A stretch of DNA of 63,392 nucleotides, the filler included, from Olpidium bornovanus S191 (lineage: Eukaryota; Fungi; Olpidiomycota), in assembly GCA_017911155.1 (NCBI GenBank). It is 31 parts of 31 records of this genome, joined end to end, with 100 filler letters (N's around TTAATTAATTAA, not from the genome) between each part and the next. Parts side by side here need not be neighbours in the genome. Positions count along the whole stretch, not along the records: positions 31,316 to 32,651 come from JAEFCI010007249.1; 30 more parts are not named here. The stretch is one strand, 5' to 3'. This document shows positions 1 to 63,392 of this stretch, in pieces. Every line of letters begins with the position of its first letter. Within the stretch, counting starts at the first letter, position 1. The translations under genes were made by a program, and so were the position numbers. The notes under the pieces are model-generated. The model was not told the DNA's origin. It saw only the letters and a program-made list of their open reading frames with translations, and did not search any database.

Positions 1-1516
1 CATGACGAAATTGCGGCTGTCGTGAAGTTTGCAGAATCGAGAAACAGTTCTGGCGAAGGCTTAGACCTCGTGATATCGGGAAGGTCAAGAGCAGCCTGCA
101 GATTGCAGGCGAGTATGAGAGTCTAACGGCTTTTTGCAATCGCGGATGGAACAGTTTCTCACACGCAGCCCTCCCGCTTCTCCTTCGGTTATTGACAGTG
201 GGCGCGCGTCCAGTCAGCTCGACGTGTCTTCCAAGGGGAAAAAGCCGACCGTTAGATGCGGCGAGACGAGGGATCGATAGTATATGATCGGCAAGCCGGT
301 CGGCCGCCTCGAAAACAAAACGACGGGCGAGAACATAATCGCCGGCCGACGCCGCAACATGCCGGCAATTGCTTTCCGTCTGTCCGCGAGTTCCGGCACA
401 AACGCGCCCCCACCTAAAGGCAGAGCTGCTGCTGCGGAATGAAGGCGCCGCGATGTTACGGGCCGGGAATGGGCCCGCGCGATGCCATTGCGCTAGCGCA
501 GCCGTCTTCCGCAAAATGCGTTCGATGGCATTCTGCGCGGCTCGCTTGGAAAATGAAAACACGGCCGCTGACTTGCTAGGGTCTCAAAAATCGCGATTGC
601 CTGGATGGGAAGATCGGTAGGCCTGCACGCCGTCATCGATAGATCTTGGCTCTCGCGCTTCGGAAAGCACGTTACCAGATCGGTCAATGTTGCCGTGAGG
701 ATGGGTTGCGGCTGAGATACTTTGCTGCTAAATACTCGAAAGTCCTTATGGACTGTGGGTATTTCGTTGTGTCGCCAACCGGCTGAAGCAGGCTTAGCGA
801 AGTACAGTTTCCAGCGGCCCCGCTTCCAGCTCGCCACGCGCAAGTTCAAATAGCTTGTAAAAAGGGGCGGACGACGACGGCCTTCTTCCGGGCTGCGATG
901 GTCGGTAATTTGTGTGAAAGCGCGAGAGTGCCCAATAAGCGGAGCCGTTCCCGTTCTCTAGAGTTGCGTACGGTCGCCCCGGCCAATGCCCTTCGCCTCA
1001 GCGGGCTGTCTAGCGTTGGCCCGTTTCCCGCGGGTCGAGACGGCGAACCCCGGCGAGCAGAGCCCTTCTTCACGACACGTAGCAGCCATTTCCCCCCTTG
1101 AACGGCCTTGCCCCCGCCGGCCGCGACATATGGACCCAGTTTTAACGGGCGCGGCAGGTAAGCTGTTCGCGATCCGGGCTTTGTTTCGCGCGGGCCGGCC
1201 GAAATGTTTTCGGCGCTTCTCGCAAACACTAGCGGAGGCGGAGGGGTGTAAGGATGAAGCCAGTTTCCGAACATCGGGTCGCGCGGGTGCCCCCGGGACA
1301 AGGAGGACAAAAAACGTACGAGCGACAATGACGACCCGCGCGGCGCGGTCGGAAAAAGCAGCGAAACGAGCCCGCGCGGCCGCTCGCGCCCGGGGAGCGT
1401 ACCTCCCGTTTGCGCCAAGCAAGCCCATCTTCCATTACCGACGGGGACGGCCTGCGACGGTCTCCGCTTTCCCGGCACCCCGTTTGGCGCACGACTCTCT
1501 ATCCCTCGCGGGCATG

Positions 1517-1616
1517 NNNNNNNNNNNNNNNNNNNNNNNNNNNNNNNNNNNNNNNNNNNNTTAATTAATTAANNNNNNNNNNNNNNNNNNNNNNNNNNNN
1601 NNNNNNNNNNNNNNNN
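1517..1616. other. Artificial 100-bp contig-joining linker (first of 30)
   Basis: 44 N + TTAATTAATTAA (stops in all six frames, contains PacI site) + 44 N. Identical linkers start at 1517, 2958, 4610, 6611, 8207, 10187, 13749, 15077, 16369, 17497, 19553, 21252, 22990, 25008, 26550, 31216, 32652, 34386, 38684, 40937, 42418, 45653, 49519, 50816, 52727, 55047, 57092, 58470, 60793, 61960. Confidence 0.99.
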
Positions 1617-3128
1617 CGACCGCCTGCCGGACGGCCTCCCGTCCGACAAAGCACAAGAAAGCCGGCCGAAAGAAAAGCCACTAGCCCCGCCCGAGATGGA
1701 TGCTTTCCTGGCCGATTTGTGGGGATATTCGCCCATGTTGCATCCCCCGGAAATCGACCAAAGACATTTTTCTTTTTTTTTGGCACTCGGAACTCGCGGG
1801 GGAATCCTGCCACACCTGTTTTTCGTCCAAAGAAAAAGAAACAAACGGTCGCGTTTAATTGACGGGGTTTTTCGGTTGAACTAGTTTGGTGGGGCAACCA
1901 AATCACCACTTCTGGTCTTCCCTGAGCAAACAAACCACATCCCCGGAATACAAACTGCGCGTTTCCCAACGAGGGGCGTCTCGACTTTGTGAAGGCGTCG
2001 TTGGGTGTCTGATGGGAACCTACTTTGCAGGGTCGGTGGAGGAAGACGCGCCAGGGCGCAATATTCGACGAGGTCTTCGTATATTGCCGGAGGACAGTGC
2101 GTCATGTGGCCGTGCTCCTTTCTGTGTTTAGCGCTTTCATGGTATCGTGTGCTCCGTTCGTTGGGGTAGGCGTCGGGTCCGCTGTGACCGCAGGGCGAGG
2201 GCGGAGCCGAATCCGTTGCAGCGTGCACTTCCTTGGTTCCAAGTTTCCGTCCTGTGTGTCGGCGCCCCCAGGGCTGGAGGCATCAGGCCTTGTCCTTTCC
2301 GGAGTTGCATCGTCGCCATCCCAATGTCTACAAGCCGCCAACGGCGGCACACCACCGTGGCCAGAGCCACTGGAGTGGGTCAAATCCGCGGCGGGTCGAA
2401 TCCGAGGACGACGGCAAACCTGGACATTGCGCAGCTGGCATTGCCCGGGGATTTTACAAAGGATCTGTTCCCGACCGGCCTCCAGAATGTCGTCCTTGCC
2501 GAAGGAGACCGTAGACCGTCGGTCAATCGCCCCAGGAAGTCTCAGGGGAACTCTCGCACAAGCTCGACCTGCAGCTGTGCCGGACCCGGTTCTTCGCGAG
2601 ATGCGTGCGCGAAAACCCACAATCGCGGCGACGGTTTCGGACTTCTTCCCGACAGTTGGAACTAGCTTGGTGCCCGCCTCACTCAGCCCCCCCCCGGGGC
2701 TGATTTGCCCGCGGTCGCCATGGTCACTTCCACGTGGGGGATTGCGTGGGTGGTTAAACGTTTGCGCGCTGGTGCTAACGATCGGTTCGAGATTTTAAAC
2801 CGCCATTTCGCTGATCTGCGTTGGTGTGCCAGCGGACGCACGCCGTGACGCCCGGTGTTCGATTCCGCGGCGTTGAACGCGAGTCGGTCGCCGCATCACC
2901 GGGCTTCTCTGCGGATTGCGGGGGACGATTGCCTGTCGTCGCGTTGTGTTTTCATGCNNNNNNNNNNNNNNNNNNNNNNNNNNNNNNNNNNNNNNNNNNN
3001 NTTAATTAATTAANNNNNNNNNNNNNNNNNNNNNNNNNNNNNNNNNNNNNNNNNNNNATAAATACGCTTAGATGTCCACCTTATATATGGTTGCCTTCGC
3101 AGTGTTTTGATTTTTCCACGTCAGTTAC

Positions 3129-4351
3129 CTTAACCGCGCAAACCTGAAGCTGGCCGCGGAGCTTGTTCAGGATGCATGCCGCCAACGCGTCACCGTCGAC
3201 GTCCTCCGCGATAATGATCAGCGGCCGGCGCGTTTGTACAGCGATTTCGAGAACGGGGATAATGTCTTGAATGGCAGATATCTTGCGCTCTGAAAGCAGG
3301 ATGAGCGGTTTTTCCAACTCGACCTTGCCGGACTTCGTGTCGGTAATGAAGTAGGGAGAGATGAAACCGCGGTCGAAGCGCATGCCCTCGGTGACCTCCA
3401 GTTCGTCCTCCACAGTCTTGCCCTCTTTTATCGTTATGACGCCTTCCTTGCCAACCTTCTCCATCGCATTTGCAATGAGCTGACCAATGTGTTTGTCGCC
3501 GTTTGCCGAGATGGTGGCCACCTACACGTAAGGGTAGCGCCAGCAGACCAACGTGCATAGCGGTATTTAATAGGCTGAACCGTCGTGTTTTACAACGATG
3601 GCCACAACGCCGCACACAGGTCACAAGAGTCGTGGCTTGCGCCCTCACGAACTTTCAAAACTTGAAGCAGGGTGTCTCACCTGAGCAATTTCCTCGCTAG
3701 TCGTAATGACTTTGCTGATGGATTTGAGGTAGTTGACCGCTTCGTTGACGGCCAACTGGACGCCCCTTCGGAGGTCCATGGGGTTGCACCCGGCAGCGAC
3801 ATTCTTCACGCCTTCCTGGAATATAGCCTTCGCGAGCACAGTTGCGGTAGTGGTGCCGTCGCCGGCAACTTCGTTTGTCTTTTTGGCAACGTCCTGGACG
3901 AGGCTGTGATAGCGTCGTACAGATGGAGTTAGACAAAAAAGCGTTTTGCCGGGGAGGGCAGACAATTAGTTGTGTCCGTGGTGCGCCATTCCGGAACAGA
4001 AAGAGAAAGCGCCCACCGGGCACCAAGGTTCTCCAGCTTGTCCTCGAGCACGATGCTCTTTGCTACAGTGACGCCGTCCTTGGTGATCTTTGGGCTGCCG
4101 TAAGGCTGTTCGATGAGGACGTTGCGACCCTTCGGGCCGAGGGTGACGGCCACGGCCTTGGCAAGCAGCTCGACGCCCTTGAGGAGGGAGGCGCGACCGT
4201 CGACGGCGAAGAAGACCTGCTTGTGCGAGGCGTAAAAGCGAGCGAGCACTGACGCGGCGCTGCGGGCGGCCAGGGGCGACCTTGAGTCGGCGGCAACGGC
4301 GGCGGACTTCGCTGCGGCCGAGCGGACGGGGCGGACGGCGGAGCGGAACAT
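3129..4351 (-). CDS. HSP60: Mitochondrial chaperonin Hsp60 (GroEL family), 5' part, 3 exons
   Basis: Exons 4351-4017, 3903-3681, 3521-3129, with in-frame GT-AG introns. R/S/A-rich presequence [15 protein letters not shown], then [46 protein letters not shown] and [11 protein letters not shown]. Truncated by the contig end. Confidence 0.98.
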
Positions 4352-4390
4352 TTGCGCGTCTGCCTTTTCTTTTTTCGCGTCTTTTTTTCT

Positions 4391-4434
<44 letters not shown>

Positions 4435-4709
4435 GCTGTGGGTTGGCGCACGGTGTGGGAGGGGGGGCGGAGCGGGCCAGCAAAAAAGCATGCCTTCTGT
4501 TGTCATTCCGACGTTCAACTCTACGGACCCAAAATAGTGCTTAGCATTAGGCGCTTACCACTCCCGACCACAAACCTCAATCAAGCCTCACCTGGATGTT
4601 CTTTTACAGNNNNNNNNNNNNNNNNNNNNNNNNNNNNNNNNNNNNNNNNNNNNTTAATTAATTAANNNNNNNNNNNNNNNNNNNNNNNNNNNNNNNNNNN
4701 NNNNNNNNN

Positions 4710-5370
4710 CATGCCCATCTCTATCAAGGCAACAGCGACCAGCAGCGGAGCTCTTCCCAAGCCTGCAACGCAGTGAACGCAGACGATTGACTTCGCCACA
4801 TTCTCGCCGTCACCGTCCTTCCCGACTCCGCCGTTTTCAGCGCGGACAACCTTCTTGGCCTCTTCGGCCCTGCGGTCTACAAGCTGCAGAAATGCCGTGG
4901 TAACGGAGGGAGGAGGGGAGGGCGAACCATCGGCGAACGGCAGGGCCTAGATAAGTTTTAACGGGCGTACCCGGAAGTTACCGTGGGTGTCAGCGAGAAT
5001 AGCAATTTCACGCACGGCGCAGCAAACATTCCTCCAGGGTGCACGCACGTGGAGGGATAAACCGGCACCGAGGACTCTGTCGGCAGAATAGGACGGCACG
5101 CAGACGCGGACAACGTCGGTGACCCCATATTTGCAGAGTTCCTAGGACAATGCAGCCGGGATCAATAATTAGATTGATAATATATAACAGCACGAAAGTT
5201 GAAGTGGGGTGAGCGGTGAAACAACGGCCTCCCGACGTTACAGAGCCGGAAAGCTTCGCCTTTCATACCTTCAAGTAGAGGCCGAGCGTGAAGTCCGAAG
5301 GGGAGTCGCATATCACGAACACGCAAGCGCCGTGCTCGATGGTGGCAAACTTCGTCGCGGCAGACAGCAT
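4710..5370 (-). CDS. PTP4A: PRL/PTP4A-family protein tyrosine phosphatase, 3 exons, 3' truncated (absent from the ORF track)
   Basis: Exons 5370-5269 (MLSAATKFATIEHGACVFVICDSPSDFTLGLYLK), 5141-5049 (ELCKYGVTDVVRVCVPSY) and 4946-4710 (ALPFADGSPSPP...VCVHCVAGLGRAPLLVAVALIEMGM). All phase 0 GT-AG. HCVAGLGRAP is the PRL-type P-loop. Confidence 0.93.
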
Positions 5371-6120
5371 GGCTAGGTTTAGGCAGGAGCCTTGACGGGC
5401 TCTAATGACGAACAGGAAATCTGTCGTTGACGTGAACCTCGGACTGCAGGATTCACGCCTGCCTGCCGATCGCGTGGGTAGACCGCCGGGTATGTAGACG
5501 TGGGGAGGAGAAGCAGAGGCGGACGAGTTGGCGGGGAAGTCTGATGTACGAGAGCGGGTGGAAGCGGGTATAGCGAGAGGCTCCGGGCGCGGGGCGGGAT
5601 TGCAGAAAACGAAACGGGAAATGCGAGAAAAGCACGTCGGAGGGAGGAGAAGGTGTTGGTTTTGCGCTCTCGGGGAGAGGGGCGGGACGGGCGGGCGGGG
5701 AGGCGGAGAGTGACCCGGGAGGGGGGGTTGGAAACCGAATCAAACAAGCCCTAGCCCGGGTCAAGGAGCTGCGACACGCAGAGCGCAGCCAGGGCGACGC
5801 GGCGGGCGGCGGCGGAGGCGAGCAGGGAGGAGCGGGAGGCGGCGGCGGGGGGAGACGCGAAAGCGTGGGAGGAGCCGGGCGCGGAGTCGGAGTTAAGCGG
5901 GCAGTTCCTGTCGTTGCCGCCGAAAGCAAACTTCATGTATGAGGTCTGGCGGCCGGAGTGCCCCCTCGGTTCTTGGTCCGCGACGTGCGGGTCGTGGCTT
6001 GCGGCTCGGCACCGTTACCCGTCCTTCTCCCTCTTTACTCGGTCCCTCTTTTTCTCTTTGTGTTACTGCAGCTGCTCGTTGGGTTGGCGGAGAGGGGAGG
6101 CCGGAGGTCTCTGCCTGCTC

Positions 6121-6452
<332 letters not shown>

Positions 6453-6712
6453 CCTGCTCTTTTCTTCTTCCGGGCTCTCTCGCTTGCTGGTTCGCTTCTT
6501 GTTTTTTTTTAAAGAGCGTATGTCAGATGCGCTAATTTTTGATCGCAACGTGAATCTAAAGGCGAGACGAAAGTAGGAGCCGAGCGGTCTTTGGATTCAT
6601 GGTTGCGTGANNNNNNNNNNNNNNNNNNNNNNNNNNNNNNNNNNNNNNNNNNNNTTAATTAATTAANNNNNNNNNNNNNNNNNNNNNNNNNNNNNNNNNN
6701 NNNNNNNNNNGC

Positions 6713-7066
6713 ATGATTGATGAAGCTGAAAAGAATGCCGAAAATGATAAGCTGCGCCGCGAGACCATTGAAGCTGTCAACCACGCGGACTCTGTCATTC
6801 ACGAGGTAGAAAAGAACTTGAACGAATACAAGGACAAGCTGCCAGCCGACGATGTTGAGGCAATCCGGAAGGAGCTTGACAGCACTCGGGAGTTTGTAGC
6901 CACCGCGTCCGAGAATGGTGTCACGGCCGAGGCTATCAAGAACCGGACTGGCGAATTGCAGACGAAATCTCTGAAGCTTTTCCAGGTCCTCCACGACCAG
7001 GCGCGGAACAATGCGGACCAGGCAGATCAGCCGTCCGGCGCTACCGAAGCCGAATACAAGGGTTAG
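6713..7066 (+). CDS. SSC1: Mitochondrial Hsp70 (Ssc1/mortalin-type) C-terminal lid region, 5' truncated
   Basis: MIDEAEKNAENDKLRRETIEAVNHADSVIHEVEKNLNEYKDKL...ELQTKSLKLFQVL...EAEYKG* matches the recalled C-terminal helices of DnaK-type mitochondrial Hsp70. No cytosolic EEVD end. Confidence 0.85.
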   Translation: MIDEAEKNAENDKLRRETIEAVNHADSVIHEVEKNLNEYKDKLPADDVEAIRKELDSTREFVATASENGVTAEAIKNRTGELQTKSLKLFQVLHDQARNNADQADQPSGATEAEYKG

Positions 7067-8035
7067 CTTTGCCTTCAGATTATGCAGGGGTTTTGTACGA
7101 ATGGATGTTGTTACTGACCTGCCTCATTCCGCGACTTAGATGTGGATGATAAGGAGAAGAAGAACTAATGTCTTGTTCCATTCATCAATTTCGGCGCTTT
7201 AACGCCTCGCAGACCGCCCTTTTCCTGGCGGGTGAATTGTTCGTGTTAAGCGTCTAACCAGCCACGCGCCCCCTTCGTCACACCACTCCAATCGCATACT
7301 CCCATTCGGGCATGTCTGTCTGTTCCTTTTTCTGTGTGTCTCGTTTTTTGTACGTCCACCTGGAAAACTTTTTTTTTTCTTACTCTAGACAAAGACAGTT
7401 TAAGATTGTACGTTCTTTCGTTGCGTGCTCCGTGGAGTTTGGGACGAAATCGCCATGTTGTCGGCTTTCCCGCAGAAGGCTCTGCTGGCGAGGGAAACCG
7501 CGGTAGAGAAGGGTAGAAAGAGCGGGGAAAAGGCGGGGTGGCGTCCGAGCGAGGGTGAACAGGAAATCTAAAACCGAAGCTGAGCAGCGGGAAGCCAACG
7601 CGTGCAAGCGTCACGTGAGAAGCCGCGACCGCAAAACGAGCTTGTCTGTCTCGGGGTGGCGGCTGTAGTGAAAGAAAGGAAGGCATATCGTCGGAGGAGG
7701 TAGCGGGGATATCAAAATCCAAAATTCCATAACCAGTTTCCAAGACCGATGCATAGAATTTCCGTTCTTCCCCGGGAGGACACGTTGCTAGGGAGACCGC
7801 GATCCCCTCTCCGTATGTAGAATGGGCGCATCGCCGCTAAAAAGGCAGACACTGCTGTCCCCCAAACGTGGAAAACGACGAGAAAGTGGGCGAAGCGGTG
7901 CTCGTAGAAAGAGTGAAGAAAACAGAGGCTTTCCTTTTGACGGAGCGTTTCGAAGAAAGCGAGAAGGAAGAGAGGAGCGTGCGGAACGGAAAGACGAAGA
8001 CGTGGATTCAAGAAAACCGTAGGATTTTGGAGTAA

Positions 8036-8206
8036 TTGAATTGGAACAAACTTATTCACAAAGTCCTGACCGAATTCCTGCGCGCCGGGCACATACGCTA
8101 CAGCAAGTCTCCGTGGGGGGCGCCCGTCCTCTTCGTTCGAAAGGCTAACGGCAAGCTCCGCATGTGCATGGACTTCCGTTACCTCAACAAGTCGACGATC
8201 AAGGAC
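8036..8206 (+). mobile_element. Ty3/gypsy LTR-retrotransposon reverse transcriptase fragment
   Basis: [40 protein letters not shown] is the canonical start of gypsy RT. The upstream reading frame is not continuous. Confidence 0.92.
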
Positions 8207-8636
8207 NNNNNNNNNNNNNNNNNNNNNNNNNNNNNNNNNNNNNNNNNNNNTTAATTAATTAANNNNNNNNNNNNNNNNNNNNNNNNNNNNNNNNNNNNNN
8301 NNNNNNCATGGAGGGACCAGGGTCAGTTTACCTGGATTCGCCAGGTCGCGAGTGCTCGAAGCAGTCTCGCCGTCGACGCCCTGTTCGCGGTCTGCCGTCC
8401 GGCGGTTTCTCTTTCTCCGCCTCTGGGACGTCCCCCGTTTGTGCGTACACGTGTTTCAAATCCCGCCGGCGACGATGCGCGCGGGCCTGAGCCTGCTGCG
8501 TTTTCGTACCGGCGCCGCGTTGCAGAAAGCCGACGCGGTCCTCCGTTTGGAGGAAAGCCGGGGGAGAGAAAAGAGAGAGAAGAAAGAAAGCCGGGTCGCC
8601 TTTTTCTGCCCGCCGTCCTCGCCCGAAAACGCTCCC

Positions 8637-8677
<41 letters not shown>

Positions 8678-10286
8678 CAGAAAAAAAACGGGGAAAAAAA
8701 AAAAAAAAAAACTTTCTTCCTCCGCCGCTTTCGCCTCTCCTCTAAGCGGCCGAGCGCGAGCACGTTACCTCCGCTGCCCGCGCAGGAAAACGCCTGCGAG
8801 GAGCGCGGGGACAGGGAAGAGGGGACGGGGGAGGGGCGAGGCAGAGGGAGGAAGGACGAGAGGAGCAGGAGGAGGAGGAAGAGGAGGACCTGGGCGGCGA
8901 CGAAAGGTGGTGCCATCCGCCTCCCCGAGCATGCCCGTTTTTGAAGTTGTTCCGCAGCCTGGGCTGAACGTCGCGTACATCTTTGGGTCGGCGCCCCGCC
9001 CGGCGCCGCGGCGCCGCCGCAAGCCGCTCGTGCACGCCCTCCCAGACGCGGAGCCCGCGCGCGACCGATCTCGCGAACGATTTCGCCCCGAATTCGCCGC
9101 TGCCGGACAGCGGGCGGCGGCGCGCGAGCATGCCGGCCGGTGCGACGGGGCGGCGCGCGCAGGTCGAGACGTCCTCCGCTCGGCGCCGGCCGAGCAGCTC
9201 GAAACGGCGACGGGTCGGCCGCCCGCCCGTGACGGCGGCGGACACGGCGCCTGCCAGCAGCAACAGCAGGGGCGGCGGAGGGCGCCCCTGCGCCTCTTCT
9301 CCTCCCAGACCTCGTCGCCGCTGACGCTTTCCGAGCCGTCGCCGTCCTTCCGCACGGCGTCGCGCGGCGGCGGCTCGTCGACGACGGACGCGGACGACCC
9401 TCTGTCGTGCACGAAGCGGCGGGGCGGGCCCCTGCAGCGGTCGCCGGCCTGCAGCGCGCTCAGCGCCGCGGCCGACTCGTCGCCGTGGAGCAGTAGCAGC
9501 AGCAGCAGCTCGCGTTGGTCCTCCGCCGTCCGGGGCGGCCGCCGCGACCGGCCCGAGGCCGGCGCCGGCAGCGGCTGTGCCGCGGCGGCGCGCGCGCGCG
9601 CCAGCGCGAAGCGTTGCTGGAGCCTGCCAAGGCTCTGGGCGTGCGAGCGGCGTTCTTTCGTCGGGACGAGCGACGAGAACCCTGCCGCGGGCTCGTCGTC
9701 GACCCGTTCTCTCCTGCGGTCGCGGGGCCTGCGCCTGTTGTTGCCCCGCGACTTCCGCAGCCGTCTCCGGCCGGCGCGAACCCGACGTTCTCCCCGCGGG
9801 AACCGCGGCTGGAGCGCGCCGAGGCTCTGGAAAGGCTGCACGTCCAACGCGGCCTCGTTCGACGACAGTTCGTCCGCCTCGTCGTTCGCGGCGCGCAGCC
9901 GCGGCCCGGCGCCCGACGCCAAAGACGACCGCGACGGCGTGTTTCCGCTGACGACGGCGAACGTCGCGATGCACTGCTTGATGGTGAGAGACGTCGAGCC
10001 CCCGGGGTTCATTCGATCGCCGCCTCGAATTGCGCGGACCGCCCGTTTTGTCGCGAGCCGCGGCCCCGGAGGCGTGCCGGATGGATTCGTACGGATTCGT
10101 GCTGTTTGCCAATCTGGGTTTTATCCTCCTCCCTCCTCCCCCCCCCTCCCCCCGCCCCCCCCCCCCCGCCGCCCCCCGGCCCCCCCNNNNNNNNNNNNNN
10201 NNNNNNNNNNNNNNNNNNNNNNNNNNNNNNTTAATTAATTAANNNNNNNNNNNNNNNNNNNNNNNNNNNNNNNNNNNNNNNNNNNN

Positions 10287-11242
10287 GCAACAGGTTTTGG
10301 TCGCAACGTCGCGTCCTTATTACGCGATACTCTGGACGAAGACCGTCCGGCAGCGTTCATCTCCGCCGCCTGGCGATTGGCGGAAAATCTTTGCGTTACC
10401 AGCATGCAGTAAGGAACAGATAAGAGAAACGAAACTGAGAGCGTACTTGTAGAAGGGCGTCGAGATCATTGTTTTTCTCCCTCAGCTCTTGGGCATGTAG
10501 TTCCGCTCGCTTCAGCTCCAGCTTGAGCGCCTCATTCTCCTTGACGACTTTTTTGTACCGCGACTGGTCCACGAACGTGGTGTCCCTTACGGGGCTTTGG
10601 CTAAGTTCCTTCCGGACGCGCTCGGCCTCTTTGTGGCGCTCCCCCGCGAGTTCAACGTCTTTCTGCTCCACGAGGTGGGCCAAATCCCTAATCCGCTGAT
10701 GGAGCTTGCGTATCTCATCCTCGACCGCCACGGCGCCGGGTCCCTTGGCCAGCTTTGAAATCCGCTCGTAGCGGGCCTTGTAAGCAAGGATCGTGTCTAG
10801 CCGTTCGTCGGCCTTGTGCTCAGCCTCGCGCAGCAGCTGCGAGCGGCGGCGCAGCTTTTCCCGCAGTCGGCGAACCTCGGCCAACGCGCTTTCCAACAAG
10901 GCGGGAAGCTTGCCCTGGTCTTCGTCATACTTGCGGATCTGCTGTAGTTGTCGGCGGTTGTCCTGTCCTTTGTTGTCCGTCATACAGTTTCCCACGAGCC
11001 GAACACAAGCGTTACGCGCGCCCGTAAGCGGCGCCTGGTCTCATCGGTAATATAGTACGCCATAAAGGGACTCCGCTCCACGTCTCGGGACAGGCGACCC
11101 CACGCACCATTCTGAGCGACTTGATCTCGCTTACCAGCTCCGCGACCCTACGCTTCTCCTCTTCAAAAAGATTGGTTACCCGGGCCACCTCGACATAGTT
11201 TTGGGCGAGTCTGTCGACAACAGGACCCGGTTGTCGTCTCAT
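10287..11242 (-). CDS. Lebercilin (LCA5)-like coiled-coil protein, at least 3 exons
   Basis: Exons ~11242-11108, 10962-10447 and 10369 to contig end. The joined ELVSEIKSLRM|DNRRQLQQIRKYDEDQGKLPALL...EVRRLREKLRR aligns without gaps, from memory, to LCA5 [34 protein letters not shown]...EITALKERLRK. The true start may lie further upstream (11560-11900 region). Confidence 0.55.
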
Positions 11243-11914
11243 GCTTGCCAATGCCTTGCCCCTGCCGGAGCCGGCGCTCGTGTATCGGTAGTGCGAGGGG
11301 CAACGGCGGATACTAATCGGCGGCTGACTGCGGTCTGGAAACCCACATTGCAGAGGTTCCCGTTACGCGGCGGGTACATCACAGGCACAAGGGTTGCGTT
11401 TTCAGCACGCCAGTAGCAAAAGGTGGGCCAAGCAAACCGAGCGGCCACGGTGACGTCCACGATGGGGCTGGCTGTGCCTCTCACCGGCCGCCTTGTTCCT
11501 GATTCTCCTGGCCCCGCCCTGCTTCGTCCACGTTCCGGCCGACTGTTGCCGGTCACCCGTACTGATCCCTGATTTTAACATCAAGTTGCTTCCACGCTCG
11601 TCCGCCCCCAGTTTGGCAACGTGCTGAGCGGCAGGCGCCGCTGCGCCTTCGTCGATCCGAGGGACTCCGCCGTCTTCCCTGGTCTGGGGTTCGAAGTCCG
11701 GCTCGTATTGGCACGGCCGGGGGGACGCGTGCTGCTGGCGCCGTGGCACCGCGGCAGCTGCGGCCATCTCTCCCTGCGCGCCCAGGGTGCTCGGCTGCCG
11801 GGCGCGGCGGGACAGGGGACCGAGGGTGACGGCGCTTTCCGCCGTCGAGAAATCTTTTTCCTCTTCGTTCTTTCCGTCTTCGTTTGGAGCGGGGCGTCTT
11901 TTTCCCGCGCGTGG

Positions 11915-11950
<36 letters not shown>

Positions 11951-12661
11951 GTTTGGCGCGGGGGAAAAGGGAGACACGCAGGCACCTCCACCACCCGCCA
12001 CCCGCGAGAGCCGGAAAAGAAAAAATAACCATGCCGCCGCGGCTCCCTGCGCCGCTCGGCCGCGCTGCCGGCACGCCGGCCGTGCGGAACGCTGCGCTAC
12101 CGCTCGTCCCGTGCCCGCTGCGGCTGCTGCTTTCCACCGCCACGCCGGGACGCCCGCCGCATCGGACGGGCGGGGCCAGGGATTCCGGTAGAGTCCCCCT
12201 CCCCCGTCGGCGGCGCTCCCACTTTCTGGTTCTCGGCTTCCGCCGGCCGAAGCCGGCCGCTCCCCGGCGGACGCGGAAACCGACCGCGAGGCCAACCCTC
12301 TTTCTCTTTTCATTCCTGTGCGAGCCTCCAACCCGCCGCGTGTGCTGACCGTTGCGTACCGACGTCCGCTTTACTCCGCGACACATCGACAGCACCTGGC
12401 CTGGCGGCGTCGTTCTGCACAACAGCCCCTGCTTTCAAAAGTGCGTGCCTAACGCCTTCTCGCGTTCCACTTTGTCCAAAAGGCGACGGTTTTGGTTTCA
12501 GACTTCTGATCCACTGTTTTTCCCACCTCCGCCGCTCTGGAAACCGCCGGCCGGCAAAACAAAAAAAAAAAAATAAAAAAAATAAAACAGAACCCGATTT
12601 TTTCGAAAACGCGACAAGGCCTCGTCCGGTTTACGACCTGCCGGTTCCCTGCCTGCCCCAG

Positions 12662-13147
12662 TTTAGAAACGAGGCGGGCGTACGCCGGGGCGTGTGGCGG
12701 TTATCAGACTTTAAACGGGAAGAAGAGCGCCTGTCCCGGGCGCGTTCGCGCAACCCGTCGGATGAGTTTTCGGAACAGACGAAACAGGCCGTCGCCGCGG
12801 TGCGCAACCAAAACCGGTACTACGCCATTATCCAGATCAAAGGGAAGTCTTTCCTGGTGACCGAGGGCGACACCGTGACTGTCCCGGGCCTGTACGAAGT
12901 CGCCGTGGGCGAAGTCATCGACATCAACCGAGTGCGCGAGATAGGGTCACGCGACTTCACGATATTCGGCAGAGACCATGTCTCGCCGGACTATTTCGAC
13001 ATCAAGGGCACCGTCATTGAGAAGCCCCGGGGCAAAGATGTCATCGTGTACAGGTACCTGAAGGGGAGCTTTAGAAAGGTCAAGGCGCAGCACCACAATT
13101 TCACTACTTTTCGAATCACCAAGCTGGATGTCAACAAGCTCAACTGA
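12662..13147 (+). CDS. MRPL49: Mitochondrial ribosomal protein bL21m (yeast Mrpl49-like), main exon
   Basis: AG acceptor at 12660-12661. YYAIIQIKGKSFLVTEGDTVTV...VGEVIDINRVREIGSRDFTIFG...KGTVIEK...FRITKL fits the bL21 family in its fungal mitochondrial form. The presequence exon was not located with certainty. Confidence 0.88.
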   Translation, partial: FRNEAGVRRGVWRLSDFKREEERLSRARSRNPSDEFSEQTKQAVAAVRNQNRYYAIIQIKGKSFLVTEGDTVTVPGLYEVAVGEVIDINRVREIGSRDFTIFGRDHVSPDYFDIKGTVIEKPRGKDVIVYRYLKGSFRKVKAQHHNFTTFRITKLDVNKLN

Positions 13148-13878
13148 GACTGCTGGTTTCGCGGTTTCTCTTCCGAAACTGATGCCGCGTAGAAATTGTA
13201 CATGCTATTTCGGGACGCAGCGACGCGCAAGAGTCCGTTGAAATGGCCTGTGTGTGGGCCTGGAAGAGAGGACCTGGGCAGGCGGTACAGTGGCTGTTTT
13301 CAAGGCCCGCGATCTGCGGATCAGTCGCCAGCGTCGAGCACTTGATGACGTGTACCTTATCCGATCGTCGACCGGCGACGGGGTTCTTTCACGTGAATAC
13401 CAGCGAACGTTGTCGACCTGCCTGCAGTCTTGTTGCCGGTTCGGAAGATGAAACCCCGGGCAGCAAAAAACAGGCCCGCATCCGCTTTGCGGACTGCCCC
13501 ATCCTTCGCGCCAGCTTGAGTCACCGCGATTCGACATTTTTGGGGGGGAGATTGGCGGGGTGAGGGGAAAGTGGGGCCTAGCGAATGCGTTTGGAATCGT
13601 CGGCGCGGCCGTCCGAATGTGCGGCGGACAGTCGAATTCCCAATCAACAGGGATGACCCGGAGTTTGTTCGAGAGGGTCAAAAGGATTCCTTTTGCCGCA
13701 GAAGGCGTGGCCCGTTTGGTTTTCGCAGCTGGCCCGCGAGGAGCATGCNNNNNNNNNNNNNNNNNNNNNNNNNNNNNNNNNNNNNNNNNNNNTTAATTAA
13801 TTAANNNNNNNNNNNNNNNNNNNNNNNNNNNNNNNNNNNNNNNNNNNNAGCCCCCCCACCCCCCCCCCCCCCCCCCCA

Positions 13879-13924
<46 letters not shown>

Positions 13925-13964
13925 CCCGAAGGGTTGCAGGCGGAGGGTTTTTTGTTTTTTGGCC

Positions 13965-14493
13965 ATGTCGACCAAGTTAGCCAAAAAGGCCTTCAATTCC
14001 TTCCTGGCGCCGCCGCGATCGAAGGCCGACCCCGGCGCCGGAGTAGTCAGCGGCGGCGGCGAGGACGGGCGCGAGAGCGCGGCCGCGAAAAAGAGGCGGA
14101 GGACTAGGGACCCTTCGCGAGTCGCCGCAGACGGCCTGCCCGCGGTGAGGAGCGGGCTCAAGAAGGCGAAGCTGGACAAAAAGTTCCAAGGGAGCAACCT
14201 CGCCGTCCGGGAGAGGAAGCGGACGCAGGCGCCCGCGCCTTCCGCGCTCGGTGAGTGGAACTTTTGATTTCCCCCCCCCCTTTCCTCCCTCCCTCCTCCC
14301 CCAAATCTCTCCCACCATTGCTAGGGACCGACCACCGCCCGTTTTATCTTTCTTGACGCCTCATTTTTCCGCCCCTTTTTTTGCAGAGGAAGTCAGGAGG
14401 GAGCAGAAAGAGTCGGAGCGGGTGTTTGCGAAGAACCTCGCGTATTTCAAGACCTCCTCCCGGGTCGAAACGCCGTCGGACAACAAGAAGAAG
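13965..14493 (+). CDS. AROS/RPS19BP1-like small basic protein, exons 1-2
   Basis: Exons 13965-14250 and 14387-14493 (GTGAGT...TTGCAG, phase 1). MSTKLAKKAFNSFL...APSALE|EVRREQKESERVFAKNLAYF resembles recalled AROS MSAALLRRGLELL...[24 protein letters not shown]. Confidence 0.5.
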
Positions 14494-17400
14494 GTATGGG
14501 GTGACGCGAGAGAATTGGGGATGGATGGGAGAGGAGGGGAGGCCGGGGCGCCTTCCCGCCAGGTTTCTGTCGTCGCTGCCCCGTCTTACTGTGGCCGTCT
14601 GCTGGACGCCAACCCCGGTTATCGCGTGTCATATTGGTCTCTCACACCGCGCCCTCTTACCATCAAAAACGTTCTAAAAGGTCCTTCGGGAGCTGGCGCC
14701 CCTACTTCCGACGGCCGAGCCGAGAACAGAACTTTTTAAAAGGAAGAGGGGCAAACGGAAAAGCGTCGTCGCTGACGGCTTTTTTTCGGACTCCGACTCC
14801 GAGGATTTCTGACCTCTTTTTCCCAACCGTGCCCTACCCGCCCGGACTGGGACAAGGTCAACCTGACCTGTGGAAACGGGGAGTGAACGCGCCGTTTTAC
14901 TAGCGGGTATCCTCGTTTGGGTGCTGGACTGCCAAATCAAAAGAAGTCGTCGCAATTGCGCAGCTTTGGAGAGGCGTGCCTCCAATCCTATCCCCGGATT
15001 GGACCGATGGAAAGTTTTGATATTTTTGAATGTCCAGCGAGGACGACGCAACTATTTTGCTCTGGCAGCCATCATGNNNNNNNNNNNNNNNNNNNNNNNN
15101 NNNNNNNNNNNNNNNNNNNNTTAATTAATTAANNNNNNNNNNNNNNNNNNNNNNNNNNNNNNNNNNNNNNNNNNNNCATGCCTCCGCCCTCCGATATCCT
15201 ACCTAGGGCACAACCAAACTGTGGGAAAAAGCATAAAAAAGCCAGACAGACAATCCCCTGAAAAAAACCCTCCTGGACACGCCAGGCAAAATGTCTCGGC
15301 CTTGCGGAAAGGTCACACCCCCGCCTTCCCGAACAATTCCGCACCATCTGGAACCCGAAGGCGCGTCATCAAACCAAGTCCCCCGTGCACATAACTCGCT
15401 TTCGCCTGATCTAGACGTTCCTTCTGTCTGCCTTTCCTGAACTTCCAAGAAAAAATCTCGGCGAGCAATTACGGAGGAAGAACGGGAGGCAGATACCGCA
15501 TGACGTTGACAGACGTGTCACGGCGCCCGCCTCCTCGGGAGTAAAAAAAAAAAATGTTTTTTTTTTTTTTGCTGCTCTTGCTGTTCTTTCGCGGTTTTAT
15601 TGCGGCCGGGGTGGCCGTGGTATATAGGAGGGTTTCGGCAGTGAGAGGTGTGCGCAGACTACAACCCTGGGCCCTAAGCGGGCGCCGTCCCGGCTCCGCC
15701 CGTCTGTCGCTGCTGCGTCGAGCCGGCGCCCGGCGGTAATTTCTGCTCCCGCCGGGAAGGGCGCCAAAAGCAAAAAACAGTCTTTCTCGAAAAGGGGCCG
15801 CGCTCGGGCGGGCCGTGGCCCCCCGGCTTCCCCCCCGCACCCTTCTCACCAAAGATAGGCAGGGGATCGCGACTGTCGCGCAGTAGCCCGCACTCGCCGG
15901 CGGACGGGGCCGAAAGTCCCCCACGCTCGCCCGCAGATCGAGCCGAGTCGCGTCAAGTCCGCCCGCGCGCGCGGTGGGGTGGGGGGGGTAGGGGGGAAGC
16001 AGGTCGACACACGTTGGGTTGTCGACTCTCGCGTCGAGGGCGCGCCCAGGGCGCGGCCGAGGTCCTCCCGTCGGCTGCTTGTCGTTCGCCGCCCCAAACG
16101 CGACGGAGAGCCCCGTCCTCGGGCGCTGTCGAAGCGGCTTTCCTTTGTCCGAGAAGGGAGGCGGGGGGGAAAGGGGCGAGCTCGGTCGCCGACGATGCCG
16201 GCGAAGCTCGCGGTGGCGCCGGCGAGAGGAACCCGGCGGAGAGAAAGCGCGAGCGGGCGGGCGGCGGCGCCGGCGTGCGAGGGAGGGGGGGGGGGGGGGG
16301 GGCGCGGGCCGCGGGGCGGGGGGGGGGGGGGGGGGGGGGAAAAAAAAACGGGGGGGGGGGGGGGGGAANNNNNNNNNNNNNNNNNNNNNNNNNNNNNNNN
16401 NNNNNNNNNNNNTTAATTAATTAANNNNNNNNNNNNNNNNNNNNNNNNNNNNNNNNNNNNNNNNNNNNCATGCGCTTCCTCGTGTTGCGAGCCAGATGGG
16501 GCATTGCAAGCAAAACGCCACCACAGCTCCGACTCTTGGCAGCGCTTCCGACACGGCGGAATCCACCAGAGGCGCTTCGCTTCGTGACACCGTTACACGG
16601 CACGCGTTCAGATGTGAATACGCAGACCTCATCCAGATAGCGAGTTCCTGACGTGTTACGTGTGCGTTCGGTCGCGCTAAGATCGCGATTAGATCGCAGG
16701 GGTTGCGCGCTCTCGTGAGCCCCCGTCGTTTCGGCGGAGATGCTCGTGCCGGTCAATCAAATGCTCTGGAAGTTCGGGAATGCACCGGCCACGCCAGAGA
16801 CGCCGCGGCGGTCACTCCCGGTGACACGTAAGTCTCGGAAAAAACGCACGGTGAAAATTTCCGGCGGTGCGCGAATGGGCAAATCCGCCAATCTCAACGG
16901 GGACGCCGACGGGGGATTGACCGCGTGTGCGCGGTCTCGCGAGGTTGCACGGCGACTCGGAAAATACGCGGGGGCTCCGGGGATGTGGGAAATGCATTCA
17001 TGGACGGTCGAACTTCTGCCGCCCACAAAAAACGTCGGGTTCTGCGCAGAGGGGTGGAAGCCCTGCCCGTCTTGGGGGAAACCCTTCGGCGGAAGGTGCG
17101 CTTGTAGCGCTGTTCTGCTTCTGGCCGCTCTTCGACGGGGCACGGGAACACGAGTGGGACGGGCATAAATGTCACACGATGTTCTCCCCGCCAATCGCTT
17201 TGCGGTTGCCAGGGCGACGGCGCCGAGCGGGGTCGTCGTCGGGGTACGGCCCGCCAGATAGTTTTACTTTCCGACACGCACCGCCGACCACCGACGGAAG
17301 TACCGCGCGGTTTGCTGTCATTTCGAGCCAGGTGATCGTAACGCAACGCCGGCACCGCTGCAACCGTTACCTGCCTCGGCCACTGGAACGAAGGCAAAGA

Positions 17401-17901
17401 TGAATCCGTCGGCGATCAGCCAGCTGCTGACACACTCGATGGCCCCGGTTGACCCGGTGGTCTCGTTCGCTACCGGGAGCAGAAAGCAGCGACATGNNNN
17501 NNNNNNNNNNNNNNNNNNNNNNNNNNNNNNNNNNNNNNNNTTAATTAATTAANNNNNNNNNNNNNNNNNNNNNNNNNNNNNNNNNNNNNNNNNNNNGTTT
17601 TTGACTTTAAAGCCTTTCATTGTCGTCATCCGCGGAAGAATCAGAGGAGACAATTTCGGGAGCAACGCGGCAAAACCTTGGCGCTGGGCGGTAGATTTGT
17701 CGAAAACGGAAACATGGACGTGGTTCAACGGGATTGTGCTGGCCAGAATGCTCTACCGCACACATTGCTCGGCCAGCGCATTCAACTCAAAAAGGCGTAC
17801 AAGCCGCTCCCGCATTATCATTACCGGCGCTCATGCTGTTTATTCTGAGCAGGATGGGGGGGGGGGGAAGAGTTGACGGCTCGGCGTCGCCGACGCGCGT
17901 G

Positions 17902-17911
17902 GTCACGTGAC
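17902..17911. promoter_or_regulatory. GTCACGTGAC palindrome (extended E-box)
   Basis: Exact 10-mer about 560 bp upstream of the chitin synthase ATG. Same 10-mer at 30438, 47894 and 53338. Confidence 0.55.
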
Positions 17912-18470
17912 GCGCTTGCAAGCTAAGCTGTCTGGGGATCAGGACAGACTTTTGTCCGCGGAAAAGGCAAAAAAAAAAAAAAAAAAAAAAACCTCTCACT
18001 CTCTCCTTATCTCACACCATCCTCCCCTCCGCCTCCTCCCCACCCTCCCCCCCCGCCGCATATCGGAGGGGAAATAAAACGGATCCGTCCGCGCGTAAAC
18101 CCTAGCCAACGGGCGCGCGCGCGACGTCATTCCGCCGCCGCCGTTGGGCGCCGCCTGCTCGGACGGTGCTCCCGAAGCAGGCCGGGCCCTCCCGCGCATT
18201 CTCGCACGCGGGGGTCCGGGCCTTGTACGGCTGCTTCGGCCTGCTGCACACCTCCACCCCGCCGGTTTTCGCCTCTGGAAACACGGAGAGAGGCGGACAG
18301 CGGTTTGGGGGAAGGGACAGGGAGAGAGGAAGGGGAGAGAGAGAATTGAAAAAGAGAGAGAGAGAGAGCGAGAGAGAGAGAGAGAGAGAGAGACGGCGAG
18401 ACATTGAGTCTAAGAAGCCGGGTAGGAGAAAGGCGGCAGCGACAGAGGGGCAACCGCTAGTCCTCTTCAA

Positions 18471-19552
18471 ATGGACGGGAAGGAGGTGCGTGGCGCCCGG
18501 GACAGTCGAAGAGAGCGGGCGGGCGGGCGGGCGGGCGGGAGGGACCTGAAGAAGAAGCGGCGTTGCAGCAGCGGGCGGAGACGTGGGACGTCCGTGGCCA
18601 CGCCACACGCTCACGCCAAATCGGCAACAAAACGCCGCCCCCTTCCCCACCTTCCGCCCGCAGTACGTATTTCCGGGCGGGCAGGATGCCGGCCAAGGAA
18701 GGGACCGTCAAAGGACTTCCCGGGTACTAGACGTCGAGTTGGACGACGTGTCCAGTAAGGAACTACCGCGGACCCCGCAGCCTGCCGCCGCGGCGCCTCA
18801 ACCGCCGAGCCATGGCCGAGGTGTGACCCTGCTGGATTACGGGGTGGTGCGAAGGCCGGGCGCCGAGTCGGTTGGCCGGCCGACCAGCCACAGTTCGCTT
18901 CGTCCGGGTTCCGGACATGTGCTCTCGCCGTCGTCGTCAATCTCGCGCAAGAAGAGCTTGGTAAAACCGGAACGCCAACGAATAGACCCCAGTCCCCCGC
19001 GCTACCACACCCTCACCCGCGAGCGGTCGATGCGCGAAGCGGCCCGAAACGACGGGGCTCTTACGTCGCCGGCGCGGTTGCGGATGGTCGGCTACGAATC
19101 GGACGCCTTCGTGGCCGCCGCCGGAGACGTAGTTGTAGAGCGTGATGACCGCCGGACACCCTATTCCACCCCATCTTCGCACACAATGCATCACCGACAT
19201 CCCCACGGTGGCGACGCTGGTTTTTCGCGGGGAGCCAGCGGCGAAAAGCGCAGCGCACAGGGCGAGACCAGCGACGCTCACGTTGCTGGCAAGTCCAAAA
19301 GGAGGTGTCCCAGCTGGTGGGTCCTCACCAGCAGGGTGCTGACCTGGTACATACCGAATTCTGTACTAAGCTGCTTCGGTAAGGAGATTTTTTTGGCTCC
19401 ATAGCTCGAGGTCGGGCCTTGTTTCTCCTCACATGCGTTTCTGTGATCGCTGTTCTCGATCGTTAAACTTGTACTGTTGTTCCGCGTAGGGATGCGCGAT
19501 CCCGCCATCCGACAAGCTTGGCGAGAAAAGATGGCCCTTGTGACTATAATCA
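18471..19552 (+). CDS. CHS3: Class IV chitin synthase (yeast Chs3-like), N-terminal part, 3 exons
   Basis: Exons 18471-18485 (MDGKE), 18664-19378 and 19490-19552. SRKKSLVKPERQRID and WVLTSRVLTWYIPNSVLSCFG|MRDPAIRQAWREKMALVTII match the class IV motifs RSLIRPERxR and AWREK. Confidence 0.9.
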
Positions 19553-20032
19553 NNNNNNNNNNNNNNNNNNNNNNNNNNNNNNNNNNNNNNNNNNNNTTAA
19601 TTAATTAANNNNNNNNNNNNNNNNNNNNNNNNNNNNNNNNNNNNNNNNNNNNAGGGGGGTGGAGGCGGTGCTGGTTCGGGTCGGCAGGAGCGGCCGGGGG
19701 GATCTTTTGGCGCGGTCGGTGTTCTGCCGTGTAAGGGGAGCGCGAGCGGGGGGGGGGGGGGGTTTTTTGGGCCCAAAAAAAAAAAAAAAAAAAAAAAAAA
19801 AAGGAAAACCAAGACGTTTGTGCGGATGTGAGGTGTTGTTTGCGGGGAGAAAGGGAAAAAATATGCTGGAACTGGGGAAAGAGTGGGATGTGGAGGGGGT
19901 TGGGTGGGAGCGGCGGGCGGCGGTATACGTTGCGGGCGGCGGCACTGTTTGCCGGAGCGAGCAGGAGGGGGCGGTGGAGAGGGTAAGAGAGAGAGAGAGA
20001 GAGTATCAGGGGGTAAACTATCCTTCGCCCGG

Positions 20033-21071
20033 TCAGCCGCTGCGAAATTCCAGGAGGGAACCGAGCGTCGAGCACGCCTTGGGGTGGGCGGCGCCCTGGT
20101 TCGGGTGCAGCGCCGCGAATTGCTTGGCCACCGTCTCGGCCACGTCCCGTTCGATGTCCTCGACCAGCTTCACCTGGGGCAGGAGGCCGTTCTCGTCGTA
20201 CGTTTCCGAGATGCGGCCTTCGAGGAAAAACCTGACGGGGAAAAGGTGGGGGGAGGAGGGGGGGGGAGGTGGAGGAAGGGAAAGGAGAAGAGGGAACTGG
20301 TCTTATTTTTTCCAGATAGTCAAGAACGGATCTCGGCCCTCGCCCTCTCAGGTTGGATTTCGAGACGCCCCGGACACCCGCTTTCCTCCCCCCCCCCTCT
20401 CCTCTTTCCCTCCGCCGGCCTCGTTCCGCCGAATTTTATTATTATTTTTTTCTTATTTTGTTTTATTTTGCCGCACATTTGCATCTCGCCCGCTCCTTTT
20501 ACTTTGCACGACCCGCGCGGGGTGAAGCGGTACTTGTCTTTCAGCGCCTCGTAGGTGCTCGCCGACACGTTGATCTTCCCGGGCTCTGACCCCGCCTGCA
20601 TCCTCTGCGCGATGTTGACCGTGTTCTGCGCGAGATCGTTGCCCGGGAAAAGAGAGATATAAAAAACGGGGGCGGGGAGAGGGGGTGGGGGATGGTTGAG
20701 AAGAGAAGCAAAAATCAATCAGTTTTTCCGGCCGAAAGAAAAGAAACGCTTTCTTAATTATTATTCCGGCCGCGCGGAATACGGGGAACGACTCCGAAAA
20801 AGGAACGACATAAAAAAAAGACCGGGGGGCGGCGGGCGGGGGGGGGGGGGGGGGGGGGGAGGGGGGGGGGGGGGGGGGGGGGGGGGCGGGGGGGGGGGGG
20901 GGGGGGGCGTGGACAGGGCGAGAGGGGGTGGGGAGGCGCCGTCAACATTATCTCTCTCTCGCTCCCTCTCACCCCCCACACGTCGTACGAAAATTTGGTC
21001 AGCCCGATGACTCCCGCGACCAGCGGGCCCGAGTTTATTCCGACCCGGATTTCCAACGACGTGTTAAGTTT
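20033..21071 (-). CDS. Class III nucleotide cyclase, adenylyl-specific, C-terminal catalytic half, last 3 exons
   Basis: Exons 21071-20973, 20625-20477 and 20231-20033: [28 protein letters not shown]|[28 protein letters not shown]...VKGAGEMQM|FFLEG. Asp in YDVWG indicates ATP specificity. The N-x3-R catalytic pair is present. Confidence 0.92.
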
Positions 21072-21660
21072 CTGGAGGGGAGGTGATGGGAAGGGGGGAA
21101 AGGGGCGGGGTTGAGTTGAACGCAAGAAAATTTTTCCGCGGGCGAGCCGTCCCTCTGGTTGGGCGTGGCATCGCTCTCCTCATGCCGATTGGCGTCGTCC
21201 TTTTCGGGAAGCGATTTGTAAAAAAAAAATTCCAAAAAGAAAAAATATCACNNNNNNNNNNNNNNNNNNNNNNNNNNNNNNNNNNNNNNNNNNNNTTAAT
21301 TAATTAANNNNNNNNNNNNNNNNNNNNNNNNNNNNNNNNNNNNNNNNNNNNAGTTACATGAATGCATTTAGGCAGTGTACTCGGCGAAAATCTTCCCCAT
21401 GTTCTGCAAATCGGGGAGCGAAAAAAGGCACCGTAACTGGAGAAAAGCGTCTTTCGGTGAGCAGGAAACGATCGCCGTAGGCAGCTCGATGTCAGGTTCG
21501 CCGAGCCGGTCTGACGCGGGTCACAATGCGGAAAGGATGGGGGGCCGGGGGCGGGTGACCGCGAGTCAGCTATTTTCGTCGGCCGCAGCGTCCTCCAAGA
21601 AATAAAGGAAAAAAAAAGGTTCTCCAAACTTGCGCTCCGCAAAACCTGCGGCGGACCTAC

Positions 21661-22637
21661 CGCGAATGCCATAAACTACAGAGCCGGCGTCGCGGCCGGC
21701 CAAGGCCAGTACGGTCCAGCCGCCGCCTCTCCCGTCCATGAGCTGCTGCGAGGCCCGGTGCGCGCGCCTGGTCCCGGTTTCGTACGGGTTCAGGTACTGG
21801 GCCTGCCGCAGAGAGAACTTGCGCACCGTGCGGGCCGCGCACACTTTGATTGGATTCTTGTCGCCTTGGACGTGAAGCAGCTCGAGAAATCTCGAGAGCA
21901 TGTACGGGCGGACGGCAGCGAGTACGCGCTGCGGGTTTCGAGAAATGTTTGTTCTTGGTTCGTCAGCTCGAACGTCAAAAACCGGGGGGGCCTGGCGCGA
22001 GATTTCCCGGGGAAGATCGCAGACAAAAAAAAAAACGGGGCCGCCGCCTTACACGCACCTGTTGGCCGTCTACGTCCAAAGGATATTTGTGAGTAAGGGG
22101 CGGGACCTTCATGACAATATTGCGGTCGTACGCTTCCACTTCGGCCGCAGTTTGGCACTTGCACGGCATCACTTGGCACTGAATGCTGTCCGCCCCGTAT
22201 TTTTTTGCAAATCCGGCGAGGGTATTCTGGACCCTTACGTGCAGCGGGGCCTTTTCGATCTTGCTCGCGACTGACGGCTGGAGCTGATTTTTTTTGTTGG
22301 CCAAGCGGTGCAGCGGGTGGGGTAAACCGGATGGACATTCAGAATGTTGGACGGATTTCCGCCGGACAATTTCCCCAAACTCACCGGCAGCGGCGGGAAA
22401 AACAAAACAAAAAAAAAAAACCAAGGGAACCCGGCGCCCTCTCCTTCTCCCTCACCTTGCCAAGGTCCGGCTCGGCCTCCACTTCCAAATAAAGAACTTT
22501 CTTGGCTCTGCGGCTCTTCGCAAGTCCTTTGACGCGGACGTGGTTGGCGGCGACGCCGCCGCCGCCGCTGCTGCGGGCGACGTAAGAGGGCGGCGCTGCG
22601 GCGTCGCCGGCGGCGCCGGCGCTCTTGAGCGTGCGAG

Positions 22638-22680
<43 letters not shown>

Positions 22681-22877
22681 GCCGTGGTGGCCGTGGTGGC
22701 CGTGGTGGCCGTGGTGGCCGTGGTGGTGGTGGTTGTGGTGGTGTTGGTTGAGGATCATGTGAGAGTTGCCGCCGCCGGCGCCCTTGGTCGCCTGGTGAGA
22801 GGCGTGCGCCAGCTTCCGCTGCTGCGAGTGCTGCTGCGGGTGCTGCTGCTGCTGGTGGTGATGGTGGTGGTGTTGGA

Positions 22878-22912
<35 letters not shown>

Positions 22913-22989
22913 GAGGGGGCGGGCCCCTTGCGGAGGTCGGCCGGAGCTGTCGGGGGGCACACGTCAAGCATGCTGCCGGGGGCGGAGGG
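21661..22989 (-). CDS. Unidentified multi-exon protein with poly-Q/His-Gly N-terminal region
   Basis: Three frame-consistent GT-AG exons: 22989-22456, 22283-22059 and 21928-21661. Low-complexity QQQQ/HHHH/(HHG)n region, then ordered-looking sequence (KKVLYLEVEAEPDLGK; RQAQYLNPYETGTRRAHRASQQL; GGWTVLALAG). Family not recognised. Confidence 0.65.
22641..22908. repeat. Coding (CTG)n/(GTG)n and (GGCCGTGGT)n repeats
   Basis: CAG-type runs on the minus strand encode poly-Q. A 9-bp unit encodes His-His-Gly. Confidence 0.9.
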
Positions 22990-23356
22990 NNNNNNNNNNN
23001 NNNNNNNNNNNNNNNNNNNNNNNNNNNNNNNNNTTAATTAATTAANNNNNNNNNNNNNNNNNNNNNNNNNNNNNNNNNNNNNNNNNNNNGGATTTTTGAC
23101 GTATGCCTGGTCCACCGGGGCCGCCGCGGCCGCCGCGGTGCACGGGGCGTTTCCTGCGAGGTTCGTTGAGTTGGCTCTGGAAACCTCGGCCCCCGAATTC
23201 CTCGCATGCTCTTGCGCCAGCCTCCCCGGCCAGCAAGGACTTAAGTACAGGCCAATAAATTATCCAAGGGCACGAGTTACCCAAGGGCAGTAGAGAGGGC
23301 ACCACGATGTAGTTCTATTCGGTCTAACAGTCCTGATGGACGGGCGGGAGCTTCTT

Positions 23357-23394
23357 TGTGCGTGTGCGTGTGCGTGTGCGTGTGCGTGTGCGTG
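23357..23394. repeat. (TGTGCG)n hexanucleotide microsatellite
   Basis: About six tandem copies upstream of the Rho-GDI gene. Confidence 0.9.
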
Positions 23395-23984
23395 TATGTC
23401 ACTGTGAGTGTGTGTGTGTGAATGAATGTGCGAGTGTGTGTGGTTTACGTGCGCGCGTGCGTTTTGTTGGGAGGGGCGGAAAAGCTTTTTCCTAAGAAAT
23501 ATTGCCGGGTCGGCTTTGTCACCAGGGCACAAGAGAAAAAAAAAATTTTTTTCTTTCTCCTGCCGCTCTGGAAAGGACCCCTCCGGCCTCCCCTACGCCC
23601 CCCCGCCCCCGCCCCCGCCCCGCCCCCCCGCGGTGAACAGGGACTGGTCGTGCCCTTCCCCCGCAACGTGTACATTGTTGCCCGCCTTTCCGCCCTCTGC
23701 TCTGCGCATCCAGAATTCTCAGAAGAGGCCCTCCTCTCTGACCGGACACCGACCCGCGCGGTTTGCCGCGCTAGTGAGAGCGCAAGCGACGTGTATCTCG
23801 CGTTTGGGCGTCGGGGAACGAAAGCACACAGACACACACACCCCCCTTTACCTCTCACACACACCTCCCCCTTCCCCTCCCCCGTCCGCGTAAGGGGGGA
23901 GGATTGCCGCGGATTTTCCCCGCAACTTGTCCACCTGATTCCTTGAGATCTCGGAGACGCGTTGCGCTTGGGAAGGCGTGAGCC

Positions 23985-25007
23985 ATGTCCCAACCGAACC
24001 TCGCGTCCGGCGCGTTCCAGTCGTCTGACGACCTCGAGACCGCCGATGCCGCCGGGTACAGGCCGGGGCAAAAGAAAACCGTGGACGAGCTGAAGGACCT
24101 CGACAAAAATGACGAGTCCTTGAACAAGTGGAAGGAATCCCTTGGCTTGGGAAAGGCGGTCGGTCCCGCTGACGATCCTCGCCGGGTAAGGAAAAGAATC
24201 TTGGTCGTATTTTTTGCTTGCTACCGCGACCCCCACGCCTCCACCCCCTTCCCCTCTTTCCCAACCTCCCCTCCCCTTCCGCATCCCCCAAGGGGACCCT
24301 GGAGGGATACTTTACGGTATAGCCGACCAGCGGCGTTAGCCATCGTTCCAGCACCCATATTTCCTCTTTTTGCTGCGTTTGGGGGACCCTGGAGGGATAC
24401 TTTACGGTATAGCCGACCAGCGGCGTTAGCCATCGTTCCAGCACCCATATTTCCTCTTTTGCTGCGTTTTTTCGGTTGCTTTTTGTTGAGAACCGCTTTA
24501 TCTGGCCTCTTCGGTGATACGGAGGCGCACGCTGATTAAAATCATACGCTGTTCTAGGTCGTGGTGCTTTGGCTGGCGCTCGAGGTCGAAGGCCGACCGG
24601 ACGTTAAAGTCGACCTGTCAACCCCGGGTAGGTTGGTTTACAAAAGCATTTTTTAACGAAAGCGCTACGCTTTTGCGGGGGCATATACGTTGCGAGCCGG
24701 TTGATCTCAGATCGCTTGGTTTCACGGCGGCGAACCTGGTCTTTTTCGATAGAGGCTGTGGAAAAAGCCAAAAGTCAGACCATTACGATCAAGGAAGGCG
24801 TTGAATACCGTGAGTCTTCCCAGCCCTCCGTATGACATTGGGCCGCCGGAAACTCGTCTGGGGTGCTTATCCCGCTCCACGTTTTCTCGCTCCAAATAGG
24901 CTTGAAGGTGTGCTTCAAGTAAGTAAGCCCGCCCTCCTGCGTTGCGTTGTAGTTTCCTGGCGCGCGCTTCGAAACTTACCGCGCGTTTTGGTTAGAGTTC
25001 AACATGA
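23985..25007 (+). CDS. RDI1: Rho GDP-dissociation inhibitor, 5 exons, 3' truncated
   Basis: Exons 23985-24185, 24558-24627, 24753-24809, 24900-24918 (19 nt) and 24996-end. GYRPGQKKTVDELKDLDKNDESLNKWKESLG, DDPRRVVV, TIKEGVEYRLKVCFKVQH. Confidence 0.96.
24292..24469 (+). repeat. Near-perfect 90-bp tandem duplication inside RDI1 intron 1
   Basis: Copies start at 24292 and 24382 and differ by one T in a T-run. Confidence 0.95.
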
Positions 25008-25211
25008 NNNNNNNNNNNNNNNNNNNNNNNNNNNNNNNNNNNNNNNNNNNNTTAATTAATTAANNNNNNNNNNNNNNNNNNNNNNNNNNNNNNNNNNNNN
25101 NNNNNNNCAGATTCCAGAGCTAGGCTCGTGTATACATTATCTCCAGATAGCGCATTGCGCAGATAAATAATACACTTGTTACATGGTAGCAACGCCCAAG
25201 ATCTAGACCCC

Positions 25212-25244
<33 letters not shown>

Positions 25245-25306
25245 GCCACGACCAAACGACCTTCCCCCCCACCAAGGGCCCCGCGCTTGCGCTCGCCCCG
25301 TTCCAC

Positions 25307-26490
25307 ATGGTGCTGTACGTCATTGGCCTGGGCCTGGCCGACGAGAGAGACATCACGCTGAAGGGCCTGGAGGCGGTCAGGTCGTGCGAGAGGGTGTATC
25401 TTGAGGACTACACCAGCAGGCTTGGCGTCAACCCGGACAGGCTGGTAACTTGCGCGCCCGCCGCCCCGCCGTGGTGCCTGTTTGAGTTTCCCTGCGCCAA
25501 ATATCGGGGGCGCCGAGCCGCTATTTTTCGCGTCCTGACCCTTGGGTGGGGTGACTTTATTTCTGTTTCTGTGCCTCTGCACCTAAGGAAGCCCTTTATG
25601 GACGGCCCGTCTTGATTGCGGACCGCGAGCTGGTTGAGTCCGGCAGTGACGCCATCCTGGCCGGCGCGGACAAGGCCAACGTGGCGTTCCTCGTCGTCGG
25701 GGATCCGTACGGGTAAGTGGCGTGCCGCGTCCGCCGTCGTGTAACCGGCCGGCCGGAAACTTTTTACGCCATGTTCACGTTCCCTTCGCCTTCCCCCTCC
25801 CAATCCTGTCAGGGCGACGACGCACACCGACCTCGTCCTCCGCGCGCGCGAGCTCGGAATACCGGTTCGAACGGTTCACAACGCTTCGATAATGAACGCC
25901 GTTGGGGCGTGCGGGCTGCAGCTGTACAACTTTGGCCAAACGATATCCGTCGTTTTTTTCACCGAGAGCTGGAGGCCCGACAGCTTTTACGACCGCATCA
26001 AAGAGAACAGGCGGATCGGCCTGCACACGTTGTGTCTTCTTGGTAAGAGTAATTCTCGACGCGCGCAAAAACGGGACTTTTAAGCTCAAATAGTGTTCGC
26101 TGTTCTACGTCGAAAGGGCCGGTAAAACCCCCTGCTGTCGTCGGAAGGCGGGGCCTGTGGGAGAGGAGCTTGAGCGCGCGGGTTTGACTTTCTCCTCTCT
26201 TGTGGTTCGCTTTTTCCCCTTTGCGGAAACCCGCTTTTTGCAGATATAAAAGTCAAGGAGCAGAGCGAGGAGAATATGGCTCGGGACGTTCGACCCCGCG
26301 TTCATGACGCGCGGGAAGCGTTACCGCGCAGAAAGCAAATGCGATCGGCACAAATTGGTCGCCGTTTGCCCTCCTATTAACACAAAACGAAATTTTAGGG
26401 GAAGGAAAGTGTACGAGCCGCCGCGGTTCATGGACGTGAGGCAGGCCGCGCGACAACTTTTGGAGATAGAGGAGAAGAGACGTGAGAATG
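25307..26490 (+). CDS. DPH5: Diphthine methyl ester synthase, 5 exons, 3' truncated
   Basis: Exons 25307-25444, 25588-25712, 25813-26042, 26244-26283 and 26399-26490. [74 protein letters not shown]. Confidence 0.97.
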
Positions 26491-26654
26491 GTGAGCTCCC
26501 CTCCCTCCCCCGCACTTTCGATCCACCGTTCTGCTCATCCAATATGCAANNNNNNNNNNNNNNNNNNNNNNNNNNNNNNNNNNNNNNNNNNNNTTAATTA
26601 ATTAANNNNNNNNNNNNNNNNNNNNNNNNNNNNNNNNNNNNNNNNNNNNAGACA

Positions 26655-26749
<95 letters not shown>

Positions 26750-27039
26750 AGGGGGAAAATCCCCACGACGCGTCGTCTTTTGACCGGTCTTCCCGGCGAC
26801 AGCCCCCCGGCGTGCCCGCGGGCGGTAACGGCCTGCTTCAAGAATTCCCGTACGGCCGCATTTAGCTACTTTTTATCCCGTGTTTCTTGCCCTTTGGCCC
26901 GGAAAATGCGCGTTTTCCCCACCCCCTCAGTTGCGGTTACCGGTTAGTGGCGTTTCGGTCGACGGAGGCACGTGCGGGCACACACCCCCTCCCGTTTCCC
27001 TCCGCGAGAGGAACATCCCCCCCCCCCCGGCGGTCCAGA

Positions 27040-29038
27040 ATGTCCGCGCTGCTGCTTGCTGCGCTCGCGTCCGCTTTCGCGGCGGCCGGTAAGGCGAGGC
27101 ACTGCCCCTCTCCCCCACCCCCCTTCCCCCGTCGCCCATGCTCGGCGTTCGCCCGTCCGCTCTTGGGTTTGCGCGTCCATATATAACCTGCAACTGCTTC
27201 GGGCGGCGGCAGCATACTATCTGTTGTTTGTTCCCCCGCGCAGCGCGAGGCGCGACCCCAATGTCCAAGCGCCGCAGGGTGAACACTGGTTCCTAGGCCA
27301 TATTCCTGCGCTCCTCGAACAGCCCACGGCGTTCCACCTGGTTTTGGAGCGGTTTGCTCGCGAATGTCCGAAGCCTGTGTTCCAGATCCGCTTCAGGTGG
27401 GGCGCTATTCAGCCCACAGGCTGGTATCCCGAAACGCCGCGTACGCGCGGCTGAACCGGACGCAATCTCCTCACGGTGCCTAGGAGACGATGGGACTTCG
27501 TCACTGCCGACCCTGTGAACGTCCGGGCAATCCTAAGAGCCAGACCGAAGAACTTCGAGCGGGACGATAAACTGCTGGTACGTGGTCAATTGCGCCCTGG
27601 CGCTTATGGGACCACCGCTCAGAATACTCACTCCTGGTCTGATCTGCAGGACGTTTACGACGCCATCGGGATGACCGGGGGGCTTTTTACGTCCAAAGGC
27701 CAGGTCTGGAGTCGGCAGAGGCGGTTGCTTGCGCCGCACTTTTCCGCAGCGGCGTTGGCGAAGCTGCGTCCGGAGGTTATGCGGCAGGCCGAACGTTTGA
27801 CGGAAGCACTGACGGGACCCCGAAAAGATTCGTGGGCGCTGGTTAACGTCGAAGAAATCTTGCTCTCGTGGACATTCGAAGTCCTTGTGCGGGCGGTTTT
27901 CGGGTGCTCCAGCACGGACGAGTTCTTGAGCGTTGGACCTTACGCGCGGTCGGCATATACGGAGTCCCCCTCGTTTTTTGACGACCTTCGCGTCCTCCTT
28001 GAATCTGTCGGGAAGCGAATGTCCCAGCCGTTGCCAATTTGGAAATACTACAAAAGGGAATTTGACCGAAAGTTCGACGTCGCCGCGTCGCGTGTCGCGG
28101 CGCTGATCCGTGCTGCCATCATGAAAGCCCGGGAGGAACTTTCGGCCGGCTTTGCCACCGAAGGACCCAGCAGCTTCTTGCATTTTATGGTCGCCGCGAG
28201 TCAGGCGGAGAACGAGCCGCTTAAGCACTTGTCGGATAAGGAATTGTGCGGAAATCTATTGACGTTCATGATTGCGGTAGACAACTCTTTCTTGGTTTCG
28301 TTTTTGCGAGATCGCCACCGGCGCATCAAAAGCGTTAATTCTCTTGTCGTACTTCTGTGTACCACGGTTTAGGGGCACGAAACGACCGCAATGACGGGCT
28401 CAAACATGGCCTTTCTGCTTGCAGCGAACCCCAAGGTGCACGCGCGGCTGCAGTTGGAGGTGGAAAAAGTCGTCCGGCGGGAACAGGCCCTGTCTTCAGT
28501 AACCGCCGCGGAGCTTTCGCAGCTACCATACCTCGAAGGGGTCGTTCAGGAGACATTACGACTGAAACCGGCTTTACCGGTTTTCGCCCTGCAAGCGGTG
28601 CAAGACGGATCGTACCCGTGCAGCGACGGCAGCTCGTTGACAGTGCCGAAAGGTGCAATCGTTTTTCTGCTGGTTCGGCAGATGGGCGTTTCGGCTCCCC
28701 AGCTTTTTCCTAAACCGACGGAGTTCGAACCGGGTCGATGGGTCGCGGAGGAGGGCGGCGAGCACGGGAACTCGAGTCTGAGGGAGATGGAGCAGTGTAT
28801 GTTTGCTTTTGGCGGCGGGACCCGCTCGTGCCCGGGCGCCGCCCTTGCCACGAGCGAGCTCCGTCTCGTCGCCTTGGTCCTGAGCAGACTTCAGCTCCGC
28901 TTGCCGGACGACGCCCGCGCGCGCGAGTGCCGCACGGCTCTGAACGTTGAGGCGTCCGATTCTCTGCCGGACGAGTTCAACGATTTCTCCTTGCGAGCCC
29001 GCGACCCGAGATTGATGGTCAAGCGCGTCTTTACGTGA
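27040..29038 (+). CDS. Cytochrome P450, apparently complete (5 exons, 539 aa)
   Basis: Exons 27040-27088, 27213-27396, 27484-27577, 27650-28276 and 28373-29038 total 1620 nt. N-terminal membrane anchor, WSRQRR C-helix, A|GHETT I-helix, ETLR, FEPGRW and heme motif FAFGGGTRSCPG. Confidence 0.96.
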
Positions 29039-29857
29039 CCTGCCGGTATGTCCCGCGCGCGACGCGGCGGATCAAGCGCCGAACGACCGTCGGTTCAGCG
29101 CCGCGAGTGCGGCCGTGTGCGGCGAGGAATGAAAGGCCACAAGGGCCATTTGTTGGTTGGTGTTCGAGGGCAGCTCGCTTGGCGGCAGCAGGACTCGCGG
29201 TTTACATCTGGCGAATAGCATCTAATGAGCATGTTTCATACGTCCGAAAAATTCCGAAACCAAGTCAACGACGCAGCACGGTACCTGATAGTAGATTTCT
29301 GATGGACAGACACTGCTTATATACACACACGCAAATACAGGGAATGCGCGTTCACTGCACGCTCGGCCAATCGACCCGCATACCGTCACCCCAGGGAGGG
29401 GGGGTTGGCGAGGGTGTGGTGTACGGAGATCGTGGCGTTCAGGGGCGAAACCCGCACTGGTTGAGATGATCTGGGGGCGATGGGGAAAAAGGGCGGGAAC
29501 TCGCCTTGGCGCGTTCGCCGGGAGGCATGGACACGGCGCGGGTTTGCGCAGCGCGGGCGACGCGGCGGGCCGACGGCACGCGGCCCCCTTCCTGTTGTAT
29601 TTTGGGCAGCAGGCGGGCGGAAGCACGGAGGCCCCGGGCGTACGGAGAGCTTTTTTTTTTTTTTTTTTGTTTTTGTCCTCGAAGCGTGGGGGGTTGTAGA
29701 TGATATCGTGGATATCATATTCCGCTTCTTTGCACCATTATATTGTCAAAGCTCGGTGTTTTCGCACTTTTATCGCCTGTATTCTTCTTCTGAAGGCCTT
29801 TCTTTCTCTCACCTCGCCTTTCTCCGCTTTTCTGCGCTTTTCTGCGCCGACCTGCGT

Positions 29858-30339
29858 TCATTCTGCGCCATTCTGCGATTTTTGGGCGGAGTACGCTAGC
29901 CCACCATTGCCATAGCAACAGGGGGAGACCCCGAACGCGTTACGAGAGGTTCTGAACACCACCCGCGTTTTTGCCGAACTTCGAATCCCGTTCTCGGGCC
30001 CCACTACACCGATTCCCACAAAACGTGGAGCAAACCACCGCACCACCCGCGCGCACCTTTCCCCAACGTTACAGAAGGCTCGGCGACTGGACGGCTGAGA
30101 ATGATAAGAAAATGTACTAAAATGGGGTAATATTGTACTCCTTTTGCCTGCAACGGGCTACAGTGTCCTTCGATTGAAGAATGCACAGCGCCGGGATATT
30201 CGTCTTGCCAGCGCGCATCTGCTGCAACAAACCAATGGGGAATTGGAGGCTTCTCTGCTGAGAACGAGACCACCGAAGTTTGGGAGAACTGCATTCCCTT
30301 CTCCTTTTCAAGAGAAACACATTTGGCCTTCTCTACCAT
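29858..30339 (-). CDS. Possible small 2-exon hypothetical protein (about 106 aa)
   Basis: ATG at 30339, donor GTGCGC after 30057, acceptor before 29895, frame-consistent. An E-box lies about 100 bp upstream. No family recognised. Confidence 0.25.
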
Positions 30340-30435
30340 TCCTCCCTGTCCATTTGCAAAAGGGAGTGCGTTGGCGGATGTAGCGCACGCGGACTTCCGA
30401 GGGGACCATAGGGGGTGGTGGGGGGGGGTGAGGCT

Positions 30436-30449
30436 TGGTCACGTGACCA
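30436..30449. promoter_or_regulatory. TGGTCACGTGACCA 14-bp perfect palindrome (extended E-box)
   Basis: Read directly from the sequence. Non-coding context. Confidence 0.55.
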
Positions 30450-30784
30450 GGGCCCGCAAGGGTGCCTGCTGGGTCGGCCCAGGACGGTGCCCGAGGAGCG
30501 CGCGCGCATCACACCCCCCGTACTCTCCTCGTCGAGTTGGGCGGGGAGAGACAATCCCGTGGCGCGCCGGAATGGCGGGTCGTGCCTATTCCGACGTAAC
30601 GAGTTGCCGAGCAGCTGCGTCATCTATTCGGCAACTTCTGCGGTGGCGCGGTTTGCCACGCGAAATTCAAGTGGGAAAGTGCAGAAGGGGGGGGGGGGGG
30701 GGGGTTATGTGGGAAAAAAAAAGGGGGGGGGGGGGGGGGGCCCGGGGGGGCGGGGGGGGGGGGGGAAGGGGAAAGGGGGAAAGT

Positions 30785-30860
30785 TCTTCGATTGGCGGGC
30801 TTCGAGGGGAAGGGGGAGCTCTTCGATTGGCGGGTTTTGAGGGGGATTATTCTATTGGCC
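30785..30860 (-). promoter_or_regulatory. Three CCAAT boxes (ATTGG on + at 30791, 30826, 30854)
   Basis: The first two share TCTTCGATTGGCGGG. Spacings are 35 and 28 bp. Confidence 0.45.
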
Positions 30861-32362
30861 GGCCCCCGGGTTCGGGGGCCGTCCTGCCCTCAATCCCGCC
30901 TCCGTCTCCGCCCTTCGACCACCTCTCGCCCTTTTGCCCTTCACTCGCCGTCCTTCGCCCGCCGCCCGCCTTCCGTGGCTTCGGTCGACGGGCGGTTCGA
31001 GGGCCGTGCCACAGCACACCCCCCGTACTTTCCGCCCGCGGAAAGTCTTGTCGCGGCGCGTTGTCCTCCACCCCCTGGGCCACCGGGCGGTCGATGCCTG
31101 GAGTACTTGCTGTCTCCAGACAGCCCAGGAGGGAGGAGCCATTGGGCTCGGCCGCAGTCTCGTTGGTTTGGCGGCGCGGGAGGGAGGGGGGGGGGCCTTG
31201 TTCAGACTAGCAAAANNNNNNNNNNNNNNNNNNNNNNNNNNNNNNNNNNNNNNNNNNNNTTAATTAATTAANNNNNNNNNNNNNNNNNNNNNNNNNNNNN
31301 NNNNNNNNNNNNNNNCATGGCGTTTCCACCCTGCCGTCCGGATAACGTCGACAAACGTGGCCTTTTCGTGGGGGACGTTTCTTATGCGTGGCCTCGTGAA
31401 TCATTTTGAAGACGTATTTTTTTCAAACGGGAAAGCTGTAGGAGAACGTGTACCGCGTCTTGGATGCCGCGGGCACGGCACGCGCTTGATCCAGCGGTGA
31501 TACGTAGCAAGTCTGTGGAACAGAAGCGAAACGGCCAGTTCCCCTTTCCCCGCGAAGAACGAAGAAGACCAACAGCAGTAGACTAAAGTCGAGGCGACGA
31601 CGCCGTGGTTTCAAGTCTGAAACTTGAAATCGCGCGGACTTGAATCACTACTGGCGAGTCCGGTGAATGAAGGCTAGTTAGAACCGCGTCAAACAGCGCC
31701 CAAACCGAAACCAAAGGGTAGGGAGGACAGAGCCTGTCGTGCCGCGTCGGGATCACCAAGTTCCCCCACCCCCCTTCCCCCTCCCATTTCCCTCCCTTGG
31801 AACTGCAGCGCACCGCCGTACGGCGTTAGCACGGCATGGCCGTGGACCGAGGGTTTTCTGGCTTTTTCAAACCGCAGAAACCGCGCTGCCCGGGGTTTTG
31901 GCGCCCAACCCCGCGGCTGTGGAAGGGAGCCTGTGCTCCCGGTCCCACCGAAATTGCCCGCCCACACCAGGTAGTAGTGTTGAGGGTAGACCGGTTTGCC
32001 AGGGGCACCACTCACGCCATGCAGTTCTCGGGGGCCCGGAATTCCGCAGGTTCGGAAGAAATTATTTTCCAGGGACGGCGAGGCATTAAGCTATGTTTCC
32101 TTTCATCATTATATTAAGGGTGCGAGCTACGGGGGACACGCTATGCAGCTCAGTGTTGTCTGCTCCGTTTGATGACCGCAGGAGGTCAAGCGAGGGTAAT
32201 AAAGCGGGCCGTGAGAAGACTCCGCATCCGGTATGATACCGGATCCCCCCCCCCCACCCCCAGCTCGGCGTTCGTATAATGCCTGGTGGGTCGTACGGGA
32301 AATAATTACATAAAACAGAATGAAAAACAAAAATAAAAATCAGAAAATAAACAAATGGCGGA

Positions 32363-32651
32363 TTAGTCCCATTTTTCTTCGTCGTCCTCATCGGACTCTG
32401 GATTCGGTGATGCGAGGTTCAAGGGTGGAAGATGAGGTCGGCGGCGGAGGGTGCGAGGGGGGGGGGGCCGAGAATAAGTCGACCCTGTTTTCCGCAACAC
32501 GTATCCTCAAACAACGCGAAAGGCAGGATACATGAAGGCGCTTCTTCCTCCCGCTTACCGCCCTCGCTGTCGCTCATTTCCAGGGCCGCGCGCCTCATCA
32601 GAATGTGCATCACATCGTCCTGTTTCCGGTCGCCCGTCTTTGGTGTGAGCA
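32363..32651 (-). CDS. SCAR/WAVE-family Arp2/3 activator, C-terminal central-acidic region, last 2 exons
   Basis: Exons 32651-32559 and 32397-32363 (GTAAGC...CCAG, phase 1) give KQDDVMHILMRRAALEMSDSEG|ESDEDDEEKWD*. Compare recalled WAVE1 [31 protein letters not shown], with terminal acidic tract and Trp. Confidence 0.82.
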
Positions 32652-32751
32652 NNNNNNNNNNNNNNNNNNNNNNNNNNNNNNNNNNNNNNNNNNNNTTAAT
32701 TAATTAANNNNNNNNNNNNNNNNNNNNNNNNNNNNNNNNNNNNNNNNNNNN

Positions 32752-32812
<61 letters not shown>

Positions 32813-32952
32813 AAGGGGGCGGATGGGAAAGGGGGAGTGTCAGGCCACGCATCACGGAAGGAAACTTGGTCAGGCCGCGCATTCACGGAAGGAACCACCC
32901 TTTCCTCGGTTCGGCAAAGAGAAAACTTCTAAAAAAAAGTTTTCTGACCCAC

Positions 32953-33433
32953 CGATCAGGACGGCGTCCAGCTGCAGTTCCCGAACGGTCGACACGACCC
33001 TGACCAAGAGGCGAGCGGCGCCGTCCGCCGGGCCGCCGGGCCCGCCTTCGCCTCCGCGGCCGTCCGGGTGGCCGGCGGCGGCGTCCAGGTCCAGCAGCAG
33101 CAGGAACGGCGCGGGCGGTTCGCCGGCGTCGGCGGGTTCGGAAAGCGATGATGACGATCCCCCGCGGCCGCCCGGCGTGCAGGGCGGTTCCGGTTCGGGG
33201 CCGCACGTCTTCCGGCGGCGGCGGCGGCGGCGGGCGAGCCGGGCGAGGTGGTCGCAGAGGTCGGCGGGGTGGCGGAAGCAGACGAGGTCCGCGTACTGGT
33301 GGCTCCGCAGCAGGTCCGCGGTCGAGGTCGTCGGCGGGCGGGCCTGCGAACGGGTTGACGGCGGCGAGGCCCGCGCGTCGTCCTCGAGCAGCACGACGGG
33401 ACAGGTTTTTGGCGAAAAGAGGAGCGGAGCCAT
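32953..33433 (-). CDS. First exon of a protein with an N-terminal receiver (REC)-like domain
   Basis: ATG 33433, donor GTGGGT after 32953. CPVVLLEDD (beta1 plus acidic pair), LLRSHQYADLVCFRHPADLCDHL, FLLLLDL (beta3 with Asp), and low-complexity inserts. Confidence 0.45.
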
Positions 33434-33546
33434 TTTTTTTTTTTTTTTTCTTTCTTTCTTCTTCTTCTTCTGCGCAAAGAGGAGCGAATGACGATGGCTG
33501 CTGACGCTGGCCGGGTGCGTGGGAGTGTGGCTGCGGACCCTTTCTA

Positions 33547-33594
33547 TCTCTGTCTCTGTCTCTGTCTCTGTCTCTGTCTCTGTTTCTCTGTCTC

Positions 33595-33629
<35 letters not shown>

Positions 33630-33695
33630 AACTGCAAAATGTACAAAGAGACGACGGGCGGGCGGGGGGGTGCCCTTCGACGGCCGAGGCCCCGT

Positions 33696-33732
<37 letters not shown>

Positions 33733-34215
33733 GGGGGGGGGGGGGAGTATAAGAAGAACCGCCCGGGTTCTTCTTCTTCTTCTTCTTTTTCTTCTTCTTC
33801 TTCTTCTTCTTCTTGTTCTTCTTCCTCGTTTTCTTCTTCCTTCTTCTTCTTCTTCGTCGGGTCTCTTTTCTCAGGGCCAGCCTCAACACCTTTTTCGTCT
33901 CGTCCTTGCTCTCTCACTTCGCCTCTTGCGGCAAACAAGCGCAGGGAGGGGGAGAGAGAGAGGGAGAGAGAGAGAGAAAGAGAGAGAGAGACGAGAAAGA
34001 GAGAGACCAGAGAGAGAAAGAGACCAGAGAGACAGAGAGAGAGAAAGAGGGAGAGGAATCTCTCTGTCTCTTGTCTCTCCCGACCAAAACGAAAACGCCA
34101 CGCACACACGCGCGGCGAGATGGGGAGACGCCGGGGGGGGGGAGGAAAGGAAAACCTTCCCGGAGGAAACCGGGATGCGGTGGCCCGGAAAAAAACGGAG
34201 TCGGCCGCAGCGAGC

Positions 34216-34252
<37 letters not shown>
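33547..34252. repeat. Microsatellite cluster: (TCTCTG)n/(TC)n, (TTC)n, (GA)n
   Basis: Runs at about 33547-33630, 33770-33855, 33950-34060 and 34218-34250. Confidence 0.92.
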
Positions 34253-34341
34253 CGCGCGCGGGAACAACGGGAGTCTGTTGACTCTGCGGTGGAAGAAGAA
34301 GAAACCGTCTCCCACCCCCCCCCCCCCCCCCCCCCCGCACC

Positions 34342-34385
<44 letters not shown>

Positions 34386-34676
34386 NNNNNNNNNNNNNNN
34401 NNNNNNNNNNNNNNNNNNNNNNNNNNNNNTTAATTAATTAANNNNNNNNNNNNNNNNNNNNNNNNNNNNNNNNNNNNNNNNNNNNAGGCCTTGAATGCTG
34501 CGTCGCCGCGTTGCCAAATGGGAAGGGTAATTCCGGCATTCCCGACGAAGAGCTTGTTTCACCACCACGCACGAAGCCTAGTGCGCAGCAACGAAGTAAG
34601 ATCATGTAAACTTCATTGCATTTTTTAGCGGTTCGTTGGCCCTTTTGACTGACGCGGACGTCTCCACCAGAGCACA

Positions 34677-36921
34677 GTGACCGGAAGGTCAAGGACGAAC
34701 GTAGGTTGCTCCGTTTCCTCGTGCATGCGTGCCTTCGCAGACTGCGAATTTTTCCCCACTGAACGCCTAGCTGTCTTTTCACGCCTTTTAGCAACAGGGA
34801 CGCGACCGCAAAAGCCTGCAGATGGCACGAAGACGGCAGCACCGGCAGCTCCATCAGTCAGCACAGGCAACGCAAAGGTGCCGCTCGAGGCACTTGTGCC
34901 ATTGCCTCAACGGTACGCGGTCGCCGCGGCAGCAAGCCCGACAGTCGCTGCTGTGGTCGCTGGTCAGGCCAGGACAATTGTACCGGGCGCGTCGACTTCG
35001 GCGAAAGCAACAGAACACGTCTCGGCCAACTCGGCGGTGGCGCCTTCATATCACGGCATCGCGGCTGAACAGCGGGCTGGCAGAAGAGCTGAGAGTGGAC
35101 GGGGTGAGCAACCCCCTGCAACTCAGAAGGACGGTCCCGCAAGTGCGGTGCCGGCTACGGCATGGAGAGGGAACGCCAACGCCGTAACGGCCGTGGCGTC
35201 CGGCGGCGGTCTGGTGGTGAAATCGGCGCGAGACAAGGCGAAGGCACAGGATTCCCTGAAATTTATGGCGGCACAACCTGCAACGCAACACGGGGGCGGC
35301 AACCAGGTACAGCCCCTGGAGCAGCCACCACAGCAGCGGCAGCAGCGTGCAGCATTGTGGGCGCAACAGCAGCGGTCTCCGTCGCGAGGCCGGGTGGCGA
35401 GCGGGAACAAAGCGGCAGCTGCGCTGCCCCTTCAACCGCCGACCGCTGCAGCAGTAGCAGCATCAGGGGCCATGCCGGGAAAGCCCGCGTCTACGTCGGC
35501 CCATCAATCCAATGCGCCCGCGACGGCGTTTACCGCCACTACCATTTTGTCGCCCAAATTGACATCGGCCGCCTCACAGACCGCGGTCAACGCCACTCCG
35601 CCGCCCGCCGCAACTGAGCCGGTCCCTCCGGCAACTCTTTCCGCGAATTACGCCGCCGCGAAGCACCCGCAGGCCGTCCCCGTCGGCGCCGATCCAGCGA
35701 GCAACGCCGCCCCGTCGTCCGCTCCGCAACAGCCGCAGCCGGCGACGCAGTCGTTCCCGGCCTCGCCGGCGTCGGAGCACTCCCCCCAGACCCGGAGCTC
35801 TACCCCCGATTACGTCCCCCGCCGGACCATCGCATTGCCGCCTCTCCCACCCCCAGAGCCGCTGCCGGTCAGCGCGCTGCCGCAGTCGCTGGCCGACCTT
35901 GCCAAGGGTTACGAGGCTGCGATGCAGCGGAGTAAGTTGCCCGTTGTTACGTTCCGTCGTTATCTGGTTCATATTACCCGGCGATATGGTCCTCACCACA
36001 AACTCAGTAAATATATTTTTGTACAATCCCCTGCCTGTGGTCGGGGGAAAAATAAAAAACGATTTCCGGTAACATGAACGGCAGATGCAAAGGAAGATCC
36101 TCTCTATATCAAGCAAATGTTGTCGATGGCCCTGCAGTCCGCGCCCGATCACGTTGATGGGGAAAGGTGAGGCGTGACGTTTTCGACGGCAAAGAGCAGC
36201 TCTACTTTTGGCAGAAATATGCGACAGAGGGGCGTTTTGATTTCGTGCGAGTGGTGGTGGTGGTTACGGCCTTATGTCTCTTTCTTTCTTTTTGCCAGGG
36301 TCAAGCCGTATGTTCCTCGTCAGCCATGGCCTGTTCCCCCACACTACCCTCAGGCACCGGGGCAAATCAGCAACTCACCAGAGATTTTTGAAAGAATCGA
36401 CATCGACTGCCTGTTTTTCATTTTTTACCACATGCCGAAGACGTACCACCAGTGAGTGGCAAAAACCGAGGGGCCCCGCCTTTCTTTTGGTTTTTTTTTG
36501 TCTTTCGAAACTTTTTTTGCCGCACCAACTACCAATAACGACCGTACACCCCTGTGGCTGTGGAACCGCAACCTCTGCAACAGGTACCTCGCGGCCCGTG
36601 AGCTGAAGAGGCAATCGTGGCGGTTCCACACGGGATACCGAATGTGGTTCCAGAGGGACGACGAGCCGGAGCTGAGCAACGAGGAGTTCGAACAGGGGAC
36701 CTATATATGGTTTGACCACGAGAGCACGTGGTGCCAACGGAAGAAGTCAGATCTCCGGTAAAGGCTTTTTGCGCCGATTGAGTCTTCCGGGGGGTTTCGT
36801 CCCACTTAGCCCGGCGGCCAACGTTGCCCACGTTCTGCGGCTAAATCGTCGCGCACCGTTTTCTCTCCTGTTCTGCTGTTTCTGCGCAATCTTTTTGGCG
36901 CGCCCGATTACCTCCCCCCCC

Positions 36922-36963
<42 letters not shown>

Positions 36964-37034
36964 CGTCGCTTTCTGGATCGGGCGGCCATCACCCGACGCA
37001 CTCCAGCTTCGAGTACAAGTATTTGGAGGACTGA
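34677..37034 (+). CDS. NOT3: CCR4-NOT subunit Not3/Not5 (CNOT3), C-terminal part, 5 exons, 5' incomplete
   Basis: Long Ala/Pro/Gln linker exon ending 35931, then 36085-36166, 36299-36451, 36584-36757 and 37007-37034. [70 protein letters not shown]. Start position uncertain. Confidence 0.95.
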
Positions 37035-37771
37035 GAAGCGCGCACTTATCTCCCCGGGCTATGGTCCCCCGCCTTTTCGTCGGTCCCTGGTCTCTGACTT
37101 TTCTTTTTTTTTTTTCAGACTTCGTTTTTTCCGCGTTCCGAAGTTATAGCCGGCATTTGTGTTCGCCAACGGCAGCCAAACATCTCACCACCAACCCACC
37201 CCCCTTTTTTCTCCCGTCCCTCCGCACCTCCCCAAATCGTGCAGCTCGCTTTTCTTTTTTTTGCATTGTCTACCCTACATTTTCCCTTTAAAGGAATCCT
37301 ATTTAGCGACAACGACTGCGGCTTCCGAGGGTCGTTGCGGTCGCGCGGAAGTGCGTGATGTACGCGCGCGCGTGTGGCTTCTGCTCGGGGGCCGAGGCCG
37401 GGGCGAGGATCCGGTTGCTTCCCCCCCTCCCCCCTATCCTCTCCGAGTCGCTCCGGAATTTTTTTTCTTCCGCGGAACCTCCACCGTGGTTACCTACGCG
37501 ACCGACCGCCCGAGAAAACAGAAACCAAAGAAAACCTTTCTTCCCAACCCCCCCCCCCCCCAAAAAAAAAAAAAAAAAAAAACCCTTCCCCCCCCCCCCC
37601 CCCCCCCTCAAAAAAAAAAAAATCCCCCGCTTGAACCTCCTATCGAACACGCCCACACCCACACGCAAACACCCCCTCGCCCCCGAGAAAAAAGCCGGGG
37701 AGGAGGAAGGGCACGCACACACAAGCGGCGGAAAAACAAAAAAAAAAAAAAAAAAGGAAAAGAAACCCCGC

Positions 37772-38563
37772 ATGGGCAGCAGAAAGCGCGGGGTGCCGCG
37801 ATTGAGGTCACGCACCGTGTGGGCGCTCGCGCTGTTCCTCCTCGTCTTGGGACCTTTTGGCGGGCCCTCGGACGCGCGGCCGTCGCCGATCCGAAGGGAA
37901 GAGCCAGGTGTCGGAGAGATCAACTACGCGAAGGCGGCGAATGCGGATGAGGGCGCGGCGGGAGAAGCGGACGCCGGCGGGCCGGTCGGGACCGGGATCC
38001 CGCGGGAGCTGGGCGGGAACGGGCGAGGGGGCGTCGACGGGCACTCGCTGAAGATGGTCGTCTACGGCAAGGGCATCCGGCACTTCAAATGCGTGCCGCC
38101 GCCGGGCGCTTCCGCCGCGGCCTCCGGTTCCGGCGCGGCGGACAACGGCACGGCCGTTTCGGGGCCCGCGGCGGCGGCGGCGGCGGCGGCGGGCGGCGCG
38201 TGGGCGTACGTGGGCGCGACGGGGCGCGTCTTCGACGACGCCGGGTACGTCGTGCGGACGGGGCAGCTCGCCTGCTCGGCCACGACGCCGGCCGCGCCCG
38301 GCGGGGAGGCCTCGGAGGTGTGCACGTGGGTGTCGGCGCGGGACGGCAGCCTGGTCACGGCGCGCTTGTCGAAGACGGCGGCGTCTCCGAGCGGGGAAGA
38401 CGCGGAATGGGCGGCGAGCACCAGAGTCGCCGGCGGGACCGCCGGGATAATGTCCGGAGTGACGATGGTCTTCACCACCATAACTGCCGGAGGTGGGGAA
38501 TTTTTTTTTTTTTTTTTTTTTTTGGTGAAGGGGGGTTGGGGGTGGCCGAGACTCAAACACGGC

Positions 38564-38605
<42 letters not shown>

Positions 38606-38683
38606 CTGTCTCTGTCTCTCTCTCCCTCTCTGCGACTCTGTGCCGCAGGGACGCCTCCGCCGGCGATCCGGTGCGACGCCTCC
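37772..38683 (+). CDS. Secreted DUF3455-like protein, 3' truncated
   Basis: Exons 37772-38492 and 38649-end. Signal-peptide-like VWALALFLLVLGPFGGPSDA, then LKMVVYGKGIRHFKC, WAYVGATGRVFD, WVSARDGSLV, GIMSGVTMVFTTITAGG|TPP...C follow the recalled DUF3455 pattern (GxGxQxYxC...GAxAxLxD...GxLSxVxxVxRxxTxGGxxP..C). Confidence 0.7.
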
Positions 38684-39048
38684 NNNNNNNNNNNNNNNNN
38701 NNNNNNNNNNNNNNNNNNNNNNNNNNNTTAATTAATTAANNNNNNNNNNNNNNNNNNNNNNNNNNNNNNNNNNNNNNNNNNNNCCCTCTCCTGGGTGATT
38801 GTCCCTCCACACCGGCTGCGAGACTCCCGCAGTTTGCTCGCGGCCGCAGCTGCGTGCGTTGCCGATCGGCCGACGCCAGAACATCAATGCAATCTGCGCG
38901 GGCGGATGATCCGGTTCATCCATTACGCGTGGAGGTTACGCACCGTCCACGAGGACGGAAGCACCGAAACCTGCGTCGCCCATCTCCAGTCAGTTCTGGT
39001 CCCTTTTTCATACTGCAACTCCACTTTGATAGATAACCTCTTCCACGT

Positions 39049-39921
39049 TTGCTGGCAACCATTGACGCCTTCCTCCAGGTCATGAATCGTCCAACCTCCT
39101 TTTGGCTTCCCGCGGATCTTCGCAATCTGGAATTCTTGTTCTTGCCGTCAGACACGCAGTATTGTGGCCCCGGCGGCCCCGACGATCGCGACTACGATCC
39201 GCGCCACGCTCCCGTCGCCGACGACAGCTATATTCAGGTCCGCGTTCTCATGCGCCCAGTTTCTCCGCCGCAGCTAGACGCCGAGCTCGCAGACAATGCC
39301 CCGGCAGCCATTTCTCCCCGCGCCCGGAACTCCTGGTTCCCCGAGCTCCGCCAAAGTGCCGAGTCCTATAATTTTCTCCGTCGGCTTGCGGTCGCACGAG
39401 AGGACCCTCCCATCAACATGTCCCGGGTCGACCAGGGCCAAACGCGCTCACGAAATTTTCTCTTCTCAGACATTTGGCGGGCCGTTCCGCACGACGACGA
39501 CGACAATCCCGAGAGAGGCGGCAGGGACGAGGGCGCCCCTCCCCCTTTGGATCGCGTCATGTGGTCGCAGGCTCGCGCCAACCACGCTTCCACGTCAACG
39601 ACCAGACATGCGCCTGCCCCGGCAACATCCGGCTCCCCCTCTGCCTCCACAACAAGTTGCAGGATCGCGACTGCCACCACCCCCAGCAGTCATCGTAGCA
39701 CGCGGTCGCGGACAACCGCCGCAGTCGCCCTTCTTTCGTCGACTTCCGCCTCTTCGGTCCCCGTGCCCCTTGCTACCAGCGAGCCTTCCTCGGTGGCCGC
39801 GCCCGCGCTGTCATCTGCCAGCGGGTCTTCCTCGGCGACCGTTGCTCCCGGCGGGTCTTCCTCCAGTGGCAACACATCGGCTCCTGGCTCGGCGGCAGCT
39901 GACACGCCGCCCGCTCCGTAG
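39049..39921 (+). CDS. Hypothetical ORF, possibly transposon-derived
   Basis: Intronless 290-codon frame with an acidic N-half and Ser/Thr/Ala tail. The upstream frame is broken. No family recognised. Confidence 0.25.
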   Translation: MLATIDAFLQVMNRPTSFWLPADLRNLEFLFLPSDTQYCGPGGPDDRDYDPRHAPVADDSYIQVRVLMRPVSPPQLDAELADNAPAAISPRARNSWFPELRQSAESYNFLRRLAVAREDPPINMSRVDQGQTRSRNFLFSDIWRAVPHDDDDNPERGGRDEGAPPPLDRVMWSQARANHASTSTTRHAPAPATSGSPSASTTSCRIATATTPSSHRSTRSRTTAAVALLSSTSASSVPVPLATSEPSSVAAPALSSASGSSSATVAPGGSSSSGNTSAPGSAAADTPPAP

Positions 39922-40473
39922 TCGCAACGCCACTCCCTTTTTCCCTTCCTTCCAGAGGGAAACGAAATAATAAAAAAAAGCGTGAGTATGGTGGAATTTC
40001 AAAATCAAGTTTTGGAATTTGGTCTTGGCATTTGATAGTTGAAACTTGGTCGCCCTGCCTCCTTCATTTGAGATCCCCGCCATCCCTTCCTTGCCTTCAA
40101 CCTGACGTTTGGAGCCTCGAGGCGCCACACTCCCTCTCGTCAACCTAACCGTCCATAACGCTGCAGATAGCACTGTCAGCAAACGTGGTCGACGAGCGAG
40201 TATGGTCCGGTCCCGAGTGCGTCCTCCGGCAATCTTCCGCGTCCCACGCTGCACGATTTTTTTTATTTGTCCCGTGTCTCCCTATGGGTATCCAACGATC
40301 ATAGACTGCCCACGTATCCTTGACGAGGAATCAGGGCGTTGTAGTTCAAATGCGCTCGTCGTGTATTAATCGTGCATCCTTGAGCGCAGGTCTGTTTCTT
40401 CTTCGTCACGTCCCAACTCGTCTTCTTCGCTGAGCTCCGCCTCCAGTTGGGTTGGTTCCATTCGCATCTCACC

Positions 40474-40720
40474 AGTTCGACGGCAGAACAGCCAGATTCG
40501 AGTTCTCGAATATCGAGTCTTCAACGGGGGTCCATCCAGCTCAGGAAGGACTTAAGTTCGAGTGTCTCGGTTTACTTTGTCCACAACATAAGGCCCAAAC
40601 CACCGAGGCAAGAGCTTCCACTCTGTCCGAAACGCGTTGAATATTCGATCATTTCGCACTAAGACCCACTCTCCGGGTTCAATGGTTTGTTCCCGTGTCG
40701 TTCGGGCTGAGTCCACCTGT
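40474..40720 (-). pseudogene. Decayed Ty3/gypsy integrase C-terminal region
   Basis: EWVLVRNDRIFNAFRTEWKLLPRWFGPYVVDKVNRDTRT*VLPELDGPPLKTRY matches the gypsy VLV...KLxPRWxGPY...YxLxELDG pattern. It carries a stop and an upstream frameshift. Confidence 0.7.
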
Positions 40721-41042
40721 TGTGATTAGCATGTATATGCGCTGCGCAACCATGGTCATGCTCTGGGAAACATTTTATATGTATTAAGTGTTCTTCATTG
40801 CTTTCCTGATTTTCTCGGTCCTCCTGTTTTTTGATTTTTCCACTATTCTGATTGGTTGTTATGGGCGAGTTATCATAGTTACCATTGGTTACCACTGCGT
40901 TGGTAAACAGGGGGGGGGGGCCAAACGCGTTTAGAGNNNNNNNNNNNNNNNNNNNNNNNNNNNNNNNNNNNNNNNNNNNNTTAATTAATTAANNNNNNNN
41001 NNNNNNNNNNNNNNNNNNNNNNNNNNNNNNNNNNNNGGATTT

Positions 41043-41083
<41 letters not shown>

Positions 41084-41776
41084 GTTTTTCCTTTTTCCGG
41101 TTTGAACCCCGCCGCGTCGTCTTCGCGCTGCCCTGCGACGATCGGCGTTACAGCGCCCGCCCCAACATGACGCTACCGGCCACGACCGTGAGCGCCCCCG
41201 GAGAAGGCCACCGGGACAAGGCCCCGCCGGCTGGCGTCGGATCGGCGCTGCCGGGCACCGTGTCACCGCAGGCTGGTAGGGGAAGATCATCCCTGCGCCC
41301 TTGCGGACCCTTTCCCCCACCTCGGGGGACGACCAACTCGGGCGGGTCCTTTCGGGGGCGTGTTTCCCGATCGTGAACTCTTCGTATCTCCGGCTGAAGC
41401 CTCGGACGGACCTCCCCTCCCCCCAACCGCGGAATCCCTGAAGCGACAGTTCCTCTCTCCAACGACTTCGTGCGGAGGAAGAACAAGTCCCCCGGCAAGG
41501 CCGGAGGTCCGAACGTCCCCAGCCGCGCGTCGGCGCATCTGATCAGGGACGCAGCCGGGTTGCCGGAAGGCGTCCTGCCGAAAATCTCCGACCGCGGAGC
41601 CGAGAAGGTAGTGGAAAAGGGGGGGGGGGGAGGGAGGCGATGGAGAACCTATGCCGACTGAGCGCTTGCGGCTTTTGGGACTCGGGCGGTTTTTTTTTGG
41701 CGCTCGACCCTTCTAGTTTATCCTGGCGCTGATCTAAAAAGAACCCCTCGCGCGGGGTGCGTTTTTTTTTTTTTCC

Positions 41777-42417
41777 TTGAAGGGGTACGCCTCACAGCGT
41801 CGCAAATCTCCCCGATCTCGATCGCCCGTGAGATTTGCGCAGGCCGCGGATGGGAAGGACGAAGCCCCGTATATCACGGCTTCGGAGCTTCTCCCTCGGC
41901 TGCATCAATCTGGGCGGTCCCCGGTTTTCTCGACAAGGTCGGGGGAACCAGGCCAGGACGACGCGGCAATCACCCGCCAGAGGGAGAAAGCCTCGCTAGG
42001 GCAGCCCAAGAGCGGTCAGCCGCAGGAGGCCAACCCGGCGGTCAGGTCCGGCGGAAGCGTAAGGGAGCGTCAGGCCCTTTCGGAAACGGACGGAGCGATC
42101 GAGGAGTTCGAACGGCGGCATTTCCGCGCCGGCGACATGCTCGACGAGGAGGCCGAGACCTGCGACAGCTGGCACGTCGAACTGTCGGCCGCCCGCGACG
42201 CCGTGCCCGACGAGCAGCGCAGGCTGGCGATGGCCAGGGAGGTGAAGAAGGCAATCGCCGAATTCGAAAAGCGCAACGCGAAGTTCGCGTTTTCGCCGTC
42301 CTCGGACACGGACGAGGAGTCTGAGGCAGGCGAAGCGGACGTGCCGGCAAAAAATGTCATACCTCCAGCACAAATCAAAAGCTTCCTCGCCGTTCAAGCG
42401 GGGATGGACTCCATGGA
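41777..42417 (+). CDS. Hypothetical protein exon (charged, low complexity), 3' truncated
   Basis: Open frame to the contig end with protein-like composition (AREVKKAIAEFEKRNAKF). No family recognised. Confidence 0.35.
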
Positions 42418-44974
42418 NNNNNNNNNNNNNNNNNNNNNNNNNNNNNNNNNNNNNNNNNNNNTTAATTAATTAANNNNNNNNNNNNNNNNNNNNNNNNNNN
42501 NNNNNNNNNNNNNNNNNACATGTATTATATAGCTTTATTTCCTTTCTCTCGTTTGAATCCTGGGCGGTTAGTTGGAACCCCACAATGTTGTACGCTGTAC
42601 TTTACGTGTTCTCTCTCTTCTGAATACACCGTCCACCGCGGCGAAAAACACATAACTCTCACACTAATCATTATGCGAGAACCACACCAGAGTCGGCGTC
42701 TGTTAGTTGACCATCGTTTCGTCGTCTTGAACCTCACCAGCCGTACCAGCTTACAACAAGTGAGCTCAAGAGCACGCTTTCGGTGGGCTTCTTGCATGAG
42801 TAGAAATGACATCATTCCGTACATTTTATATCTATTACCCAAGCAAAAGAGAAAATGCGGAAAAAAAGTAAATATTTTATCGCCTAAAAGCTAAATTGTT
42901 GTTGGAGGTATCTGTCCACGGTGGTGGTCGGGGATGTGCCAAATTGTGCACACCATCAGACCTGTTAGTGCCCAATAGTTGGGTCCACCCGTGTTACTCT
43001 GTAGCGCCATTGCATGGATGTGTATCGCCAGCATGCGTCCCTAACAACCCTCGCACCAAGTCAACACATTGGCACGATTTGTTCTGAGAGATTGCGGACA
43101 TCAGGACAGGAAGGACCGCAGTCAGCCGGTAATACATTTCGCAAGGGGCCGCCTGCGCAGCCCGAGACCCGGTTTCAGCCGGAAATCCTGGGGTGAATGG
43201 GAGTAGCCACTTTAACGGAGTTCCCCACCATCTACCTCCCCTCCCCACCCACCATTCCGCCCCAACGCCACACCACTGCGCGGCAAAACCTATTGAAAGC
43301 GCGAGAGGGACAAGACGGGCATTTATCCGCAGGTTAGCCTAATAGCCAGTTACAAAGCCTTCCCAGCTTTTCCTTTTTTCTGAGGAACACTCAAATGCCA
43401 TCCCAGACGGGACTTCTGAAATCGTAATTGCAATATATAGTTATGGAGTAATTAATGAATTAAATATCGTAATAAGTTTGAAAGCGCAATTCAGCTCGGG
43501 GACGCAGAAACCGGCCTCCCAGAACGGGAAGCTTTAAGGAACAGCATCTTCATTGGAAGCGCGTTCCGGGAGCTGATACAACAAATATTTCCCCTCGATG
43601 GATGGGTCAAGTTTGCCGCGGCTGGAATCACTTCATGACAATTAGCATGTTTGCGTTTAAACAGCGGAAATATGTGTTCCGAGCTTCTTTTGTAACCTGA
43701 ACTTTGAAATGGCAATGGAGCTGAGAAGAAGAAAGCAAACAGCCGGAAAAGTGCGAAAAGAGCAAATGGCCGCCAACCATGCCAGCAACTGGAAAAACAA
43801 AAGGAAATGGCCGGGCAAGTAGGAAAGCGAGGGAAAGAAATAAAAATAGCTGGAAATTACGAACGCAGGCCCAATTCACAAAATAATTGCACATGAGGGT
43901 CCCCAATTTCGCAATAAATTACACAAGTTGCCCAGTCCCATTAATGACATGCTATGCTGCGCATCGCGCAAGGGATAGCCGCCTTCGCCGTGGTTCAACG
44001 CGGCACAGCAGGCCTTTGTTGACATCAGCGTGCCACGCTTACCCGCTGCTCTGCGATTTCTCGCTGCTCCCAACAGTGCGACACGCAGCAACGCACGGAC
44101 GCGCAGCAACCCCATCCACCCACATCAACGTGCTTTGCCCTGCCCGCCGCCGACGTCCACAAGAAAGTGCGACGCGCAGCGCAGCCAGAGCCAGCCTTCG
44201 CCGCTGTCAGGAAACTCAGGGAATCGCCTGCTGAGCTCCTGCTGAGGACCTGCTAAGGAGGTGCAAGCGGGGTATGGCCTGGAGGGGTCTCCTGGTTCGT
44301 CAGTGAGCTCGTGCGACCGACCGCGTGGAAGCTCGATCAAACTGTTGAGGGAACGCTCGAGAGAGCCACACGCTGCGGCATCGACCGTGCGCAGGTGACG
44401 TCCCTCTGTGGGAAGTGCACAGGGAGCACTTCCAGTCGTTCGATTTTTTTTCTGTGGGAACTGTTCCCAGTGATTTTTGTTACTAGATTGCCCGCCCTTT
44501 TCGTAAATTGAAGATAGGGGTCGTCGAAATGCTCAACGAACGAAAGGAAAATGAAATGAACAAAGAAACGTGCGAAGGATTGTGTGACGATGGCCTCTAG
44601 CGACCTACTGGTGAAGTCCACCGCGAAGGAAATATTCGATGCAATAGGGCCACGGAACAGAAAATGATGTGGTGTAGGAATGATGACCTCTAATCACCGG
44701 ACTACTGCGAAATAAAGGATAGGTACGCAGCAAGAAAGCGAGGATATCGCCACCAGGCGCACCATATCATCAAAACAGGCATCGGGACTTTGACCACCAC
44801 GAGACTCCTTGGCCATGATGATCCTCTCCATGACATTTGCCAGTTTGTCCCTTTTCTCCCTGAGGTCTTGGGGGTTGTCTGAAAGCACCATGTCAGCTAT
44901 ATTTAGAGCAGTGTAGTGGACACTCTATTATTCCCTTATTCCTCCGCCCAACACACCGCTTTTCCATCGGTGTA

Positions 44975-45150
44975 CCGCTTGATCTCGATGCCCTCCCTTT
45001 GATCTCGATGCCTCCCGCTCGATCTCAAGGCTTTCCGTTCGCTCTCAACGCTTCCGTTCAATCTCGAGACCTCTCGCTCGGCCTCGAAGCCCTTCGCTCG
45101 ATCTCAATGCTTTTGCCTGACTTCGATAACCCCGCTTGAGCTCGATGTAC
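44975..45150. repeat. Degenerate ~20-bp minisatellite, about 9 units
   Basis: Core GATCTCGATG variants at 44981, 45001, 45021, 45041, 45060, 45080, 45100, 45119 and 45138. Confidence 0.85.
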
Positions 45151-47089
45151 CGCCCGCCTCTCTTTATTGTTGGGCTCCAATCGAAGGGGCCTCCGTACGT
45201 AAACCCCTGGTGCCCCCCCTTCTAATAAACACAAGAAACCTTCGCCGAAACCACGCACACCACAACAAAGTGGGGAATCCGAGGACGAGCCCTCCCCCTT
45301 TCCTCTCGGCGTCGTTTTAAGCTCTCCCGTCGCTCCCCCAAGCCATCCCATCCTCCGCTCCATCCCCTGCCCTCCGTCGATTGGCCTCCCCGCTTGGCCT
45401 TTGATTTGCGCATGCCCTCGCCTCGCCGCTGCCGCCGCCGCGGCTCCGGGACGCCCGCGCCTGACCCCGGTACGTTCGCCGTCGAACCGCCATAGACCGC
45501 CCTCCTCTTGGCGGTCCTTTCAACCGTGCCGAAGGCAACGCCGTCGACCGCCCTCGCCACGACCGCTCTCGCCCCGGCCGTCTCCCTCGGTGAGGTAGAC
45601 GCGCTCGCGGCCGCCGCTGCAATACCGCTTCCCGCAGACGAGCCGATGCTCGNNNNNNNNNNNNNNNNNNNNNNNNNNNNNNNNNNNNNNNNNNNNTTAA
45701 TTAATTAANNNNNNNNNNNNNNNNNNNNNNNNNNNNNNNNNNNNNNNNNNNNCATGACTATGGAGGCCGATGCCGGGGACGTCTGGGAGAAGTACAGGGG
45801 AGTGGTAAGTGCCGCTGTCAAATGGAGCTTACGGTGCCGAGTTGGGCTGCGTGGCAGGTTGTGATATTCTGGACGCCGAAACGGATTCCCTTCTTCGGTG
45901 AACGAGCAGAACGGGATTGAAACCACGGAGAGGTCCGCGTCGGCCATCCTGCAGAGGGCAGAGTTTCCGACGGTACGTTCTGAGACAAGCCTTGCAAGCC
46001 GCGTACCCCTGAGCCGCTCAGATAACTGTGGTATTTCGTATCTAGTTTGGCCAGCGGTCGGAAATTCCGTCGGTAAGGAGCTCGTTCGGGAATAGAAGCT
46101 GCGGGCCAAGATACTCTGTGCTACGCCGCGCACGTGGCCCGAAGTCGCTGATTTTGCTTACTGTAATCCGGTGTTTTCGAATTCAGGCGCCGTACGGTCC
46201 AGGAAACCGGACATCGGCCCCGTATGCTGATGCTGAGGACGCGGAAGTTCTCCAGGCGCTGACTTCACTCCGATCATCGATGAGGCGGCCGATCCCTGCA
46301 AGGCGTGACAGCGCACGAACGGCAGGGGGGTCACGGTACGCCAGGAGAGCGACCTAAAAGGATCTTGCGTGCATCACATTAGTTCGTGACGAGACATTCT
46401 GACCGGCCGCGACCGTGTCCCACGTCTCTCGAATATCGTGTTCAGGCACCACTTCAGGCCGCATTCGCCGCGGCGGTCCAGCTCCGCTTACCGCAGGTAC
46501 TCCCTTCTGACGGCCCGTCTACCGTTTGGCCCACACAGCGCAAGCCGTTACCGGTCAACGGGCGTGTCGTTGACGGCCCCGCCGGCAGTATCATTGCCAC
46601 CGACGAAGCTGTCGCTGGTCGGCAGGCTTGCCGGTTGGGAGTACGGTATCCTCAGCTCGCACGAGAGCCTGCGCAGGCAGGGCGAATGGCTGAGGAATTT
46701 CGTTTCGCATATACAGGCAGGGTGAACCGTGCGAAAAGTGCGGCCGAGCTTTTACCGGTCTGCAGGTGTTTTGTCGCATACATAGGTATCGTGATAATTT
46801 AATTATTATATTATGAGATATACCCCCCTCTCACTTCCCCCTTCCAGGGTGAATCACCGAATGTGCGTCAGACGCCTATGAGCCCTCCGTGGCGGTGTTC
46901 GGCTAAAATCGCCGAGAATGTATTTCTTGGTTTATTGCCCTTGAAGCGGTGGACGTCTCCGCAGTCCAAACGATTCGATTCCCGCTTGAATTTTGCGTGC
47001 TGATTCACATGTTTGGAGGAGGGCGGATACGAGCCAGCCGCCCGCCACACAAGACTACCCAGGTCGTCCGTCATCCTGGCTGACGAAGC

Positions 47090-47790
47090 TCACTGCCGGG
47101 GCCTCTCGATCGCGGCACCCGTCACAGGTTCGGGCCTCGAATCAAAGAGGAGTTTGGTGCGGACAAGCGCGACAACGTCGTACCTCGGGCACGGGTCTGC
47201 TGCGGCGTCGAGCGGCGGTTCCCGCGGCGGCGGTTCGCCGTCCGGGTGCACCCGCATGCCGCCTCCTGATGCCGCCCGGAGAAGGGCGAGCGGCCGCTTC
47301 AGGGCCACGACTTTCCCTTTGAGGAGGTGGTGGCCAATCTGGAGCAACGGCACGCCCTGAAACGGGGGAGACGATGGGCGGGCAGGGTGTGTGCGTGTGC
47401 GTATCAGCCACGCGGTTTACACGCGACAGCGCCAGCCCCGGTCGTCTTTTCCTCGTCCGTGTCCTCCTTCCCCCACCCTTCTCCCCCCCCCCACCCCGCA
47501 CTTCTCACCGCGGCGGTGTAGTCCAGCTCGCCGAGCGTTGCGCCGTCGAGCCCCCCGCCTCCCGCCGTTTCGAGCGAACCTTGCAGCTCGACGATCACGA
47601 CGTCGCTCGGATTGACGTAAGTCGCGAACGCGGTGTTCGCGGCCGCGGCGCCGCCCGCCTCCTCCTCCTCCGCGTTTTCCCGGGCCCGTCGGCAGGCGGC
47701 CTCCTCGCAGGGCGTCCTGCAGTGCGGCGGTATGTCCGACACGTTCAGGCGGAGCCCGGTCGGCTCGAGCGGGATCACGATCTGGACCAT
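47090..47790 (-). CDS. CTF8: Chromosome transmission fidelity protein 8, complete (2 exons, 182 aa)
   Basis: Exons 47790-47509 and 47356-47090. MVQIVI...VIVELQGSLE...LGELDY...|GVPLLQIGHHLLKGKVVALKRPLALL...YDVVALVRTKLLFDSRPEPV. Confidence 0.93.
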
Positions 47791-47893
47791 GCGAAAAGTC
47801 GGGGACGACTGACCGCGGGGAAGACACGAGGGGCAGCTGGGGGATGTTTCTCTTGCTTGGAACGGAGTTTTTTCCTGCCTGTTGTTGGAAAGA

Positions 47894-47903
47894 GTCACGT
47901 GAC
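47894..47903. promoter_or_regulatory. GTCACGTGAC palindrome at the centre of the CTF8/PUS7 bidirectional promoter
   Basis: The divergent ATGs are at 47790 and 48018, midpoint 47904. Confidence 0.65.
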
Positions 47904-48017
47904 CCCCGCGCTTGCCCAACCGGCTTGCTCGGCCCCCAGGCTACCTCGCCGTACGCACAGCACGCAGCCGGAAAAAAAAAAAAAAAAAAAAAAAAAAAGG
48001 AAAAAACCCCGATTACA

Positions 48018-49432
48018 ATGACGCCTTGCATGCTCCGAAGGGACGCGAAGCGGCCGCGGGACGACGCCGATTACGAGAACGCGGAAGGCGGAACTGGAGA
48101 GAACGTTTGGCAGGGGGAGACGGAGGAGGCGGATCGTCCTCGGCGCAAGCTGCGCGTCTGCGGTGCGGAGGGTGCCGACGGAGAGGCTGACAACGCCAAT
48201 CCCAAGGCCGCCCCCGCCGCCGCCCCCGCCGCCCCCGCCGCCGCCCCCGCCACTGCCGCACCCGTCGCGGACGAAAGTCGGTTGAGGATTTGCAAGGACG
48301 AGGACGTTGGCATCCAGGAGTTTGTGGATCACGACGTTCCCGGCTTCTTCGGCGTCATCAAGCAAAGGTACACAACCCCCACAGCGCGCCGGGCGCTGCT
48401 GAGAACGAGTCGTTTCGGTCGACAGGTAGCCAAAACTGCGTCGGCTTCTGCGGCAACCGGGCTTTTTACGCGTGTTCTACGCCGAAATCTCGCCGCGCAG
48501 ATACTCGGATTTTCTTGTCAACGAGGTAGACCCTGACGGCAACGTGGTGCACATCACAGATCTTCCCGTGCGGCCGCTTGCGCCCCCTGCGGAAGCGGAA
48601 GCTGGAAGAAAACCACCCCCGGACGCGCCGAAAATCGTTTCCCCGGAAGCGCCGGGGCTTGTTTGCCCGTTGCAGGTAGAGGGCGAGGTGGAAACTTGGG
48701 ACCTGGAAGCGAAGCGAGCCCAGGAGGTGGCCGAGTCGCTTGAAGAGCTTGAGAAGCTGATTGGAGTGGAACCCGCGGCGGATGTAAAGGAGTTGCTCAA
48801 CAGCGATGGAAAAAAGAGCGCGATACTGCCCAAGGTACCGGTTTCTCTCCAAATTCGCGGCGCAGAGCGAAACGATCGCGAATTCTAAGATGGGGTATTT
48901 TCCACAGGAAGAGGACAAATCGAAGAGGACAGCCATCCACACGTTCTTCAAGAACAATTTCTACGGGCGTCTTGCCACGGAAACACTAGAAGGATGCGTG
49001 AAGGTGTTTCGTTATGGAGAAAAAGGGGGCGACCAGGGAAAGGCCGTCCGGCGACAGAAACGAGTGACGTGGCGCGACCGGGGCGGCGAGTTCTGCCTGT
49101 TCCACCTGCATAAAGAAAACAAGGACACGATGGAGGCAGTCCATCTCCTAGCCAGGACAATGAGGTATGAAGCTCTGGGTCGCTTCTGAGGCCTTCAGCA
49201 TCGCAGATGCGACGTACTTTGGGCACCAAATTTGAGAGTCAATTGTTTTCTGAGTCTTTTGCAACTCCTCACGAATTGGTCTGCTTAGGTTGCCCAACTC
49301 GACCTTTAGTTACGCTGGCACGAAAGATAAGCGTGCCGTGACTGTCCAGCGGGTTACGGCCCATCGTGTCCCCATCGAGCGCCTGGCATCTATGAATAAC
49401 CGCGGTGACGGACTCCGATTGGGAAACTTTAG
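48018..49432 (+). CDS. PUS7: TruD-family pseudouridine synthase, 4 exons, 3' truncated
   Basis: Exons 48018-48367, 48501-48834, 48908-49164 and 49289-49432. EDVGIQEFV...GFFGVIKQR|YSDFLVNEV, KRTAIHTFFK, LHKENKDTMEAV, catalytic YAGTKDKRAVTVQ, LRLGNF. Confidence 0.97.
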
Positions 49433-49618
49433 GTGGCGTTTTCTAAGAAGCGACATTCCTCTAATCCGTCCGTGCTTCTGTCGCGGAACGCCACTGGGCT
49501 CACAGTTTGCACCGCATGNNNNNNNNNNNNNNNNNNNNNNNNNNNNNNNNNNNNNNNNNNNNTTAATTAATTAANNNNNNNNNNNNNNNNNNNNNNNNNN
49601 NNNNNNNNNNNNNNNNNN

Positions 49619-50408
49619 CATGACGCAGTGAAGTATCCTGTCCCGGGCGCGGGACGCGCGCCTCCCGGAGCGGTGAACGCCGTTGAGACGGAATTTACGC
49701 TCGCCGAATTGGAGAGCGCGAGAAACGTCGTCGATGAGGAGGTCAAGCGGATGGGAGAGTTCAACTCGGAGGGGGCTTACGAGGCAGGCCGTAATGAAGT
49801 CGAGCGCGGGGTCGTGTACGATGTTGAGAGGAAAATTACTTTGCCGTACATCTCCGGCGACTCCGAATCAACCGCGAGGCGCGTCCGGGAGCTGAAGTAC
49901 ATCTATTCGGTTAGTTTGCAAATAGATCATTTCTGCTAATTTTACGCCGAGGTGTACGAGAGAATTCATTGATAAGAGCGCCACCACTTCCCGTTTCTAG
50001 GAACTCCGTGACACAGCCGTTCGCGAGGCGCAGCGGATCGAAAAGCTCGACAAGCGTATCAAGCTGGTCTTGGGCGGCTATGGCGCGCGCTCGCAGACGC
50101 TCTCGAAGCGTCTTGCTGCTGTCTACGACGAACTCGACAAGGCACGTGCGGAGTTCGCCAACTTCTCGGCGCTGCGCGACTGCGAGCGGGAGTGTGGCCC
50201 GCTGCGCCTTGCCGCCCTCCAGGCGGACCTGGAGAGGTTGCGCGTTCGCCAGTGGGAAGTCACTAATCGGTACCACGACCTCGTGGCGCGCAAGGCCGCG
50301 CTCGAGGAGGAGGTGGGAAAGGTTGATGCAGTCGAGACTGACGGTGCGGCAAACCGCGAGCAAGGAGGGGTGAAATTACCGGATGCCCCCATGGATGTTG
50401 ATGGATGA
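49619..50408 (+). CDS. CEF1: Pre-mRNA splicing factor Cef1/CDC5L C-terminus, last 2 exons
   Basis: Exons 49619-49909 and 50001-50408. HDAVKYP, AQRIEKLDKRIKLVLGGYGARSQTL, FSALRDCE...RLAALQADLE...RYHDL. Confidence 0.88.
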
Positions 50409-52208
50409 TAGGCCCACTTTCAGAAGGAAGACTAGATTTTCGAGTGGACACAAACTGGGAATATGACGGCCACCGCGGAACGCTGTGCGACTGGAAAAAG
50501 TGCCATCGCGGGAGTTTGCATGTTTATGTAGGCAGAAACACGGTGCCGGCCGTTTTCATTTGCGTTTAACTGTGGACCCAGAAACGTAATCTGGCGACTC
50601 CGCCTATGGCTGCGTCTTTCTTTGGCGGTATGCGAGATTACGCGAGAATTGAAGGGGCCCCACCCTTTCCCTACCCCGGTGGACGCAGATTGTGCATGGT
50701 ATCAGCGCGCTTTCCTGCAGCTTTGTAGCAGGGTTCACCTGGCCGACGGTTGCGTGTGGGGGGAGGGGAGGGAAATAGGCGGGGATCAGATTTCCGTTTT
50801 CGTTCGTTCTACGGANNNNNNNNNNNNNNNNNNNNNNNNNNNNNNNNNNNNNNNNNNNNTTAATTAATTAANNNNNNNNNNNNNNNNNNNNNNNNNNNNN
50901 NNNNNNNNNNNNNNNGCAAGCGTCGACGCGCTAGCGCGGCCGCGGCACGCCGGGCTTTGCGCAGCGTTTTGGCCTGTTCTCTCGCTGTCATTTGGGCGTA
51001 AGGTGACCGGCAAAAAAAGTAACTGGAATATGCATGTGCCCCCGAGCCGGAACCGGCGGCCGGTTCGTCTTCGGCCCCTGAAGAGTTGAATTTCGGAGGG
51101 CGGCGGCTCGTACGAAATTTGCGCCGGTGCGAAATACTTGGCAATTCCCGCCCCCCGAAACGGGTGCGGAAGAGCGCGCTCCCGGTACCCGCCGCGTCTG
51201 CTCCGAACCTTCCACGCCGTTGACGTTGGCAAATATTCATTCATTCCCACCTTGCCCCCCCCCCCCCACCCCCCTTATTCGGTCGGTCGGAACGTCAAAT
51301 GTGACAGAATTCAAACCGGTGAAAAATTCGTGGCATCATAAACACGAAAATCCTCACCTCGTCTTGTTCGCAGTATGTTGATGGCCTCTGTCACCCACTG
51401 GTTTGGTGGGTTCGGGTTTCTTTGGACAGCTCTTCACTCACCGAGCGTTGACCCCGGCGCTTTCGCGCCGGTTGACTCGCAGCAGTTCGATGGGGTTTAT
51501 GTTTGCGCTTTCAAAAATCCACCCGTAAACCCACGGAGCCGGTCGGCCACATTGAACAAATGCCCTCTTGTGCGGTTCGGACAAGAGCGAAGCGGAGACA
51601 AAATCTGGGGACCGCGGTTTTTTTGCTGCGGCGGGCCGCGGTCTGCGGCCAATCGCCGCCTGGACGGACCTCCTTGGCGCGAGGCCCACCTTTGGGTCGC
51701 CGCAGCTGCTGTTGCTGCTGTGCCGTTTTGCCGCCGAAGGCGCTTCGCGAGGTTTTCTCGCAGCCGCCCTCGAGAAATGCAGTCCGGCCGCTGGGATTTT
51801 GGTCCAGGGCGCTTCGCCCCTGGGGCCGCTTTCCCATGGGCGAGGAGAAATCGGGAGCCGACCGCTCCCGCGAGCACAGCACTTCCGGTTGTCTGCTCGA
51901 CCGAGAGCTTTGCCCGCCCCGCAGCCCGAGCGCGTCGCGTGCTGGACCCAAATCGCCTGGTGTCGGCGTCAAGAAAAATCCACGGGAACCCGCGGTTCCC
52001 CGCACCGCCCGGCGTGTTGTGTTCCAGTTTCAAAACAAACTCCATCCGCTCCGCGCCCGCGTGTGATCAACCGCACCTCCTGTGTCAGGGTTTGGCCGCC
52101 TTTTTCCCCTTCCTCCAAGGCGGGCACAACGCGACAAAAAAAAGGGTGAAAATGACCCAGCTCAGCCGGGGGTTTCAAAAAATCTCCCCCGCCCTGAATC
52201 CTACGCCG

Positions 52209-52255
<47 letters not shown>

Positions 52256-52382
52256 CCCCCCAGAACGGCACCCAGATCCGTTCTTGCGCTTTACACGCGG
52301 TTTTCGCCCGCCCCTTCGGCCGGTTTTGATCTGCCATTACCCGTTACCCGCCGCTTGCCCTCGTCACGCCGCGTCGTTCCAC

Positions 52383-52423
<41 letters not shown>

Positions 52424-52546
52424 CCCCCCCCCCCGCCGTTTGCCCGTGCAAGTCATGTCGAACGCACAAACGGGGGGGTGGGGGATCGAGCGGGATGCGC
52501 GAGAGAAAAAAAAATCGGGCGTTTATCCATAGTGTCCGCACGCGAA

Positions 52547-52680
52547 GGTATATATATAAGTTTAGAAAAAGGACACCTACGCGACGCCAGACCCGTCGCG
52601 TTTTAACCCACTCCCCCCCGGCCAACCAGCGGTCACTTGCGGTCGCGATTCTCGCGCAAAAGGCAAATTTCGGCTGACGT

Positions 52681-52726
<46 letters not shown>
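52547..52726 (+). promoter_or_regulatory. Promoter-like fragment: TATA-like run, CRE palindrome GCTGACGTCAGC (52673-52684), then poly(A)
   Basis: Motifs read directly. The downstream gene is lost at the contig end. Confidence 0.35.
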
Positions 52727-53210
52727 NNNNNNNNNNNNNNNNNNNNNNNNNNNNNNNNNNNNNNNNNNNNTTAATTAATTAANNNNNNNNNNNNNNNNNN
52801 NNNNNNNNNNNNNNNNNNNNNNNNNNACTCCGGGCTCCGTGGACACAGAACGAGCAAAAGCAAAAACAAACGGCCGCCGATGGTCGGCGGAAAGTGGGAG
52901 CAATGGCGGATGATGTGTGTGGAAATCTGGTGAAAAGAAGGGCCGGGGGGGCGGGGGGGGGGGGGGGGGGACCTGGAGGCGAGAGGAGGAGGAGAACGAC
53001 GAGGAGGGGGCGAGGAGGTTATGCGACCGTGCGGGGAGGTCGGGCGCGCGTGTGCGAGAGAGGCGTCCGCCATTCTTTTCCCGCCGGGCGGGTTTTTTTC
53101 TTCCCCGAAAAGGCGCGCCGCTGCGCCACGGGGGAGCCGCCGCCCCCCCTTTTTCTCCCCCCCTTCGCCCCCCCTCCCCCACCCCGCATCCTCCCCGGGC
53201 GTCTCCCGTT

Positions 53211-53259
<49 letters not shown>

Positions 53260-53337
53260 CTGGGCGGGGGGGAGCAGGGGGGGAGGGGCAGTGGCGTGAA
53301 GCGAAAAGGCAATTATTCTGTTGGAAATGCTGCAGCA

Positions 53338-53347
53338 GTCACGTGAC
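53338..53347. promoter_or_regulatory. GTCACGTGAC palindrome
   Basis: About 420 bp upstream of the Gemin6-like ATG. Confidence 0.5.
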
Positions 53348-53766
53348 AACACCTACGCCAGGCTTTGAGAGGTGTTCTAAGCTGCGCAAACAAAGCTGGA
53401 GTAAAGAATTTGCACAAGTTGTCAGCACCATCTTGCTGCTCACGGTGTCGTCGCCGCCACAACATCCCGCCCCCGCCGCAGCCTGCGCTACGCAGCGCTG
53501 CTCCTGCTGCTGCCCCTCGCACCGCAGCTTCGGAATAGCCGCCCGTCGCTTCGGCATTTGCCGCAGCTTCGTGTGCTTCGTTTGCGTTTTTCGCCGTCGC
53601 AGGTCCGCCGCGCCTTGCGGCCGCAGCCGCCGCGTCGACCGCGCCTCGCCGCAGCATCTAACGGCCGCAGCTGGTCGCCACGTCGTTCGCCGTTCGCTGC
53701 TTGCCGCATCCGCGTTTGCTTGTTCGCCGCTAGAACCTCGCCACAATAGCCGGCCGAACCACATAC

Positions 53767-54280
53767 ATGAAGTTCCCTGTTGATTTCGACGACCTCGATG
53801 CCGTCGGCTGCCTCTGTTCGGCTGTAGGCCGCCGCGTGCGCGTTTCCCTCCTGCCGCCGCCCGTCGTCGTCGTTCCGAGGACGGCAAAGATTCCAAGGCT
53901 GGGCGGCCCAGCACCCCAGGCCGACGCCACGGCGGCGGACGCCCTTGAAGGCTGGCTGCTCACGGTCGACCCGATGAATTCCAACGTCGTCCTCGCGAAG
54001 GTGGGCCGGCGTGCGCGTGGGCATGTGAATCCGTGTGGCGCGTGCCAGAATCTCCGGGACCCCTCGCCGTCCGTTCACCTCCTCTGGCGCGTGAGGCTAA
54101 CGAACGCGAGTCGGTTTTGCCCAATCTCTCCACCGGTCCCCCCCTCTTTTATGGACTTTTTCGCCCTCTTTGATGGAATAACCGGCCGGCCGCGCAAGTC
54201 CGTCGACACGAAGAAAGAAGGACCCTCGAAGAGCTGCCGGCTGACCTTGGTACTGGGGTGCAACATCGCCGATATGCAAG
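53767..54280 (+). CDS. Gemin6-like Sm-fold protein, first 2 exons
   Basis: Exons 53767-54000 and probably 54199-54280. VGRRVRVSL...LEGWLLTVDPMNSNVVL and LTLVLGCNIADMQ resemble recalled Gemin6 KEVRVTA...YKGWVLTTDPVSANIVL...VTGIMGHAVQTVE. 3' exons unresolved. Confidence 0.55.
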
Positions 54281-55624
54281 GTGCGCCCCGTCTGAAGAGT
54301 TCTGCAATGCGTTCCGGAGTGGAGGGGAAGTGGAATGGGGACAGTGGAAGAGGGCCGAGGCAGAGGGTCTCACGTCGCATTCCGCAATAGTTCTGGATTC
54401 GGCCACACTAGACCAATCAGTGCTGCGGTCGGTACAAGTGCATTGGACAGGCAGATGCAGAGAGGATGTTATGATCAGAGGATCCGAATCGGCCGCCGCG
54501 CCGGCCGAAGCCGCCTGTTCATAGGACAACCCAGCACCGAGTTTTTTTTTTGCGAATCAAATCAAAATCTCACGTTTGGCTGCCGACATCGAAGGATTTG
54601 ATGTAAGGGTAGAAAAAAAACAGGTCTGGTTGAGTTTTTTTCTTGCCTGGGAAGGGGGGAGGGGATGAGCGGCTTCTTCTGCACTGTGGCTGGTGCCGTT
54701 TATTTTTATTTTCGTTTTATTTGATTTATTGTATTTTATTTTATTTTTGGTGGAGGTGGCTCAGCGAGACACCAAGTTCCCGTGGCGAGCCATAGCTAGA
54801 GATAGACCATCGCCCTTACGGGCTATTGTATTAGCCAGTGAGCTAGAGCCATGCAGTAGCAGGGCGGACCCAGTGGGTCCCTCGGGGCTGTGTTGGCCCT
54901 GGGGCTGTGGCCCCCGGAATTATGTTGGTTTCGGGGATGGTATATGACCTATGGTCTGGGCAGGCCCCCCGGCGCCGCCCAGGTTCCACACACCCCCTCT
55001 CAGCAACCCCAACACATGGTGGAGAATCGGGTTCCATCCTGCTGTCNNNNNNNNNNNNNNNNNNNNNNNNNNNNNNNNNNNNNNNNNNNNTTAATTAATT
55101 AANNNNNNNNNNNNNNNNNNNNNNNNNNNNNNNNNNNNNNNNNNNNTCACTCCATCCCCTGCTAGACTCCTGCGGCAATCCTATCAACTCTGTTCAATCT
55201 TTGACTTTAAGCCTACGTCCATAACGGCGCCGCCAACGGTTTTTTTATTGCATCAATTGCATCATGATGGACAAAATGCTCTGAGAGAACCAGGCTTCGG
55301 TTGCCCAAAGGAAGAAGGCAAATTGTTTTTGCAACACCTTTTAAAAACGATGAGCTGCGGCGTCGAATCGTTGTGGGAGAGAGAGAAAGGAGGGTTTGGG
55401 GTTGGGGGCGGTGGGGGCGGGGGAGGGGGGGGGGGGTAATGTGTTGAGATGCGTGTGGACGATGCGATTGCGCGGGCGTTGCGCGGCGGGAAGGAAGGTG
55501 GATTGCGGGCTCGAGTGCTCCACAATACATTACACCGCTCAAATACTCGTGAAGGGAAGGGTGAAAGGTGACCAGGACATTTGCGGCCTTCCGCCCTTGT
55601 CCACCCCGGGAATTCTTATGCCCC

Positions 55625-55658
<34 letters not shown>

Positions 55659-55940
55659 GTCGCCCCTCCCTCCCGGCCAACCGATCTCGACTGCCCACTC
55701 GGTGCTCTATTTCATCCCCGTAAAGTGAAAAGAGCGGTTGATTTCGATTGATACAAGACAAGACTGTTGTGGTAATGTTACAGTAATACATTTTGAATTC
55801 GGGGAAGAGGGGGATTTTTAAGGTTTGAAGATGATAATGAAAAAATAAAAAGAGTACATTAGAGAGTTCGGGAGTTGGGAGGCGTGATCAAAGAAAAAAC
55901 CAAAATATTGATTTTGGGAGTTTGGGAGGGGCGCGTAATG

Positions 55941-56056
55941 TTTTTGAAGGGGATAATAAAAAAATTCGTGTTCAAAGTTGAGGCTTTTGAAGGTGATAAT
56001 GTTCAAAGTTGAGGTTTTTGAAGGTAATAATAAAAAATTCGTGCTCAAAGTTGAGG
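55941..56056. repeat. AT-rich minisatellite, 3 units of about 31-43 bp
   Basis: TTTTGAAGG..ATAAT..GTTCAAAGTTGAGG repeated. The middle unit is shortened. Confidence 0.8.
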
Positions 56057-56236
56057 GAGAAAGGGTGGGGAAGATTGGGCGGTGATTGGAAAGGAGTGAG
56101 GTGGTGAGGTGGGAGAGGAAAGTTTGGGAGTGGGGAGGTGGGAGGGAGCAAAGGGAGCGGAGGGGAGAATGAGGAGATGGGAGAGGGGAGGGAGTGCGGT
56201 GTGGTGAGGCGGGAGGGAGGGGGGGGGGGAGAGGAA

Positions 56237-56527
56237 CAAACCTTTTCGAGCGGAATCCTACGTGAGGGGAGGCGCTGTCCGGTATCCGACCGGATGGGGG
56301 GAGCGAGCACCGACGCGGCTGCGGAGTCCGGTGGTCCCGGCCAAAAGGCCTCCCCGGGACTGCGGCCCCCGGCCCTTGACCCTGAGGGGCCACTCGCCTC
56401 GGAACCGCGGCCTGCCCGGCAGCGCCGGAGCTTCGGGGCCTAATGCTGTGCGTGCGTTGAAAAATCGGATCGAAAAAAAAAATGTCAGTTCAGATTTTTT
56501 TGCGCCAAAGACCGAAGTAAAAAGTAG

Positions 56528-56566
<39 letters not shown>

Positions 56567-56615
56567 CACAAAAACCGGGGGGGTGTTTGGGGGGGCCGCC
56601 CCCCCCCCGTTTTTT

Positions 56616-56656
<41 letters not shown>

Positions 56657-56951
56657 CTGCTTTCTACTTCGGTCTTTGGCGCAAGAAAAAATAATCTAAA
56701 CTGACATTTTTTTTACGATCCTACTTTTCAACGCACACACAGCATTAGGCCCCGAAGCTCCGGCGCTGCCGGGCAGGCCGCGGTTCCGAGGCGAGTGGCC
56801 CCTCAGGGTCAAGGGCCGGTGGCCGCATTCCCGGGGAGGCCTTTTGGCCGGGACCACCGGACTCCGCAGCCGCGTCGGTGCTCGCTCCCCCCATCCGGTC
56901 GGATACCGGACAGCGCCTCCCCTCACGTAGGATTCCGCTCAAAAAGGTTTG
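56237..56951. repeat. Long inverted repeat: two ~330-bp poly(A)-ended copies arranged tail-to-tail
   Basis: Left arm 56237-56564 (A-run 56533-56564), right arm 56617-56951 (T-run 56617-56651). I count 4 substitutions in the first ~225 nt and several more plus indels in the AT-rich 3' part. Confidence 0.97.
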
Positions 56952-56959
56952 CTACTCTC

Positions 56960-57021
<62 letters not shown>

Positions 57022-57342
57022 CCCCCCCCCCCCCCCCTCCCCCCCCCCCCCCCCCCCCCCCCACCCCACCCCCCCCCCCCCCCCAAGGAAANNNNNNNNN
57101 NNNNNNNNNNNNNNNNNNNNNNNNNNNNNNNNNNNTTAATTAATTAANNNNNNNNNNNNNNNNNNNNNNNNNNNNNNNNNNNNNNNNNNNNCATGCGGTG
57201 TCGCGTCCCGACACACACGCACGCGCACGGCGAACCGGATTTCGCGAGGTATGCCTGCTTCGCTTGGCAGTGCTCGTCGGCACCGACTCCATTAGTAGTA
57301 ACGGCGTTTCCCGGACTTGAAGTCTAAACTTCGCTCCAGCGT

Positions 57343-57362
57343 TCACGTGCAAATCACGTGAT
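57343..57362. promoter_or_regulatory. Two adjacent E-boxes (TCACGTG and ATCACGTGAT) upstream of METTL16
   Basis: About 140 bp upstream of the proposed ATG at 57499. Confidence 0.45.
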
Positions 57363-57498
57363 GCATTTTTTTTTGGAGGTCGTGCCCGCGCACGGAAACG
57401 CCAGAGCGGAACGTCGGCCGGACAAGGGATCCCCGCCGTCCGCAACCAGTCGTTCTACGGCCACCGCCGACGCGCGCGCGGGGGGGAAGCCAGCCCAC

Positions 57499-58435
57499 AT
57501 GCAACCTGGCGACAACTTCACGCTGTCCGCAGGGGCGGTTGCGGGAAACAGATACCTTGAGCGACGGCCTGACTGGGACGCGCTCGCAGAGGAGAACCCG
57601 TCGTTTGCCGCCTGGTGTGCTGAACTTCTCGAGACTTGGGGAAGCGTGGCGCGGCGCGACTCCCGGAAGATTCACCCGCTACCGCGTGTCTGCATTGGTT
57701 TTTTTTTTTTTTTTTTTTTTTGCGTTTTAGCCTGACGAAGGAAAATCGGCGAGGGGAGCGGACGATAGATTTCCAGGATCCAACGGCTTTACGGTACGAA
57801 GGGGGGGGGGGGGCCCGGGGGGTCCTGCAATTCTTGGAGTGCGCCGAAAACGTGGTTCGCGGTTAGTCCTCTTACAACATCCCTTCTCGGACTTGCTATG
57901 CTAGGGAGCTGACAAAAGCATTGTTAAATTCGTGGTTCAAGCTGTCCATTGACATACCGCCGGACACCCTGATTCCGCCGGTTGGTCGCCCGCCTGGGGC
58001 GCCGCAAGAACGCTTCTTCTATAAGTTAACAGCTTGTTGTAACTGTCTCACGCTTCTCCGCCCAGGTCCCAAACCGGTATGCAGTGAGGGGTTCTGTTTC
58101 GCACGTCTTTGTTGGACGCTTCCTTCGTGCGTGTGATGGACGCTTCGGACTGTGTTGTACCGATGGGCTTGTTTCGGCAGATTAGCATACATTGAGTGGA
58201 TAAAGGATCTCGTAGGCGAACGGGAATCTTGCGGCGGGCGTGATGCGCCGAGAGCGCGCATCAGAGGGATCGATGTGTACGTCGAACTCCCCATGTCGGT
58301 ACTTTGAACGGTTGCATGCATTAACCGCCTATTCCCGCCGATAATCCCTTTCCAGTGGAACCGGCGCCTGCTGCATATACCCATTGCTGGGCTGCGCATA
58401 TCACGGGAATGAACACTGGGAATTCATTGCAACCG
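57499..58435 (+). CDS. METTL16: METTL16-family RNA m6A methyltransferase, 6 exons, 3' truncated
   Basis: Exons 57499-57614, 57731-57793, 57905-57980, 58066-58076 (11 nt), 58181-58276 and 58356-58435. NRYLERRPDWDALA, IDFQDPTALRELTKALL, LSIDIPPDTLIPPVPNRLAYIEWIKDL, GIDVGTGACCIYPLLG. Start codon choice uncertain. Confidence 0.95.
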
Positions 58436-58569
58436 GTAAACAGGAAGCAAGTAGCCGAAGACATGCAGCNNNNNNNNNNNNNNNNNNNNNNNNNNNNNNN
58501 NNNNNNNNNNNNNTTAATTAATTAANNNNNNNNNNNNNNNNNNNNNNNNNNNNNNNNNNNNNNNNNNNN

Positions 58570-60000
58570 GCGTCAAATTCTTGGGAGCCGCTAACTAAAC
58601 CTCAATTGCCCTGACTGCATCACCCAATACTTCCGCCGGCACAAAATTCCCATTCCCCGTGCTCTGAACATACGTCCAAATCCCCCCATGCTTGCTCTTC
58701 AAACTTCCCAGTCGCCCACGTTCCAGTTTCCGACACCGACGCCGGCCCTCCCAGAATCTACATCGAGCCTCGCACATACCGTGAAGCCATTAAAGGTCCA
58801 GACGGTGCGCTTTGGGACGCCTCAATGCACAAAGAACTTTCCCTGAAATCTAATGGTGTTCTCAAACTCGTACCTCTTCCTCGCGATGTCCACGCAATAA
58901 CAGGCAAATGGGTCTACAAAATCAAGCTACATCCTGACGGGACTATTGCCTCTTAGAAGAGCCGCTACGTCGCCCGTGGTTTCAAGCAACGGAAGCATAT
59001 TGACTATGAGGAAACCTTTTCCCCAGTCATTTCTTTCTCCGCCCTTCGTTTCGTCCTCGATCTAGCAGCCTTCCATCACTGGCCTCTTAGAGCGCTTGAC
59101 TTCATCACCGCATATCTTAACAGTCCACTTGATCACCCAATCTATCTTTCTCAAATCGAAGATTACAAAGACACTGATCACCCAGACATGGTCTACCTCC
59201 TCCGCAAGGCCCTTTATGGGTTGCGCCAATCCGCCCGGTGCTGGAACACCGACCTCGACACCACCCTCAGACAACATGGCTTCGTTCCCGTTCGCACCGA
59301 ACCCTGTCTCTACGTCCTCCGATCAGCTGACTCCCCACTGCTTGGTTCCTCGCCGCCCGGGGGGGGGTCCGACTCCAAATCAGACCGATGCCGAAACCAA
59401 CGTTTTTCATTCCAAACCACTTGACGCCTTTCATTCCGAATCTTTTAATTTTTCTGATTCCCATCCTGATCTCCCAAATTTGCAACCATTTTCCTCTATA
59501 ACTGCCATGATTTCAACGTGGGTCAACGACATAGTTCTAACCGGCCCTGACTCCACCGTCCACGACGAAATCACACAGGCACTGAACACGCGATTCCCGT
59601 TAACAGACGGTGGAGCCCTGACCCACACACTCGGGGTCCAAGTATCTCCAAGCAAACGATGGCATCTACCTCGTGCAAAGACACTACGCAGAAAAGGTCC
59701 TGGAGAAGTTCAATCACTTAAGCTGCCACGCAGAGGCCATTCCATTAAACCCATCGGCCATCTCGAGTCTCGCTCCACGGGATGATGTTGCTCCAGCCGC
59801 CAAAAAAGCTCAATACAGCAAATTCCTGGGGTCGCTCAACTACCTCAGCATCTGCACACGCCCCGACATCGCTTCGGCCGTCTCTTTCCTCTCACGGTTT
59901 ATGGCCAATCCTTCCCCATCACATTTGGAGCGCACTCAGGCGGGTCTTACGGTACCTCAGAGGGACTGCAGACTATGGCTTTCTACTCCCCGCCAGCAAT
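58570..60000 (+). mobile_element. Decayed Ty1/copia LTR retrotransposon pol (reverse transcriptase region)
   Basis: EPRTYREA, GKWVYKIK, KSRYVARGFKQ...DYEETFSPV, LDFITAYLN, KALYGLRQSARCW, YSKFLGSLNYLSICTRPDIASAVSFLSRFM. In-frame stop and frameshifts present. The catalytic YVDD reads WVND. Confidence 0.96.
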
Positions 60001-60469
60001 AATAGTTGTGCGCGGTGTTGGGAGACTGTTAACTCCGACGGGGTTGTGGCAGGCTGGGACGGGCAGCAATGGGCTGTTTTACGCGTGCGGATTGCCGTAG
60101 ATACGGGTGGCCGCGGGACAGCGGAGTCTTCTTCTTGCTGTTATCGCGGCTCTCTTCGACGAGGGCTTCGGCGCGCTCCCCTCGCTCCCCAATACCGTCC
60201 TCCAACCCCAGGAGCAGCCAACCGCCCGCTCGGAGGGGCGTTGCAGTCGCAGGCGGTCGGAGCTAGTCGGCTTAAAGCCCCACAGGAGGCTGCAAGCGCC
60301 TTCGAAGGGTGCTACGTTGCTTTTATATTTTGTTGTTTTGTTCTGTTCGGTTGGTCGTGTGTATGGGGGGGAAACAAGAGGGGAGGGAGCCTCCTTATGG
60401 GCCAAGTGCATAATTCCCCGGGGCATTATTTGCCCGACAGCCGCCCCCTCGCGGCATTCCCCACCTGCT

Positions 60470-60483
60470 GAGGGGGGGGTATG
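60470..60483 (+). other. Possible polypurine tract and LTR start of the copia element
   Basis: GAGGGGGGGG followed within 2 nt by TG, downstream of pol. No second LTR is available to confirm. Confidence 0.25.
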
Positions 60484-61048
60484 CTGCGAAACTAAACCGA
60501 AAGCAAGGGCAAGGAAGAAGAAAAACAAGGGAAGGAGGCACAACGGTACTAGCAAAGGGAGATCACGTAGTATGCAAATGTGCGAGTGGGCAAAGTAAAC
60601 GAGGGCGGATGAACCAGCCCTGGCGGCCCGGAAAACGTAGCCCTTGAACGCGTCCCCGACGGGCTTTCCCTGGGCCCCTTTCCTGAAGCATGCGCGTGTC
60701 GTAGAGGATGCAGACCATCACACCGCCATTGGCTCGAAGCCCCGCTGGTTGCCGCGCCCAGTTCGCAACATGTCGCCCTATCCCTGCCCTCCNNNNNNNN
60801 NNNNNNNNNNNNNNNNNNNNNNNNNNNNNNNNNNNNTTAATTAATTAANNNNNNNNNNNNNNNNNNNNNNNNNNNNNNNNNNNNNNNNNNNNCTTTGGAA
60901 GAACTTCAATAATTCCGTTGAGTTTCTTTTTATACGTCAGTTATTCGTTTTTTATTAAGTAGTGTTGGTATCTGAATATACATTGATCCACTGTCACGGG
61001 TTAGACCCACATGTTCTGTTGGGCGGGTGCGGTTTCCACGCCTTCCGG

Positions 61049-61675
61049 GGCTCACCCAGCGCAGGTAGTGCGCCGGAGGCGAGGCGCAGCTCAATCTGTC
61101 CGCCTGTCATTGAGCTGCGACTCGCCTGCGGCTCACCAACAGCGCTGGGTGAGCGCTGTTGGTGAGCCATTCGGACCACGTAAACCAGAGTGCATGAATA
61201 GGTCATGTGTTCCAATCATCGTACATCCTTTTTTTTTCCAACGGTCTGGAAAAACGGAGAAAAAAGTAACGGAGACAAGAGGCTTCTGATTGGCTGAGGT
61301 TGATGACACACGGACAGACCGACGTTCATCACGGCAGATTGAGCTGGGACTCGCCTGCGGCTCACCAACAGCGCTGGGTGAGCCCTAGTTCGAATATCCC
61401 GGCTGCTTGTTCGCACTTTTTGCATCCCGGGGCGGCGGGAGCCCTTACCCAGCACCCGGAGGGGGGTTTGGGGGGAGGGGGCTCTGAGAGGCTCTGATTG
61501 GCTGAGCTCGATGACAGACGGACGGACGTCGTTCACGCCAGACATGGGTGAAACCCTAACGGGCTCACCCAGCACACAACCATTTGAATTCCAATCTTTT
61601 TGATTCTGGATTTAAGATCACCACCACCATGGCTCACCCAGCGCTGTTGGTGAGCCGCAGGCAAGTCGCAGCTCA
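61049..61675. repeat. Cluster of four ~45-bp hairpin-forming repeats in both orientations
   Basis: Unit TGAGCTGCGACTCGCCTGCGGCTCACCAACAGCGCTGGGTGAGC. Forward copies at 61111 and 61340, reverse copies at 61049 (diverged) and 61631, half-units at about 61442 and 61561. Confidence 0.92.
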
Positions 61676-62143
61676 TTTTCCTCATTGTTTTATTGGGTCA
61701 CGTTGGTCGATTTTGCATTCAAACGTCGGGGCTTTCGCCGTAAATTTCGGCTTGCGTCTGCGTGATTGACTAAAGTTGGCGATTACAGCGCTGCCCAGCA
61801 TTTCCAATTCCCCCTACCCCGGCCCTGGGACGTGCCTGTTGGCCACGCGCAACGGATTATTCCCCCAGCTGGCCAGCTCTGCCCAGCTGCGCGACGGGCC
61901 TTTGAGGGGTTCTCGTTCACAGGCGGGGGGGGGGGGGGGGGGGGGCCCAAAACCCCGGCNNNNNNNNNNNNNNNNNNNNNNNNNNNNNNNNNNNNNNNNN
62001 NNNTTAATTAATTAANNNNNNNNNNNNNNNNNNNNNNNNNNNNNNNNNNNNNNNNNNNNCGGGCCCGCGAAACGTAAAAATTAAAAAAAAAAAAAAAATA
62101 TAGAGTAAGCCGACTTCGCGGCGGACCCGAACCGCTACGGGTG

Positions 62144-62277
62144 GTTACGGTAACGTGACGTGGGTGTTACGGTCACGTGGCGTGACGCTACAGTCACGGG
62201 CGTGACGGCGAAAGCGGAAAAAAACTCCTGTAGCCCATAACCTAACGGTTCGGGAATAACCTAACGGCTCGGGAATA
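62144..62277. repeat. GT(C/T)AC-GT(G/A)AC mini-inverted repeats plus a 19-bp tandem repeat
   Basis: GTTAC-g-GTAAC, GTCACG-tgg-CGTGAC and GTCACG-gg-CGTGAC. ATAACCTAACGG(T/C)TCGGGA occurs twice at 62237-62274. Confidence 0.75.
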
Positions 62278-62683
62278 ATACGGCAGGCGGACAAAACAGC
62301 GTCCTGACCGAAAATGTAAAAAAAATCCCCAGATTGATCGAGATGGGGTATGCTCGGCACGGCTTTCTCGCGGGTTGTGGGTTGTAGGCAAATTAGGGCG
62401 GGACTCGAACGAGTCCGCTCGTCCCCAAATTTTCTCGTCGCAGTTTCAGGCGAAGCTCTCTCGGGCGCATTTCCGGCAAACGGATCACTGGATTATCGTT
62501 ACCGCGTTGCAAAGAGGACTCTCCCAATAGTAATTCCTCGAAATGTGTGTGCGTATGGGTGTATGTGAGGGGGGGGGGGGGGGGGAATGGGGTATAGGGC
62601 GTGTAATACTCGGACTTCGAGCCGAAACCAAGGACGAAAAAGTAATATACACAGGAAAAGCAAAAAGACCCGGCCATTTTCTT

Positions 62684-63336
62684 TCACTCCACGTCTCCGC
62701 GCGAATTCCCTGCGAGCGCCTCGGCGTCCCGCCAGTTCCTACGAAAGTACTCGACGGTCTCCTGGATGCCCTGGGAGACTGAGAAGCGAGGCTGCCAGCC
62801 GAGAAAGGTCTTGGCGCGGCTGATGTCCGGCCTGCGCTTCCGCGGGTCGTCCATCGTAGCGGGCATCCACCGGATGGAAGCCGCGCGGTTGACGTGGTCG
62901 CGCACGAACCGAGCGAACTCGTAAATCGTAAACTCCTCCGGGTTGCCCAGATTGACAGGCTCGGAATAGTTGCGCGCCATCAGGAGGATCAGGCCGTCGA
63001 CGAGGTCGTGGATGTACTGGAACGACCGCGTCTGCGAGCCGTCCCCGTAGATTGTCAGGTTTTTGCCCCAGAGCGTCTGCATGATAAAGTTGGAGACGAC
63101 CCGGCCGTCCTCTTGGTTCATCCGCGGGCCGAACGCTGGGGCCGTCGCGCGCGCGTGCAGTCAGGGGACGCTGGCGGGCGGGATCTCGGTGGCGTGGTTG
63201 CCAGCAGCAAACGGACGCGCGCCACTCACTGTTGAATATTCTTGCCACACGTACGTCTACGTCATCTTGATGCATGTATGAATATGTGAGGGTCTCGGCG
63301 ACCCGCTTTCCTTCGTCGTAACACGCCCGGGGGCCG
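62684..63336 (-). CDS. UXS1: UDP-glucuronate decarboxylase (UDP-xylose synthase), last 2 exons
   Basis: Exons 63336-63230 and 63135-62684. [23 protein letters not shown]|TFGPRM...[52 protein letters not shown]. Confidence 0.97.
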
Positions 63337-63392
63337 CTGCCAACGGTTGCAAAAAAACTCAATCTGGGTGGTTCGGAAACAACTCGCAAAAC

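Follow-up and report, generated by a model that had tools for sequence, protein, structure and literature searches.

We found, at the 3' end of a gene on the minus strand of the window (the whole stretch of 63,392 nucleotides that was analysed), the coding sequence of what is very likely, judged from its predicted protein, a SCAR/WAVE-type nucleation-promoting factor. The gene is expressed and spliced. Its final two coding exons lie on the 1336-base piece at positions 31316-32651, and when they are joined, the reading contains an amphipathic central helix (V-x-x-I-L-x-R-R-x-A-L-E-M), SDSE, an acidic tail and a Trp two residues ahead of the stop codon. The RNA contigs described below show that the owner of this contig expresses a WAVE-type activator of the Arp2/3 complex.

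The penultimate coding exon (32559-32651, minus strand), defined by translation and by RNA contigs of the runs X2, X3 and X4, is truncated at the edge of the piece. Read on the minus strand in the frame starting from 32649, it gives LTPKTGDRKQDDVMHILMRRAALEMSDSEG with one extra base, the G at 32559. More specifically, the residues it encodes make up a linker, the central (C) helix DVMHILMRRAALEM and SDSEG, and its last base opens a codon that is split by the intron. Next comes an intron of 161 nt in phase 1 (32398-32558, minus strand; GT..AG, GTAAGC...CCAG), with the donor GTAAGC at 32558 and the acceptor CCAG at 32398, the latter closing a pyrimidine-rich stretch. In the last coding stretch (32363-32397, minus strand), defined by translation and by RNA contigs of X2 and X4, AG finishes the split Glu codon and is followed by SDEDDEEKWD and by the stop codon TAA at 32365-32363. 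The 3' UTR covers at least 32251-32362 (minus strand), as contig 8 of X4 is continuous over 32251-32397 and across the splice. It is A+T-rich directly past the stop codon and then enters a C/G homopolymer tract, and the GC content is 0.34-0.38 across 32266-32415. Considering that other contigs overlap down to about 32020, the 3' UTR may be longer than this minimum. Two homopolymer tracts, one of about 11 C and one of about 11 G, lie at 32241-32262 (in the 3' UTR) and at 32452-32467 (in the intron) and make a weak inverted repeat; in the first of them the X2 contig carries one additional A, at 32244.

Logan contigs of X2, X3 and X4 were aligned to the piece, and every aligned segment agreed with the window at 99% or more of its positions. 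Contigs of X2 (study P1) and of X4 (study P2) join 32397 to 32559, skipping 161 letters, and the skipped segment ends with CT..AC on the plus strand, that is, GT..AG on the minus strand. In each of the three runs, RNA depth fell to zero across 32441-32530; both exons, the 3' UTR and most of the remaining piece were covered. Contigs of each of the three runs run unbroken through 32559-32651 and beyond the edge of the piece, and the two contigs that span the splice extend 316 and 155 letters beyond 32651 with no joint, indicating that the helix exon continues outside the piece. The translation of the exons, together with the RNA joint of 32397 to 32559, confirmed the spliced peptide that a sequence-only reading of this DNA had drawn. 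The same reading had claimed that the ORF track reads through the intron and so hides the C-terminus, and this was borne out: in the mechanical ORF list, an ORF of 64 residues (32419-32613) passes from the helix exon into the intron and reaches a stop at 32419, and the acidic tail falls in a separate ORF in another frame (32363-32500). What is recovered is an ordinary SCAR/WAVE-type gene with its intron correctly placed. For annotation, this means that a prokaryote-style ORF track conceals the true C-terminus of such a gene, with the acidic/Trp tail appearing after removal of the 161-nt intron.

Two other gene models were considered and rejected. The first, an unspliced protein ending in ..IFHP, requires an intron sequence that has no RNA cover and gives a reading devoid of the acidic/Trp tail. 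The second model takes the later AG of CAGAG as its acceptor, which needs a skip of 163 letters and a frame shift, whereas the observed skip is 161.

The identity of the tail was evaluated from its motifs and by homology searches. Every fixed position of the WAVE-type helix D-V-x-x-I-L-x-R-R-x-A-x-E-x followed by S-D-S-E is present in the exon, and the acidic C-terminal region with its near-terminal Trp (SDEDDEEKWD-stop) is joined by RNA to the helix exon. When the 30-residue exon was compared with the PDB by phmmer, the sole matches at E<=10 were two WAVE1 sequences, both in the C region; 14 of 23 positions of this alignment are identical, with an E of about 1 that is not significant by itself. 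The WAVE assignment draws on about 40 residues, as the WAVE homology domain (WHD) and the basic, proline-rich and WH2 parts fall beyond the edge at 32651. No more than 11 residues ahead of the helix are inside the piece, and in relatives the LRKV of the WH2 motif sits 15-45 residues upstream.

Searches were run exon by exon, the last exon, with 11 codons, being below usable query length. With the 30-residue exon as query, an exhaustive phmmer search of 1.84 billion representatives returned none at E<=0.001, a threshold that this query passes only with near-identity. A word search with the 76-residue read-through ORF gave no candidate under length limits that exclude full-length kin, and Pfam had no match for the exon, the read-through ORF or six other ORFs of the piece. 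These Pfam, word-search and exhaustive-search blanks are as expected for a query so short. Looking up the exon in the ESM Atlas gave no usable match, the exact 19-residue peptide was found 0 times in the metagenome scan, and no paper was found that prints a WAVE C-region string. On the piece itself, Rfam gave one match, at chance level, and no tRNAs were detected.

We then used the positions common to the exon and WAVE1, D-V-x-x-I-L-x-R-R-x-A-x-E-x-S-D-S-E, as a motif for a codon-degenerate scan of metagenome contigs. The scan returned 41 loci, compared with about 0.05 expected by chance (a rough estimate from information content), and all 41 encode the end of a WH2 motif (G-I-x-L-R-K-V), a linker, the helix and an acidic tract with Trp. 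Six of them are complete ORFs on transcript-like contigs (L004, L013, L014, L017, L033 and L039); they all start with MP[LV]xKR.. and carry the WAVE homology domain, and no other N-terminus was seen among the six. L014 matched residues 1-185 of WAVE1 at E 3e-34, and each of the six matched the WHD of mouse WASF2, at E values from 1e-33 to 1e-57. In a set of WAVE proteins collected over their whole length, mostly vertebrate, the strict motif was present in 113 of 120. A profile built from 16 tails matched WAVE1 at E 4e-15, and the exon scored 35.8 bits against it (best of 1000 shuffles, at most 6.6), a score that is partly circular since the tails were chosen with the pattern that the exon fits. 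The PDB matches to WAVE1, the motif scan and the WHD in the complete ORFs thus give support to the WAVE-type central helix, SDSE, acidic tract and Trp that had been noticed from the DNA alone.

Four of the loci (L001, L012, L019 and L026) have tails identical to sequences that we take for human WAVE2 and WAVE1; these loci, probably human DNA within environmental data sets, were excluded from every alignment, profile and comparison. The vertebrate-like loci L006, L029, L032 and L037 were excluded from the alignment and the tail profile, but were counted in the identity tally. Word searches were also performed, returning one protein with the VCA of L014 and, with the whole WAVE of Diaphanoeca, mostly vertebrate WASF2 and no fungal WAVE. 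Among the six complete ORFs, which are clear WAVE proteins, local Pfam reports no domain but WH2; as the local Pfam has no WHD model, the blank on this domain is an effect of the library version and not a finding. The precomputed labels of the protein collection for the WAVE family are PF27560 and PF27569.

Since a WH2-C-acidic-Trp end is common to the members of the WASP family (PMC3298513) and the subfamily-defining N-terminus falls outside the piece, the tail could be the CA region of WASH, WASP, WAWH, WAML or WHAMM/JMY with a WAVE-like helix; the C regions compared directly were those of WAVE, WASP and N-WASP. C domains, however, carry subfamily-specific patterns that are usable as markers (Kollmar et al., PMC3298513), the helix of the window fits the motif found in the 113 WAVE proteins, and every complete ORF bearing this motif is a WAVE. 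More specifically, WASP and N-WASP share the WH2-C-acidic-Trp logic and target the same Arp2/3 complex, but N-WASP matched the tail profile in its WH2 repeats alone and not in the C region; at E<=10, no WASP or N-WASP chain in the PDB came up with the exon, and no C region of either with the tail profile, an absence of matches that speaks against WASP. We therefore regard another WASP-family member as very unlikely. It is extremely unlikely that we are looking at a CA module on an unrelated protein or at a decaying gene remnant. The upstream part of the gene lies outside the piece, and CA additions to class-1 myosins and coronins are known in Dikarya (PMC3298513), yet such additions are not known to carry a WAVE-type helix plus SDSE. 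Furthermore, the helix exon runs at least 316 nt further upstream in RNA, and the gene is correctly spliced and expressed in two studies, with its reading frame and stop codon intact.

As a SCAR/WAVE-type tail, the window's sequence can be compared with that of known systems. The VCA of human WAVE1 (WASF1), seen in structures of the WAVE regulatory complex (3P8C, 4N78 and 7USC), shares DV..IL.RR.A.E.SDSE with the window and has, as in the window, an acidic tract and then a Trp near the end. At the positions outside the motif, the window has MH for AT, M for S, AAL for IAV and M for Y, and its acidic tail has no second aromatic residue. The tail of the window is also split by an intron, while no vertebrate-like tail in the scan breaks there. 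Closer likeness was found in choanoflagellate WAVE, represented by Diaphanoeca grandis (EP00040_P004961, here P0001) and by the metatranscriptome locus L014, both full-length and both with the WAVE homology domain. Their C region is identical to that of the window at 15 of 19 positions, including ILMRR and EMSDSEG, and is followed by a short acidic tail with a single Trp. The choanoflagellate tails read GSGSEEDDW.. where the window reads ESDEDDEEKWD, and 19 residues are too few to establish kinship beyond the family. L014 comes from a marine metatranscriptome, its VCA is 76% identical to the Diaphanoeca grandis WAVE, and its WH2 motif is atypical (..FLSQLQAKRTNMKEV) and scores below the Pfam WH2 model.

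The nearest tail is that of L035 (Ga0157372_10472740), from an A+T-rich soil eukaryote, with 16 of 19 positions of the C region identical, among them the whole of ILMRRAALEMSDSE. In this locus the C region follows a WH2 motif and a polyproline region, and the contig stops short of the WHD on one side and just inside the last exon on the other. The locus is A+T-rich, whereas the piece is 55-65% G+C. In L035 a GTAAG donor lies 4 nt past the SDSE codons, in phase 1, as it does in the window, and a listing of donor/acceptor pairs for four loci, with tails of up to 16 residues, showed the same donor position and phase in L022 and L031, there with an intron of 84 nt. The intron site of the window is therefore common to WAVE-tail genes of the A+T-rich soil eukaryote (L035) and of a freshwater eukaryote (L022 and L031). 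The occurrence of one intron site in three genomes whose composition differs greatly speaks for orthology with these WAVE-tail genes, and the shared position provides a small but usable marker for protist WAVE gene models. An intron at this site is missing from the vertebrate-like loci and from several other genomic loci, and many genomic loci are split inside WH2 instead, right before G-I-x-L-R-K-V.

The established mechanism of the WASP/WAVE family suggests how the encoded protein may work. The C helix and the acidic/Trp tail would form the Arp2/3-activating end of a WASP-family activator, and an actin monomer would be brought to it by a WH2 motif that is predicted to be coded directly upstream, past the edge of the piece. 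At rest, Sra1/CYFIP would keep the WH2-C part bound within the WAVE complex of five subunits, with Rac setting it free. Both the delivery of the monomer and the control by Sra1 and Rac are proposed here by analogy with that family mechanism. Phosphorylation at casein kinase 2-type sites tunes the activity of animal WAVE2 and of Dictyostelium SCAR. In the window, three serines (in S-D-S-E, S-E-G-E and S-D-E-D) each match the casein kinase 2 pattern S-x-x-D/E.

We also asked to which organism the gene belongs. Two thirds of the sampled words were found in the run X1 (label A, 2012), the probable source of the assembly. Seven runs of another label, B (the RNA runs X2-X8; two studies, 2022 and 2025), contain parts of the piece at an identity of at least 99%. 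This difference between the labels raises an appreciable, if small, chance that the gene is a true WAVE of a host, a prey, a co-cultured organism or a contaminant, in which case it would be silent on the nominal species and on fungi. The piece is a 1.3-kb fragment with no taxon-fixing content, and the nearest named tails are choanoflagellate and not fungal, in a comparison set without fungal WAVE. On the other hand, among 10.8 million reads sampled from X18, a polyA run with label B, none mapped to the piece, so either the piece is outside the genome of B itself or B is a mixed label. The result of X18 agrees with A being an associate that occurs in some B samples only, and is still compatible with a third organism.

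The meaning of the gene for fungi depends on this owner, and so do the suggestions of the sequence-only reading that the organism may crawl, may use branched actin during host entry and would help to date the loss of WAVE. WAVE has been lost in Dikarya and Mucoromycotina, and WASH is missing from every sequenced fungus (PMC3298513), a point that bears on the tail only if its owner is a fungus. Batrachochytrium and Allomyces keep WASP plus SCAR, a pair that correlates with pseudopods (PMC5461030), and both WASP and SCAR/WAVE are present in Rozella and in the aphelid Paraphelidium (PMC6299283). The initial reading of the DNA had stated that WAVE is kept in chytrids and absent from Dikarya, and that WASP with SCAR tracks pseudopods, in agreement with this literature (PMC5461030, PMC3298513). 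We liken the present gene to the SCAR/WAVE of these zoosporic fungi and relatives (Batrachochytrium, Allomyces, Rozella and Paraphelidium) by gene class, solely from literature reports. If the owner is a zoosporic fungal parasite, the gene fits the retention of WAVE in chytrids, Blastocladiomycota, Rozella and aphelids, and it leaves the known picture, with loss in Mucoromycotina and Dikarya, unchanged. Because WAVE has already been recorded in chytrids, Blastocladiomycota, Rozella and an aphelid (PMC3298513, PMC6299283), a further zoosporic fungus with WAVE adds little to the dating of its loss. There is a slim prospect that the owner is a parasitic early-diverging fungus, or a member of a fungus-like lineage, with no earlier record of SCAR/WAVE and with the gene switched on inside or on its host. 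The activity in or on the host would follow from the RNA with this gene coming from runs labelled as another organism. Such a parasite would add one more lineage to the Holomycota known to retain the machinery for pseudopods or phagocytosis.

Finally, RNA cover was observed on the rest of the piece. The region 31773-32362 is nearly all covered by short contigs of X2-X4 (31813-31965, 31836-32133 and 32020-32289), with the intron remaining uncovered, which points to a long 3' UTR or to overlapping transcripts from both sides. An X2 contig covers 31316-31764 at a depth of 46, about three times that of the WAVE exons, and overruns the left edge of the piece by 868 nt. As no ORF with a family match is found in 31316-31764, the RNA there is probably the UTR of a neighbouring gene. 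The X2 contig shows three A>G differences with respect to the window, at 31353, 31354 and 31500, which are either strain differences or editing.
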